A stretch of 64,000 nucleotides of DNA from the NCBI GenBank assembly GCA_045629925.1, contig JAZQSD010000091.1, forward strand, positions 547-64,546. The letters are read 5' to 3'. Positions within the stretch are counted from its first letter, which is position 1, and each line of letters starts with the position of its first letter. Positions 1 to 64,000 of the stretch are shown piece by piece. A program made the position numbers and the translations under genes. The notes beneath the pieces are model-generated. The model had not been told where the DNA came from, did not search any database, and saw nothing but the letters and a program-made list of their open reading frames with translations. The DNA comes from Eubacterium sp. GTDB lineage: Bacteria; Bacillota; Clostridia; Lachnospirales; Lachnospiraceae.

Positions 1-170
1 ACTTATAAACCCCGAGCAAATTCTGTTTTCATGCACCAGCATTATATTACTGTTTTAGCACAATATTTGCAATCAGTAAATTAGCAGATTTATTAAGCGA
101 ACTCAAAATTTACTTCGTAAATTTTTCATGCGCGTTGCGCCTTCAAATACGCAACAAAAATAATATATCA

Positions 171-309
171 GCAATTAGCCGAACACTCAAAAATGCTTCG
201 CATTTCTTCGTGTTCCGGGCATTCGCCCAATAAATAAGCAAAAATAAACCCTTGGAAATGTAAACACTTCCAAGGGTTGTATTTATTGCTTATTTGCTCG
301 GCTAATTGC
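171..309. repeat. Nested inverted-repeat (REP/MITE-like) element downstream of tuf
   Basis: GCAATTAGCCGA (171-182) is the exact reverse complement of TCGGCTAATTGC (298-309); it encloses further hairpins and the tuf terminator. Confidence 0.55.
241..278 (-). terminator. Intrinsic terminator of tuf
   Basis: 11-bp stem AACCCTTGGAA/TTCCAAGGGTT followed by TATTTTT on the minus strand. Confidence 0.75.
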
Positions 310-317
310 CAACGCTA

Positions 318-1505
318 CTATTCGATAACTGTAGCAACTCGACCTGAACCTACTGTACGGCCACCTTCACGGATAGCGAATGTAAGACCCTGTTCCATAG
401 CGATTGGGTGGATCAGTTCGATTGTCATTTCTACGTTATCACCAGGCATACACATTTCTACGCCTGCTGGTAAGTTACAAACACCTGTTACGTCTGTTGT
501 TCTGAAGTAGAACTGTGGACGGTAGTTGTTGAAGAATGGTGTATGACGGCCACCTTCATCTTTTGTTAAAACGTAAACCTGAGCTGTGAATTTTGTATGG
601 CATTTGATTGTACCTGGTTTAACAAGACACTGTCCTCTTTCGATTTCGTCTCTCTTAACACCACGAAGTAATGCACCAATGTTATCACCAGCCTGACCTT
701 CGTCAAGAAGTTTACGGAACATTTCGATACCTGTTACAGTTGTTTTCTGAACGTCTTCTTTGATACCAACGATTTCTACTTCTTCGTTAACATGGATTGT
801 ACCACGTTCTACTCTACCTGTAGCAACTGTACCACGACCTGTGATTGTGAATACGTCTTCTACTGGCATAAGGAATGGCTGATCTGTAGCACGCTGTGGA
901 TCTGGAATGTATTCATCAACTGTAGCCATTAATTCCATGATCTTGTCACCCCATTCGCAATGTGGATCTTCAAGAGCTTTTAATGCAGAACCTTTGATGA
1001 TTGGGCAATCTGTGAACTCGTATTCTTCTAACTGTTCTGTGATTTCCATTTCTACTAATTCTAATAATTCTTCGTCATCAACCATATCACATTTGTTCAT
1101 GAATACAACGATGTATGGTACACCTACCTGACGGGAAAGAAGGATGTGTTCTTTTGTCTGAGCCATAACACCATCAGTTGCAGCTACAACGAGGATAGCA
1201 CCGTCCATCTGAGCAGCACCTGTGATCATGTTTTTAACGTAGTCAGCATGTCCTGGGCAGTCTACGTGAGCGTAGTGACGGTTGTCTGTTTCGTATTCTA
1301 CGTGAGCTGTAGAAATTGTGATACCACGTTCTCTTTCTTCTGGAGCTTTGTCGATGTTTTCGAAATCAACAGCTGCGTTACCAGCAACTCTTTCAGATAA
1401 TACTTTTGTGATAGCTGCTGTTAAAGTTGTTTTACCGTGGTCAACGTGTCCGATTGTACCAATGTTACAATGAGGTTTACTTCTATTAAACTTCTCTTTA
1501 GCCAT
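318..1505 (-). CDS. tuf: Elongation factor Tu
   Basis: [12 protein letters not shown] start; [17 protein letters not shown] and NKCD motifs; follows fusA. Confidence 0.99.
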
Positions 1506-1586
1506 TTTAATGTCCTCCTATTAGGCCTTTAAAGGCACCTTTCATGATTATTTTTTATAAAAGTTTCGATAACTCGGCTATTCTTG

Positions 1587-1615
1587 ATTATAGTAAAGAA
1601 TAGCCGACTTTTCAA
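1587..1615 (-). promoter_or_regulatory. SigA-type promoter of tuf
   Basis: TTGAAA-17 bp-TATAAT between fusA and tuf. Confidence 0.65.
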
Positions 1616-1622
1616 GATTTAA

Positions 1623-3737
1623 TTACTGTTTTGCGCTAAGAATTTTTTCCTGAACGGACTTTGGAACCTGCTCATATTTCTCGAAGAACATAGAGTAGTT
1701 ACCACGTCCCTGTGTTCTGGAACGTAAATCTGTTGCGTAACCGAACATTTCGGATAATGGAACAAAACCTCTAACGATTTTACCACCACCAAGGTCGTCC
1801 ATACCTTCGATACGTCCACGACGGGAGTTGATATCACCGATAACGTCACCCATGTATTCTTCTGGCATTGTTACTTCAACTTTCATGATAGGTTCAAGTA
1901 ATACTGGGCCAGCCTGTTTCATAGCTTCTTTGAAGCACATAGAACCAGCGATGTGGAATGCCATTTCAGAAGAGTCAACTTCATGGTAAGAACCATCGTA
2001 TACGTTCGCTTTGACACCAAGTACAGGGAATCCAGCAAGGATACCAGACTTGGAAGCTTCTTCGATACCTGCGCCAACTGCTGGGATGTATTCTTTTGGA
2101 ATAGCACCACCAACAACTGTGGATTCGAATTTGAATAATTCTTCACCGTTGGCATCCATTGGCTCGAATTTAACTTTACAGTGACCGTACTGACCACGAC
2201 CACCAGACTGTTTAGCGTATTTGTATTCAACGTCAACAGCTTTTGTAAAGGATTCTTTGTATGCTACCTGTGGAGCACCAACGTTAGCTTCTACTTTGAA
2301 TTCACGAAGGAGACGGTCAACGATGATTTCAAGATGTAATTCACCCATACCAGCGATGATTGTCTGACCTGTTTCGTGATCTGTGTGAGCACGGAATGTT
2401 GGATCTTCTTCTGCAAGTTTTGCAAGAGCTTCACCCATTTTCTGCTGACCAGCTTTTGTCTTAGGCTCAATAGCGAGCTCGATAACTGGTTCTGGGAATT
2501 CCATGGACTCTAAGATTACTGGATGCTGTTCATCACAGATTGTATCACCTGTACCTGTTACTTTGAAACCAACAGCTGCAGCGATATCTCCGGAATAAAC
2601 TTTATCAAGTTCAGCACGTTTGTTAGCATGCATCTGAAGGATACGGCCAACACGTTCTTTTTTACCTTTGGAAGCGTTCAGTACGTAAGAACCGGAATTC
2701 ATTGTACCAGAGTACACACGGAAGAATGCTAATTTACCAACGAATGGGTCTGCCATGATCTTGAATGCAAGAGCAGAGAATGGTTCTTCGTCGGAAGCAT
2801 GTCTTACGATTTCGTTACCATCTAAATCTGTACCAGCGATAGCTGGGATGTCTAATGGAGATGGCATGAATTCGATAACAGCATCTAATAATTTCTGAAC
2901 ACCTTTGTTTCTGTAAGCTGTACCACAGCAAACTGGAATTGCTTCACAGTTACATGTAGCTTTTCTTAAAACAGCTTTTAATTCTTCTACAGATGGTACT
3001 TCACCTTCTAAGTACATCATCATTAATTCATCGTCTAATTCGCAGATTTTTTCTACTAATTCTTCATGGTAAATTTCAGCTTCGTCAGCCATATCTTCTG
3101 GGATATCTGTTACGGAGATGTCATCACCCTTATCATCATTGTAGATGTAAGCCTGCATTTCGAATAAGTCGATAATACCTTTAAATTCATCTTCTTTACC
3201 GATTGGTAACTGAATGCAGATTGCATTTTTACCTAATCTGTTGCGGATCTGATCAACCGCTGCATAGAAGTTTGCACCTAAGATATCCATCTTGTTGATG
3301 AATGCCATTCTAGGTACGTTGTATGTGTCAGCCTGACGCCATACATTTTCGGACTGTGGTTCAACACCGCCTTTTGCACAGAAAACGCCTACAGCGCCGT
3401 CTAATACACGGAGTGAACGTTCTACTTCTACTGTAAAGTCTACGTGGCCTGGTGTATCAATGATATTGATACGGTGTTCTAATGCGCCAGGTTTCTGTTT
3501 TGTCTTTTCCTGGAGTGTCCAGTGACATGTTGTAGCAGCAGAAGTAATTGTGATACCTCTTTCCTGCTCCTGTTCCATCCAGTCCATAGTAGCAGTACCT
3601 TCATGAGTATCACCGATCTTGTAGTTTACACCAGTATAATAAAGGATACGCTCTGTTGTTGTTGTTTTACCAGCATCAATATGAGCCATAATACCAATAT
3701 TTCTGGTTCTCTCTAATGGATATTCTCTTCCAGCCAA
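1623..3737 (-). CDS. fusA: Elongation factor G
   Basis: [19 protein letters not shown] and DTPGHVDF motifs; str operon position; TTG start with GGAGG RBS. Confidence 0.99.
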
Positions 3738-3815
3738 GATTTTTTCCTCCTAATACTATACGCGTTTCGCGTAACCAAAAAAATGTGAAGCAGCTAAGCT
3801 GCACTACGCGTTTGA

Positions 3816-4313
<498 letters not shown>

Positions 4314-4458
4314 TTAATATTTTTCGATTAATTCAACGGTACTCACATGTGTCTCTCTAATGTGTTCGTGTCAGGCACATTTATTTATCAACTGAGTGAA
4401 TAAATGAATTCCAACACTTACAATAGTTCTGTTTGTGATACTATTGGTTTGCTAAAAT

Positions 4459-4881
4459 TTATTTTTTAGCATCTTTTGGTCTCTTAGCACCATATTTGGA
4501 ACGAGCCTGACGTCTGTTTGCTACGCCTGCTGTATCAAGTGTACCTCTGATGATGTGGTAACGTGTACCTGGTAAGTCTTTAACTCGACCACCACGAATC
4601 AGAACAACACTATGTTCCTGTAAGTTGTGACCTTCACCTGGAATGTAGCTTGTTACTTCGATTCCGTTAGAAAGACGAACTCTGGCAATTTTTCTAAGAG
4701 CTGAGTTAGGTTTCTTTGGTGTAGCAGTTTTAACTGCTGTACAAACACCACGTTTCTGTGGAGCAGACTGATCAGTTGGTTTCTTGTGTAAAGAGTTGTA
4801 ACCTTTCTGAAGAGCTGGTGCTGTAGATTTCTTAACAGCTGTCTGACGACCTTTTCTTACTAACTGGTTAAATGTTGGCAT
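4459..4881 (-). CDS. rpsL: 30S ribosomal protein S12 (140 aa)
   Basis: [12 protein letters not shown] start, [10 protein letters not shown]; AGGAGGTG RBS before ATG 4881. Confidence 0.99.
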
Positions 4882-4937
4882 TCTTTTCACCTCCTGTAGT
4901 ATTCTGTAAAAGTGCGCACTATTGCGCACCATTTATC

Positions 4938-4966
4938 AGTATATTTATATCATTTCTGATTGTCAA
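4938..4966 (-). promoter_or_regulatory. SigA promoter of the str operon
   Basis: TTGACA-17 bp-TATACT. Confidence 0.75.
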
Positions 4967-5046
4967 GATGTTTTATTTTATTTTCTTAAAATAATTTTTC
5001 CCAAAATCTAGGTATCGTATGCGTTATTTTTTCTATACTATATATA

Positions 5047-5078
5047 GAAGAAACAGCATGGCGCAAGCGCCATGCTGT
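5047..5078 (-). terminator. Terminator after rpoC
   Basis: Stem ACAGCATGGCGC/GCGCCATGCTGT followed by TTCTT. Confidence 0.75.
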
Positions 5079-5089
5079 CTTATTAGTTA

Positions 5090-8000
5090 TTAGTTGTCAA
5101 TTTCTTCCAGTTCGAAATCTTCCACTTCTTCCAGCTCATCAAATTCAATATCTTCTACATCTTCTGTAAGATCAACTTCTGCATCAAAGCTTTCTGTTTC
5201 TTCATCGAATACTGTTTCTTCTACTGAATAGGAATCGGAATCAAGTTTGATGGAACGGTATCTCTTCAAACCTGTACCAGCTGGGATCAGCTTACCAATG
5301 ATTACGTTTTCTTTCAGACCGATCAGTGGGTCAACTTTTCCTTTGATCGCTGCATCTGTAAGAACTTTTGTTGTTTCCTGGAAGGAAGCTGCTGACATGA
5401 AGGAGTTTGTAGCAAGGGAAGCTTTTGTGATACCGAGAAGTACCTGCTTACCTTCTGCTGGCTCTTTGCCTTCTGCAAGGAGTTTTTCATTCATGTCTTC
5501 GTAATCTAATACGTCGATCAGTGTTCCTGGGAGGAAGTCTGAATCGCCGTTGTTCTCGATGCGGATTTTCTTCAGCATCTGGCGAACGATTACTTCTACG
5601 TGCTTATCATTGATATCTACACCCTGGAGACGGTAAACTCTCTGAACTTCCTGGATCATGTAATCCTGAACTGCACGAACACCTTTGATCTTAAGGATAT
5701 CATGTGGGTTTACACTACCTTCTGTAAGTTCATCACCTGCGCCCAGTACTGCGCCATCCTGAATCTTGATTCTGGATCCGTATGGGATAAGGTAAGCTTT
5801 TGTTTCGCCTGTTTCCTGATTTGTAACAACGATTTCACGTTTTTTCTTTGTATCTTTGATTGTTGCAACACCAGCAAATTCTGTGATGATTGCAAGACCC
5901 TTTGGTTTTCTAGCTTCGAACAACTCTTCAACTCGAGGAAGACCCTGAGTGATATCGTCACCGGCAACACCACCAGTATGGAAAGTACGCATTGTAAGCT
6001 GTGTACCTGGTTCACCGATAGACTGAGCTGCGATGATACCAACTGCTTCACCAACCTGTACGCCCTGACCTGTTGCCATGTTTGCACCGTAACATTTAGC
6101 ACAAACACCTACATGTGAACGACATGTAAGAATTGTACGGATCTTAACTGCTTCTAATGGCTGACCATTTTCATCTACACCTTTGCTCATTACCAATGCA
6201 GCACGTCTTGGTGTGATCATATGGTTTGCTTTTACAAGAACGTTACCTTCTGCATCCAGGATATCTTCGCAAGCCACACGGCCTGTGATTCTTTCCTGAA
6301 GGCTTTCAATTTCTTCTTTGCCATCAGTGAATGCTTTTACAACCATTCCTGGGATTTCTCTGTTAGTTCCTTCGCAACAATCCATTTCTCTGATAACAAG
6401 TTCCTGAGATACGTCTACAAGACGTCTTGTAAGGTAACCAGAGTCGGCTGTACGAAGAGCTGTATCGGACAGACCTTTACGAGCACCGTGTGCGGACATG
6501 AAGTATTCCAGTACGTCCAGACCTTCACGGAAGTTGGACTTGATTGGCAACTCGATTGTCTTACCAGTTGTATCAGCCATCAAGCCTCGCATACCAGCAA
6601 GCTGTTTGATCTGTTTGTCAGAACCACGGGCACCGGAGTCAGCCATCATGAAGATGTTATTGTATTTATCAAGACCATCTAACAGCTCACGTGTAAGTTC
6701 ATCGTCAGTTGCTTTCCATGTTTCGATAACTTCTTTATAACGTTCTTCTTCTGTGATAAGACCACGTTTAAAGTTCTTTGTAATCTGATCTACTGTATCC
6801 TGTGCTTCTTTGATCAGCTGAGGTTTCTTTTCTGGCACTGTCATATCAGAAATAGATACTGTCATAGCTGCTCTTGTGGAGTATTTGTAACCCATAGACT
6901 TGATATCATCAAGAACTTCTGCAGTTTTTGTTGCGCCATGGATATTGATTACTTTTTCAAGGATCTGTTTTAATCCTTTCTTACCTACGTGGAAATCAAC
7001 TTCAAGAACCAGTTCATTTTCAGGAATGCTTCTATCTACAAATCCTAAATCCTGTGGAAGGATTTCATTGAAGATGAAACGTCCTAATGTAGAAGAAACT
7101 GTTCCAGCTTTTACTGTTCCATCAGCCATTGTTTTTTCTACTCTAACGTTGATTCTAGAATGAAGTGTGATTGCTTTGTTTTCGTAAGCAAGGATTGCTT
7201 CGTTCACGCTCTTGAAGTATTTACCTTCACCTAAAACACCAGGTCTTTCCTGTGTCAGATAGTAAATACCAAGAACCATATCCTGTGAAGGAACTGCTAC
7301 AGGGCCACCATCAGATGGTTTCAGCAAGTTGTTTGGAGACAACAGCATGAAACGGCATTCTGCCTGAGCTTCCACAGAAAGTGGAAGATGAACAGCCATC
7401 TGGTCACCGTCGAAGTCGGCGTTGTAAGCTGTACATACCAATGGATGAAGTTTGATTGCTTTACCTTCTACAAGGATTGGCTCGAAAGCCTGAATACCAA
7501 GTCTGTGCAGTGTAGGAGCACGGTTTAACATTACTGGATGCTCTTTAATTACATCTTCAAGTACGTCCCAAACTTCAGACTGAAGTCTTTCTACCATTTT
7601 CTTTGCACTCTTGATATTGTGTGCTGTTCCGTTTGCAACCAGTTCTTTCATAACGAATGGTTTGAAAAGTTCGATTGCCATTTCTTTTGGAAGACCGCAC
7701 TGGTAAATCTTAAGTTCTGGTCCTACTACGATAACGGAACGTCCGGAGTAGTCAACTCGCTTACCTAACAAGTTCTGACGGAAACGTCCGGATTTACCTT
7801 TCAGCATATCAGAAAGGGATTTTAATGCACGGTTACCAGGACCTGTTACAGGTCTGCCACGACGACCATTGTCGATGAGGGCATCAACCGCTTCCTGAAG
7901 CATACGTTTTTCGTTTCTAACGATGATGTCAGGTGCACCTAATTCTAATAATCTGCTGAGACGGTTATTTCTATTGATAATTCTACGATATAAATCGTTT

Positions 8001-8785
8001 AAGTCAGATGTAGCAAAACGACCACCGTCTAACTGAACCATTGGACGTAAATCTGGTGGAATTACAGGAATTACATTCATGATCATCCATTCTGGTTTGT
8101 TGCCGGATTCACGGAATGCTTCTACAACTTCTAAACGTTTGATGATTCTCGCACGTTTCTGACCTGTTGCATCTTTTAATCCTGCTTTTAATTCTGCAGC
8201 ATCTTTTTCAAGGTCGATTTCCTGTAATAATGTCTGGATTGCTTCTGCACCCATACCTACGCGGAAACCGTTGCCGAATGTCTCTCTTGCAGTCTGATAT
8301 TCTGTTTCAGAGAGAACCTGTTTGTACTGAAGATTTGTATTTCCTGCATCTAATACAATGTAGGAAGCAAAGTACAGTACTTTTTCCAGTGTACGTGGAG
8401 ACAGGTCAAGGATTAAGCCCATGCGGCTAGGAATTCCTTTGTAGTACCAGATATGGGAAACAGGAGCAGCAAGCTCGATGTGTCCCATACGTTCTCTACG
8501 TACATTAGATTTTGTGATTTCTACGCCACAGCGATCACAAACAACACCTTTATAACGGATCTTTTTGTATTTACCACAGTGACATTCCCAGTCCTTGCTA
8601 GGTCCGAAAATACGTTCACAGAAAAGGCCGTCTTTTTCAGGTTTCAATGTTCTATAGTTAATAGTCTCTGGCTTTTTAACTTCGCCGTGTGACCATTCTC
8701 TGATTTTTTCAGGTGAAGCTAAGCCGATACGAATGGCATCAAACGCAACTGGCTGATAAGCTTCTTTATTCATTGTTTCTGGCAT
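5090..8785 (-). CDS. rpoC: RNA polymerase beta' subunit
   Basis: NADFDGD catalytic motif, N-terminal Zn finger, [12 protein letters not shown]. Confidence 0.99.
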
Positions 8786-8803
8786 TTACTATAGCTCCCT
8801 TCC

Positions 8804-11800
8804 TTATTCTTCGTCAGGAACATCCTCCTGGAAATCGTTCATCATAATGTCTTCTTCAACATTTACAAGTTCTTCATTTTCATTGAACTCCTGTTTACTA
8901 AAGCCCATGGCACCAAAGGATTCGCTCTCATCATAATTGAAGTTTCTATCACCAGCGATGATGGAGTTCAGATCTGTGTTGCCATATTCACTTGTTTCCA
9001 GAAGTTTTACTTCTTCGCCATCTTCATCCTGAACGATTACGTCAAGACCAAGAGACTGAAGTTCTTTTAAGAGTACTTTAAAGGATTCTGGAATTCCTGG
9101 TTCAGGAATGTTGTCGCCTTTAATGATTGCTTCGTATGTCTTAACACGACCAACAACGTCATCGGATTTTACAGTTAAGATTTCCTGTAATGTGTAAGAT
9201 GCGCCGTACGCTTCCAGAGCCCAAACTTCCATTTCACCGAAACGCTGTCCACCGAACTGAGCTTTACCACCCAGTGGCTGCTGTGTAACAAGTGAGTAAG
9301 GACCAGTAGAACGTGCATGGATCTTATCATCAACCAGATGATGAAGTTTCAGGTAGTGCATGTGACCAATTGTTACAGGACTATCAAAGTATTCGCCTGT
9401 ACGGCCATCACGAAGTCTTACTTTACCATCGCGGGAAAGTGGAACACCTTTCCAAAGTTCTCTGTGGTCTCTGTTTTCATATAAGTATTCCAATACTTCT
9501 GGAAGAAGTTCCTGTCCATGTCTGGATTCGAATTCTTCCCAAGAAAGGTTTACATAGTCGTTTGCAAGATCGAGAGTATCCATAATGTCTACTTCGTTTG
9601 CGCCATCGAATACAGGTGTTGCAATGTTGAATCCAAGAGCCTTGGAAGCAAGACTTAAGTGGATTTCCAATACCTGACCGATGTTCATACGAGATGGTAC
9701 GCCCAGTGGGTTTAATACGATATCCAGAGGACGGCCGTTTGGAAGGAATGGCATATCTTCTACAGGTAATACACGGGAAACAACACCCTTGTTACCATGA
9801 CGACCAGCCATTTTATCACCAACAGAGATTTTTCTCTTCTGAGCAATATAAATACGAACCGCCTGGTTTACACCTGGAGATAATTCATCACCGTTTTCTC
9901 TTGTAAATACTTTTGCATCTACGACGATACCATACTCACCGTGTGGTACTTTAAGGGAAGTATCTCTAACTTCTCTTGCTTTTTCGCCGAAGATTGCACG
10001 AAGCAGTCTTTCTTCTGCTGTCAGTTCTGTTTCTCCCTTAGGAGTAACTTTACCAACAAGAATGTCACCCGCACGAACTTCAGCACCAATACGGATGATA
10101 CCTCTTTCATCAAGATCTTTCAGCGCGTCATCACCTACACCAGGAACGTCACGAGTAATTTCTTCTGGTCCCAGTTTTGTATCACGAGCTTCTGCTTCAT
10201 ATTCTTCAATATGGATAGATGTATAAACATCATCCTGTACTAATCTTTCACTTAGCAGAACAGCATCTTCGTAGTTGTAACCTTCCCATGTCATAAAGCC
10301 GATGAGTGGGTTTTTACCAAGAGCTAATTCGCCGTTTGCTGTAGATGGACCGTCAGCGATAACCTGACCAGCTTCTACATGTTCACCTTTGAATACGATT
10401 GGTTTCTGGTTATAACAGTTGGACTGGTTGCTTCGTGAGAATTTTGTAAGTTTGTATACTTCTCTGCTTCCGTCATCATCGTATTTCATTGTGATTTCAT
10501 TTGAGCAGGAACGTTCAATCACACCTGCACGTTTTGCAACTACACATACACCAGAGTCAACTGCTGCTTTTGGTTCCATACCAGTACCAACTACAGGAGC
10601 TTCTGTTGTGAGAAGTGGAACTGCCTGACGCTGCATGTTGGCACCCATCAGAGCACGGTTCGCATCGTCGTTTTCAAGGAATGGGATCAGAGCAGTCGCT
10701 ACAGAGAATACCATCTTTGGAGATACGTCCATGTAGTCAAACAGAGTCTTATCATATTCCTGTGTTTCTTCACGGTAACGACCGGATACAGAATTACGAA
10801 CGAAATGTCCTTCATCATCCAGTTTTTCGTTAGCCTGTGCTACATGGTAGTTATCTTCTTCATCAGCTGTCATGTAGATAACTTCATCTGTAACACGTGG
10901 GTTCTTTGGATCTGTCTTATCAATCTTACGATATGGTGCTTCAACAAAACCATATTCATTAATTCTCGCATAAGAAGCCAAAGAGTTAATCAGACCGATG
11001 TTTGGACCTTCAGGTGTTTCTACAGGACACATTCTTCCGTAGTGAGAATAGTGAATATCTCGAACCTCGAATCCGGCACGATCTCTAGAGAGACCACCTG
11101 GTCCTAATGCGGACAGACGTCTCTTATGTGTCAGCTCGCCCAGTGGGTTGTTCTGATCCATGAACTGAGACAGCTGAGAGGAACCGAAGAATTCCTTAAC
11201 AGCAGCTGTTACAGGTTTGATGTTGATTAAGTTCTGAGCTGTTACATTTTCCAGATCCTGTGTTGTCATTCTTTCACGAACAACTCTTTCTAATCTGGAC
11301 AGACCGATACGGTACTGATTCTGTAATAACTCGCCAACTGCACGGATACGTCTGTTGCCAAGGTGGTCGATATCATCATCGTTTCCAAGGCCGTATTCTA
11401 AATGCATGTTGTAGTTGATAGAAGCTAAAATGTCTTCTTTTGTAATATGTTTTGGAATCAAATCTGCAATATCTCTAACGATAGCTTCTTTGATATCTTC
11501 AATTGTTTCGTTTTCAGCTAAGATCTTCTCTAAAACTGGGTAGTATACAAGTTCTTTTACGCCTAATTCTGCTGGATCAACATCAACAAAGTTTGTGATA
11601 TCTACCATCATATTAGAGAGAACTTTGATATTTCTTTCTTCACCCTGGATCCATACAAATGGAACTGCTGCATTCTGGATACGATCAGCAAGATCTCTGT
11701 CAACTTTAGCGCCTGCTTCTGCAAGAACTTCACCTGTGGAAGCATCTACAACATCTGCAGCGAGAACCTGTCCATTGATACGGTTCTTTAACAGTAATTT

Positions 11801-12664
11801 CTTGTTGAATTTGTATCTACCAACTTTTGCAAGATCATAACGTCTTGGGTCAAAGAACATCGCAGAAATAAGGCTTTCTGCACTTTCTACAGAAAGTGGT
11901 TCGCCTGGACGAATCTTCTTGTATAATTCCAAGAGACCTCTTTCATAGGAACCATCGCCTGTTTCTGGTGCGATAGATGGATCTTTTGCAAAGCTTGCAA
12001 TAATCTTTGGTTCTTCGCCAAATAAATCTATAATTTCCTGGTTTGTTCCGATACCAAGAGCACGAATCAATACAGTGATAGGTACTTTTCTTGTACGGTC
12101 AACTCGAACATAAAAAACGTCATTGGAATCTGTTTCGTATTCTAACCATGCACCACGGTTTGGAATTACAGTACAGGAATACAATTCTTTACCAACTTTG
12201 TCGTGTGCGATTCCGTAGTAAATACCAGGAGAACGAACTAACTGGCTAACGATAACTCGTTCTGCACCGTTGATAACGAATGTACCAGTTTCTGTCATCA
12301 GTGGTAAATCACCCATGAAAATTTCATGTTCATTGATCTCATCTGCTTCTTTATTATAAAGTCTAACCTTTACTTTTAAAGGAGCTGCGTATGTTGCATC
12401 ACGTTCTTTGCACTCTGGAATTGTATATTTCACATCATCTCTACAAAGTGTGAAATCTGTAAATTCCAGACTTAAATGACCGCTGTAATCCGCGATTGGA
12501 GAGATATCTGCAAACACTTCACGAAGACCTTCTTTTAAGAACCATTCATAGGATTCTTTCTGAACTTCGATCAGGTTTGGCATTTCCAATACCTCTTTTT
12601 GTCTCGAATAACTCATACGTAAGCTTTTTCCAGTTTTTACCGGACGTATTCTGTTTTTCTCCAT
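8804..12664 (-). CDS. rpoB: RNA polymerase beta subunit (1286 aa, start MEKNRIR)
   Basis: [22 protein letters not shown], rifampicin region [13 protein letters not shown]; GAGGTG RBS before ATG 12664. Confidence 0.99.
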
Positions 12665-12855
12665 TGACGCTTCACCTCTCGTTTTTATTATTTGTTTTGC
12701 TGTTTTTCTCAGCACCAATTCTTTATCCCATGCTCTCAAAAAGGCACTTTTTTGCCATCTTGGGCATCTGATACCCTTTTGAAAACACAGGATATACTGT
12801 TTTTCCCTAAAAAAGGGCGCAAATAGGCCTAATAGACCACAATAGTGCACATAGC

Positions 12856-12885
12856 ATCATAGCACAAACCTTTTCTCTGTGTCAA
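12856..12885 (-). promoter_or_regulatory. SigA promoter of rpoBC
   Basis: TTGACA-18 bp-TATGAT with TGn extended -10. Confidence 0.7.
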
Positions 12886-12914
12886 CACATAATTTTGAAA
12901 AAATTACCAGCAAC

Positions 12915-12950
12915 AAAAAAAGTCCGGATGAGAACTCGTTCTCTCCGGAC
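12915..12950 (-). terminator. Terminator after rplL
   Basis: GTCCGGA...TCCGGAC stem followed by T7. Confidence 0.75.
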
Positions 12951-12990
12951 CATTTTTACATTTTTTAAATTTCCTCGTTGCTTACGCGGA

Positions 12991-13362
12991 TTATTTAAGA
13001 GTAACTTTAGCGCCTTCAGCTTCAAGTTTACCTTTGATATCTTCAGCTTCAGCTTTGTCAGCCTGCTCTTTTAATAACTTTGGAGCGTTGTCTACAACAT
13101 CTTTAGCTTCTTTTAAGCCTAAGCCTGTTACTTCACGAACAACTTTGATAACTTTAACTTTGTTTGGACCTACTTCTGTAAGTTCAACGTCGAATTCAGT
13201 TTTTTCTTCAGCTTCTACTGCTGGGCCTGCTGCTGCTACAACAACGCCTGCTGCTGCAGATACACCAAATTCTTCTTCACATGCTTTTACTAATTCGTTT
13301 AATTCTAATACGGATAATTCTTTGATAGCTTCAATAAATTCAGCTGTTGTTAATTTTGCCAT
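12991..13362 (-). CDS. rplL: 50S ribosomal protein L7/L12
   Basis: EEKTEFDV and GLGLKEAK motifs. Confidence 0.99.
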
Positions 13363-13416
13363 TATATTTTACCTCCAATATAAGATTGTTTTTTAAGTTA
13401 ATAGTGTTAGCAGATC

Positions 13417-13983
13417 TTATGCTTCTGCTGGAGCTTCTGTAGCAGCTTCTTCAGCTACTGGTGCTTCTTCAGCTGTTTCAGCTGGAGTACAGTTAGCAGC
13501 ACCACCCTGCTCTGCGATCTGGTTAAGAACACGAGCAAAGTTTGTAATTGGAGACTGCATACTTCCAAGTAATCTGGAAATAAGCACTTCTCTGGATGGG
13601 ATAGAAGAAATAGCTTCCATTCCTTTTGCATCATAGAAATCACCTTCTACAACACCCGCTTTGATTTCAAGCTTAGGAGCTTTTTTAGCGAATTCTGCGA
13701 TGATTCTTGCTGGAGCTGTTGCATCATCTTTAGAGATTGCGATAGCGCTTGGTCCTTCAAGAACTGGAGCAAGGCTTTCGAATTCTGTTCCTTTGAATGC
13801 AAGGTTCATTAAAGTATTTTTGTATACTTTGTAGCAGATACCAGCTTCTCTTAATTCCTTACGTAACTGTGTATCTTCAGCAACTGTAAGACCACGGTAG
13901 TCTACAACTACAACTGACTGTGCGCCTTCTACGTTACCAGCGATTTCCTGTACGATAGGCTGTTTTAATTCTACTTTTGCCAC
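13417..13983 (-). CDS. rplJ: 50S ribosomal protein L10
   Basis: VVDYRGLTV and KVYKNTL motifs; Ala/Glu-rich tail; GTG start. Confidence 0.98.
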   Translation of the reverse strand: MAKVELKQPIVQEIAGNVEGAQSVVVVDYRGLTVAEDTQLRKELREAGICYKVYKNTLMNLAFKGTEFESLAPVLEGPSAIAISKDDATAPARIIAEFAKKAPKLEIKAGVVEGDFYDAKGMEAISSIPSREVLISRLLGSMQSPITNFARVLNQIAEQGGAANCTPAETAEEAPVAEEAATEAPAEA

Positions 13984-14038
13984 GAATCGTGCACCTCCTT
14001 ATAGATTTTATATATAGTGCCTCGGACTAGATTTCATT

Positions 14039-14160
14039 AAAAAACCTCTCTGTTGGAAGACAGAGAGGTTAAAAGTCTTTACATCTGCACATAAGTGCTT
14101 CGTAAATTCCCTCGGCAGGTACTGATTAAGCCTTGCGGCGCCTGCTGTCTTCGGCAATTG
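14039..14160 (-). ncRNA. L10 leader (ribosomal protein autoregulatory element) with attenuator terminator
   Basis: CCGAAGACAGCAGG...CTTAA...CCTGCCGAGG core upstream of rplJ, then AACCTCTCTGT/ACAGAGAGGTT stem plus T-tract. Confidence 0.85.
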
Positions 14161-14168
14161 CGTTTGTG

Positions 14169-14197
14169 ATTATATCACTTTATTTATTTGATGTCAA
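14169..14197 (-). promoter_or_regulatory. SigA promoter of rplJL
   Basis: TTGACA-17 bp-TATAAT with TG extension. Confidence 0.8.
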
Positions 14198-14206
14198 TAA
14201 TTAATC

Positions 14207-14899
14207 TTAAACAAACTTAGCTGTGTTTAATTTAACGCCAGGTCCCATTGTAGATGTGATTGTAACACTCTTTAAGAACTGACCTTTAACAGCTGCTGGT
14301 CTAGCTTTAACTACTGCACCGATAAGAGTCTGGAAGTTATCGTTTAATTTATCTTCTGTGAAGGAAGCTTTTCCAATTGGCACATGGATAATGTTTGTTT
14401 TGTCCAGACGATATTCAATTTTACCAGCTTTGATATCATTGATTGCTTTTGTTACGTCCATTGTAACTGTACCAGCTTTTGGGTTTGGCATTAAGCCTTT
14501 TGGTCCGAGTACACGTCCTAAACGACCAACAACGCCCATCATATCTGGTGTAGCAACTACAACATCAAAATCTAACCAGCCGTCATTCTGGATTCTTGGA
14601 ATTAATTCCTCGCCGCCTACAAAATCTGCACCTGCAGCCTGAGCTTCGTCAAGTTTAACGCCTTTAGCGAAAACTAAAACTCTTACTGTTTTACCTGTTC
14701 CGTGTGGTAATACAACTGCACCACGAATCTGCTGATCTGCATGACGTCCGTCACATCCTGTTCTGATATGAACTTCGATAGTCTCGTCAAATTTTGCTGT
14801 AGCATTTGCTTTTACAAGGCCGATTGCTTCAGCTACATCGTACTGAACGGATTTGTCATACTTCTTTAAGGATTCAACGTATTTTTTTCCTCTTTTCAT
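14207..14899 (-). CDS. rplA: 50S ribosomal protein L1 (230 aa)
   Basis: [24 protein letters not shown] and STMGPG motifs; AGGAGG RBS before ATG 14899. Confidence 0.99.
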
Positions 14900-14913
14900 T
14901 CTAAATACCTCCT

Positions 14914-14944
14914 GTGGTAATACCGGGAGAAGCGCCCCTCCCAC
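14914..14944 (-). promoter_or_regulatory. L1-binding mRNA site upstream of rplA
   Basis: GTGGGAGG...CCCG...ACCAC irregular hairpin abutting the rplA RBS, resembling the L1 target. Confidence 0.65.
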
Positions 14945-14991
14945 GATTTCGTTTCTTCTAATTCAGTAAGTCTATTTTTATGCGATGTTAA

Positions 14992-15417
14992 TTAGTCTTC
15001 TACTACAACGCCCATACTTCTTGCAGTACCTGCGATCATGCTCATAGCTGCTTCGAGAGATCCTGCATTTAAGTCTGGCATTTTAAGTTCAGCGATTTCC
15101 TGAACTTTTGCTTTAGAGATTGTTGCTACTTTTGTTTTGTTTGGCACTGCAGAACCAGATTTGATGTTACAAGCTTTCTTGATCAGCACTGGTGCTGGTG
15201 GTGTCTTTGTTACGAAGCTAAAGCTTCTGTCTGCATATACTGTGATAACTACTGGAATGATTAAATCACCCTGATCAGCTGTTCTAGCGTTGAACTGTTT
15301 TGTAAATTCTACAATATTAACGCCGTGCTGACCGAGAGCAGGTCCAACTGGAGGAGCTGGTGTAGCCTTTCCAGCAGGAATCTGCAGTTTGATATATCCT
15401 GTAACTTTTTTTGCCAT
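14992..15417 (-). CDS. rplK: 50S ribosomal protein L11
   Basis: [18 protein letters not shown]. Confidence 0.99.
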
Positions 15418-15435
15418 TTTAGATTGCCTCCTTGC

Positions 15436-15951
15436 TTAAATCTTCTTCACTTCTGCGAAACTAATTTCAACCGGTGTTTCGCGACCGAATAATTCCACAT
15501 TGATCATTACAGTCTGTTTGTTACTGTTCATAGACTGAATAACTCCAACAGTGTCCTTCCAAACACCGCCGATGACCTGAATTGTGTCACCCTCTTTGAA
15601 GTCTACCACAATGTTTTCTACCTTGATTCCCAATGGTCTCATCTCAGCTTCAGTGAGTGGTACTGGCTTAGATCCTGGACCTACAAATCCAGTTACGCCT
15701 CTGGTATTTCTGACAACATACCATGTATCATCGTTCATAACCATGTGAATCAACACATAACCTGGAAACATTTTTTTCTGAACCTGCTTCTTAGCACCGT
15801 TCTTCAATTCAACAACATCCTGCATAGGAACTCTTACTTCAAGAATCTCTTCTTCAAGGTGTCTGTTTTCAATTGTTTTCTCAATGTTAGCCTTTACCTT
15901 ATTCTCATATCCTGAATAAGTGTGAACTACATACCAGTTTGCTTCTGCCAT
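15436..15951 (-). CDS. nusG: Transcription termination/antitermination factor NusG
   Basis: WYVVHTYSGYE, FPGYV and FGRETPVE motifs. Confidence 0.98.
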   Translation of the reverse strand: MAEANWYVVHTYSGYENKVKANIEKTIENRHLEEEILEVRVPMQDVVELKNGAKKQVQKKMFPGYVLIHMVMNDDTWYVVRNTRGVTGFVGPGSKPVPLTEAEMRPLGIKVENIVVDFKEGDTIQVIGGVWKDTVGVIQSMNSNKQTVMINVELFGRETPVEISFAEVKKI

Positions 15952-15969
15952 TTTTCCACCTCTGCTTCC

Positions 15970-16176
15970 TTAAATATTGATCAGGAAATCAACGCCGTTC
16001 TGGATCGCATAATCCAGAATTGCGATAATGATGCCCAGGATAACGCAAATAACCACTACGGTAAGGGTCTGTTTACCCACTGACTTCTTGTCTGGCCAAA
16101 CGATCTTTCCGAACTCTGCCTTCAAGCCGTCAAACCAGTTAACTTTTGGGGTGTTATCTTTATTATGTTCTCCCAT
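15970..16176 (-). CDS. secE: Preprotein translocase subunit SecE
   Basis: EFGKIVWP plus one TM helix; lies between rpmG and nusG. Confidence 0.95.
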   Translation of the reverse strand: MGEHNKDNTPKVNWFDGLKAEFGKIVWPDKKSVGKQTLTVVVICVILGIIIAILDYAIQNGVDFLINI

Positions 16177-16203
16177 TTCGTCACTTCCTTTGCAATGCTC
16201 GGA

Positions 16204-16353
16204 TTATTTGGTTTCTTTGTGTAAAGTATGAGTTCTGCAGAATCTGCAGTATTTCTTTACTTCCATTCTGTCTGGATGAGCTTTCTTATCCTTGGTCCAG
16301 TTATAATTACGCTGTTTGCATTCTGTACATGCCATAGTAATTCTAACGCGCAT
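16204..16353 (-). CDS. rpmG: 50S ribosomal protein L33, zinc-binding form (49 aa; not in ORF track)
   Basis: Manual translation [49 protein letters not shown]; GGAGGTG RBS; two CxxC. Confidence 0.97.
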
Positions 16354-16467
16354 AACTTCCACCTCCGTTATTTCTTATTTTTAGGCATAAAAAAAAGACC
16401 TACTTTCATCGCCCGTATACTATATCATAACCATACGAAAGAAGTCAATGGCCTTTTTTTATATTTT

Positions 16468-16986
16468 TTATTCTTTTTTTGCAAGATATTCCAGCACCCC
16501 TGGAGCTGCAATCTGAAACCAGCTGGCAAACTTATCAGGAACCTCTACCAGTTCTTTTGCCAGTTGTTCATATGTAAGCCATGCAATCTCTTCCACTTCA
16601 TCCGGATTGAGTTCTACTTCTCCGTCATAACTTCCTAAGAATACATGGTCTACCTCATACTCAAACAGATCTTCTGCATACTTTGATCTGTATGTAAAAT
16701 GAAACAGTTCCTGCAGGTCACAGTCGAACCCCACTTCTTCCATCAGCCTGCGATGCACCGCATGCTCCAATGTTTCTCCATCTCTTGGATGTGAACAACA
16801 AGCATTTGCCCACAATCCGCCAGAATGGTATTTGTCCTTTCGGCGCTTCTGAATGAGAATCTTTCCATCCTTTATAATAAAGATAGAAAATGCTCGATGC
16901 AGACGCCCTAGACGATGTGCATCCATCTTTCCCATTGTCCCAATCTGCTTGTCATATGAATCTACTAAGATTAACTGATCTTCCAT
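16468..16986 (-). CDS. idi: Isopentenyl-diphosphate delta-isomerase, type 1 (Nudix fold)
   Basis: LHRAFSIF, LWANACCSHP, EYEVDHVF and NPDEV motifs. Confidence 0.92.
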   Translation of the reverse strand: MEDQLILVDSYDKQIGTMGKMDAHRLGRLHRAFSIFIIKDGKILIQKRRKDKYHSGGLWANACCSHPRDGETLEHAVHRRLMEEVGFDCDLQELFHFTYRSKYAEDLFEYEVDHVFLGSYDGEVELNPDEVEEIAWLTYEQLAKELVEVPDKFASWFQIAAPGVLEYLAKKE

Positions 16987-17001
16987 ACACATCTCCAATT
17001 A

Positions 17002-17538
17002 TTACGTCGTACAATATTTGCGCAACGGTCTTACGATAAAGATCGCCGCTACCGCCTTTGCAACATCCCCTGGAACAAAAGTTACAACTCCTGTCAGAAC
17101 AACCGCGGTCCAAGGCATTCCTGTTACCACTTTTAACCAAAGTGCTCCCAACAAGTAAACAATCGGGAGCCCGATCAAAATCATTGCTAGAACTTTTTGA
17201 TATTCCTTTGTGGCTTGTGCACATACTACCGATACCAACCAGCAGGCCACAAGATATCCCAGCGCATATCCTCCCGTTGGCCCAGCCAGCGCACCAATCC
17301 CTCCGTTTCCTCCTGAAAAAACAGGTAAGCCGATTAGCCCCAGCAAGAACCACACAAGCATGGCCACCATTGCACATTTTGGTCTCAGCAGCAAGGCAAT
17401 CATGAACACAACTAATAATTGTGCGGTAATTGGCACTGCAGAAAACGGAAGCGGTATATTTATATAGGAAGAAACACACAAAATCGCAGCCAACAAAGCC
17501 ATAACTACCAGCTCATATGTTGTGATCTTTTGTCTCAT
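17002..17538 (-). CDS. bioY: Biotin ECF S-component BioY
   Basis: VPITAQ, GLPVFSGG, GPTGGY and FVPGDVAK motifs; hydrophobic. Confidence 0.9.
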   Translation of the reverse strand: MRQKITTYELVVMALLAAILCVSSYINIPLPFSAVPITAQLLVVFMIALLLRPKCAMVAMLVWFLLGLIGLPVFSGGNGGIGALAGPTGGYALGYLVACWLVSVVCAQATKEYQKVLAMILIGLPIVYLLGALWLKVVTGMPWTAVVLTGVVTFVPGDVAKAVAAIFIVRPLRKYCTT

Positions 17539-17544
17539 AATTTC

Positions 17545-18345
17545 CTATGGTCTTAAACCAGTACCACCCTGAAGAGTGATTGTCTGTCCTGTCATGTATT
17601 TGAAATCCGGAGTGGCAATCTGGAGACATACACGTCCAATCTCTGTCTCAACATTTCCAAAATGACCCATTGGTGGCATTTTAACGTTAGCTTCATATGC
17701 TTCTGGGTAATTCTTCTGGAAGTTTTCTAACTGCGCAGTCCAAGCAAGAGGGCAGATTACATTTACATTAATTCCGTCTGGGCCCCATTCTGTTGCCGCT
17801 ACACGAGAAAGACCGCGAACACCTTCTTTTGCTGCTGCATAGGAACACTGTCCATAGTTGCCGGAAATACCAGCACCAGATGCAAAATTGATTACGCTTC
17901 CTTTTGTTTCTTTCAAATATGGATAGCAAGCCTGCATATAGTAAAATGTTGCATAAAGTCCTGAGTATAACGCAAGATCAAACTGTTCTGTTGTGTGGTC
18001 TGCCAATGTTACACCAGATGCAGATGCCTGTGCATTGTTGATGAGCACATCAATTCTGCCGAAAGCTTCAATCGCCTGAGCAACTACGCTTTCTACTACC
18101 GCTTTGTTATCCGCGCCAGCAGATACATCTGCTGCCACTGGAAGCACCTTCACACCATAGAGTCTTTCCAGTTCTTCCTTTGCTTCTTCTAATTTCTTTA
18201 CATTTCTGCCAGTAAGCACAAGATTTGCGCCCTCTTTCGCGTATGCTGTAGCAATTCCATATCCGATGGAGCCACATGAACCGTCGCTTAACACCGCACG
18301 GCCGCCACCTGTAATAATAGCTGTTTTACCTGTCATAATTCCCAT
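17545..18345 (-). CDS. SDR oxidoreductase, probable 12alpha-hydroxysteroid dehydrogenase (266 aa)
   Basis: TGGG plus GSCGSIGYGIA insert, NNAQAS, YAAAK; closely resembles, from memory, clostridial bile-acid 12alpha-HSDHs. Confidence 0.8.
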   Translation of the reverse strand: MGIMTGKTAIITGGGRAVLSDGSCGSIGYGIATAYAKEGANLVLTGRNVKKLEEAKEELERLYGVKVLPVAADVSAGADNKAVVESVVAQAIEAFGRIDVLINNAQASASGVTLADHTTEQFDLALYSGLYATFYYMQACYPYLKETKGSVINFASGAGISGNYGQCSYAAAKEGVRGLSRVAATEWGPDGINVNVICPLAWTAQLENFQKNYPEAYEANVKMPPMGHFGNVETEIGRVCLQIATPDFKYMTGQTITLQGGTGLRP

Positions 18346-18384
18346 ACGTTTTTCCTCGCAATTTCTAAAGTTTCTCCCCTGTAT

Positions 18385-18426
18385 AAACAAACCGAATGTC
18401 TGATGTTCCCATTATCAAACATTCGG
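18385..18426 (-). terminator. Probable terminator of the thioredoxin operon
   Basis: 13-bp stem CCGAATGTTTGAT/ATCAGACATTCGG followed by TTTGTTT. Confidence 0.55.
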
Positions 18427-18476
18427 CTGTAAATTACAAGCATTGTTTATTCATTATCTATCCTTGCAGTTTAAAA

Positions 18477-18797
18477 TTATACAAACTGATCCAACAAAGC
18501 TGCCAGCTGTGCTTTATTCTGGTAGCCTACCACCTGTTTTGCAACTTGGCCATCTTTTATTACAACCAATGTAGGAATGCTCATGACCCCAAACTGCTGT
18601 GCCAATTCCAGCTGTTCATCCACATTCACTTTGCCGATTTTTGCTTTTCCTTCATATTCTTCTGCAATCTGCGCAAGCCCTGGAGCCAGCATCTGGCATG
18701 GTCCACACCAAACTGCCCAAAAATCCAGCAACACTGGTGTTTGTGCATTCAATACTTCTGCTTCAAAATTCTGTTTTGTAATTGTTACTTCTGCCAT
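18477..18797 (-). CDS. trxA: Thioredoxin
   Basis: WCGPC active site, SIPT cis-Pro; 106 aa. Confidence 0.95.
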   Translation of the reverse strand: MAEVTITKQNFEAEVLNAQTPVLLDFWAVWCGPCQMLAPGLAQIAEEYEGKAKIGKVNVDEQLELAQQFGVMSIPTLVVIKDGQVAKQVVGYQNKAQLAALLDQFV

Positions 18798-18811
18798 AGT
18801 TCTGTTCTCCT

Positions 18812-19012
18812 TTACTCTTTTGATTTATAGTACAGCATACAATGACAATATCCTTCAAAATCTGGATCCGCCATCTGCTCTTTAAACTCTTTGCATATGC
18901 ATTTATTTTCTTCTGTCTGCTCTAATCTGCATGGGCAATATCCGCCTTTTTTTGCAAGACCCTCTCGGATCATCTTTACAATATTTTCGTCTGGATTTAA
19001 TGTTATTGCCAT
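18812..19012 (-). CDS. Minimal ferredoxin:thioredoxin reductase catalytic-subunit-like protein (66 aa)
   Basis: YCPC, CIC and CHC motifs match the FTR CPC/CPC/CHC pattern; lies between trxB and trxA. Confidence 0.8.
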   Translation of the reverse strand: MAITLNPDENIVKMIREGLAKKGGYCPCRLEQTEENKCICKEFKEQMADPDFEGYCHCMLYYKSKE

Positions 19013-19036
19013 TTCGCGCCTCCCCTCATTGTATTT

Positions 19037-19954
19037 TTATTTTGCCAGATATTCTTCTGCGTAATGAGCTGCCACCGCGCCATCCGCCACTGCAGTTACA
19101 ACCTGTCTAAGAGCCTTTGTCCTTACATCTCCCGCAGCAAAAACTCCAGGTATATTCGTTCTAGTCGTTTCATCCGCGATCACATATCCGCTCTCATCAA
19201 GTTCAAGGAGCCCTTCTACTAATTCCGTTGAAGGTTTGCGGCCAATGCTGACAAACACGCCATCACAGTCTACGTCTTTCAGCTCTCCTGTCTTCACATC
19301 TTTCAGCCGAAGACCTGTAACTTTTTTATCATAAAGAATCTGCTCAACTGTACTGTTCCAGCAAAATTCTACATTTTCCATTTTTTCTAAGGCCTGCTGC
19401 TGGATCTTTTCCCCTCGCAGCTGGTCTCTTCTATGGACGAGGATTACCTTTTCAGCCACTCTAGACAAAAGGATTGCATCTGCGATAGCAGTGTTGCCGC
19501 CGCCTACCACAATCACTGTCTTACCTTTGTAAAACATTCCGTCACAGGCTGCACAGTAATTCACACCTCTTCCAACCAAAGCCTGCTCGTCGTCTACACC
19601 AAGATTTTTTGGCACAGCCCCGGTTGCCAGGATCACTGTCTTGCCATAATACAAACCTTCGCTTGTATCAATCTCCTTAATATCCCCTTCCAGATTCATG
19701 CCGTACACTTCTGCCAGTTCTGTCTCTGCACCAAAGCGTTCTGCGCCCAACTGCATTTTCTCTCCCAACTCAAAACCATCTATCCCGTTTTCAAATCCAG
19801 GATAATTGTCAACCTGAGATGTCAGAGCGATCTGTCCGCCTGCAGATAACTTTTCTAATACAATAGCGCTAAGCCCAGCTCTCACTGCATAAAGGGCAGC
19901 TGTATAGCCGGCAGGTCCTCCGCCTATAATGATCACGTCATAAATCTTATCCAT
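19037..19954 (-). CDS. trxB: NADPH thioredoxin-disulfide reductase
   Basis: GGGPAG, CAAC redox pair, GGGNTA, HRRD and FAAGD motifs. Confidence 0.95.
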   Translation of the reverse strand: MDKIYDVIIIGGGPAGYTAALYAVRAGLSAIVLEKLSAGGQIALTSQVDNYPGFENGIDGFELGEKMQLGAERFGAETELAEVYGMNLEGDIKEIDTSEGLYYGKTVILATGAVPKNLGVDDEQALVGRGVNYCAACDGMFYKGKTVIVVGGGNTAIADAILLSRVAEKVILVHRRDQLRGEKIQQQALEKMENVEFCWNSTVEQILYDKKVTGLRLKDVKTGELKDVDCDGVFVSIGRKPSTELVEGLLELDESGYVIADETTRTNIPGVFAAGDVRTKALRQVVTAVADGAVAAHYAEEYLAK

Positions 19955-19981
19955 GGTGTATTCTCTCTTTCTATCAGAATG

Positions 19982-20305
19982 TTATCCAATATGTGGAAGA
20001 ATAAATTCTTCCAGCTTTGCCTTTGACTCTGGTGCCACGATGGAATCAATGGCTTCCCCATCTTTGTAAAGTACAAATGTTGGAATTACTTCAATCTGCC
20101 ATTCATCTGCAAGCTGTGGAACCTGATCGATATCCACTTTTGCAAATACCAGTTCGCCTTCATGCTGCTGTGCTACTTTGTCGTAAGCAGGTGCAATACG
20201 TCTGCAGTAAGAACACCAAGGTGCCCAGAAATCTACCAACACAAGTCCTTTATCCTCTAATACATATTTATTAAAATCATTTCTTTCAAAATTTAAGATT
20301 GCCAT
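19982..20305 (-). CDS. Thioredoxin family protein with WCSYC site (107 aa)
   Basis: VDFWAPWCSYC and VIPT; AGGAG RBS before ATG 20305. Confidence 0.9.
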   Translation of the reverse strand: MAILNFERNDFNKYVLEDKGLVLVDFWAPWCSYCRRIAPAYDKVAQQHEGELVFAKVDIDQVPQLADEWQIEVIPTFVLYKDGEAIDSIVAPESKAKLEEFILPHIG

Positions 20306-20357
20306 ATTGTAATCTCCTTTCTCTGTCTTTGTACATCTTCTACCTTTGTACATCTAG

Positions 20358-20399
20358 AGTATACCCAAAACAGAAAAAAGCTTCCGTGATATTATCACA
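20358..20399 (-). promoter_or_regulatory. Crp/Fnr-type box plus -10 element, thioredoxin operon promoter
   Basis: TGTGA-TAATA-TCACG (20385-20399) centred near -41 relative to TATACT (20358-20363). Confidence 0.65.
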
Positions 20400-20474
20400 T
20401 TGTGAAAAGAGGGAATGGATATCCATTCCCGCCTACAGACTTTTTCTTTACAGATCAATTGTCTAAAGCAATTA

Positions 20475-21617
20475 TTAGTAGTTTTCTTTGCGTACTTCAA
20501 AGAAACTCTGTGGATGATCACATACTGGACAAACTTCTGGAGCATCTTTGCTTGATACAAGGTGTCCACAGTTGCGGCATTCCCAAAGTGTTTCTTCTTC
20601 TTTAGCGAATACAGTATTTTCTTTCACATTTTTAAGAAGTGCTAAGTAGCGTTCTTCGTGAGCTTTTTCAATTGCTGCTACACCGCGGAATTTTTCTGCT
20701 AATTCTGGGAAACCTTCTTCGTCTGCTTCGCGAGCCATGCGCGCATACATATCTGTCCATTCGCCGTTTTCGCCTTCTGCTGCATGGAGAAGATTTTCTG
20801 CTGTGTCACCTAATTCGCCAAGAGCTTTGAACCACATTTTAGCATGTTCTTTTTCGTTTTCAGCTGTCTGAAGGAAAAGTGCTGCGATCTGTTCGTAGCC
20901 AGCTTTTTTAGCCACAGATGCAAAGTAAGTATATTTATTGCGAGCCATAGATTCGCCTGCAAATGCTTCCCAAAGGTTCTTTTCTGTCTTAGTTCCTGCA
21001 AATTTGTTCTTTGCTGGAGCTTCTTCAATTTTCACAAAAACGCTTGCTGGCTGTTTGCAAACAGGGCATTTAAAATCTTCTGTCATAGGTCCTTCGTGAA
21101 TATAACCACATACTGTACATTTCCATTTTTCCATATTTAAATCCTCCACTTTTTCATTAAATTCAATTGTTGTTAATAACTGATCTACCAGTTCCTGTGG
21201 AACTTCTGGATCATTCTTTAAACTCTGTAAAAACTTCTTGGTATTGCCGCTCTGTGGAAGCATATAACCTGCTTCTCTGCAGATATCCTCCGCCATAAGG
21301 CGATTGGATCGCTCAACTGCAACACTTAATGCATCTGGCAATTCTGCCGCCATAGTTTCCTGTGTTGCCTTGCTCTGAATCAGAGCTCTAAGCCCATCTA
21401 CTACAGCCTGTTCTTTTGGCTGCTGTGGTGGCATCTGTTTTGGCACCATGGAGATTGCTCCTGAAGGGCACGCCTCTGCACAAGCTCCGCAACCAATACA
21501 CTTTGTTACATCTATGATACTGTTTTCTGTATCTGTAGCTCCAGTCGGACAAACATAGAGGCACAGACAATCTTTTGTACAAAGTCTAAGATTTCGCACT
21601 GCATATTTTTCAGCCAT
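20475..21617 (-). CDS. 2x[4Fe-4S] ferredoxin / rubredoxin / rubrerythrin fusion
   Basis: [12 protein letters not shown]; CTVCGY..CPVC; [12 protein letters not shown], ExxH pairs and a C-terminal CRNC..CPVC. Confidence 0.9.
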
Positions 21618-22273
21618 TATTTTGTCCTCCCTTCTACTTTTTCAAACTTCCAGCTTGGAACCTTACATACCGGACACAGTTCTGGAGCATTGTCGCCCAC
21701 AGATACGAATCCGCAGATTGTACAGATATATACACCTGTGTTTTCCAGCATCTTGTCGCCTTCTTTTGCATACTGTGCAAGGAGAGAATCAAGCATTCTG
21801 GTTACTTTCTCGCTCCATACAAGGCTTCTTAACGCACCTCTGTCTGGCTTCTTGCCTGACACATAATTAGCGTATGGATAACCCTTTTCCAGATCCTTTT
21901 GGATAAGTTCCAGCAACTGTTCTCTGTCAACATTCTCTGCTGGTTCTGCTTTCTGTTTAAAGAACGCTGCCAGCTTAGCAAATGCTTCCTGCTGTTCTGG
22001 CATGTACTGTTTCTCGCATCCTCTCGCCAAGTTAGAGCAGATAATACTCATCTCCATAGGGGAAAGCTCTTTCTCGAAATGTGTCGCTTCTGGTGCTGTT
22101 GTGGCAGCAACTGCTGCATTTTCCTTAAAAGCTTTCTTGTTAGCTTTACAAATCGGACAAACCCACTCTTCCGGCAGATCTTCCCATTTTGTTCCCGCTG
22201 CAATCCCTGCTTCTGGAATCCCTTTTGCTTCATCATATACATAGCCACAAATTGAACACGTAAACTGTCTCAT
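21617..22273 (-). CDS. Rubredoxin domain protein (N-terminal rubredoxin, helical middle, C-terminal rubredoxin-like domain)
   Basis: CSICGYVYD...[13 protein letters not shown] and CTICG...CPVC. Confidence 0.85.
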
Positions 22274-22298
22274 CGTTTTCTCGCCTCCTTATGATTGC

Positions 22299-22340
22299 AT
22301 TATAGTAATGATTCCTATTTCTTTCTGTGACTTTCTCACA
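22299..22340 (-). promoter_or_regulatory. Crp/Fnr-type box plus -10 element, rubredoxin/rubrerythrin promoter
   Basis: TGTGA-N5-TCACA (22326-22340) centred near -41 relative to TATAAT (22299-22304). Confidence 0.7.
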
Positions 22341-22432
22341 TTAGATAAGTTTTTTCACAATTAATATTCTATCACAACTACAAATAAAGTGTAGAGTTTC
22401 CATTGTTTTTTATTGTTTTTTAATATAAACTG

Positions 22433-22461
22433 TTGCCACTTTTCTAGAAGGCGCCTATACT
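22433..22461 (+). promoter_or_regulatory. SigA promoter of the first Crp/Fnr gene
   Basis: TTGCCA-17 bp-TATACT. Confidence 0.55.
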
Positions 22462-22502
22462 TTAAGATATGTATCGGCATATTTTTACAAGGAGATGACG
22501 CT

Positions 22503-23162
22503 ATGCAGTTTTCAGAGTATTTTTCTATCTGGAACAAATTAACAAAAGAACAACAACAAAAAATTACCCAGTATGCAATCCACAAAAAAGTCAAGGCAGG
22601 CACACTGCTTCACGACGGCGGTCGGGATTGCCTTGGCATTTTGTTAATTCATTCCGGACAGCTGCGAGCTTATATTTTTTCCGAAGAAGGCCGGGAAGTT
22701 ACACTTTTCCGCCTGTTCGAAATGGACATCTGTATTTTTACAGCATCCTGCATGATGCCAAACATCCAGTTCAACATTACTGTTGAGGCCGAGAAGGATT
22801 CTGAGTTCTGGGTTATTCCTGCAGATGTGTACAAGCGATTGATGAACGAATCTGCTGCCATCGCAAACTACACTAACGATATTATGAGCAGCCGTTTTTC
22901 AGAGATCATGTGGCTTGTGGAGCAAATCATGTGGAAAAGTTTCGACAAGCGCCTGGCAGACTTCTTATTAAAGGAAGTTCTCATCGAAGGAACAGATTCT
23001 TTAAAGATTACTCACGAAAAGATCGCCAACCACATGGGCACCGCCAGAGAAGTTGTCACACGAATGTTGCGCTACTTTCAGAGTGAAGGGCTGGTAAAAC
23101 TTACCCGCGGCACAGTGGAAGTACTTGATCACGAAGGTCTTGAAGAACTGCACGACAGATAA
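22503..23162 (+). CDS. Crp/Fnr family transcriptional regulator (219 aa)
   Basis: cNMP-like domain (EEGREVTL) and HTH ITHEKIANHMGTAREVVTR; AGGAG RBS. Confidence 0.93.
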   Translation: MQFSEYFSIWNKLTKEQQQKITQYAIHKKVKAGTLLHDGGRDCLGILLIHSGQLRAYIFSEEGREVTLFRLFEMDICIFTASCMMPNIQFNITVEAEKDSEFWVIPADVYKRLMNESAAIANYTNDIMSSRFSEIMWLVEQIMWKSFDKRLADFLLKEVLIEGTDSLKITHEKIANHMGTAREVVTRMLRYFQSEGLVKLTRGTVEVLDHEGLEELHDR

Positions 23163-23251
23163 ACATACACACTTAATTTATAACTCACAAAAGATTGTTG
23201 CCGGTTATTTCACAGTTTGCCGCAGCAATCTTTTTCATATACGGAGGTTTT

Positions 23252-23914
23252 ATGGAAAGATATCTGCTACAGATCACCAACTGTCCTTTATTTGCAAACA
23301 TCGAAAAACAAAATATTTTGGCAATGCTAGACTGTATTCATGCCAAACTTTGTTTTTTTAAGAAAAACGAAACCATTTTGGCAGAGGGGGATGTGCCACG
23401 TTTTGTAGGCATTATCTTAAACGGCGGCGCTCAGATTGTGCGAGATGACTACTACGGCAATCGCAGCATTGTCGCCCAACTAGAATCCGGGCATGTATTT
23501 GGCGAATCTTTTGCCTGTGCAGAAGTCCCGCTCCTTCCCGTTAACGTTATTGCCACTGCAGACTCTGCTGTGCTGATGATGGATTGCCATCGCATCACAC
23601 AGTCTTGCTGCAATGCCTGCGCATTTCACAGCCAGCTTGTCTTTAATCTTATGAAGATGATGGCAGAAAAAAATCTGATGTTTAACGAGAAGCTTCAGAT
23701 TATCTCCAAAAGATCAACTCGAGAAAAGCTGATGGCATATCTGATGCTGCACGCCAAAAAGAAAAACAGCACCACCTTTACGATTCCATACAATCGTCAG
23801 GAACTAGCTGATTACCTTGAAGTTGAACGAAGCGGTCTGTCTGTGGAAATCAGCAAACTCTGCAAAGAAGGCCTGATTGAAGCCGACAAAAAGACATTCA
23901 AGATTTTAAAATAA
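23252..23914 (+). CDS. Crp/Fnr family transcriptional regulator (220 aa)
   Basis: VFGES, Cys cluster CCNAC..H, HTH RQELADYLEVERSGLS; GGAGG RBS. Confidence 0.92.
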   Translation: MERYLLQITNCPLFANIEKQNILAMLDCIHAKLCFFKKNETILAEGDVPRFVGIILNGGAQIVRDDYYGNRSIVAQLESGHVFGESFACAEVPLLPVNVIATADSAVLMMDCHRITQSCCNACAFHSQLVFNLMKMMAEKNLMFNEKLQIISKRSTREKLMAYLMLHAKKKNSTTFTIPYNRQELADYLEVERSGLSVEISKLCKEGLIEADKKTFKILK

Positions 23915-23927
23915 AAGGATTTCACCC

Positions 23928-24860
23928 ATGAAAAAAACGTTATTGTTTCTGTTGTCCATCCTGTGCGCCATGATTGTGGTTCTGTCCGGATGTTCCACTA
24001 CACAAACAGATACTGATTCCCAGGACACCTATACTTTCACCGACGATCTTGGGCGGGAAGTAGTTGTATCCTCCCACGACAGAGTAGGCATCGCTTCCGG
24101 CAGTTTTACAGAATGCTGGCTATTAGCCGGCGGCACCGTCGTCGCCACCACTCAGGATTCCATCAGTGAGCGCCACTTAGAATTACCACCTGACGTTGTT
24201 GACCTTGGTTCTGTAATGCGCCCTTCCGCAGAGATGATTCTTGCCTCTGACCTTGATCTTCTCATACTCTCTTCCAGCATGAAAAATCATCTGGCGCTGG
24301 CAGAGACTTTAGACAAGACGGACATCACTTATGCATATATGAATGTGGAAACCTTCCAGGATTATCTCTCCATGTTAAACATTTTCACAGACATCACTGG
24401 CCGCAAGGATCTTTATCAGAAAAATGGCTTGGACGTGAAGAAACAGATCAGCGACCTGATTGCATCTAATCAGCAAGCCCACGCACCAAAAGTACTTATC
24501 TTGCGTTCTTCCTCCACAAAAGTTACCGCCCGAAACAGTGAAACAACCGTGGGACAGATGCTAAAGGATCTGGGCTGCATCAACATTGCAGATCAGGAGA
24601 ACAACCTCCTTGAGGAGTTGAGCCTGGAGGTCATTGCCCAGGAAGATCCTGACTATATCTTTGTGATCTGTCACGGAGAACAGCCCGAAGCCGAAGCAAA
24701 CCTTTTGGCAACAATCAACGCCAACCCAATCTGGCAAAACTTAAAATCTGTTAAAAACAATCATTTATACTACCTGGAAAAAGAACTTTTCCACTATAAA
24801 CCAAACGCAAGATGGAGCGAAAGTTATGAAATATTGGCGGACATTCTCGCAAAAAATTAA
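23928..24860 (+). CDS. ABC transporter substrate-binding lipoprotein (iron-chelate/cobalamin type)
   Basis: LSGC lipobox, FTDDLGREV, DPDYIF, AVKNN-like motif. Confidence 0.88.
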   Translation: MKKTLLFLLSILCAMIVVLSGCSTTQTDTDSQDTYTFTDDLGREVVVSSHDRVGIASGSFTECWLLAGGTVVATTQDSISERHLELPPDVVDLGSVMRPSAEMILASDLDLLILSSSMKNHLALAETLDKTDITYAYMNVETFQDYLSMLNIFTDITGRKDLYQKNGLDVKKQISDLIASNQQAHAPKVLILRSSSTKVTARNSETTVGQMLKDLGCINIADQENNLLEELSLEVIAQEDPDYIFVICHGEQPEAEANLLATINANPIWQNLKSVKNNHLYYLEKELFHYKPNARWSESYEILADILAKN

Positions 24861-25815
24861 ACAGATACCTCCAATGCCACTGATACTGGCTAGTCTGGCA
24901 ATCCTTGTTTTGGCAGGGTTATGCGCCTTGTTCTTTGGTCCTGCCAACCTATCCTTCCACGACCTTTTAACAGGTCATGATATTATTCTGTACGTTCGTA
25001 TTCCCCGGATATTGGCAGCTATTTTTGCAGGCATGGGACTTGCCGGAGCCGGCGTCATCCTGCAGACACTTTTGGCCAATCCTTTGGCCGGTCCAAACAT
25101 TATCGGTGTCAATTCAGGCGCAGGCCTGTTCACCACGCTGTGCTGTCTTATTTTCCCACTGGTTCCTCATCTACAGCCTGTGGCAGCTTTTGCCGGCGCT
25201 CTGGCAGCGGTACTTCTCATCTATGCACTCTCCAGAAAAACCGGAGCTTCCAAAGTGGCCATCCTCCTTGCCGGAGTTGTTTTAAACAGTTTGTTTAATG
25301 CAGGCACCGAAGCTTTATACACTTTTTTCCCAGAGCTTGTTACCAATGTAACATCTTTCCGCACCGGCGGATTATCCTCTGTAAACACAAACATCCTGTG
25401 GCCTGCCATCCTTTTGATCCTGATTACAGTTTTCCTGGTTTGGGCAAAAGCAGATACTCTGGAAATCTTGTCACTGGGAGATGATGTGGCACACAACTTA
25501 GGATTATCCGTAAAGAAGCATCGTTTTCTTTTTCTGATCTGCGCAGCCTGCATGGCCGGTGGCGCAGTAAGCTTTGCCGGATTGATCGGATTTTTAGGCC
25601 TGATCATCCCACATGCACTGCGTTTGTTGATAGGCAGCGAAACCCGTTATCTGTTCCCTCTCTCTGTAATATGGGGTGGAATCTTCCTGGTTCTCTGCGA
25701 CACCTTTGCCCGTTGTGCATTCGCGCCATTTGAGCTATCCGTAGGCATCGTCCTATCCATCATCGGCGCTCCGGTATTCATCTGGATCCTTTTGAGCAAG
25801 AAACGTATGTTTTAA
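24826..25815 (+). CDS. FecCD/BtuC-family ABC permease
   Basis: RIPR, NPLAGPNIIGVNSGA and GFLGLIIPH motifs; start uncertain. Confidence 0.88.
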   Translation: MKYWRTFSQKIKQIPPMPLILASLAILVLAGLCALFFGPANLSFHDLLTGHDIILYVRIPRILAAIFAGMGLAGAGVILQTLLANPLAGPNIIGVNSGAGLFTTLCCLIFPLVPHLQPVAAFAGALAAVLLIYALSRKTGASKVAILLAGVVLNSLFNAGTEALYTFFPELVTNVTSFRTGGLSSVNTNILWPAILLILITVFLVWAKADTLEILSLGDDVAHNLGLSVKKHRFLFLICAACMAGGAVSFAGLIGFLGLIIPHALRLLIGSETRYLFPLSVIWGGIFLVLCDTFARCAFAPFELSVGIVLSIIGAPVFIWILLSKKRMF

Positions 25816-25825
25816 TGGAGGCTTT

Positions 25826-26587
25826 ATGCTTGAACTAAAAAATGTATCTGCCGGATACGGCAGCAAAACCGTTATAAAAAACATATCCCTTACCTTTGAA
25901 CCTGGGCGCATCTATGCCATATTAGGAAAAAATGGCTGTGGAAAAAGCACATTGCTAAAAACCTGCATCCAAATGCTCTCTGCTTCTCAGGGCGAGATCA
26001 TTCTGAACAATAAAAATATTTTGTCCTATTCACCTATTGAAAGGGCGCAAAATATATCTTATCTGTCCCAGCACAGAAACACGCCAAACATTACAGTTGA
26101 AAGGCTTTTGATCCATGGCCGCCATCCACACATGTCTCACCTAAAACAGCTTCGTCCAGATGACTTAAGCAAACTAGAAGAAGTTATGGAACGGATGGAA
26201 ATCACAGCTTTCCGTCATCACAGCTTATCTACTCTTTCTGGTGGCCAGCGACAGCGGGTGTACATTGCCATGTTGTTGGCCCAGGACACTCCAGTGATCC
26301 TTTTAGATGAACCAACCACTTACATGGATATCGAATATCAGATGGATTTTTTAAAACTTCTTCAGCAGCTTAAAGCTTCTGGCAAAACCATTCTCTTGGT
26401 TCTGCACGATCTGAATCAGGCTCTTCAGATTGCAGATCAGGTAGTATTGTTGGATAACGGACAGGTCTTTGCTACTGCATCACCAGAAGAACTTGTGGAA
26501 AACCAAGACTTAGAAAAGGTCTTTCACATCTCTGTGACTTCACAGACACTTAACAGTGAAACATTCTTTTATATAAGAAAAAAATAG
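25826..26587 (+). CDS. ABC transporter ATP-binding protein (FecE/BtuD type)
   Basis: GKNGCGKS, LSGGQRQR and LLDEPT motifs. Confidence 0.92.
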   Translation: MLELKNVSAGYGSKTVIKNISLTFEPGRIYAILGKNGCGKSTLLKTCIQMLSASQGEIILNNKNILSYSPIERAQNISYLSQHRNTPNITVERLLIHGRHPHMSHLKQLRPDDLSKLEEVMERMEITAFRHHSLSTLSGGQRQRVYIAMLLAQDTPVILLDEPTTYMDIEYQMDFLKLLQQLKASGKTILLVLHDLNQALQIADQVVLLDNGQVFATASPEELVENQDLEKVFHISVTSQTLNSETFFYIRKK

Positions 26588-26593
26588 ATTAAA

Positions 26594-26643
26594 AATGCCT
26601 CCGGAAGCAAATCGATAAAGTCGATCTACTTCCCGGAGGCATT
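26594..26643. terminator. Hairpin between convergent ABC ATPase and VOC genes
   Basis: AATGCCTCCGG/CCGGAGGCATT inverted repeat. Confidence 0.6.
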
Positions 26644-26646
26644 CTC

Positions 26647-27099
26647 TTATTTATCTTCCCATGGTGGGCACTGTGTTCCTGGCTGATCCCAGCCCCACTG
26701 TCCTCGGTGCTGGCACAATTCAATCTCTTCACCATCTGGTCCCCATACATGCACACCGCAGCAATGAGTGTCTGGATATCCGTTGCGGCCCTTTAACACT
26801 GTGGTAAACTCCAACGGCATTTTTACTGTGGCCCCTGCTGCCATCAATCTGTCATACTGATCCTGAATGTCGTCCACCTCAAAGGCAATGTGCTGCCATT
26901 TTCCATCAGACTTATCTACCGCTGGAACTTCCAACATCTCAAGAACACAGCCATTTCCAAGACTGAACATGCAAATATCTAACCCATCGATTGTAAATTC
27001 ATACAGCATTTTGGACCCTTCAAAAGCTTTGCTGTAAAACTCAATAGATCTCTTTAAATCAGTAACTGCTAAAAACACATGAAAATTTCTTGATGCCAT
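26647..27099 (-). CDS. VOC/glyoxalase family protein
   Basis: FHVFLAV.DL..S..FY, HIAFEVDDI and GPDGEEIEL motifs. Confidence 0.85.
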   Translation of the reverse strand: MASRNFHVFLAVTDLKRSIEFYSKAFEGSKMLYEFTIDGLDICMFSLGNGCVLEMLEVPAVDKSDGKWQHIAFEVDDIQDQYDRLMAAGATVKMPLEFTTVLKGRNGYPDTHCCGVHVWGPDGEEIELCQHRGQWGWDQPGTQCPPWEDK

Positions 27100-27119
27100 A
27101 ATATATCTCCTTCTGTTTT

Positions 27120-27851
27120 TTATAACTGAACCATCTCATCCTCGCCACAGAGCTTATAGCGTCTGCCGTCCAGAATCAGATAGGCCTCTCCATAGATTCG
27201 TTCTGTTCCGTCCATCGCCATCAGATAACTGCCATCCGTCAGGCAATAAAATTCATGACCGTAGCTGTCTCCGTATGTAATATCTTCGTACAAACGCTCG
27301 CCATCCAGCATCCAATCTTTCACCATCTGATAGTGTGGCAAAATATTTCGACTGGTAAGGCCCAGTCCTTTTACAAAACGCTGGTACGTCGGATCCACAG
27401 ACTCTCCCTCCATCTCCGGCTGGGCATATACCACATCCGCAGCATTCATAGTTCCTGCACTGATTCCAATAACAATACCTTCAAAATCTTTTATTTTCTT
27501 TCTAAGCTGGAGCTGTCTAAAAAATCTGTTCTGGGTTGGTACATGTCCACCGCCAAGGAAAATCACATCATAAATCATTAGCGCTTCTTTGGAGATATCC
27601 TGAGTTCTGTAATCCCACACATCCATACCGCCAACTGAGAATCCGCTTTTTGTCAGTGCATCTGTAAAAAAAGCTTTCATCTGATCATTCATATCATAAT
27701 CATCTGGCGTTGCGGCTATCATTAGACATTTGGATTCTTCTTTCCAAAATCTTTTCAAACGCTCTCTGAAATGATTCTTTGTATCAAGCCCTTTCACAGG
27801 ACGGCTGTTATCTAATGGTCCCGTGGGACTGCTGGTTAAAAACAATATCAT
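27120..27851 (-). CDS. Peptidase S51 (dipeptidase E)/class I glutamine amidotransferase-like protein
   Basis: IFLGGG, GISAG nucleophile and ILPHY motifs. Confidence 0.85.
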   Translation of the reverse strand: MILFLTSSPTGPLDNSRPVKGLDTKNHFRERLKRFWKEESKCLMIAATPDDYDMNDQMKAFFTDALTKSGFSVGGMDVWDYRTQDISKEALMIYDVIFLGGGHVPTQNRFFRQLQLRKKIKDFEGIVIGISAGTMNAADVVYAQPEMEGESVDPTYQRFVKGLGLTSRNILPHYQMVKDWMLDGERLYEDITYGDSYGHEFYCLTDGSYLMAMDGTERIYGEAYLILDGRRYKLCGEDEMVQL

Positions 27852-27925
27852 TTTTTACCTCTCTCATTTGTTTTTTATCCTTCATCGGGTTATAATAAAT
27901 CCACTATTGAATGAAGGAGTTCTCA

Positions 27926-28588
27926 ATGCAATTCATTATATCATTTTTAGAAGGGATTATCACGTTTATATCGCCTTGTTTATTGCCGATGATTCCAATT
28001 TATATCTCATACTTTGCCGGCGGTGGACAGCGAAGCACTAAGAAGACCCTCTCCTGCGCCGTTGGCTTTATTGCAGGATTTACTATCCTGTTTGTGGCTA
28101 TGGGTGCCTTGGCGGGTTCTGTTGGGCGGGCGTTAAGCGAATATTCTGTTATTGTAAATATTATTACCGGCGCCATCGTAATTCTTTTTGGGCTGAATTA
28201 TCTTGGCATCTTTAAAATGACTTTATTCCGTGGAAACCGTTTTTCGGTAGACACAAGCAACATGAGCTTTTTCTCAGCTCTTTTGTTCGGAATCATCTTT
28301 TCCATCGGATGGACTCCATGTGTAGGCGCATTCTTAGGCTCTGCCCTGATGCTTGCCTCACAGCAGGGACACGTGTTAGAAGGCATGGCCATGCTCCTTG
28401 TCTACTCTCTCGGTCTAGGAATCCCATTCCTGATCAGTTCTCTCATTGTGGACAAATTAAAATCTGCTTTTGACTGGATCAAAATGCACTACAATATCAT
28501 CAACAAGATATGTGGCATCTTCCTGGTTGTCATCGGCATACTGATGGCCACCGGACTTATGGGAAGATTCCTGGCATTGTTAAGTTAA
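27926..28588 (+). CDS. ccdA: Cytochrome c biogenesis/disulfide transporter CcdA
   Basis: SPCLLP and WTPCVG motifs; six TM helices. Confidence 0.9.
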   Translation: MQFIISFLEGIITFISPCLLPMIPIYISYFAGGGQRSTKKTLSCAVGFIAGFTILFVAMGALAGSVGRALSEYSVIVNIITGAIVILFGLNYLGIFKMTLFRGNRFSVDTSNMSFFSALLFGIIFSIGWTPCVGAFLGSALMLASQQGHVLEGMAMLLVYSLGLGIPFLISSLIVDKLKSAFDWIKMHYNIINKICGIFLVVIGILMATGLMGRFLALLS

Positions 28589-28600
28589 CAGGAGGAAACT

Positions 28601-29233
28601 ATGAAAAAGAAATCTACGCTTTTAATCATTATCATTGTTCTTGTGGCAGTGATTGCTGCTGCATCTTTTGCCTACAATAAACTCAGCGCAAACAACAGCG
28701 CGCAAAACATTATCGGCACTGGCGAAACCGTAGAAAACGAAACTCTGCCTCCTGACACAGAGGATACACCTAATCCAGAGGACACATCCAACAGCAGCAG
28801 TACGGCAGAAGAAGCACCTACAATCGACTTTGTTGTGGAAGACAGAGATGGCAATCTAGTTTTCTTATCCGATTTTCGTGGAAAACCTGTGGTTTTAAAC
28901 TTCTGGGCAAGCTGGTGTGGTCCTTGCAAGGCAGAAATGCCGGACTTTGAAGAAATGCACAAAGAATATGGCGACCAAATTCATTTTGTCATGGTCAATG
29001 CCACAGATGGTTCAAGAGAAACAGTGGAAACTGCTGCCAGCTTTATCGACGGACAAGGATATAGTTTCCCAATCTACTTTGACACTACCTTAAGTGCCTC
29101 TTACACCTTTGGGGCCAGCTCTCTTCCATCTTCTTTCTTTATCGATGCAGAAGGCAATGTAATCGCAAAAGCTATTGGCTCCATAAATAAAAACATCATA
29201 CAGCAAGGCATCGACATGATCTATGCCCCATAA
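28601..29233 (+). CDS. TlpA/ResA-family membrane-anchored thiol-disulfide reductase
   Basis: N-terminal TM; GKPVVLNFWASWCGPC..EMP. Confidence 0.9.
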   Translation: MKKKSTLLIIIIVLVAVIAAASFAYNKLSANNSAQNIIGTGETVENETLPPDTEDTPNPEDTSNSSSTAEEAPTIDFVVEDRDGNLVFLSDFRGKPVVLNFWASWCGPCKAEMPDFEEMHKEYGDQIHFVMVNATDGSRETVETAASFIDGQGYSFPIYFDTTLSASYTFGASSLPSSFFIDAEGNVIAKAIGSINKNIIQQGIDMIYAP

Positions 29234-29263
29234 TACAATTTAAAAATCAATTCAGACAAACAA

Positions 29264-29312
29264 AAAACTCTGCCGAACGGAAGCATTACCGCTAACCATC
29301 TGGCAGAGTTTT
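29264..29312. terminator. Bidirectional terminator between tlpA and pgi
   Basis: AAAACTCTGCC/GGCAGAGTTTT. Confidence 0.6.
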
Positions 29313-29321
29313 CTATATTCA

Positions 29322-30902
29322 CTAAATATTAAACAAATCACTAAACGCTTTTAATGCTCCATCTGTCTCGTGAGCAAGCACTCGTTTCGCAAGAACCTTT
29401 CCAAGCTGTACACCTTCCTGGTCGAAACTGTTTAAGTTCCACAGGAATCCCTGGAACATTACCTTGTTTTCGAAATGAGCAAGAAGTGCGCCCATAGTTC
29501 TTGGATTCAGCTGATCGCCAATGATAATGCTGGATGGGCGACCGCCTTCAAAGTTCTTATTACGATTTTCATCTGCTTTGCCGCATGCAAAAGCAACAAT
29601 CTGAGCTACCACGTTTGCACAAAGTTTCTGCTGGCTTGTGCTGTCCTGGATTACAACGTCATTTTCCATCTGATTATTCTTAAATCCAACAAACTGCAGA
29701 GGGATAATATCTGTTCCCTGATGAAGCAGCTGATAGAAGGAATGCTGTCCGTTTGTTCCTGGCTCTCCAAAAATAACCGGTCCTGTTACATAGTCAACTG
29801 GTTCTCCGTAGCGATTTACTGATTTTCCGTTTGACTCCATATCCAGCTGCTGTAAATGCGCAGGAAAACGGCTTAAGCCCTGAGAATATGGAAGTACCGC
29901 TGTTGTCTGATAACCGAGAACATTTCTTTCATATGCACCGATCATTGCATCCAGCATTGCTGCATTTTTTAACAGCTCTGGATTCTTTGCAGCTGCGTCT
30001 GCTTCTGCTGCACCGGCAAGAAACGCATCAAATACTTCTGGGCCAAACGCCAGTGACAGTACCGCGCCGCCAACTGCAGATGTGGAAGAATAACGACCAC
30101 CGATGTAATCATCCATAAAGAATGCTGCCAGATAACCTTCGTTCTTAGCCAGTGGAGATGTCTCACTTGTTACTGCAACCATATGTTTTGCTGGATCTAA
30201 ACCTGCTTTTTCCAAAGCATTTTTTACAAAAGATTCATTTGTAAGTGTTTCCAATGTTGTACCAGACTTAGAAACAAGAACAAACAGAGAATGTGCCACA
30301 TCAATGTTATGCAACACTGCTGCTGCATCATCTGGGTCAACGTTACTGATGAATTCTGCCTTCATCTTGAATGTGCCATTGACTTTTGCCCAGTTTTCCA
30401 TAGCAAGGTACATAGCACGTGGGCCTAAGTCACTGCCGCCGATACCAATCTGTACAACCGTGGTGAATCTTTCACCTGCTGCATTTGTAATCTCTCCAGC
30501 ATGAACTTTGTTTGCAAATTCTGTTACTTTCTTCTGCTGTTCTACATAAAAAGCTCTTTTGTCCACACCTTCTGCGATTACAGCATCACCAAGCTGTCCG
30601 CGTGTAAGGTGGTGAAGAACCAAACGTGTTTCTCCTGTATTGATCATTTCGCCGTTATAGAGCGCCTGGTACTTTTCTGCCAGCTGTGCTTCTTTTGCCA
30701 CTTTTGCAAGCACTGCTAATGTTGCGTCGTCTACAGCTTTTGCGCCGTAATTGTAGTCAAGCCCTGCTATCATTGGCACACTATAATTTTTTACACGGTC
30801 AGCACCCTGTTCGCCAGACAGTACACTGGCAAGATCAACTGGTGCAATATTCATAAATTCCTGATAGGAATCTAATTTGTCAAAATTAATCCAAGAGATC
30901 AT
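29322..30902 (-). CDS. pgi: Glucose-6-phosphate isomerase
   Basis: GIGGSDLG, SKSGTTLET, GGRYS, QQLDMESNGK and FDQEGVQLGK motifs. Confidence 0.96.
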   Translation of the reverse strand: MISWINFDKLDSYQEFMNIAPVDLASVLSGEQGADRVKNYSVPMIAGLDYNYGAKAVDDATLAVLAKVAKEAQLAEKYQALYNGEMINTGETRLVLHHLTRGQLGDAVIAEGVDKRAFYVEQQKKVTEFANKVHAGEITNAAGERFTTVVQIGIGGSDLGPRAMYLAMENWAKVNGTFKMKAEFISNVDPDDAAAVLHNIDVAHSLFVLVSKSGTTLETLTNESFVKNALEKAGLDPAKHMVAVTSETSPLAKNEGYLAAFFMDDYIGGRYSSTSAVGGAVLSLAFGPEVFDAFLAGAAEADAAAKNPELLKNAAMLDAMIGAYERNVLGYQTTAVLPYSQGLSRFPAHLQQLDMESNGKSVNRYGEPVDYVTGPVIFGEPGTNGQHSFYQLLHQGTDIIPLQFVGFKNNQMENDVVIQDSTSQQKLCANVVAQIVAFACGKADENRNKNFEGGRPSSIIIGDQLNPRTMGALLAHFENKVMFQGFLWNLNSFDQEGVQLGKVLAKRVLAHETDGALKAFSDLFNI

Positions 30903-30924
30903 TCTCTAATCCTCCTAATTCCCA

Positions 30925-32145
30925 CTATTCTGTAGCAAGCTTGATCAACAACTCTACAATCTTGCCCATATCATCCAGACAAGCATACTCAAATCTGCCG
31001 TGGAAGTTGGCACCGCCTGTGCAAAGATTTGGGCATGGCAAGCCTTTGTAAGAAAGCATCGCACCATCTGTACCTCCACGGATTGGACATACTTTTGGAA
31101 CGATTCCCAGATCTGTCATGGCTTTTTTTGCATTTTCAACCAAGAACATGAAATCCGGTTCAATCATTTCTCTCATATTATAGTAGGAGTCTTTGATCTC
31201 TGCAACAACAGTTCCTTCTCCGTATTTTTCATTTAATTTAGAAACAACGTCTGCCATCAGTGCTTTCTTTTCTTCGAAAAGGGTTCTGTCGTGATCACGG
31301 ATGATGTATGACATCTCTGCCTTCTCTGTGTCCGCCTTTATATCGCAAAGGTAGAAGAAACCTTCATAGCCTTCTGTATACTCTGGCTTCTGCATTGGTG
31401 GAAGCATGCTCTCTAATTCCATACCAACAAGCGCCGCATTGATCATCTTGTTTTTTGCAGATCCTGGATGAACACTTACACCGTGAATCTCAATCTCTAC
31501 AGACGCACCGTTAAAGCACTCAAACTCTAATTCGCCCAGTTCGCCCCCGTCAACTGTGTATGCCACATCTGCGCCAAAGCGCTCCATATCAAAATATGCC
31601 ACGCCAGAACCAATCTCTTCATCAGGAGTGAAGCTGACAACAATCTTGCCGTGTGGAATCTCTGGATGGGCAAGCAGATATTCTGCCATTGTCATGATCT
31701 CAGCAATGCCTGCTTTATCATCAGCACCCAGCAATGTAGTTCCATCTGTTGTGATCAGTGTTTTCCCTTTCAGATTCTTCAATTCTGGGAACTGCTTCAC
31801 ACTCATTACAGTGTCAGCATTCAACTGCAGATCTTCTCCGTTGTAATTCTCCCAAATCTGTGGTTTCACATCTTTGCCAGACACTGCAGGTGATGTATCC
31901 ATGTGTGCAACAAATCCAAGTACTTTGTCATTTGCTCCGCTGTCTGTAGCAGGAATCACACCATATACATAACAGTGTTCTTCGTCAAAATATACATCGG
32001 ATGCTCCGATATCTTTCAATTCCTGTGTAAGCAGTCTGCCCAAATCCTTTTGCTTCTCTGTACTTGGAGAAGCCCCTGTCTCTTCAGATGACTGAGTATC
32101 AATGGCAACGTATCTTAAAAATTTATCCAATACGATCTGTTTCAT
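30925..32145 (-). CDS. pepT: Peptidase T (tripeptidase)
   Basis: AHMDT, TLLGADDKAG, FTPDEEIG and IRGGTDG motifs. Confidence 0.95.
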   Translation of the reverse strand: MKQIVLDKFLRYVAIDTQSSEETGASPSTEKQKDLGRLLTQELKDIGASDVYFDEEHCYVYGVIPATDSGANDKVLGFVAHMDTSPAVSGKDVKPQIWENYNGEDLQLNADTVMSVKQFPELKNLKGKTLITTDGTTLLGADDKAGIAEIMTMAEYLLAHPEIPHGKIVVSFTPDEEIGSGVAYFDMERFGADVAYTVDGGELGELEFECFNGASVEIEIHGVSVHPGSAKNKMINAALVGMELESMLPPMQKPEYTEGYEGFFYLCDIKADTEKAEMSYIIRDHDRTLFEEKKALMADVVSKLNEKYGEGTVVAEIKDSYYNMREMIEPDFMFLVENAKKAMTDLGIVPKVCPIRGGTDGAMLSYKGLPCPNLCTGGANFHGRFEYACLDDMGKIVELLIKLATE

Positions 32146-33076
32146 TCTCTAATACCTCATTATTCTTGTTTGTTTTGCGCTTAATTGGAATCTGCACCAA
32201 CACAATCGCTGCAAACATTATAATACAACCAAGCAGTTCTCTTCCACTCATTCTTTCATGAAGCAGCAATGCACCTGCGATAACTGCGAATACGGACTCC
32301 AAACTCATAAGCAAAGAAGCTGTTGTTGGATTGGTAAACTTCTGGGCAACAATCTGTAATGTATAGCCCACACCACCAGATACGATACCACAGTATACAA
32401 TCGGAATCGCTGCAGATACCACTTTATCCCAAGTTGGAGTTTCTGCTCCGAATGCAATCACTCCGGAAATAACAGCCACTACCAAAAACTGAATGGCAGA
32501 AATCTTGATTGGATTACCTTTCTGCACAAAATAATCACAACACAGGATATGTCCTGAGAAAAGCACTGCGCAGATAAAAATTAACGTATCCCCTTTTGTC
32601 AGATTAAATCCATCCTGCACACACAAAAGATACATGCCCACGATACCGATCAGAACCGCAATCCACACCTGAGCTGTGTTTTTCTTCTTAAAAAGCACAA
32701 AGTTGATAATTGGAACAAGCAACATATACATAGCTGTAATAAATCCTGCTTTTCCTGCAGTAGTGTACACAATACCTATCTGCTGGAACAAACTTGCCGC
32801 CGCAAGAAAACAGCCACAGCAAATACCGCCAATGATAGTAAATTTCTTATATTTACGGCGTTCCTCTTCACTTCCGACCAAGCCTTTCTTTTTGGCTCTT
32901 ATATCAAGGATCCATGCCACTAATCCCACCGCGACTGCCGCCAACACCATACGGGCAGCATTGAATGTAATCGGCTCAATGGTATCCATACCCACTCTCT
33001 GAAAAACAAACGCTGTTCCCCAAATGATCGCTGTAAGCATCAGCAAAGAGTTGCCAAGCATTCCTTTATTTTTCAT
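32123..33076 (-). CDS. DMT/EamA family transporter
   Basis: IWGTAF, TTAGKAGFIT and SLESVF motifs; about 10 TM; start moved to MKNKG. Confidence 0.88.
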   Translation of the reverse strand: MKNKGMLGNSLLMLTAIIWGTAFVFQRVGMDTIEPITFNAARMVLAAVAVGLVAWILDIRAKKKGLVGSEEERRKYKKFTIIGGICCGCFLAAASLFQQIGIVYTTAGKAGFITAMYMLLVPIINFVLFKKKNTAQVWIAVLIGIVGMYLLCVQDGFNLTKGDTLIFICAVLFSGHILCCDYFVQKGNPIKISAIQFLVVAVISGVIAFGAETPTWDKVVSAAIPIVYCGIVSGGVGYTLQIVAQKFTNPTTASLLMSLESVFAVIAGALLLHERMSGRELLGCIIMFAAIVLVQIPIKRKTNKNNEVLENETDRIG

Positions 33077-33170
33077 GACCACCATCTCCTTTTTTCTCTG
33101 TTGTTTTCTACTTGTTCCCATTATATAATCTGTATATAGAAAAGTAAAACTAATGTTTTTAAACACAACT

Positions 33171-33185
33171 TTAAGTTTTACTTAA
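33171..33185. promoter_or_regulatory. Probable LysR binding site
   Basis: Palindrome TTAAG-TTTTA-CTTAA (T-N11-A) between divergent DMT and LysR genes. Confidence 0.55.
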
Positions 33186-33200
33186 AAGGGAGGCGTGTCA

Positions 33201-34088
33201 ATGGATACCGCAAGATACAAAGCATTTATCGTCGCAGCAGAAACAGGCAGCATTCGAAACGCAGCGGAAGTATTAGGATATACTGCCTCTGGTGTCAGTC
33301 AGCTAATCCATGCACTAGAAGAAGAATTACAAGTTACATTGTTCTTAAGAGGAAAAAAAGGGGTTACACTTACAGCTTCAGGAGAAATCATCCTGCCTGT
33401 AGCCCGCAATCTGCTTGCTCAGGAAAATCATATCCTTCAGTTGGCTGCAGACATGAACGGTTCCGTATCCGGCACAATAAACATTGCCGCTTACCACAGT
33501 CTTTCCCTTGCCTGGATGCCAGAGGTAATCAGCCAGTTTCAGCACGCCTATCCAAAGGTTCGCATCAATCTGTACGAAGGCACCCAGAGCGACATCCAGG
33601 AACGTCTGCTATCAGGCAAATCTGACATTGCCTTTTTCAACAATTCCACCATGTCCGGGAAATATGATTGGATCCCTCTTACCGACGACCCAATGCTTGC
33701 GGTTGTGCCCATTTCCCATCCAATGGCTAATGCAGAGGTTTTCCCTGTATCCAAGTTTCAGGGAGAACGATTTATCATGCCTGAGCATGGCTATGACTTC
33801 GATGTACTGGACATCTTAAATGAATTTCATATCACCCCTGATGTGTATCTGTCCACACTGGATACATATATTCTTTTACAAATGGTAAAAAAAGAACTTG
33901 GCGTCAGCATCATCAACAGAACTGCCAGCCTATATCTAAAGGACGCCAGCCTATATCTTAGAACCATCCCGCTGGATCCGCCACGTTCCATCCAGATGGG
34001 CATCGCTGTCTTATCATTAAAAGATGCCACTCCTGCAACAAAGAAATTTGTAGAAATGGCACAGGCTGTGATTAAAAATTTCTCTTAA
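33201..34088 (+). CDS. LysR family transcriptional regulator
   Basis: GSIRNAAEVLGYTASGVSQLIHALEEEL HTH. Confidence 0.93.
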   Translation: MDTARYKAFIVAAETGSIRNAAEVLGYTASGVSQLIHALEEELQVTLFLRGKKGVTLTASGEIILPVARNLLAQENHILQLAADMNGSVSGTINIAAYHSLSLAWMPEVISQFQHAYPKVRINLYEGTQSDIQERLLSGKSDIAFFNNSTMSGKYDWIPLTDDPMLAVVPISHPMANAEVFPVSKFQGERFIMPEHGYDFDVLDILNEFHITPDVYLSTLDTYILLQMVKKELGVSIINRTASLYLKDASLYLRTIPLDPPRSIQMGIAVLSLKDATPATKKFVEMAQAVIKNFS

Positions 34089-34099
34089 ACATTTTGTTC

Positions 34100-34136
34100 A
34101 AAAAAATTAAGGCCGGAGATTGCTCCGGCCTGTTTT
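34100..34136. terminator. Bidirectional terminator between LysR and lysS
   Basis: AGGCCGGAG/CTCCGGCCT with A and T tracts. Confidence 0.7.
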
Positions 34137-34146
34137 AGTTATTCAA

Positions 34147-36090
34147 TTAGTATAATTTTGCACCTGCTGGGATTTTATTATCCACCATGAGAAGGTTCAG
34201 TTTTTCTTCTCCTTCTTCATTGTGAATAGCAGATAATAACATACCGCAAGATTCAATACCCATCATAGCGCGTGGTGGAAGGTTCGTAATTGCAACTAAT
34301 GTTTTGCCTACTAATTCTTCTGGTTCATAGAATTCATGAATACCGCTTAAGATTGTACGATCTGTGCCTGTACCATCATCTAATGTGAAGCGAAGAAGCT
34401 TTTTGCTCTTTGGTACTGCTACACATTCTTTTACTTTCACTGCTCTGAAATCAGATTTGCTGAATGTTTCAAAATCAACTGCATCTTCGAAAAGTGGTTC
34501 AATCTCAACTTTGGAGAAATCAATCACTTCTTCACAACAGCATGTGATACCTGCTTCTGGACAGCATTTTTCTTCTGTAGATTTCTTTGTTTCAGCGCCG
34601 CCTAATGTCTTCATTGTCGGGAAGAGAAGTACGTCTCTGATTGCTAAAGAATCTGTTAACAACATAGAAAGACGGTCAATACCGTAGCCGATACCGCCTG
34701 TTGGAGGCATACCGATCTCTAATGCATTTAAGAAGTCTTCGTCTGTTGTCTGCGCTTCGTCATCACCCTGAGCAAGCATTGCTTCCTGATGTTTGAAACG
34801 TTCTCTCTGATCGATTGGATCATTAAGCTCGGAGTAAGCATTTGCCATTTCCCATCCGTTGATAAACAGCTCGAAACGTTCTGTTAATTCTGGATTTTCT
34901 GGTTTTTTCTTTGTTAATGGAGAAATCTCGATTGGATGATCCATAACAAATGTTGGCTGGATTAAGTGATCTTCAACAAACTCTTCGAAGAACAATGCTA
35001 AGATATCACCTTTTGCATGTCTGTCTTCAAACTCTACATGATGTTCTTTCGCAACTGCTTTTGCTTCTTCTGTTGTTTTGATCTCGTTAAAGTCTACGCC
35101 GGAATATTTTTTAACTGCATCAATCATAGTGATTCTTTCGAAAGGTTTTCCGAAATCGATTTCGATGCCGTTGTAGCTGAATTTTGTTGTTCCAAGCACC
35201 TGTTCTGCTACGTAGCGATACATGTTTTCTGTTAAGTCCATCATGCCGTGGTAGTCTGTGTATGCCTGGTAAAGTTCCATAAGTGTAAACTCTGGATTGT
35301 GTCTTGTGTCAACACCTTCGTTACGGAATACACGACCGATTTCGTATACTCTTTCAAGGCCGCCAACGATAAGACGTTTTAAGTAAAGTTCAAGAGAGAT
35401 TCTTAACTTAAAGTCTTCACTTAATGCGTTAGAGTGAGTGATGAATGGTCTTGCAGAAGCGCCGCCTGCATTTGCAACAAGCATAGGTGTTTCTACTTCG
35501 ATAAAGCCTTCACCTGCTAAGTACTGACGAATAGAACTGATGATCTTGGAACGTTTGATAAATGTATCCTTAACCTCAGTATTCATAATTAAGTCAACGT
35601 ATCTCTGACGGTAACGTGTATCTGTATCTGTTAAACCGTGGAATTTTTCTGGCAATACCTGAAGACTCTTGGATAAAAGAGTTACTTCTGTTGCGTGGAT
35701 GGAGATTTCGCCTGTTTTTGTTGTGAAAACTTCACCTGTGATACCAAGAATATCACCTACATCGTATTTTTTGAAATCAGCGTATGCTTCTTCACCGATG
35801 TTATCTCTTGCAACGTAAGACTGAATGCTTCCTTTTAAGTCCTGAATATTACAGAAAGATGCTTTACCCATAACACGCTTAAACATCATACGACCAGCAA
35901 GTGTAACTACTTTGCCTTCTAATTCAGCATAGTTATCCTTAATGTCTGTACTGTGGTGTGTTACGTCAAATTTTGTAATCTGGAAAGGATCTTTGCCGCG
36001 TTCCTGTAAATCTTTTAATTTGTCACGGCGAACTTTTAATAACTGATGAATGTCCTGTTCCTGCTGCTGTACATTTTTCTGTTCTGCCAT
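34147..36090 (-). CDS. lysS: Lysine--tRNA ligase (class II) with C-terminal tRNA-binding OB domain
   Basis: [28 protein letters not shown]; extra Trbp111/MetG-C-like domain after LLFP. Confidence 0.97.
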
Positions 36091-36112
36091 CTTTTTGTTC
36101 TCCTCTTTATTC

Positions 36113-36592
36113 CTAATTGGATCTCTGGATTTCTAAAATCTTATAAGTCATTGTTCCAGCCTGTGTCTCTACTTCTACAGTATCGCCAACTTTTGCGCCG
36201 ATTAACGCTTTTCCCACTGGAGATTCGTTAGAAATCTTGCACTGAAGGCTGTTCGCCTCTGTGGATCCTACGATTTTATAAGTAAGTTCTTCTTCGAACT
36301 CGCAATCATAGATTTTAACCTGACATCCAACGCTGATCTTATCTGTGTCTACTTCTTCTTCCACAACTACATCTGCATTTTTAAGAATCTTTTCGATTTC
36401 TTCGATTCTTGTTTCGATGTCACGCTGTTCATCTTTTGCTGCATCATATTCAGCGTTTTCTGATAAGTCGCCCTGTTCTCTAGCTTCCTTAATCTTCTGG
36501 GCTACTTCTTTTCTTTTTACTACCTTCAGATTTTCGAGTTCATCTTCCAGTTTCTTTAATCCTTCGTAAGTCAGTAGATTTTTCTTATCCAT
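36113..36592 (-). CDS. greA: Transcription elongation factor GreA
   Basis: GDLSENAEY and [11 protein letters not shown] motifs. Confidence 0.97.
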
Positions 36593-36756
36593 TCTTACAA
36601 TTCCTCCTATTTGTCCCAGATAGTATCATCGGAACCCAATAATATTTCTCTTATTTAATCTATTCACACCCGTTTTCTTGCGGGGGAGTAAGCAAATTGG
36701 ACGCAATAGTATGCGTCCGAATAATACAATTTCAACATTATAGCTGAAAGGCCTGA

Positions 36757-37722
36757 TTATGTCAAGAATTCTTCAAATAAGGCCTCTAAATGCGGCAAGG
36801 TTTCCACCTCATTAATACGACCGCGAAGTTTGGCTGAATTCTTATACCCAGCCGTATACCAAGCAGCATGTTTTCGGATCTCTCGAATCCCAGTGTAGTC
36901 ACCTTTTACCTCCAGCTGCATCTTGGCATGTTTAAGCACCATCTGAGAAACTTCCTGTATGGATGGCTTAGGCAAATCCTCCCCCGTTTCCAGTTTATGA
37001 AGAATCTGTTTAAATATCCATGGATTTCCTTGGCATCCTCGGCCGATCATGAAACCGTCACAGCCAGTCTGTTCCTTCATTCGAACCACATCATCTGCCG
37101 TAAGAAGATCCCCGTTTCCGATTACAGGTATCTTCACAGCTTCTTTTACCTGGCGGATAATATCCCAATCTGCGTTTCCTGAATAATATTGCTGTCTTGT
37201 TCTTCCATGAACTGCCACAGCAGCAACGCCGCAGCTTTCTGCGATCTTGGCAATCTCCACCGCATTGATATGATCTTCATCAAAGCCTCTGCGGAACTTA
37301 ACGGTAACAGGTTTTTTTACCGCCTTAACCATTTTGGATAAAATCTCTTCCACTAATTTCGGATTTTTCATCAGGGCAGACCCTTCGCCGTTGTTTACAA
37401 CCTTTGGCACCGGACATCCCATATTAAAATCCAGAATGTCAAATGGGCGGTCTTCAATCTGTGCCGCAATCTCTGCCAACAGATCTGGTTCTGAACCGAA
37501 CAACTGCAGAGACACTGGCCGTTCTCTTTCGTCAATCTCCATTAACTGCTCTGTGTTTTTGTTTCTATAATAAATTGCCTTTGCGCTGACCATCTCCATG
37601 CACAACAACCCTGCGCCTTGCTCCTTGCACAGCAAGCGAAATGGCAGGTCTGTTACCCCTGCCATCGGCGCTAGGATCAAAGGATTGTCCAGCGTTACAT
37701 TTCCAATTTTCAATGTTTCCAT
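36757..37722 (-). CDS. dusB: tRNA-dihydrouridine synthase B
   Basis: LAPMAG, NMGCP, VHGRT and GNGD motifs; coaX-dusB-greA-lysS synteny. Confidence 0.93.
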   Translation of the reverse strand: METLKIGNVTLDNPLILAPMAGVTDLPFRLLCKEQGAGLLCMEMVSAKAIYYRNKNTEQLMEIDERERPVSLQLFGSEPDLLAEIAAQIEDRPFDILDFNMGCPVPKVVNNGEGSALMKNPKLVEEILSKMVKAVKKPVTVKFRRGFDEDHINAVEIAKIAESCGVAAVAVHGRTRQQYYSGNADWDIIRQVKEAVKIPVIGNGDLLTADDVVRMKEQTGCDGFMIGRGCQGNPWIFKQILHKLETGEDLPKPSIQEVSQMVLKHAKMQLEVKGDYTGIREIRKHAAWYTAGYKNSAKLRGRINEVETLPHLEALFEEFLT

Positions 37723-37754
37723 TTCGCTTTTCTTTCTAAAAAAATCCGCGCAGT

Positions 37755-38531
37755 TTATCTGCCGCTTTTATTTTTTTCGTAAATGATCTGCATTCCTTTT
37801 AAAGTCAGCATTGGATCATAGATATCAATAGCGTCTGTCTCTTTTTCAATCAGTGTTCCAAGTCCGCCCGTCGCAATAACTTTGATATTCTCGAGTCCGG
37901 ATTCTTTTTTGATCTGATTGATAATATATTCTGTAGAACCAATCTGGCCATACACGAGCCCTGCCTGCATACATGCAATTGTCTCCTGTGCCAGGATAGT
38001 ATCTGGTTTTCTGATTTCAAATTCAGGAAGCTTTGCAGCCATGCTCCACATTGCCTGCGCAGATGTTCTGATACCTGGCGCAATGACACAAGAAACAAAA
38101 GTTCCTTCTGCATCCACAAGATCATACGTTGTCGCAGTACCATAATCAACAACGATTGCCGGTCCGCCATACAACTCATAAACTGCTGCCGCGTCTACAA
38201 TACGGTCCGCTCCTACCTGCTTTGGATTTTTCCCAGCTACACGGATGCCTGTTTTTACGCCGGCTTCAATGATCAGCGGTCTGATATTGAAATATTTAAT
38301 AATTGCACTTGTCAGAGAATGCATAACATTTGGCACAACAGAAGCAATGATAACATCTGAGATATCATCCACTGTCATCTTATTGTGCTCCAACAGATCG
38401 CAGATTACGATCCCATACTCGTCAGATGTACGGGAATGGATTGTTGTGATTCTGAATGTAGCTTTTAATTCCTTGCCATCAAAAACACCCAGAGTAAAAT
38501 TTGTATTTCCAATATCGATTGTCAATAACAT
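37755..38531 (-). CDS. coaX: Type III pantothenate kinase
   Basis: [19 protein letters not shown] and ATGG motifs. Confidence 0.95.
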
Positions 38532-38533
38532 GC

Positions 38534-38869
38534 TTAGTCCTCCCACTCTTCCCCAAGGAAAAATACTTTATAGTAGAGCTCTAACGCTTCCAACAGTTCA
38601 TCTTTCTCGTTCTGTATCTGTTTGATCTTCAAGACACTTCCGATATCATCATAAAGCAGATCACCTTCATCAGCCGCTGTTTCAAAATACAGACTGCCTT
38701 CTTCATCAAACTTTAATGTGAGCGTGCCGCCAATATCTTCTGTGTAAAGCACACACATAATCTTTAATTCATCCTGGATTGCCTGTGGCAGTCCCTGAAA
38801 ATCATCATTTAAATAATACTTCTGTGTATATGCACTTGAGCCGCACAACACAACATCTTCCTGATACAT
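38534..38869 (-). CDS. Conserved hypothetical protein (DUF6145-like)
   Basis: [26 protein letters not shown]; lies between birA and coaX. Confidence 0.7.
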
Positions 38870-38893
38870 TCTGTTCTCCTCGCCCAATGGGTC

Positions 38894-39691
38894 TTATATG
38901 GTATATCCTAGAACACCGCGGACGGAAACTTCCCCGGAGGATACATTTCGTTTCCCGCAATCTGTCTCTACGATTAATTCACCTTCATTGTTGATCCCTT
39001 CTGCAACACCGGAATAATCCCCTTTCGGATCTAATACCCTCACTTGTCTGTTGCGATTGATCAAATACTGATTATACAGATCTTTTAGCTCAGACAGCGT
39101 CTGACTCTTCATAAACACTCTGTAATAGTCTTCAAATATCTGCAAGATTTTTTCCAGCAGTGACTTTCGATTAATCACTTTGCCGCTTTCCAAAAGAATG
39201 GATGTCGCTACCGACTGAAGTTCTTCAGGGAAATTACAGTTGCCCACATTTACGCCAACGCCTACAACCAGATAATTAATCTGTTCTCCCAGAAGGCTCA
39301 TCTCTGTTAAAATGCCGCATACTTTTTTGCCACTTAAGATCACATCGTTTGGCCATTTGATCTGCGGCGCAACACCGGCTTCTTCCTGGATGGCTTTCGC
39401 CACCGCAAGTCCCATTACCAGTGTGAGCATGGATGCTTTTGCTGGCTCGATTTGATCCTTGATCAAAAGCGACATCCAGATTCCCTGTCCTTTTGGCGAC
39501 ACAAAACTTCTTCCTAGCCTTCCTTTTCCAGCAGTTTGTGAATCAGCCACCACCAATGTTCCGTGAGAGGCTCCCTTCTCAGCCAGCCGCTTCACCTCTT
39601 CATTGGTTGAATCTGTTACATCGAACCAACTTACGGTTTTCCCTGCCCAACTTGTATTGAGTTCTTTCTTCAGAAATTCTTCCTGCAACAT
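38894..39691 (-). CDS. birA: Biotin--[acetyl-CoA carboxylase] ligase without HTH (class I)
   Basis: STN, QTAGKGRLGR, KWPND and KVCGIL motifs; 265 aa. Confidence 0.93.
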   Translation of the reverse strand: MLQEEFLKKELNTSWAGKTVSWFDVTDSTNEEVKRLAEKGASHGTLVVADSQTAGKGRLGRSFVSPKGQGIWMSLLIKDQIEPAKASMLTLVMGLAVAKAIQEEAGVAPQIKWPNDVILSGKKVCGILTEMSLLGEQINYLVVGVGVNVGNCNFPEELQSVATSILLESGKVINRKSLLEKILQIFEDYYRVFMKSQTLSELKDLYNQYLINRNRQVRVLDPKGDYSGVAEGINNEGELIVETDCGKRNVSSGEVSVRGVLGYTI

Positions 39692-40681
39692 TTATTCTCC
39701 AATAGTAGCCAGCATCATTGCCTTGATTGTATGCATTCTGTTTTCCGCTTCATCAAATACAATAGACTGTTCACTTTCAAACACTTCATCTGTAACTTCG
39801 ATCTCATCCAGACCAAATTTTGCTTTGATCTCCTGACCAACTTCTGTCTTAAGGTCATGGAACGCTGGCAGACAGTGCATAAAGCGGCACTGTGGACCTG
39901 CATTGTCCATTACAGCCTTGTTTACCTGGTATGGAAGAAGTTCTTTGATACGTTCTTCCCAGATTTCGTCTGGTTCGCCCATGGAAACCCAAACGTCTGT
40001 ATAGATAACATCTGCACCTTTTGTACCTTCCATAACATCTTCTGTCAGTGTGATGGTCGCACCTGTCTGTGCAGCGATTTCTTTACACTGATCAATCAAA
40101 TGCTGTTCTGGGAAATAATTCTTAGATGTGCATCCAACAAAATGCATACCTAATTTTGCGCAGACTACCATCAGGGAGTTGCCCATGTTATAGCGCGCAT
40201 CACCCATATATACTAATTTAATACCTTTTACTCTTCCGAAGTGTTCTTTGATAGTGAGCACATCTGCAAGCATCTGCGTTGGATGGAATTCATTTGTCAA
40301 CCCATTCCAAACAGGAACTCTTGAATATTTCGCAAGCTCATCTACGATTTCCTGACCATATCCTCGATATTCGATACCGTCATACATTCTGCTCAACACT
40401 CTGGCTGTATCTGCCAAGCTTTCTTTTTTGCCCAGCTGACACTGTTTTGGATCTAAAAATGTTGCGCCCATTCCCAAGTCATGCGCTGCAACTTCAAAAG
40501 AACAACGAGTTCTTGTACTTGTCTTTTCGAAAATCAAGGCAACATTTTTCCCTCTCAGTGTATCATGAAGGATCCCCTGTTTTTTCTTTGCTTTTAAATC
40601 TGCTGCCAGATCAACAAGATATAAGATCTCTTCTGGTGTAAAATCAAGTAATTTCAAAAAATGTTTCCCTTTTAAGTTCAT
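39692..40681 (-). CDS. argF: Ornithine carbamoyltransferase
   Basis: [17 protein letters not shown] and HCLP motifs. Confidence 0.96.
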
Positions 40682-40780
40682 CCTGATATCCTCCTCATAT
40701 AGGATCTATGTATGGATCTTCAATTTGTCCCATACCTATAAATATGTGTCATAATAGTATATTTTTTTTACTAAGTCAAT

Positions 40781-40805
40781 GAGGATGCCTACTTGAGGCA
40801 TCCTC
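40781..40805 (-). terminator. Hairpin after the SPFH gene
   Basis: GAGGATGCCT/AGGCATCCTC; weak U-tract. Confidence 0.5.
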
Positions 40806-40816
40806 TTATTACTCTA

Positions 40817-41761
40817 TTATGCTTTTGTTGCGCCTTCATCGTTTGCCGCTACTTCTACAATAGATTTTGCCAAACCTGCTATTCCCTGAATTTCAGATGG
40901 AATAATGATCTTTGTAGCATTTCCGTCAGCTGCTTTCGCGAATGCTTCCAGACTCTTTAACTGAAGTACTGCCGCATCTGGCGCAGCATCTTTCAGGAAT
41001 CGGAGACCGTCTGCATTGGCCTGCTGAATCTTCAAGATAGCTTCCGCCTGACCTTCTGCCTCTTTTACAGTGGCTTCTTTTTTCGCTTCTGCGCGAAGGA
41101 TTGCTGCCTGTTTTTCAGCTTCTGCATCTAAGATAGCGGATTCTTTCTTACCTTCTGCCACAAGGATTGTTGATTTCTTCTCACCTTCAGCACGAAGAAT
41201 TGCTTCTCGACGTTCACGTTCTGCCTTCATCTGTTTTTCCATTGCATCCTGGATCGCTGTTGGTGGAATGATATTCTTTAACTCTACACGATTTACTTTG
41301 ATGCCCCATGGATCTGTGGCAATATCAAGAGATGCACGCATCTTTGTATTGATTGTCTCTCTGGATGTAAGTGTTTCGTCCAGTTCAAGATCACCGATGA
41401 TATTTCGCAGTGTTGTGGCTGTCAGATTTTCAATAGCCATGATTGGATTTTCAACACCGTATGCGAACAGCTTTGGATCTGTAATCTGGAAAAATACAAC
41501 TGTATCGATTCTCATTGTTACGTTATCTTTTGTGATTACAGGCTGTGGCGCAAAGTCTACTACCTGCTCTTTCAAAAGTACACGTTTTGCAATACGGTCA
41601 ATAAATGGAAGTTTAAAGTGAAGTCCTACATCCCATGTTCCCTGATATGCGCCAAGACGTTCCACAACATAAGCATTAGCCTGTGGCACGATCTTAATAC
41701 AGGAAATAAGGATAATAACTACGATGATTACTAAAATAATTACTGCTATAAATGGTCCCAT
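40817..41761 (-). CDS. SPFH/band 7 (QmcA/paraslipin-like) protein
   Basis: VVERLG, VITKDNV, QMKAERERR and AEA/AEG coiled-coil repeats. Confidence 0.93.
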   Translation of the reverse strand: MGPFIAVIILVIIVVIILISCIKIVPQANAYVVERLGAYQGTWDVGLHFKLPFIDRIAKRVLLKEQVVDFAPQPVITKDNVTMRIDTVVFFQITDPKLFAYGVENPIMAIENLTATTLRNIIGDLELDETLTSRETINTKMRASLDIATDPWGIKVNRVELKNIIPPTAIQDAMEKQMKAERERREAILRAEGEKKSTILVAEGKKESAILDAEAEKQAAILRAEAKKEATVKEAEGQAEAILKIQQANADGLRFLKDAAPDAAVLQLKSLEAFAKAADGNATKIIIPSEIQGIAGLAKSIVEVAANDEGATKA

Positions 41762-41774
41762 TCAAATACCTCCT

Positions 41775-42242
41775 TTAGTCCTCAAATATAGATGTAGTAT
41801 TTGCTGTTTCTAATTCTTCTACTATTAATTTTACGCCTTCGATGGCAACAACTTTAACGATGTCATCTTTTGCAAATTGCTTTCCGCTATCTTTTGCTCT
41901 AGCCGTCCATTCCTGACCTCTAATCTGTACCAGACCAGACGCTGAAATGTTACTGATAGGTTCCAAAACCACTGCTTCCTGACCAATAAGGCTCTCCGCA
42001 TTAGTCTTCTCTCGCTTTGTGTTAAACTGCTTCTTCGCCAAAGGTCTTGTAAAGAATAGCAATACAAAGGAAACCACAAAAAACAACACAACCTGCGCAG
42101 GTAAAGGAGCATCCACCAAAGCCGCTATAAACGCAACCAAAGCACCTCCGGCAAACCAGATCGTTGCAAGTCCCATCGTTGCAAACTCTGCAATTACCAT
42201 GATCACAAGAATGATCAGCCATGCAATCACTTCAAAATTCAT
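41775..42242 (-). CDS. NfeD family protein
   Basis: N-terminal TMs plus OB fold (G.EWTAR, VVAIEGVKLIV); adjacent to SPFH. Confidence 0.88.
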   Translation of the reverse strand: MNFEVIAWLIILVIMVIAEFATMGLATIWFAGGALVAFIAALVDAPLPAQVVLFFVVSFVLLFFTRPLAKKQFNTKREKTNAESLIGQEAVVLEPISNISASGLVQIRGQEWTARAKDSGKQFAKDDIVKVVAIEGVKLIVEELETANTTSIFED

Positions 42243-42388
42243 AGGGCATCTCCTTTCGCTGATATGATTAATCAAAACAAACACCCGATTTATCTTTGTT
42301 TTGAATAGTTTCAAGATACCATATTTCACGCTTAATTACAATAAAGAATCCTTTTCAGTTCTATTACGACCACAGGGGAACTTAAGCA

Positions 42389-42434
42389 AAAAAGACAGCT
42401 GAGATGTTTGTCTTTAAACATCCAACTGTCTTTT
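42389..42434 (-). terminator. Terminator after the cell wall hydrolase gene
   Basis: AAAAGACAG...CTGTCTTTT long imperfect stem with T-tract. Confidence 0.55.
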
Positions 42435-42492
42435 AAAGGCACAAAAACTACCATTCTATAGTCTGTTTTTTATTTGCAGCACTTTTTTCGAT

Positions 42493-43626
42493 TTAATAAA
42501 AATGCTGATTTCCGATCTGCAAACCTTTTCCTCTTCCAGAGTTAAAGAATAAGCATCCATTTGTTGGGTCTTCTCCTTTTAAAGAAGCTTCCGCAGCATC
42601 GATACAATGTTTGTACTTTCCATTGTCCAATGTTCTCTGCACTTTTCCATTCATTGCAGGTGTAAACTGGCCTTTCTGGTAAGTTACATCATAGATGGAA
42701 TCTGGGAACTTGCCGCTTTCGATTCGGTTCATTACTACCGCACCTACAGCTACCTGTCCTTCATATTTTTCTCCGCCTGCTTCACAAAAGATTAATGCTG
42801 CAAGGAGTTTTACATCGTCCACTGTCACAGTTGCATTTACTGTTGCTGCCTCTGCAATCTCTGCATATCTTGCTGCTTCTCTTGCCTTCGCAGCTTCTTT
42901 TTCTTCTTCTAAGGTCATGGCTTCAGCATGATCAAAAGAAACCGCTACCTGTTCTGCACTAACATAACCCACGCCTCCGTCCCACTCAATGGCAACCCAT
43001 CCTTCCGGAACTGGAAAAGTTGTTACAACCATTCTCTTTTCGCCTTCTGCCAACTGTCCCAGGATGACTGTTCCTTCTTCCATACTTGCTTCTTTGCGAA
43101 CATCGAGATCTTCTTTTTTGCTTACAGCCTGTTTCTTGCAGATTTCTTCTGCTAATGCTTTCGCATCATCACCATAAGCACAATATTTGTTTTTGATATA
43201 TCCTTCAACGTTACCGGACTTAATCTTTGTCCATGTATCCCCTTTTTCAATAACCTGTGCCAGGGATCCTCTGTATAATTTTCCAACCACCTGAGAATCT
43301 TCAGATGCTTTTTCGCGAACATTTAAAAACTCCTCAACATCTGCCATGACCGCTCCGATCCAGGCCGCATCAGATGATTCACCAGCAACAACTGTTGCCA
43401 CATCTGCTGATACTGCAAGTGTAGTCGCTTCAATTGTTCTTTCCGCTTTTGTTTTCTGTTTTGTTTCTCCATCCTGCGCTTCAGCCAGGATAACAACTTC
43501 TTTATAGACTTGCTGACTACTCTGACTAGTGTCCGTAACGTTTCCGGAAAGTGTTGATGTCACTGCAGTAACAACCAAAGATGCTGCTACGATCAAACAG
43601 GACACCGCTCTTTTTGTGTGTTTCAT
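42493..43626 (-). CDS. Secreted cell wall hydrolase: two SH3b domains plus SleB/Hydrolase_2 domain
   Basis: Signal peptide; LNVR..W..I....GYI SH3b; EAGGE...AVGAVVMNR and YQKGQF. Confidence 0.88.
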   Translation of the reverse strand: MKHTKRAVSCLIVAASLVVTAVTSTLSGNVTDTSQSSQQVYKEVVILAEAQDGETKQKTKAERTIEATTLAVSADVATVVAGESSDAAWIGAVMADVEEFLNVREKASEDSQVVGKLYRGSLAQVIEKGDTWTKIKSGNVEGYIKNKYCAYGDDAKALAEEICKKQAVSKKEDLDVRKEASMEEGTVILGQLAEGEKRMVVTTFPVPEGWVAIEWDGGVGYVSAEQVAVSFDHAEAMTLEEEKEAAKAREAARYAEIAEAATVNATVTVDDVKLLAALIFCEAGGEKYEGQVAVGAVVMNRIESGKFPDSIYDVTYQKGQFTPAMNGKVQRTLDNGKYKHCIDAAEASLKGEDPTNGCLFFNSGRGKGLQIGNQHFY

Positions 43627-43749
43627 TATGACCTCCTATTCAGATTCATACGCAATGAATCCTACTTTGTTTTGATTGAAAAAAGAACTGGAATTTTTTC
43701 TTTTTCCAACCATATATTCCATACTATTTTATTCTTTTTTGTTAAAAAT

Positions 43750-43809
43750 ATTACGGAATTGTTACAACTTTTTCTCGTGGATTATAGCAATGCGCAGATG
43801 TTATGTCAA
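43750..43809 (-). promoter_or_regulatory. SigA promoter and WalR-like direct repeat of the hydrolase gene
   Basis: TTGACA-17-TATAAT (43781-43809); TGTAAC-N5-CGTAAT (43750-43766). Confidence 0.6.
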
Positions 43810-44073
43810 GCACTTTTGCCATTTTTTGCCATTTTTGCACTAAAAAAGGGCGTTTTTTACGCTTTTTCCCTGTTTTTTTATGCTTTTTTTGATGTGTTTC
43901 CACCACTTTTATATTTTTTATCAATGTAACAATTACTTTTGTCTTTTTTGGTTTTAAAGTGCCATGTTTTCCATATAATTAAGGTAAGCACAAAACACCT
44001 GCTGACCTTGACTTTTTATCCGGACTAAAGTAAAGTTTCTTTAGTATTAATTTATCAAAATGAGGTGTCTCAA

Positions 44074-45141
44074 ATGAAAAAAATTGTTATGACCGGTGGC
44101 GGTACTGCAGGTCACGTTACCCCAAATATCGCACTGTTTCCAAGATTGTTAGAAATGGGATATGACATTCACTATATTGGTTCTCACACAGGAATCGAAA
44201 AGCAGCTCATCGAAGATCAGGGCATCAAATATTACGGCATTTCCTCTGGAAAATTACGTCGTTACTTTGACCCAAAGAACTTTTCTGACCCTGCCAAAGT
44301 AGTGAAAGGCTATTTCCAGGCAAGACAGTTATTGAAAAAGATCAAACCAGATATTGTTTTTTCAAAAGGTGGTTTTGTTTCGGTTCCAGTTGTACTTGCG
44401 GCAAAACATTCAGGTATTCCTGTTATCATTCACGAATCAGACATTACACCAGGCCTTGCAAACAAACTTGCAATCCCTGCAGCCAGCAAAGTATGCTGTA
44501 ACTTCCCTGAAACATTAAAGCATCTGCCAGAAGACAAAGCCGTACTGACAGGCTCTCCAATCCGCCAGGAACTTTTCTCCGGCTCAAAAGAAAAAGCTCT
44601 GCAGTTTACTGGATTATCTGGCACAAAACCTGTTCTTTTAATCATGGGTGGCAGTACTGGTTCCAAGTTTATTAACGAAACTGTTCGACGCCAGTTACCT
44701 GTAATCCTTGCAGATTACGATGTGATCCATCTTTGCGGCAAAGACAATTTGGATCCTACATTAAATCAGCAGGCCGGATACATGCAGTACGAATATATCA
44801 GCCAGGAACTTCCAGATCTTCTGGCATTGGCAGACATTGTTGTATCAAGAGCTGGTGCAAACGCCATCTGCGAACTTTTAGCATTAAAGAAACCTAATAT
44901 CTTGATTCCTTTATCTGCTTCAGCTAGCCGTGGCGATCAGATCCTCAACGCAAAATCTTTTGCAAAACAGGGATTTAGCTATGTTTTAGATGAAGATACC
45001 CTTACAGATCAGCAGTTATTGGATGCACTCAAAACTGTTGGAAAGAAAAAAACTCAGTACATAGCAGCTATGAACGAAAGTAAACAGATGAATCCAATCA
45101 ATACAATTTTAGAATTAATCGTAAAAACAGCAAAAAAATAA
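44074..45141 (+). CDS. murG: Undecaprenyldiphospho-muramoylpentapeptide GlcNAc transferase
   Basis: [23 protein letters not shown] and DQ..NA motifs. Confidence 0.96.
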
Positions 45142-45165
45142 TCGCCTATTGGCGATTATTTTTTT
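45132..45165. terminator. Bidirectional terminator between murG and HIT gene
   Basis: A7-TAATCGCC-TATT-GGCGATTA-T7. Confidence 0.75.
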
Positions 45166-45192
45166 ATATCCATTCTCTATTTTTTACGCTTC

Positions 45193-45612
45193 TTATTTGC
45201 AAGCTGCAGCTAACGCTTCATAAACGCTCTGCTTCTCTTCATCTGTAAGTTCTGCATGATTCCATGTAATAAAATCATTACCATTCTCATATCGTGGAAT
45301 CAAATGCATATGGAAGTGAAATACAGTCTGTCCTGCTGCCGCTCCATTGTTCTGCACAATATTTAATCCATCACAGCCAAGAGCTTCCACCATTTTTGGA
45401 GCTAATTTCTTAGCTAAAACAAAAGCTGCTGCCGCTGTATCTTCTGGCAATTCGTAAACATTTGCATAGTGATCTTTTGGCAAGATTAACGCATGCCCTT
45501 TAGATGCTGGACAAGCATCCATAATCACCGCAAACATGTCATCTTCATAAATCATATTTGTTGGAATATCGCCATTTGCTAATTTACAAAAAATGCAATT
45601 ATTATCTTTCAT
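45193..45612 (-). CDS. HIT family nucleotide hydrolase
   Basis: CIFC and QTVFHFHMHLIPR histidine triad. Confidence 0.93.
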   Translation of the reverse strand: MKDNNCIFCKLANGDIPTNMIYEDDMFAVIMDACPASKGHALILPKDHYANVYELPEDTAAAAFVLAKKLAPKMVEALGCDGLNIVQNNGAAAGQTVFHFHMHLIPRYENGNDFITWNHAELTDEEKQSVYEALAAACK

Positions 45613-45696
45613 TGGTTTTCATGCGGCACAAGGCGCCGCTTTCCTCCTGATTAAATTTATTATCTATTAACAGTATAATTTTTACATATCCAAAAA

Positions 45697-46329
45697 TCAA
45701 TATGGGCAAGTTTTCTTTCTGTACAAAATAATCCCCAAGACAAAGCCGGCTAACAATCCACCCACGTGAGCAGCATTGTCAACGCCTACAGATGTAAAAC
45801 CAAAGTAAAGCGATAATACAATCATTACCACAAAACGCGTAATAGAAAGCCCCTCAAATCTTCCTCTGTTGCGAATAAGCATCCACAACAAAGCTCCTAT
45901 AATTCCAAACACTACACCAGAGGCACCGAGAGACCAGGCGATATCTCCTGCTGCAATCATCCAGCCAGCCGATATCATACTGCTTACTAAACCAGACAGG
46001 AAATAAAAAATAAGATATTTTACTTTCCCTAAGGATCGTTCTAAATAGCTCCCCAAACAAACCAACAACAACATGTTATTAAACAAATGATGGATATCCG
46101 AATGCAGAAATGTACAAGTGATCAAACGATACCACTGCCCCGTCAACACCGCAGGAGGAAACAAGGCCCCTGCTATAACAATGTAATCCGTTCCGCCAAA
46201 TCTAGCCATTATATCGGACACAAAAAACATCACAACATTGATAATGACCAATGTTATATTTACAGGTGTTATGTATGGATTCCTGCCGTTTCCAGCATTA
46301 TAGTTAACCGTATTATTTTCCATTGCCAA
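45697..46329 (-). CDS. Rhomboid intramembrane serine protease
   Basis: WYRL, HLFNNM, GASG and AHVGG motifs. Confidence 0.92.
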   Translation of the reverse strand: MAMENNTVNYNAGNGRNPYITPVNITLVIINVVMFFVSDIMARFGGTDYIVIAGALFPPAVLTGQWYRLITCTFLHSDIHHLFNNMLLLVCLGSYLERSLGKVKYLIFYFLSGLVSSMISAGWMIAAGDIAWSLGASGVVFGIIGALLWMLIRNRGRFEGLSITRFVVMIVLSLYFGFTSVGVDNAAHVGGLLAGFVLGIILYRKKTCPY

Positions 46330-46444
46330 GCACTTCTTTCATCTTTTCTCTCATATTAATATCTCAAAAGATGATAGCACCTTAACATGTTTATTTCTCC
46401 TCTGTCAAATAAACTCTTTATGAAACCAAACAAACGCTGCCAGA

Positions 46445-47557
46445 TTACCCAAACAGAAATTCTTCTGTCGCAAAGCAAATCATATCCATCTTTTCTAATT
46501 TTACTGGATCTCGATAAAAAAGTTCCTTTCCGTTTACAAATGTTCCATTGGTAGAATTCAAATCTTCTATATAATAAGAACCTTCTTTTCGAAATATTCT
46601 GGCATGAATTCTGCTCACAGTATCAGCCTGAAGAATCCCCTGGGCCTTTTCCGTATCTTTTCCTATTACGAACACATCTCCTTCCAAAACAAAATTCTCT
46701 TCTTTTCCACTTCCTTGGTAAATTAATTTCCCATATTCCACTTCTTTGTTCGTTTTTAAGAAAACAGTTGGAGTTTCACGAACAATCGGTTCAGCAACCT
46801 GCTGACACCCCTGCAATTCTTTCAATATCTCCTCATAATCTTTTGACTTGGAAAAAACTTTCTTTTTCTTAATTTTTATGGTTTTCCTGTTCATGCGCCC
46901 CTTTTTCACACCGCGAGAAACATCCTCATCAACAATAGGCCAATCATCAGCATTCTCCGATATCGGCTGCATGGTTTCTGCTATTAAGCCTGATTCAGAT
47001 TCATTCTCCTCTTTAGACAAGGGCAAGATAATGCATCCCAAAAGTTCTTTTGCCGAACAACTTTCCTGAATACTCTTTTCATAAAAATCGTACCCCATCT
47101 TGACAGCATCCCTGTCTTTGTGATCTATCTTTGTAAGCAGATACTCCGCCAACAGTTGTATACCCATTCCTCCTTGGGTTTTCAATCCTGGAAGATAGCA
47201 AAATTTATACTTCTCATCATTTCTATCATAATATATCCATTCCGGAAGATAAGACACATTCTCACCATCCAGCATATAATCTTCTAACTGATAATTCATA
47301 TCATAAATATCTTCTATGATACGTCTTAATTTTGTTCTATCCATAGAAAACAATTCCATCATGGTTCCTAAAGATGTGGTTCCCGTAATGTCATACCAGT
47401 ACTCCAGTTTCCCATTGCTGATAATAATTTGCAATTCTAATAACCCCGGCACTTTATTATTCAACAACATTAGCAGTTCCGAATTCTCATACTGATATTC
47501 TGCATCTTTAATAATCATATAACTTCCTGTTAAGTTTCTAATATACTCTACCTTCAT
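46445..47557 (-). CDS. DUF6382-like N-terminal domain plus C-terminal FHA domain (Tad locus)
   Basis: IGK...VSRIHA...IEDLNSTNGTFVNG FHA signature; N-terminal ML..N..PGLL and YDITG. Confidence 0.82.
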   Translation of the reverse strand: MKVEYIRNLTGSYMIIKDAEYQYENSELLMLLNNKVPGLLELQIIISNGKLEYWYDITGTTSLGTMMELFSMDRTKLRRIIEDIYDMNYQLEDYMLDGENVSYLPEWIYYDRNDEKYKFCYLPGLKTQGGMGIQLLAEYLLTKIDHKDRDAVKMGYDFYEKSIQESCSAKELLGCIILPLSKEENESESGLIAETMQPISENADDWPIVDEDVSRGVKKGRMNRKTIKIKKKKVFSKSKDYEEILKELQGCQQVAEPIVRETPTVFLKTNKEVEYGKLIYQGSGKEENFVLEGDVFVIGKDTEKAQGILQADTVSRIHARIFRKEGSYYIEDLNSTNGTFVNGKELFYRDPVKLEKMDMICFATEEFLFG

Positions 47558-47580
47558 CCAAGTTCTCTCTTTGTCCTTTC

Positions 47581-47808
47581 TCAATTATTTATATCGCGGC
47601 CATACATTGCATTCACAGGATCTATCTCTTTTACTGCGACCTCTTGTTCCGCCAAGTCTATCACCTGATTGTGCAAACAAATTGCCAAGTGTAGAGCCCC
47701 TACGATTATCAAAATAACCAACGGCATGATCATTGATGCCTCCACCGTATACGATGCTCTCACTTTCCCAGAATATTTCCTCCGCCTCTTTCTATCACAA
47801 GTATCCAC
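47581..47808 (-). CDS. Short TadE-like minor pilin
   Basis: Basic leader, RA/SYTVE (E+5) and a hydrophobic helix. Confidence 0.7.
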   Translation of the reverse strand: MDTCDRKRRRKYSGKVRASYTVEASMIMPLVILIIVGALHLAICLHNQVIDLAEQEVAVKEIDPVNAMYGRDINN

Positions 47809-48254
47809 TACAACACACCCAGCCCAGCACCTTTCGTTTTTATAACCATAAACACCATATATCCCAACAAGTAAAAGACTATATTGGGAAGCAAGATTTC
47901 CCTGCTATTCCTGTTTAAAACACATATTACCAAAGCCATCCCTGCAGCCACCAAAGTACTAACAAAAAACACCACCAACGTATCTGCTAATCCTAACAAC
48001 CCACCTAGCGCCAAAAGCACCAAACCATCTCCACAGCCTATATGTTTTGGGAATATAAGGGATAGTATGACCAATACACTTCCTGGCAACAAACCAGCAA
48101 AAACATCTACTATTTTATATGCAGACACATTCAATAGCATATCCAGCATTGCTACTACAGCCATTCCAACAATCCAAATAATCCGAATCTGGCGTTCTCT
48201 TACATCCTCTATTGCAAGGATAACCAAAATAACAAATATCAATATCCACTTCAT
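47808..48254 (-). CDS. Prepilin peptidase (A24 family)
   Basis: ED...R.I and IGCGD aspartate motifs; hydrophobic; start moved to MKWIL. Confidence 0.78.
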   Translation of the reverse strand: MKWILIFVILVILAIEDVRERQIRIIWIVGMAVVAMLDMLLNVSAYKIVDVFAGLLPGSVLVILSLIFPKHIGCGDGLVLLALGGLLGLADTLVVFFVSTLVAAGMALVICVLNRNSREILLPNIVFYLLGYMVFMVIKTKGAGLGVL

Positions 48255-48255
48255 T

Positions 48256-49311
48256 TCAGTAACACTTTTGGCAAGGCGTTCGTCCCACAACATTTTTCTC
48301 AAGAACTCTTCTTATTGTTCTTTTTATACCACTGCAGTTCAAGGAATAATGATACTGGGTTCCGTAGTCAGTTACATATACTGTTTTCCCACTAGCATTT
48401 TCGGCGTTCATTATACAACCTTGACATTTATAGTAACGGCCCCCGTCTTTATTGCGCAGCGATCCCACCGATTGTTCAGAGACACTGACCAAGGACAAAT
48501 CAAGGTATGAGCAATGTACTCCACTGTGATAAACAGTTCCAAACGGAGCAATATACACCCATCTGTTATCGCCCGTTTGTCCACTACTCCGTCCTTTCCA
48601 GCGCCTTGCCGCTGCACTTTGGGATACCTCTAACACATCTTTTCCAAAGATATTCAAGGGCATTCTTATTGCATAATGAACAGTCAATCTAACATATTCA
48701 CCATCGCTTTCTCTGTCATTCATTTTAATACTTTGAAAACCACCCACAAATTCTTCATCCGTAGCCCCCTGTTTTTTTAACTCCTTTATCAGAATCTGTT
48801 TTCCCACTATTCCTTCAAGGATTTCATTTTCATTCATCAGCATTTCTGTCGCCAATGCAGATGCTGCATAGCTTAAAGCTTGATTCACCTTTATCTCTAC
48901 CGCCAATAGCTGAAATAGCCCCAGAAACAATACCAAAAAGAATATGATAAACGGAACAACAAAGGCCGCTTCCACAGTCATGGAACCTCTGCATCGGACA
49001 TGGAGCAGTGTTTTTGCAGAACTAGAGATAAAACCAGACGATTTTTTTGTGCGATGGGCTTTCGCACAACTAAAACAAATTAATTCATTTAAAGATTGGG
49101 TTATCTCTTTTTCTAAATTTAAGCAATATTTTGAGTGATGACTAATCAAATAATCATGTTGAGTATGCTTGAAACTCAAGCAATTCCTCCATTTGTAGAG
49201 AGAGTTTTTATTATCGTAATGTTGGGAAAGTTTTCTACTGTTTTTCAGTAGCTTGAAAGATAAACCTGATTTATATTTCTCTGTCATACAAAAACACTGC
49301 TCCATATCCAA
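48256..49311 (-). CDS. TadE-family minor pilin with long N-terminal leader and two C-terminal His/Cys motifs (start uncertain)
   Basis: RG/SMTVEAAFVVP class III signal with Gly at residue 109; YH....C..L and CxxC twice. Confidence 0.8.
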   Translation of the reverse strand: MDMEQCFCMTEKYKSGLSFKLLKNSRKLSQHYDNKNSLYKWRNCLSFKHTQHDYLISHHSKYCLNLEKEITQSLNELICFSCAKAHRTKKSSGFISSSAKTLLHVRCRGSMTVEAAFVVPFIIFFLVLFLGLFQLLAVEIKVNQALSYAASALATEMLMNENEILEGIVGKQILIKELKKQGATDEEFVGGFQSIKMNDRESDGEYVRLTVHYAIRMPLNIFGKDVLEVSQSAAARRWKGRSSGQTGDNRWVYIAPFGTVYHSGVHCSYLDLSLVSVSEQSVGSLRNKDGGRYYKCQGCIMNAENASGKTVYVTDYGTQYHYSLNCSGIKRTIRRVLEKNVVGRTPCQKCY

Positions 49312-49314
49312 TGC
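48991..49314 (-). other. 28-bp long-range inverted repeat (probable mRNA stem) enclosing the tadE 5' region
   Basis: Arms 49287-49314 and 48991-49018; 25 Watson-Crick plus 3 G-U pairs in the minus-strand transcript. Confidence 0.8.
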
Positions 49315-50717
49315 TATTCCTTTAAATAATTGGCCGAAAAAGGCTCCTTAAATTGATACCTGCTCACTTTTCCTCTTCCAATAGGCACAAAAGCAGAAAA
49401 CAGTGTATCGGCAGCGTAAGTTACTTGTCCATCTATCCTATACAGATGAGTATCCATCCTTGCTCCAGTATTTTTTTCTATCAAATCCATTGCCCTATAT
49501 GCCAAGACACTATCACTTTTTGACCACAGAAGAATCTGTAAATACTGTTGATAGTCATAGCCTTCCCGCTGTGATACAGAACGTTCTTTTCCGGCATTGG
49601 CTAATCCACCTAGATCGGTATTCCATTGTTCTTCTTTTTTTATCAGTGCTACATTATATCCATCAAGCAATAGCCGTATGTCTGATACAGACTCTGCATA
49701 TGCCCATGCAGCCGTAATTCCCGTTTTATACACAGGTATAAGTTCTGGCGACATAGTGGCAGCTGCCAGAGAAGTTGCCGCCGCAAGTATCAATTCCTGT
49801 TTTTCAACGCTACTTTTTAAATACTGCACATTCGAAACTTCTCTTATGACCAACAATTGGTTCAGTACACCTTGTAGATTTTTTCTGTCAGACTCTCGTC
49901 CGATTATTAAATATTCCATTTCATATGCAAGCGCCCCTTTATTTGTTGTCTTTGTATAGTCTGGAAAATATTGTCGCAAATACTGCCGAAACAATATCTT
50001 CTCTTTCCATGTATAATTTCCCAATTCATAGCAAATAGTTCCTTTCTGAATCGTTCGTTTACCAAGGGTACTATCTAGATCTAGCTCTTTTGGTGATATA
50101 TTCTCTTCTCCCACCAGCAATTCTAACAGTCCTTTTCGTTTCATATTGGTCACACAATCAATTGGATTTTCTTGCAGCACAAGCTCTTTTTGCGTCTCAT
50201 TAACCTCTACCTCATGCCCATTATCTTGACTCTTTTTTGTTGCAATTCCGTATAGCTCTTGAAGTTTTTCTTGTGTATAGTTGTTTTCTACAGCTTTTGA
50301 TGCCTGGTTGATAAAGGCCCATCCATTTTGATCTGTAACTAATCCATAGCCAGATATCACAACATCCTCTGCATGTATGCCAAACAGATTCCATGTAGAA
50401 ACAGAAATAGCTTCTGACTCGCCTCTGTACAGGTCAAGGTTCTCCGCCGAAAATATCTTCCCTCTTTCAGAAACCATATCTAAGCAGAGCTCTCTTTGTC
50501 CAAATCCTCCATCATACAGCAACAAACTATACTCGTCCCATAATTGTTTGTTATATTCAGACATAAGAGAATTTTTCATTATAATCGAATCAGTCTCCGC
50601 TCTTTGCTGCAACCCTTGCACTCTTGCAACCTCCAGGAACACAAATACTACCGACATTACAAAAATCAATATAAAAGCAAGAAAAATGGTTATACTGCCC
50701 GATACTTTTCTTTTCAC
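49314..50717 (-). CDS. Large pilin-like protein (DUF5702-like)
   Basis: SG/SITIF plus hydrophobic helix; YEMEYLI.G..SD..NL and WA.AES. Confidence 0.75.
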   Translation of the reverse strand: MKRKVSGSITIFLAFILIFVMSVVFVFLEVARVQGLQQRAETDSIIMKNSLMSEYNKQLWDEYSLLLYDGGFGQRELCLDMVSERGKIFSAENLDLYRGESEAISVSTWNLFGIHAEDVVISGYGLVTDQNGWAFINQASKAVENNYTQEKLQELYGIATKKSQDNGHEVEVNETQKELVLQENPIDCVTNMKRKGLLELLVGEENISPKELDLDSTLGKRTIQKGTICYELGNYTWKEKILFRQYLRQYFPDYTKTTNKGALAYEMEYLIIGRESDRKNLQGVLNQLLVIREVSNVQYLKSSVEKQELILAAATSLAAATMSPELIPVYKTGITAAWAYAESVSDIRLLLDGYNVALIKKEEQWNTDLGGLANAGKERSVSQREGYDYQQYLQILLWSKSDSVLAYRAMDLIEKNTGARMDTHLYRIDGQVTYAADTLFSAFVPIGRGKVSRYQFKEPFSANYLKE

Positions 50718-50881
50718 AATGTTCCTGCCTTTGATGAAATATTTGAAAACGCATTGTTTACCAATTCCGTTAATTGCTTTTTAAAAATCACTACCAAACC
50801 AATCAAAACCACTAAAACCAAAATAATTTCTACGACTCCGATTCCATCTTCTTCTCGAATAAATCGTCTTATTTCCCCCAT
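50714..50881 (-). CDS. Flp1-family major pilin (55 aa; not in ORF track)
   Basis: Manual translation MGEIRRFIREEDG/IGVVEIILVLVVLIGLVVIFKKQLTELVNNAFSNISSKAGTL; AGGAGG RBS; GTGA overlap with the next gene. Confidence 0.9.
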   Translation of the reverse strand: MGEIRRFIREEDGIGVVEIILVLVVLIGLVVIFKKQLTELVNNAFSNISSKAGTL

Positions 50882-50893
50882 AGTTCCCCCTCC

Positions 50894-52129
50894 TTAAAAA
50901 TTCTGTATCGCCGGATACATAACAGCGATTAATACCATTAAAAATAATAACAACATTGGAAACAGCAGCTTTGTGCCCGTTTCTTCTCCTTGTTTTCGAA
51001 CACTTCGTTTTTGGTCCTCCACTGCAATACCCGCTTCCACATCCAGCATCTCAACAATCTCTTTCGTTCCGTTTCTCATATTTTGCACAAGCAACGCCGA
51101 TAGTTTTCGGTACTGCGGAAGTCCCACTCTAACACCAAATTCTTCTATGGCAGATCTAATACTTACCCCCTCAGAGATCATCCTGTATGTAACCAGCATT
51201 TCTTCCAGATATAATGTTTTTTGCGCTTTCTTATCGTCTATATCTATCTGTTTTTGTAGATATTCTTTCACCATTCTTTCCCAAGCAGTTGTAATAGGCA
51301 TTCCCGCCCCCATCAGCAAAGATATCTGCGTTACCATATGTGGATATTCTTGTAGCAACATTTTTTCTCGTATCTTTTGTTGCTGTCTGTCAAATTGTTC
51401 CGATTGTTGACGAAGGCAAATGATTGCAACACCGCCTAACACTACAAGCACAAAAATGTTAGAATCTATCTTTTTTGACCAATGTATTTGTTCTCCCGCA
51501 ATCTCTTTCGGCAGAACAAATTTTTCCTGATCTCTTGTTTCTTTTTCTTCTTCTTGCACTACTTGAATGTACCGTTCCTCTCTGCTCTGTGTTATAGCAT
51601 CTTCAGGCTTTTTCACATTTACATAGCAGTTATATTCCACTTGTGTCTCTTGGCACAAAAAAGTAATCTCTAAAGCAACAAGTCGCCCTGATTCAGCCAC
51701 TGATTCAAGAGATACCGAGCCATCCTCCCAAACTATCAGCGGGGCATCACTGGTATATACGGCAGTTACCATCCCATCACAAAAACTGGACTGAAATACC
51801 AAGTCTTGCCAAACAGCATCTGCCGATTCATTTTCACCCAGATACGTTTGTTCAAACTCCAATATGGCTTTTTCTATCAATTCCTGGCATTGTTCCTCCG
51901 TAAGCTGCCTTGGAAACACAACCACATCAACATGCTGTTTTTCCCCGTTGTCAGTTCTTGCAACAAATGTCTCTTCATATATTTCCGACTGGACTGTTCC
52001 TCTATATATTCCATTTTGGATTTGATCATGGCTCTCTATCAGCTCTGCCGCAATAAACATAACCATCAAGAACACAATAGCCACTCCTGCAATCAACGCT
52101 TTTTTATTGTTATTCTTTTTTGATTTCAT
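50894..52129 (-). CDS. TadC-like (T2SS F family) membrane platform protein
   Basis: LLMGAGM, KQGEETGTKLLFPM; large extracytoplasmic N-terminal part. Confidence 0.8.
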   Translation of the reverse strand: MKSKKNNNKKALIAGVAIVFLMVMFIAAELIESHDQIQNGIYRGTVQSEIYEETFVARTDNGEKQHVDVVVFPRQLTEEQCQELIEKAILEFEQTYLGENESADAVWQDLVFQSSFCDGMVTAVYTSDAPLIVWEDGSVSLESVAESGRLVALEITFLCQETQVEYNCYVNVKKPEDAITQSREERYIQVVQEEEKETRDQEKFVLPKEIAGEQIHWSKKIDSNIFVLVVLGGVAIICLRQQSEQFDRQQQKIREKMLLQEYPHMVTQISLLMGAGMPITTAWERMVKEYLQKQIDIDDKKAQKTLYLEEMLVTYRMISEGVSIRSAIEEFGVRVGLPQYRKLSALLVQNMRNGTKEIVEMLDVEAGIAVEDQKRSVRKQGEETGTKLLFPMLLLFLMVLIAVMYPAIQNF

Positions 52130-52132
52130 TTA

Positions 52133-52843
52133 TCACGCACCTATCTTCATCATCCTTTTCGCTATAATCCATGCCATCAAATACATGGCAAGACAAATCG
52201 TCATAACGCATATGCCCACAGGCGTATGGTATAAAGGTTCTAAGAATTCCTTTGAACAAATTTTCAGATATCCAAGAATGGAAAATGGCAGCACATTCAT
52301 GATTGCAAGCTCCAATTTTCTAGATGCGATCGCCAACTGCACTTCTTCTTGTATTTGAAAATTCTGCCGAATCCTAGAAGCTGTCTGCCGCATAATAGCT
52401 GCCAGATTACCGCCACTTTTCCTGGCAAAATAAAACACTTCTGCAAATGTCTTTATCAGATCGGAATCGGTTTTTTGAGAAAAATCTAGCATCAACCTTT
52501 CCAACGGCTGATTAATCGCCACTCTCTGGTTCATATCTGCCAATGCACAACCATAGAAACTCCCTTTTCCAAACAACCGTTCCACTTCACATTGCATTTG
52601 TCTCCAGGCATTCTCCGCTGAGTATCCAGCTTCAAGAGCTCCCGCCGCAAAGAATAATCCCTCGCAAAACTGTTTTTCTAATTCATATTTGAATTTCTGT
52701 GCAGAAGCATCCCTGTATTCCCAAAGAAATAGCGGAAACACCAAAGCCACACTTAAAATTCCTGCCCAGGAGTCATAGAAAACCCAAGCCACAAGAAAGG
52801 TTACACAACCTGTCTTTCCTAACAGAGCACATTTTTCTCTCAT
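52133..52843 (-). CDS. TadB-like (T2SS F family) membrane protein
   Basis: LEAGYSAENA, KSGGNL and PLYHT..G motifs. Confidence 0.82.
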   Translation of the reverse strand: MREKCALLGKTGCVTFLVAWVFYDSWAGILSVALVFPLFLWEYRDASAQKFKYELEKQFCEGLFFAAGALEAGYSAENAWRQMQCEVERLFGKGSFYGCALADMNQRVAINQPLERLMLDFSQKTDSDLIKTFAEVFYFARKSGGNLAAIMRQTASRIRQNFQIQEEVQLAIASRKLELAIMNVLPFSILGYLKICSKEFLEPLYHTPVGICVMTICLAMYLMAWIIAKRMMKIGA

Positions 52844-54090
52844 GGTTTTCTCGATTCTACCGCTTCATACAGTTCTTGCTGTCCATATAGTTTCTCTAGC
52901 TCCTTGCCGAACCCTTTTTCTGTTATGCGATGCATGCGGGTCAATCTACCCTTTCGTTCCCAGGTTCTTTCACCTTGATCATATTCATATAGTGGCCGTA
53001 TATCTATCTGCCCCTCTGTCATCCCCAGAATTTCACACACCTGAAGCACTTTCCTACTTTTATTCTCCAAACGTCCCATGTGAATCAAAATATCAATCCC
53101 TGATGAAATCTGACTTCGAACTGCTTGTAGCGGAATTTCCAACCCCATAAGTACAAGTATCTCTAAGCGGCTCAACATATCCCGACAAGAATTCCCATGC
53201 CCCGTAGACATACTTCCGCTATGCCCTGTATTATTTGCCTGAAGCAATTCTATTGCCTCTGGCCCGCGAACTTCTCCAACGATAATTCTATCTGGCCGCA
53301 TTCTCAACGAAGTCCTTATCAAATCTCTGATTGTTATTGACGATGCTCCATTTAAATTGGCCTCTCTGGCTTCCAAACGCACAAGATTCTCCACTCCTTG
53401 CAATTGCAGTTCTGCAGAATCTTCTATCGTGATCACTCTTTCGCCATCAGGTATTGCCATAGAAAGTGCATTTAAAAAGGTTGTCTTTCCACTACCCGTT
53501 CCACCGGACACAAAGATGTTGTATCCAGCCCGCACTATTAATTCCAAAAATTGTTTCAACTCCTGTGAAATCGTTCCCATTTCCACCAATTTCCCTAAGG
53601 ACATATAGCTCCTGCCAAACTTTCGAACAGTGACACAATACCCCTCAACAGATGCTGGTGGCGCAACAATATTCACACGAGATCCATCGCTCAAACGGGT
53701 ATCCACAATTGGCTCTGCCTCACTGATAGACTTGTTCCCCAGTGCAGCAATTTGCCGCACTACATTTTCCAGCATATCTTCCGAAGAAAAAACCTTATCC
53801 CACCGATGCAATGCACCTTTTTTTTCATAAAATATATTCTTATGGCCATTTACCATGATTTCTGTTACATCCTGTTGCTCAAGCAATTCCTGCAGCACAT
53901 CCAGTTTTCGAAAAGAATTAAACAACTGCACTTGTATCCTTTGCCGCTGCTCCAATGTTAGCAAGTGTTTTTCAGAAAAGCTTTTTATGTGCCGTTGTAT
54001 TGCATCCCGCAACACTTCATCTGACACATCCTTCTCCGCATCAAGATCCTCTAAAATCTGATTCCTGATCAATTCAATCCAATCATTCAC
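52840..54090 (-). CDS. cpaF: CpaF/TadA pilus assembly ATPase
   Basis: VTEIMVNG, SGGTGSGKTT, IEDSAEL, LRMRPDRIIVGEVRG and NTGH motifs. Confidence 0.93.
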   Translation of the reverse strand: MNDWIELIRNQILEDLDAEKDVSDEVLRDAIQRHIKSFSEKHLLTLEQRQRIQVQLFNSFRKLDVLQELLEQQDVTEIMVNGHKNIFYEKKGALHRWDKVFSSEDMLENVVRQIAALGNKSISEAEPIVDTRLSDGSRVNIVAPPASVEGYCVTVRKFGRSYMSLGKLVEMGTISQELKQFLELIVRAGYNIFVSGGTGSGKTTFLNALSMAIPDGERVITIEDSAELQLQGVENLVRLEAREANLNGASSITIRDLIRTSLRMRPDRIIVGEVRGPEAIELLQANNTGHSGSMSTGHGNSCRDMLSRLEILVLMGLEIPLQAVRSQISSGIDILIHMGRLENKSRKVLQVCEILGMTEGQIDIRPLYEYDQGERTWERKGRLTRMHRITEKGFGKELEKLYGQQELYEAVESRKP

Positions 54091-54094
54091 CCTA

Positions 54095-55087
54095 TCAATC
54101 CTCCTGCAACAGTCTTTTTACCGCAGCCCCAATTGCCGACTCTGACCACTGCAAAAGCAAATGTTCTCCAGCATCCATATCTGACAAATCAGGAAGCGTA
54201 AACCAGCATAACCTACCATTCTCTACACCTATCTTTTTATAAAATGCAGTAAATTCTTTTTCACAGCATGTGCTGTACGCATCCTCTCCCAGAATGCCAA
54301 AAACCTTTTCACTTTCCTGAAACAATTCTACAATTCCACGCACCATGTTGCCTGCGATCCAAACAACCTCGTCGTACTGCTGATCCTTCCTGATTCTCTG
54401 GAACAAATTATCCATATCGCCCTCGGTAAGTTCATACAAAACCATCGGCGTATCAGTAACATTTAACAGATCTATCCCAGGAAGCGTATTCACTTCCGGA
54501 AGTGGAATCTCCGCAAGTTCTTCTTTCTGCGCCTTTCTTAGCGCCAGCACAAAATCTTCTATCCCTCCACATTGCTCAAGTCCAAGTAGTGTGGATATCC
54601 CAGAAAATTCCATAAATATCAATACCAACGTTCTCTTTCTTACACTTAATCGCTGTGCCAAAGATATCCCAAATGGGATCATTGACCTATGATGTGAAGG
54701 CGAGATCACCCCATACCACTTCTGACGACTGCCTACCGCATCCACACCGCACCAGCTTTGCTGGTTTGGGATATATTTGGTCAATGCTCGTCCAATTCGT
54801 GATACAGACTGGTATTTATAGATACTTTCCTTGTACCGGTCTGGATCCTCTATCGAATCTCCTTCGTGCAAATGCAAGAACGTGCAGTTTTCCCCATAAC
54901 ACCTCTGCAAAAACTGCTCCCCGCCACTTGTCAGCACCAATTGTGCATGTTCCACGCAATTTGCCGAATCTTCCTCTGTAATTGTGCTGACAGATGCTTT
55001 TTCCTTAAACAGCTTGTTAAGTCCTGCCGCTAATCTTTTCATATATACTTCATCGGAATCACATAAAAGAATCGAAAATTTTCCCAT
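54095..55087 (-). CDS. CpaE/TadZ-like protein (receiver-like N-terminus, degenerate MinD-like domain)
   Basis: Position before cpaF; ILLCD.D..Y..RL and IYKYQS; no intact Walker A. Confidence 0.6.
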   Translation of the reverse strand: MGKFSILLCDSDEVYMKRLAAGLNKLFKEKASVSTITEEDSANCVEHAQLVLTSGGEQFLQRCYGENCTFLHLHEGDSIEDPDRYKESIYKYQSVSRIGRALTKYIPNQQSWCGVDAVGSRQKWYGVISPSHHRSMIPFGISLAQRLSVRKRTLVLIFMEFSGISTLLGLEQCGGIEDFVLALRKAQKEELAEIPLPEVNTLPGIDLLNVTDTPMVLYELTEGDMDNLFQRIRKDQQYDEVVWIAGNMVRGIVELFQESEKVFGILGEDAYSTCCEKEFTAFYKKIGVENGRLCWFTLPDLSDMDAGEHLLLQWSESAIGAAVKRLLQED

Positions 55088-55571
55088 ACTTAGCTCCTAT
55101 TGTCAGGAAAAAACCTAAGTAAATAGCGATCGAAAAGTGCATTTGCCGCTGTTTTACATTTCTTCCTGGATATTTCTCAATTTTCTTAGTCTGGTAAACT
55201 TTCCGAACATAAAGATAAAAACAAGATAAACTCTCAAAGAGTTGTCCATGAATCAGCAATTTGCTGATGGATATGACCGCACCGGCCACAAATGATAATA
55301 AAATACATGATAATAAGTCTTGAAAAGGCCAAAAACAGCCCACCACAGAAAATAATTTGATATCGCCCGCACCTAAGGCGCGCATTAGAAAAAGAAGATA
55401 AAAGATGATCACCGGGCACCCAATTCCCAGCAACACTTGATACCAGAGGTCTCCGCACAACAAGATCCTCCACACCGCACCGCACCCCAATCCTGCGATG
55501 ATCAACCAGTTAGGAATCTTGTCTGACCTATAATCCGATATCACTGCCACAGTAAGTATTCCCTGCAGCAT
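55059..55571 (-). CDS. A24 family prepilin peptidase (TadV/CpaA-like)
   Basis: SD....KIPN and LGAGDIKL motifs. Confidence 0.88.
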   Translation of the reverse strand: MLQGILTVAVISDYRSDKIPNWLIIAGLGCGAVWRILLCGDLWYQVLLGIGCPVIIFYLLFLMRALGAGDIKLFSVVGCFWPFQDLLSCILLSFVAGAVISISKLLIHGQLFESLSCFYLYVRKVYQTKKIEKYPGRNVKQRQMHFSIAIYLGFFLTIGAKYGKIFDSFM

Positions 55572-55617
55572 CAAATCCGCCCCGGATTCATTGGCCTCAC
55601 CTCACTTTGTGGACTTG

Positions 55618-55646
55618 ATTATAGATCCTCAAGAAAAACTTGTCTA
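55618..55646 (-). promoter_or_regulatory. SigA-type promoter of the Tad locus
   Basis: TAGACA-17 bp-TATAAT. Confidence 0.6.
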
Positions 55647-55684
55647 TTGGTCAAACTGCACAACCAAAATTCCATTGGCATTTT

Positions 55685-55975
55685 TCACAAAAGTCCAAGC
55701 AAAAGCACCCCGTACAGTAACAGAAACCCTCCAAAACCAAGGCTTCCCAGCGTCAACGCACTGACAGCATTCAGGCCTACTGCTATATCAATTCCTCTGT
55801 GAGCCAAAATAGAATTTGCTATGTATACGCACACAAGTCCAACCACCATTCTAACGAAAAAATTCAGGACAAACTCCGCTTTTTTGCGCAATAATCCAAT
55901 CAATAGCACCAGTCCGCACACACCTGCAATGGTAATTACAGCATACTTTAAATCCATATTTTTCCTTTTCGTCAT
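55685..55975 (-). CDS. bofA: Pro-sigmaK processing inhibitor BofA family protein
   Basis: Small hydrophobic protein with VGLN...GSLGFGG; adjacent to yaaL. Confidence 0.7.
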   Translation of the reverse strand: MTKRKNMDLKYAVITIAGVCGLVLLIGLLRKKAEFVLNFFVRMVVGLVCVYIANSILAHRGIDIAVGLNAVSALTLGSLGFGGFLLLYGVLLLGLL

Positions 55976-56089
55976 TTTTACTTAAATATACTTTTCAAAA
56001 GAGAAAAATATTCTATTTTTGTATATTTTTCCTATATCTGACAGATACTTTATCTGTCATTAAAAACCCATTCCACACATTATAACGAG

Positions 56090-56335
56090 GTGAAGATTTT
56101 GAGAAGCAAACATTCTATTTCAAAAGTTACAGAGATGGGATATACCCAAATGTTAAGCAATATCAAGCAGGCAATAAAAGATCTGGACTGTGCATATCTC
56201 AATTTTGAGCATGCTACAGATCCAGATCTGATTGACTGCTATATATATCAGGTAAAGTCTGCCCAGATGCGCTACAAATTCTTGCTTAACAGCATCAAAC
56301 AGGCAGATGTCCGTCGTGAACAGAATCTTTTTTAA
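56090..56335 (+). CDS. YaaL/DUF2508 family protein
   Basis: A..NF..ATDPDLIDCYIY...A..RY.FLL. Confidence 0.8.
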   Translation: MKILRSKHSISKVTEMGYTQMLSNIKQAIKDLDCAYLNFEHATDPDLIDCYIYQVKSAQMRYKFLLNSIKQADVRREQNLF

Positions 56336-56351
56336 ATTTTTTCAAAAGATA

Positions 56352-58316
56352 CTATTCTTTTTCGTATTCAAACACATGCTGGTCCAAAGTCAATGTTGTC
56401 GGTTCTTCTGACAACATTAATTTTGGTGTCTTTATAACAGGCGCTTTCTCATTAGACACTGTTGCCAGCACCAGTCTTACCTGTGTCTGTTTTATCTCGG
56501 TTGTGTATGTTTCAACCTGTGCCATCAGGCTCTCCTGCATTTCTTTGTTTGTGATAGTATCGGTCTTAGTCACCTCGGTCTCTCCTGCTGCCACAAGACT
56601 GATCCTTACCACTCCGTCATTCACCACTACATCAGGAATCCAATATCCTTCTTTGCTGTAAGATGTAAGTTCATTCAAACCACTTTCTGCAATCTCAGAA
56701 ATCACCAGTTTTTCTCCAGCAAAACCATTACCGCCTTGCTTTGAAAATACATAGATACAATCTTCATCTACAAATCCCATTGGCTTGATAACATATCCAT
56801 CCGGCGCATTTTCCTTAACAACCTTGCCTGTTTTAAGATCCATAACCTGAAGTGTGACTGCCCCATCTGCCAGCGTCGGATCCACCCACGCAACATATCG
56901 GCCATTGTCAGAGAAACGACTGACACTTTCGTTCAGTCCATCCAACAGCACACTGTATTCCTTTGTGGCCAGATCAATCTCATACAAGCTATCTCCAAGC
57001 ATCAGGAAAAATGTTCTCTCGTCATTTATATATAACAACTGACTGATAGATTTTCTCATCACGTTATAAGACACTGTAGTAGGAAGGAAAAGCTGTTCCT
57101 CAACCGTATTTGTCACACTGTCATAATGACAAACACTGATTCCAACCTGCCCTTCATGGTCACCTCTGTTCATGTAACCATAGACAATAAAGTCAATACT
57201 TCCTGTCTCATCTGCACGAATGATACGAATATCATGCTGTCCGTAGTTCTCACGCACATCTACCTCTGTGCCGCTTCTAAAACTGTACACCTGCACCAGC
57301 TGATTTGTTGACTGATTGTAGCTCCACAAGTCACCTTCCTGCACAAAGCATACGTTTGTACCAGTTTCGTTGGACCAGAAATCCACATCTTCAGACCGGA
57401 TACCTAACTGCAAATAATTTTTATAAACATTTCCTCTGTGTCCTTGGAAAATTTCCTGCACGTCTCGCTGATAATCCAGCAAATACATACGCTGGATTCC
57501 CTGGCGAACTTTATAATATTCTTTTACATTAAAGTACTCTGTGATTCCTTTTTCATTTACAGCGCTGACTGTTGTCGTAAGGAGAATCTCATTATAATCA
57601 GGATTCATCTCATAAACAGAAACTACTGGAGCTGTAACCTCAGTAACTTCCATCTTGTTCCATGCCGTCTGGCGCAATCTGCTATGAATCGTTACATACT
57701 GTAAGGTTGTATTGTCCGCATCTGCATTTGGTTCCAAGAACATACTCAGTTCTGCCGAACGGTCTTTGTCCAATGTTTTCTGATGAAAATCCATTACAAA
57801 AGCCACACACTCATCGTTGTCGCAGCCTGCATCCTTCATCAGCTTTGTATAATAGTATACACTGTCATCCTGCCGATCCATCTGCAGTGTCAGCATATAT
57901 TCTGTCTCTGCCTGAAGCAGATCCTGCAATGGAATCTGTGCTCTGGCAACATCATCTTCTATCTCAAAAGGAATTTCCTGACCATCCTGGATCAAGCGTT
58001 CCCCATCAATGCTCCGCACCTGATAAGACAGATTCGACAATTCGTTGCCGTACGTATCCACTTCCAACTCCAACACATTATCATCTGGCAATGGCGTAAT
58101 GTCTTCGCCCATGGTAATGGTTTCCATCTCCTTCACATAGCCGTGAAGTTCGCTGAGACGGGTCTGGTTTTTCATCATATACACAACCGGCAGCCCTGCA
58201 TCCTTCATCTCCGCAGTCATGTCCTCCGGCTCATGATTCAGTGTTTTTGAAAAAACCAGCAAAGCCACCACAAAAACTGCCGCCAGAACACCTACTCTTT
58301 TCAAAATATTATTCAT
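56352..58316 (-). CDS. Conserved hypothetical membrane-anchored protein (654 aa)
   Basis: Long ORF with N-terminal TM; beta-rich; GYMNRG.HEG motif; ATGA-type coupling to the upstream gene. Confidence 0.7.
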   Translation of the reverse strand: MNNILKRVGVLAAVFVVALLVFSKTLNHEPEDMTAEMKDAGLPVVYMMKNQTRLSELHGYVKEMETITMGEDITPLPDDNVLELEVDTYGNELSNLSYQVRSIDGERLIQDGQEIPFEIEDDVARAQIPLQDLLQAETEYMLTLQMDRQDDSVYYYTKLMKDAGCDNDECVAFVMDFHQKTLDKDRSAELSMFLEPNADADNTTLQYVTIHSRLRQTAWNKMEVTEVTAPVVSVYEMNPDYNEILLTTTVSAVNEKGITEYFNVKEYYKVRQGIQRMYLLDYQRDVQEIFQGHRGNVYKNYLQLGIRSEDVDFWSNETGTNVCFVQEGDLWSYNQSTNQLVQVYSFRSGTEVDVRENYGQHDIRIIRADETGSIDFIVYGYMNRGDHEGQVGISVCHYDSVTNTVEEQLFLPTTVSYNVMRKSISQLLYINDERTFFLMLGDSLYEIDLATKEYSVLLDGLNESVSRFSDNGRYVAWVDPTLADGAVTLQVMDLKTGKVVKENAPDGYVIKPMGFVDEDCIYVFSKQGGNGFAGEKLVISEIAESGLNELTSYSKEGYWIPDVVVNDGVVRISLVAAGETEVTKTDTITNKEMQESLMAQVETYTTEIKQTQVRLVLATVSNEKAPVIKTPKLMLSEEPTTLTLDQHVFEYEKE

Positions 58317-59475
58317 GGGTGTCCTCCTTTTTACGCAGCATGGCCAAGGTCTGACTTACATGCAATGCATCCATCAGCTGGTGCACCTGACTGTTTTCTC
58401 CCTTCTCAGATTTTGTTTTTACGCCTCTGATCAGGATATTCTTTGGAGTATGTTCCATATCGATAAATTCTAATATCTGAACCTGATAACCGGCCTCTTC
58501 TAACAGATTGGCTCTTATGGCATCTGTAAAAAGCGCCGCCACTCTTTCCTTGATAAGCCCATATTTTAACACTGGGGCAAGCAGCTCATTTTCAATCTGC
58601 CCATTCACTTCATGCTGACAGCATGGCACAGACAAGATCACTTTCGCTCCCCAGCGCACAGCTTTGTCCAAGGCAAAGTCCGTAGCAGTGTCGCAGGCAT
58701 GAAGTGTAACCACCATGTCAACCTGATCGACACCTTCATAATCTGCGATATCCCCTGCTAAAAAGTCCAATTTTTCATATCCATATCGGTCTTTTAGCTC
58801 ATTGCAATGAGCGATCACGTCTTTTTTCAAGTCTAATCCAATAATCCGGATATCATATTTTTTCAGCTCATGCAGATAATAATACATGGCAAATGTAAGA
58901 TACGACTTGCCGCAGCCAAAGTCTAATATTACCACTTCCCCGTCCTTAGGAAGCGCTGGCAAAATGTCTTCTATAAATTCCAAGAAGCGATTGATCTGAC
59001 GGAATTTATCATATCTGCTGTTAACAATCTTGCCTTCTTTGGTCTGTACACCAAGGTCCACTAAGAAAGGAACTTTTACGTCCGGATCCAGAATATATTT
59101 TTTTGCCCGGTTATGAGACAGATCCACACAGGCATCCACACAAGCCTGCTTGGATGTTTTCACCGTCACTTTCCCTTTCTTGCTGACAAGTGCATGGACT
59201 TTTCCCTGCAGATGCACCAACTCCAGCTGACGCATTTCTTTCATCCATTCAGAAACTCGCTCTGGAACTTCCTGCGCATCCATATTGTGGTGAAACACCT
59301 GATTATTCTTGTATTCGCTGGCCTGAAAAACAAGCTGGCCTTTAAGAAGCATTGGACGAATCTGAATCTTTTTAACCCCGTCCTTTCCTCTTGGATTGCT
59401 CAAAATAATCTGCACCAATTTATCATTCAAATATTTTTCTATTATTTCTTTCCACTGTTCCATATTTGATCCCAT
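58309..59475 (-). CDS. SAM-dependent methyltransferase
   Basis: ILDFGCGKSYL, LHACD.ATD, PCC and HTPKN motifs. Confidence 0.88.
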   Translation of the reverse strand: MGSNMEQWKEIIEKYLNDKLVQIILSNPRGKDGVKKIQIRPMLLKGQLVFQASEYKNNQVFHHNMDAQEVPERVSEWMKEMRQLELVHLQGKVHALVSKKGKVTVKTSKQACVDACVDLSHNRAKKYILDPDVKVPFLVDLGVQTKEGKIVNSRYDKFRQINRFLEFIEDILPALPKDGEVVILDFGCGKSYLTFAMYYYLHELKKYDIRIIGLDLKKDVIAHCNELKDRYGYEKLDFLAGDIADYEGVDQVDMVVTLHACDTATDFALDKAVRWGAKVILSVPCCQHEVNGQIENELLAPVLKYGLIKERVAALFTDAIRANLLEEAGYQVQILEFIDMEHTPKNILIRGVKTKSEKGENSQVHQLMDALHVSQTLAMLRKKEDTHE

Positions 59476-59548
59476 TAACCCATTGTTTTTCTATATATGT
59501 TATCTTACTGTTTTCCGCATCAAAGCACAAGAACAAACTGCATCAGTT

Positions 59549-59968
59549 TCACCAATAGCGCCTTCTACAGCGACGATGTCGACAACGTCTAAAGTACATC
59601 TCTTCAATCAACATTACCTGGATCAGCTGATACAGAGGACTTTTGTAATATCCCATCCCTGTCAGTTCCTCCTCCGGATGCATATGTCCATACACCTTTT
59701 TGCAAACAGATTCAATTGTATAACGATCTGGATATTCATCAAACATGGCGCTGCCTTCATATTCCATCTGATCGCACTGCTCCTTGATGTAGACTTGGAT
59801 TTCTCTGGCCTCCCTTGGAAAAAGTTCCTGAAGTTTTCGAAAATCTGTTTCGTATGCCGCCTCCTCTGGATACATCCCATAGTGTCCATACATAGAACAC
59901 ACCGGGTAATACAAGTTGTTTTGATACACTTCATTCATATATGCAAAATAATCTCTGTCAAGATTCAT
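59549..59968 (-). CDS. Tyr-rich hypothetical protein, probably sporulation/spore-coat related
   Basis: CD.MEYEGS.MFDEYPD and a basic RRCRHRR C-terminus; SigK-like promoter upstream. Confidence 0.65.
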   Translation of the reverse strand: MNLDRDYFAYMNEVYQNNLYYPVCSMYGHYGMYPEEAAYETDFRKLQELFPREAREIQVYIKEQCDQMEYEGSAMFDEYPDRYTIESVCKKVYGHMHPEEELTGMGYYKSPLYQLIQVMLIEEMYFRRCRHRRCRRRYW

Positions 59969-60107
59969 CCTAACACCTCATTATTTTTTATTTAGCATAT
60001 GCATTTTTCTAAAATATGTTCATCTTCACCACTACCATTGTTTTCTTTTTGTACAAACTATGCTATACTAAAGTCTAAAATTTGGACACATGAAAGGATT
60101 TGCACCT

Positions 60108-60656
60108 ATGAATCTTAACGCAAAATTTTTAGAAAAAAAGGACGAACTGAACATTCATCAGCTTGGTTTTTCCACTACTGACAAAATTGTTTTCACTGAA
60201 AACGTGCGTGAACTTTGTCGCGCAAATGCCTGCGGCACATATGGTAAGAAGTGGGTTTGCCCACCTGCAGTAGGCACTACAGAAGAATGCAAAGCAAAAA
60301 TCCTTGCTTACAATGATATTTTTGTTTTTACAACTCTGCATCAGTTAGAAGATTCTTTTGACTTCGAAGGCATGATGGACGGCAAAGCCCGTCACAGTGA
60401 AATCTGTCTGGATGTAATCGCCTATTTTAAAGAACTCTATAATGATGATATTTTAATTCTCTCTGCTGAAGGCTGTGACAAATGCACCACTTGCACATAT
60501 CCTGACGCACCTTGCCGCTTCCCTGAAGAAACTTACCCTTCCATCGAAAGCTACGGCGCAGAGGTAAACCGATTGGCAAAAACAGTAAACGTGAACTATA
60601 TCAACGGCGCAAACACTGTTACATATTTTGGCTGTATCTGCTACAACAAAAAATAG
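60108..60656 (+). CDS. DUF2284 metal-binding protein
   Basis: C..NAC..YG..W.CPP and C..C..C.YP..PCRFP...PSIE motifs. Confidence 0.82.
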   Translation: MNLNAKFLEKKDELNIHQLGFSTTDKIVFTENVRELCRANACGTYGKKWVCPPAVGTTEECKAKILAYNDIFVFTTLHQLEDSFDFEGMMDGKARHSEICLDVIAYFKELYNDDILILSAEGCDKCTTCTYPDAPCRFPEETYPSIESYGAEVNRLAKTVNVNYINGANTVTYFGCICYNKK

Positions 60657-60688
60657 ACAATTATACCATCAACTAAGGATTTTTACAT

Positions 60689-62065
60689 ATGGAACACGAA
60701 CTGTACTTATCAAAACTTAAAACCAGTATTAACATCCTGTCGGATATTCTGGATACTGAAAACTACGGTATGTGCATTGTTGACAGAGACGGTCGCATTG
60801 TCTTATGGAATTACGAGAAATTCTTTCATCTGAAAGAATCTGAAGTTCTTGGAAAACCAGTTACTGAAGTATTGGAAAACACTCGTTTGCACATCGTTGC
60901 GCAGACTGGCAAAAAGGAACTCTTTCAGCTTCAGAAGATCAATGGAACCAATGTCATTGCCAACCGAATCCCCTTGGAATATAACGGAGAATTAATCGGT
61001 GCTGCCGGAACCATTTTATTTAGAGACACCCAGGAACTTGGTGCCATTTACAATCAATTGGAAAAAATCGAGAACAGTTTTAAAGCATACCAAAGCGAGA
61101 TCGCTACTATGTATCGGGCAAAATATACTTTTGACGACATCCATACAATGAACGATAAAATGTTGTCTTTAAAGGAATTCTGCCGGGTTATCGCTCAATC
61201 TGACGCCTCCGTTCTTATCCGTGGCGAAAGTGGAACTGGTAAAGAATTGGTTGCTCAGGCTATCCACAATGGCGGGCCAACTGCACCACATCCGTTTATC
61301 AGCATTGACTGTGCCTCCATTCCAACAGACATGTTAGAGTTGGAACTTTTTGGCGTCGAAGGAAACGAAGCAGATCAACAATCTCGAATCGGAAAGCTAG
61401 AATTAGCCGGCGAAGGCACTCTGTTTTTAGACGAACTCGGAAGCATGTCGCTGGATATGCAGACAAAGCTGCTCCGCGTTTTAGAAACAAGAGAATTCGA
61501 AAGAACTGGAAGCAATAAGAAACTTGAATTTAAGGCCCGTGTTATCGCTGCCACCAACGAAAATCTAGAACAGGCCATTGAAGGCAAACGATTCCGTCAG
61601 GATCTTTTCTACAGATTAAATGTTATCCCTGTTCAATTGCCTCCTCTGAGGGAAAAAATGAACGACATTCCACTGCTCTGTGAGGTTCTGATGCCAAAAC
61701 CAAAATTCAGCTACCACACAGAAAAACCTACTGTAGATCAGCAAACACTGCGTATTTTGTCGAAACACGATTGGCCAGGAAACGTCCGTGAACTTAGAAA
61801 TGTTCTAGAACGTGCCTCTATTGTTTGCACGGGAACTACAATCTCCCCAGAACATTTACCTGAATATTTGCTAAAATACAATGTGGCAAGTCCAGGCTCC
61901 ACTGGAAAAGGATTTTTCCGTCAGGAAATTGAAAATTTAGAGCGCAGAATGATCCAAAATGCTCTTTTAAACAACAAAGGGAACAAAGTGGAAGCGGCCA
62001 AACAGCTTGGCATCCAACGTTCTTTGCTTTACAAGAAGATCAGCGATTACGGAATGGACAAATAA
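60689..62065 (+). CDS. PAS-AAA+-Fis HTH (bEBP-like) transcriptional regulator
   Basis: GESGTGKE, LFLDE, FRQDLFYRLNV, WPGNVREL and a C-terminal HTH; GAFTGA absent. Confidence 0.9.
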   Translation: MEHELYLSKLKTSINILSDILDTENYGMCIVDRDGRIVLWNYEKFFHLKESEVLGKPVTEVLENTRLHIVAQTGKKELFQLQKINGTNVIANRIPLEYNGELIGAAGTILFRDTQELGAIYNQLEKIENSFKAYQSEIATMYRAKYTFDDIHTMNDKMLSLKEFCRVIAQSDASVLIRGESGTGKELVAQAIHNGGPTAPHPFISIDCASIPTDMLELELFGVEGNEADQQSRIGKLELAGEGTLFLDELGSMSLDMQTKLLRVLETREFERTGSNKKLEFKARVIAATNENLEQAIEGKRFRQDLFYRLNVIPVQLPPLREKMNDIPLLCEVLMPKPKFSYHTEKPTVDQQTLRILSKHDWPGNVRELRNVLERASIVCTGTTISPEHLPEYLLKYNVASPGSTGKGFFRQEIENLERRMIQNALLNNKGNKVEAAKQLGIQRSLLYKKISDYGMDK

Positions 62066-62096
62066 CAAACATCATCTTTTGATCTTTAAACGAGAA

Positions 62097-62148
62097 AACC
62101 CACATAACAAACACTGTCGACGTGTGTTTGTTATGTGGGTTGTTTTTT
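62097..62148 (+). terminator. Terminator after the regulator gene
   Basis: 18-bp stem AACCCACATAACAAACAC/GTGTTTGTTATGTGGGTT followed by GTTTTTT. Confidence 0.8.
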
Positions 62149-62324
62149 CTCTTTGAACCGGTCGTTTCTATTTCCTGCTCCCCAGAAAATAGTATTCCAG
62201 ATTCATAATTCATTTATATTATATACTCCACCTGAATTTCAGATATTAATTATACGAAAAATCACGGGCTCCCTCTTCCCATATGTGATCTGTCGTCTTA
62301 ATTGAAAACACTAAGTTCTCAATC

Positions 62325-62981
62325 TTATACCATAGGTTTTAAATCATCAGCAATGATCAGTGTTGCTTCTGTAGCAGCCTGAATTTCTTCTACTGTGAAT
62401 TCTGGGTTGTATTCTTTTAATACAAGACCTGCTGGTGTTACTTCGATAACTGCCATTTCAGTAACGATCAGGTTAACCTGTCCTTTAGCTGTTAATGGTA
62501 ATGTACATTCTTTTAAGATTTTGTGAGCACCCTTCTGTGTGTGTTCCATAGCAACGATAACTCGTTTAGCACCTACTACTAAGTCCATAGCGCCGCCCAT
62601 ACCTGGAACCATTTTGCCAGGGATGATCCAGTTAGCGATGTTACCTTTTTCATCTACCTGAAGAGAACCAAGGATTGTAGCATCTACGTGACCACCACGA
62701 ATGATGGAGAAAGATGTTGCAGAGTCAAAGAACATACCGTCTTTTGCTACGCCTGCAGGCTGTCCACCAGCGTTTACAATATAATCTTTGTCTGGGTTTT
62801 CTGGATCAATAGCTGCTAAGCCGATGAAACCATTTTCAGACTGAAGTGTTAATGTGATGCCTTCTTCAAGGTAATCTGGAACCATAGTTGGAAGACCAAT
62901 ACCTAAGTTTACAACGTCACCGTCGTGAAGTTCTTTCGCTACACGAGCAGCGATAAATGGTTTGATTAACGCTTTATCCAT
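62325..62981 (-). CDS. ctfB: 3-oxoacid/acetoacetate CoA-transferase subunit B
   Basis: [14 protein letters not shown] (catalytic Glu) and GMGGAMDL motifs. Confidence 0.92.
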
Positions 62982-62982
62982 C

Positions 62983-63645
62983 TTATGCTTCCTCCTTTAA
63001 TACTAAGTAATCTACGTAGATATGTGGTGTTTCTACGTAATCTGGGCCGATTTCGCCAGCTGGAACGATCTTTTCTACTTCAAAGATTACGATGTCAGCT
63101 GCGGAAGCCATTAATGGGTTAAAGTTACGTGTTGAACCTTTGTAACGGATGTTACCGGATTCATCAGCGATGAAGCCCTGGCAGATAGCTACGTCTGCAT
63201 GTAATGGTTCTTCAAGAACGAATTCTTTACCATTTACTTCAACGATCTGTTTGCCGTCAGCAACGATTGTGCCAAGACCTGTTGGTGTTAAGATACCGCC
63301 AAGACCGTTTCCGCCTGCACGTACTTTTTCAGCAAGTGTTCCCTGTGGAACAAGCACTAAATCTAATTCACCAGCAGAATACTGTTCGCCACACTGTTTG
63401 TTAAGACCTACGTGGGATGCGTATAATTTCTTACACTGACGAGATTCCAGTAATCTACCTGTACCAATGTTCTGGAAACCAGCATCATTACAGATAACTG
63501 TTAAGTTCTGTGCGCCCTGATTAACTACTTCTTCTACAATTTTGTCTGCTGTTCCGTTGCACATGAAACCACCAATCATAACAGTCATGTTATCTTTGAT
63601 GAGAGCAGCAGCTTCTTTTGCAGAAACAATTTTTGTTTTAGCCAT
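62983..63645 (-). CDS. ctfA: 3-oxoacid/acetoacetate CoA-transferase subunit A
   Basis: MIGGF, PQGTLAE..RAGG and RNFNP motifs. Confidence 0.92.
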
Positions 63646-63924
63646 TTTGAAGCCTCCTGAATAATAATATAATATAAATTTATGAATCTAAAAGCAGCTC
63701 TCACTGCATTTGGATCTATCAGATAGAGTCATTATACCATTTTCACTGTCAAAAGACACTTCTTTTGTCCTCGAAAATGCATTTTCGTAAATTTGTTCCA
63801 ATCAAGATGAATAATTTTTAACAATCTCACTTGTTTATTGTCTATTTTATGGACATGCTAATTTGCCTTATTTTGCCCCTTTTGTAGAAAAACCTTGAAA
63901 AACAACTCTTTTACACATTATGTT

Positions 63925-63975
63925 GCGTCTTATTTTTAGACACCACAAACACGTCAGTGTCTTTATTGTAGACAC
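63925..63975. promoter_or_regulatory. Two tandem palindromic operator/UAS sites
   Basis: GCGTCT-N7-AGACAC (63925-63943) and GTGTCT-N7-AGACAC (63957-63975), 32 bp apart. Confidence 0.6.
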
Positions 63976-64000
63976 CACCATCATGGCATCGTCAAATTGC

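Follow-up and report, generated by a model that had tools for sequence, protein, structure and literature searches.

A long helix in the mRNA of a TadE-like pseudopilin gene, formed between the translation start region and the last codons before the prepilin cleavage site, is conserved as RNA in Lachnospiraceae and is under selection on RNA pairing. The helix is real and apparently undescribed, and we infer that it acts as a translational control element. In the window, i.e., the whole 64-kb stretch of Eubacterium sp. DNA that was analysed, minus-strand arms at 49314-49287 and 49018-48991 form 28 contiguous base pairs, G.U pairs allowed, around a 268-nt loop (Table 1), and beyond one mismatch three more pairs follow. 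An inverted-repeat search reports the arms as 48991-49016 and 49289-49314 (26 nt, 92% Watson-Crick) and ranks the helix as the strongest inverted repeat within the window. The RNA fold of the element has a z-score of -6.9 versus dinucleotide shuffles, and the element is single-copy in the 1.75-Mb assembly. A scan for promoters and terminators around the element gave nothing above shuffle expectation.

Most of the anatomy described in a first-pass annotation of this DNA is borne out. The sequence is as it had given it, a 28-nt minus-strand stem around a 268-nt loop, and the positions that are not Watson-Crick are indeed U.G or G.U on the minus (mRNA) strand. The helix begins at G 49314, the third base of the upstream stop codon TAG (49316-49314), where the foot of the stem had been placed. 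The 5' arm contains the in-frame TTG 49311 and ATG 49305 and has the in-frame ATG 49287 at its end, which agrees with the proposed cover over UUG/AUG starts. The stem had also been said to end right before the prepilin cleavage codons, and only 6 nt separate the end of the 3' arm from the Gly-Ser codons (GGT 48987-48985 and TCC 48984-48982); directly 3' of the helix, an AGAGG sits 4 nt before AUG 48981. The frame is open from 49311 into the mature part, so that the stop-free element and the leader of 109 codons stand as well. A GGAA/UUCC extension of the helix over the sequence AAGGAA had been claimed in addition, but it is absent from the minimum-free-energy fold and would need an asymmetric internal loop.

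Table 1. Features of the helix region and its neighbouring genes in the window.
Feature	Coordinates	Strand	Remarks
Upstream gene, DUF5702 family	49314..50717	-	Pfam PF18960, E 1.8e-72; stop TAG 49316-49314
SD-like AAGGAA	49317..49322	-	5 nt upstream of TTG 49311; weak compared with AGGAGG/AGGUG of most orthologues
5' arm, 28 nt	49287..49314	-	Holds TTG 49311, ATG 49305, ATG 49287, and the family-conserved GUG; alignment A2 columns 14-37
Family-conserved GUG	49297-49295	-	Out of frame in the window
Eight-codon mini-ORF, conserved GUG to TAA	49271..49297	-	From sequence
Loop, 268 nt	49019..49286	-	No stop in gene frame; A-rich, G-poor; most of the 109-residue leader
Conserved loop motif, A-run then CUCUCUCU	49197..49209	-	Family consensus AAA-NCUCUCYC; near-invariant columns in alignments A2, A3, and A5
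3' arm, 28 nt	48991..49018	-	Leader residues AKTLLHVRC, just before the cleavage site; A2 columns 376-399
TadE-like pseudopilin gene	48256..49311	-	351 codons from TTG 49311; mature part about 242 residues; Cys/His-rich C-terminal part
Codons of prepilin cleavage motif G/SMTVE	48970..48987	-	Gly -1, Ser +1, Glu +5; from translation
A24 prepilin peptidase gene	47808..48302	-	PF01478, E 1.9e-5, 25.5 bits, just under the 26.5-bit Pfam cut-off

Orthologues of the pseudopilin carry the NCBI name "TadE/TadG family type IV pilus assembly protein". The cleavage region RG/SMTVEAAFVVP, conserved in alignment A1, where S108, T110, and E112 are invariant or nearly so, and the adjoining PF01478 gene, which overlaps the end of the pseudopilin gene, are features of a class III signal peptide. 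Leaders of this class are usually short (less than about 30 residues), but the leader in the window comprises 105-109 residues, counted from a predicted start, and that of most orthologues about 35-70, assuming a start in the 5' arm. The pseudopilin gene is kept in 138 of 150 genera, and a protein query matches all nine Lachnospiraceae genomes, as compared with one of about 290 genomes from other Clostridia.

The helix is found at the same place in 61 of the 69 orthologous Lachnospiraceae loci in which a prepilin cleavage motif can be recognised, with a median length of 26 bp, a median energy of -42.8 kcal/mol, and loops of 44-260 nt. Its length is held within narrow limits, 19-31 bp with very few bulges, and reaches at least 20 bp in 61 of 62 loci. 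The first-pass annotation had proposed covariation among Lachnospiraceae orthologues as a test of the stem, and the outcome is clear: in a MAFFT alignment, compensatory changes on both sides occur at 21 of 23 pairs, cells are paired in 96.7% of cases versus 75.8% after shuffling and 36-58% with slid partners, and the covariation score is 0.739 versus 0.326, with 0 of 500 shuffles as high. The main claim of a long-range cis-acting RNA stem at the pseudopilin gene is thus supported throughout the family. Mismatches are strand-asymmetric, G.U outnumbering A.C on the sense strand by 168 to 32, or by 87 to 9 if one locus per arm cluster is counted; G.U exceeds A.C in 27 clusters and the reverse holds in one. 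Arm sequences vary freely between genera. Carriers of the helix that can be cultivated include Eubacterium ramulus ATCC 29099, Roseburia hominis, and Lachnobacterium bovis.

A covariance model, R1, built from short-loop members, is positive in 28 of 150 genera, a tally that understates the distribution because R1 misses the long-loop variant of the window (12.4 bits, E 0.8). Each of the 28 positive genera has a single copy in its genome, invariably at the pseudopilin gene. A second sample consisted of 31 further Lachnospiraceae genera, negative with the covariance model and chosen regardless of structure. A direct helix search with a threshold of 15, the maximum of the shuffled control being 12.5, identifies the helix in 26 of these 31 genera, and G.U and A.C mismatches number 84 and 5, respectively, in this second sample.

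What the helix covers is equally conserved in position. The only invariant alignment columns are the T and G of a G/AUG that lies in the 5' arm; 61 of 62 loci have this codon, in each case paired, 55 of the 62 have it in frame, and in about 52 it opens a full-length ORF of 280-330 codons. Most genera possess a strong SD within the 5' arm or immediately ahead of it; the duplex with the 16S tail ahead of the conserved GUG has a family median of -16.1 kcal/mol versus -4.1 in the window. The combination of SD, G/AUG, and ORF recurs in 16 of the 26 loci of the second sample. The 3' arm, in turn, constitutes an anti-RBS at leader codons of about -12 to -3. No stop interrupts the gene frame across the element in 54 of 62 loci; the corresponding counts are 10 and 5 in the other two frames and 4-8 on the opposite strand. 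The DUF5702 gene upstream usually terminates at the foot of the helix. In 47 of 62 loci a long upstream ORF has its end in the interval from 31 nt before the 5' arm to 10 nt inside it; in the other 15 the nearest such ORF stops 43-101 nt short of the helix, which means that direct coupling to the upstream gene cannot apply to every locus.

In roughly one fifth of the loci, including L005, L088, and L090 from the clade of the window as well as L104, L105, L111, L112, L117, and L119, the start in the 5' arm opens a short ORF only, and the main ORF must therefore start in the loop, outside the cover of the helix. The clade of the window is a divergent long-loop variant (215-333 nt) with a weak SD and an out-of-frame family-conserved GUG, and three members of the clade have stops in the loop. 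A +1 frameshift at GUG-UUU-UUG, by which translation from the conserved GUG would enter the main frame, was considered and rejected in view of the in-frame starts that exist upstream in the arm and of the three clade members with loop stops. Mini-ORFs of 5-10 codons equivalent to that of the window occur in L005-L007, L084, L086, L088, and L090. A hairpin GUGCGA...UCGCAC in the loop of the window is identical in L084 and L086 and hence offers no covariation.

The loops of the 62 loci contain on average 13% G, as compared with 27% in the downstream coding sequence, and more C (20%) than G. This depletion of G fits an unstructured spacer. A CU-rich motif (Table 1) is present in 55 of the 62 loops and is near-invariant at the nucleotide level, including third codon positions, and it occurs in 7 of the 26 helices from the more distant genera. 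It is always read in one frame, as Ser-Leu. When a pairing partner for the motif was sought in cis, duplexes with the SD flank, the 3' flank, or either arm were no better than cross-locus and shuffled-motif controls.

The helix is probably a cis-acting lock on the translation-initiation region of the pseudopilin mRNA, opened by ribosomes and giving a metered output. Of the three readings offered in the first-pass annotation, sequestration of the RBS with opening by upstream ribosomes fits best, given that the 5' arm contains the SD and an invariant G/AUG and that the upstream stop lies at the foot of the helix in most loci; both the limit on translation and the manner of opening are inferred. 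On the polycistronic Tad transcript, the 5' arm follows directly on the DUF5702 stop and bears the SD and start codon of the pseudopilin gene, and the anti-RBS lies 50-270 nt downstream, within leader codons whose product the A24 peptidase would later remove. Once formed, a helix of about 26 bp and about -43 kcal/mol should be unable to open unaided. Its energy is far above that of SD-16S pairing and the gene is kept in nearly all genera, which suggests that the helix must be opened actively. Only two routes would then lead to translation: a ribosome terminating on the upstream gene may melt the foot of the helix (translational coupling), or a ribosome may load while the RNA is still being made and its 3' arm does not yet exist (delayed folding). 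Ribosomes passing through the loop or along the 3' arm would hold the site open for those that follow, and when this traffic stops the helix would shut for good. The expected outcome is a small, metered supply of minor pilin tied to expression of the upstream genes. In the clade of the window, initiation would take place at TTG 49311 or ATG 49305, 2-8 nt past the upstream stop, most likely by termination-reinitiation.

At 23-31 bp, the helix is much longer than occlusion of an RBS needs, a hint of an additional reader of double-stranded RNA. It is possible, although considerably less probable than the lock, that the helix is a site for RNase III or another dsRNA-specific enzyme, at which a duplex of two or more turns would be cut on both strands, splitting the operon and destroying pseudopilin message that is not translated. 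Such a cut would separate a proximal part encoding the ATPase, TadB/C, Flp, and the DUF5702 protein from a distal part encoding the pseudopilin, the peptidase, a small TadE, and an FHA protein. RNase III has a known duplex length requirement, and the narrow length range and scarcity of bulges suit this enzyme, whose gene is present in the genome (PF14622, 168.6 bits). The helix is also kept in those loci in which the main start lies in the loop. However, processing alone leaves unexplained why an SD and an invariant start occupy a fixed place in the 5' arm and why the leader frame stays open. Processing is compatible with RBS occlusion, and the two could work jointly.

The CU motif has no role in the RBS-occlusion model. 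Another reading is a switch controlled by a factor. A protein, a small RNA, or Rho might bind the single-stranded, G-poor loop, especially at AAA-NCUCUCYC, and either open the helix or end transcription when the leader is not translated. UC repeats are the classical ligand of the primary binding site of Rho, which is encoded in the genome, and the near-invariance of the motif and the excess of C over G in the loops point in the same direction. However, the rarity of the motif in the helices of distant genera indicates that it is not needed for helix retention, neither a partner sequence in cis nor a candidate factor was found, and a role of the Ser-Leu frame at the peptide level retains some likelihood. 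Altogether, we regard control by such a factor as improbable.

Readings at the level of DNA fare worse. A 26-28-bp inverted repeat enclosing some 270 bp where a gene for a surface structure begins looks like a typical inverton, and inversion of the segment to switch the pseudopilin gene on and off had been suggested by the first-pass annotation. The bias towards G.U over A.C would not be expected of DNA recombination sites, and the arms vary freely between genera, as expected for a structure and not for a recombinase site. Moreover, the orientation of the loop is constant among 62 assemblies, as judged from the open frame and from the CU motif, which lies on the sense strand in 52 cases versus 10. 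In four metagenomes, represented by contigs of low depth, both arms are crossed in the reference orientation only and inverted joints are absent, and there is no invertase among the Pfam-annotated neighbouring genes. An inverton is therefore very improbable, contradicted as it is by mismatch bias, loop orientation, and metagenomic contigs. Hardly more credible is the suggestion that the helix serves as a bridge which sets the upstream stop beside AUG 48981 for re-initiation, yielding a pseudopilin without leader: the AGAGG before this AUG in the window would suit it, but no more than 6 of 62 loci have an ATG as codon +2, although nearly all have the helix, and the leader frame is under selection to stay open. 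A MITE inserted between two genes, despite terminal inverted repeats around an AT-rich interior, is refuted by the single genomic copy, and constant association with the same gene, covarying arms, and a coding interior speak against it as well.

The first-pass annotation had considered the system undescribed, and our searches agree: a scan of 47500-51000 with Rfam covariance models gave no match at E <= 1, and searches of the literature on Tad pili, Lachnospiraceae and pseudopilins, DUF5702, invertons and pilins, or long-range RBS sequestration and prepilins yielded no description of the element. Close parallels are known from RNA phages. In MS2 and Qbeta, the Min Jou interaction couples translation of the replicase to that of the coat gene, and pairing of the SD of the maturation (A-protein) gene with a distant complement restricts translation to nascent RNA ("delayed RNA folding"). 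As in these phages, the RBS would be shut by pairing with a sequence tens to hundreds of nucleotides distant and opened by a passing ribosome or before the partner strand is made, with a small, metered output; the Qbeta case is treated in PMC2978339. In contrast to the phages, the complement here lies downstream, in the coding region of the gene itself and within a prepilin leader that is discarded, and the helix is far longer (about 26 bp), resides in a bacterial operon, and is conserved throughout a family. Coupling within operons, as for rpmI-rplT of the E. coli IF3 operon, atp, and gal, resembles the proposed lock in that mRNA structure masks an RBS adjoining the upstream stop and a terminating ribosome unmasks it. 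However, the structures in these operons are pseudoknots or short local folds; none is known to form a helix with at least two turns around about 100 nt of translated leader, and none is known to be linked to a class III signal peptide. RNase III sites such as those between T7 cistrons, in the lambda N leader, or at E. coli adhE share a long, near-perfect duplex at a cistron boundary including the RBS; at adhE cleavage activates translation, whereas a putative double cut here would detach the start codon from the rest of the gene. Finally, c-di-GMP riboswitches upstream of type IV and Tad pilus genes of Clostridia are, like the proposed lock, cis-acting RNAs controlling pilus genes in Firmicutes, but the present element lacks a conserved aptamer-like core, its conserved parts being a single helix and a short CU motif.

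Tad pili are thought to be organelles of colonisation and adhesion, and Lachnospiraceae such as Roseburia, Agathobacter, and Eubacterium are dominant producers of butyrate in the gut. To our knowledge, nothing is known about the regulation of Tad pili in this family, for which the helix at the start of a minor pilin provides a concrete entry point into pilus assembly that is easy to mutate. It also adds a structured cis-regulatory RNA absent from Rfam and suggests why class III leaders of Lachnospiraceae are abnormally long, namely that the leader is kept for the RNA and not for the peptide. Tentatively, and with much less confidence than we place in the lock itself, we propose that the prepilin leader has been made into a dedicated RNA device, a one-way "translation timer" consisting of RBS and anti-RBS that might be read by ribosomes, by RNase III, and perhaps by Rho or a factor binding the CU motif. 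Such a timer might set the number of minor pilins made per operon transcript and so control Tad pilus initiation, the long leader, several times the length of those of other pilins, serving to span the translated spacer between RBS and anti-RBS. If true, this would mean that the initiation of Tad pili is controlled in this way in major commensals of the gut.

The sequence confirms the minus-strand arrangement of arms described in the first-pass annotation: the 28 nt of the 5' arm are complementary, across a spacer of 268 nt, to the 3' arm at the start of the gene for the TadE-like pseudopilin. An inverted-repeat search matches the arms over 26 nt (92% Watson-Crick) and ranks them first in the whole 64-kb window; if G·U pairs are allowed, there are 28 contiguous pairs, then one mismatch and three further pairs, and the duplex energy is -49 kcal/mol. 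The long-range helix appears in both the minimum-free-energy and the centroid structures of a 366-nt RNA whose fold has a z of -6.9 against dinucleotide shuffles, and the GGAA/UUCC extension once proposed for it is absent from the predicted fold. The assembly (1.75 Mb, 89% complete) contains one copy of the element. The only other inverted repeat of the window that pairs perfectly over 18 bp is a hairpin whose loop measures 9 nt; it may serve as a terminator or an operator.

Features of the Tad/Flp operon, the helix, and its surroundings in the window
Feature	Position	Strand	Remark
T2SSE ATPase	52840-54090	-	first in gene order
Two T2SSF proteins		-	after T2SSE ATPase
Flp-like pilin ORF, 55 residues	50714-50881	-	between tadC and DUF5702
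DUF5702 gene	49314-50717	-	directly upstream of TadE-like gene
TAG stop of upstream gene	49316-49314	-	last base is helix start
Helix, 5' arm	49314-49287	-	
Mini-ORF	49271-49297	-	
CU motif	49209-49197	-	in loop
Helix, 3' arm	49018-48991	-	
TadE-like gene	48256-49311	-	helix at its start
Pseudopilin C-terminal half	48256-48570	-	two repeated modules
A24 peptidase	47808-48302	-	after TadE-like gene
TadE protein, 75 residues		-	after A24 peptidase
DUF6382-FHA protein		-	last in gene order
18-bp hairpin	62097-62141		9-nt loop

The helix is located within a Gram-positive Tad/Flp operon. The 55-residue ORF, which in position and size matches Pfam Flp1_like genes in the orthologous loci L084, L088, and L090, is probably the major Flp pilin. 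The TadE-like protein carries the class III motif RG|SMTVEAAFVVP and is rich in Cys and His in its C-terminal half. In an alignment of the pseudopilins, the two modules of this half display invariant Y-H...C...C (Y259, H260, C265, and C294) and Y-H...C...C-x2-C (Y318, H319, C324, C345, and C348); they have no match in Pfam and resemble a tip domain that binds metal.

A scan of species-representative genomes identifies 546 relatives of the TadE-like protein, and among the best 80 of these 546 loci the cleavage motif can be placed in 69. In 61 of the 69, as in the window, the best-scoring inverted repeat within the kilobase upstream has a 3' arm that stops 5-25 nt short of the codon for Ser+1, the first residue after prepilin cleavage, and a 5' arm 44-260 nt upstream of the 3' arm. 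Helix size is narrowly held in these 62 loci (median 26 bp, range 19-31, median -42.8 kcal/mol), and arm sequences diverge between genera. RNAalifold, applied to a plain MAFFT nucleotide alignment (A2), returns one 23-pair helix with compensatory double changes in 21 of the 23 pairs; 96.7% of the cells pair, a share that falls to 75.8% when the partners are shuffled and to 36-58% when they are slid by 1-3 columns, and the covariation score is 0.739 versus 0.326, with none of 500 shuffles scoring as high. Both the complementary arms and the covariation for which the first-pass annotation had pointed to Lachnospiraceae orthologues are thus present. Since the 62 loci had been selected for possessing a repeat, a second, unselected sample was drawn from 150 Lachnospiraceae genera, one genome each. 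A covariance model built from short-loop members matches 28 of these genera, each with one copy abutting or overlapping the gene, and among 31 model-negative genera with a placeable cleavage motif, 26 possess a 16-37-bp helix at the same position (threshold 15; shuffled controls peak at 12.5 on that scale).

The only invariant columns of A2 are the TG of a G/AUG codon in the 5' arm, which exists in 61 of the 62 loci (52 GUG and 9 AUG), is in the gene frame in 55, and then begins a full-length ORF of 280-330 codons in about 52. A Shine-Dalgarno (SD) sequence is situated 4-20 nt upstream of this codon, inside or just ahead of the arm, with a median duplex energy of -16 kcal/mol with the 16S tail. 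Correspondingly, the 3' arm is an anti-start plus anti-SD, e.g., ...CAUCU...CACCUCCUU, and because it also encodes leader residues of about -12 to -3, the peptide AK(A/T)LQC.. or KETPLCT is curiously conserved. Stop codons number 0.26 per element in the gene frame, compared with 2.2 and 2.9 in its two alternatives, which argues that translation sets out in the 5' arm and continues across the loop; the predicted leaders comprise about 35-70 residues, and 105-109 in the window. In 47 of the 62 loci a long upstream ORF has its end close to the 5' arm, from 31 nt ahead of it to 10 nt within it. The loops are strongly depleted in G and rich in A (A 40%, C 20%, G 13%, and T 27%, with G 27% in the downstream CDS), as would suit a spacer that stays unstructured or a region where Rho loads.

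Our preferred reading, which we hold to be reasonably probable, is an RBS-occluding helix opened by ribosomes, through either upstream termination or loading on nascent RNA. A helix of about -43 kcal/mol across a strong RBS would shut the site at equilibrium, yet the gene is retained in nearly every genus, and from this we infer that opening must be active. By one route, a ribosome terminating on DUF5702 would melt the helix, and in the window this would be obligatory because the stop codon belongs to the helix foot. By another, a ribosome would load on the nascent RNA in the 50-270 nt preceding transcription of the anti-RBS. After opening by either route, leader-translating ribosomes would keep the RBS accessible to those behind them, and a break in their traffic would lead to irreversible closure. 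Two features point to a reader of double-stranded RNA in addition to the ribosome or in its place: the helix is long, and it persists in loci whose start now lies inside the loop. RNase III, one candidate, is encoded in this genome; we hold this reading to be rather unlikely, and it is compatible with the first.

The clade of the window (window, L005-L007, L084, L086, L088, and L090) is a variant of the layout. It retains the helix core GAGCAGUGUUUUUGUA throughout, with loops of 123-333 nt (at least 215 nt in all except L006 and L007). Ahead of the conserved GUG, the SD has degenerated to a duplex energy of -3 to -7 kcal/mol, and this GUG opens only a mini-ORF of 5-10 codons, out of the gene frame in the window, L006, and L007. 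Three members, the window, L084, and L086, have an in-frame ATG (plus a TTG in the window) in the arm 2-9 nt past the upstream stop, and a 100-codon frame is open through the AT-rich loop; such a frame is unlikely by chance and is common to all three, the identity of their mature proteins being only about 46%. L005, L088, and L090 have in-frame stops in the loop and called starts inside it that are devoid of an SD. About 8 of the 26 second-sample loci have a similar split layout, in which the arm begins a short ORF and the main start is inside the loop. In all members of the clade the mini-ORF begins GUG-UUU-UUG, where slippage by +1 on a run of five U would lead into the main frame, with no evidence of its use.

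An A-run followed by CUCUCUC or CUCUCCC (NCUCUCYC) is encountered in 55 of the 62 loops. This CU motif is nearly invariant at the nucleotide level, third codon positions included, and is always read in the Ser-Leu frame, with variation at the first codon position and its amino acid (S, T, P, or A). It is rarer in distant genera (7 of 26), and no pairing partner was detected in cis. The primary site of Rho prefers UC repeats, and Rho is encoded in this genome; the motif may be bound by Rho, by an RNA-binding protein, or by a small RNA.

Non-Watson-Crick helix positions of the 62 loci, read on the mRNA strand, consist of 168 G·U and 32 A·C; the latter would be wobbles solely if the opposite strand were the one pairing, and they mostly represent one mismatch inherited within one clade. 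Counting a single locus from each arm cluster gives a G·U:A·C ratio of 87:9, and G·U exceeds A·C in 27 clusters versus 1; the ratio is 84:5 in the second sample. Within the window's own clade, all variable helix positions shift via wobble intermediates. A flipped loop is never seen and the gene frame is open through the loop in 54 of the 62 loci; 52 loops carry the CU motif in sense orientation, against 10 in antisense, and contigs from four gut metagenomes, at low depth, span both arms solely in the reference orientation. The wobble bias, the wobble intermediates, the unflipped loop, and the metagenome contigs make the invertible DNA segment and the MITE considered in the first-pass annotation very unlikely. 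The inherited mismatch that makes up most of the A·C count is a single mid-helix A·C (A2 columns 25/388; context ...AUUACAGUGC / GCACUGCAAU...), kept in one clade (L008-L016, L019, L023, L024, L028, and others); it may be functional there.

In its proposed mode of action, the helix resembles the MS2 and Qbeta systems, with their long-distance RBS occlusion and ribosome-dependent unmasking, and translational coupling in operons, e.g., rpmI-rplT. The element belongs to none of the curated RNA families, and no description of it was found in the literature. New are the placement of the anti-RBS within the discarded prepilin leader, the very long leaders that result from it, a helix spanning two or more turns, and family-wide conservation at a single gene. 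With one genome per genus, the TadE-like protein is encoded in 138 of 150 Lachnospiraceae genera, and the gene is found in 1 of about 290 genomes searched from other Clostridia. The TadE-like gene with its Cys-rich C-terminus, together with its helix, looks like a family signature of the Lachnospiraceae.
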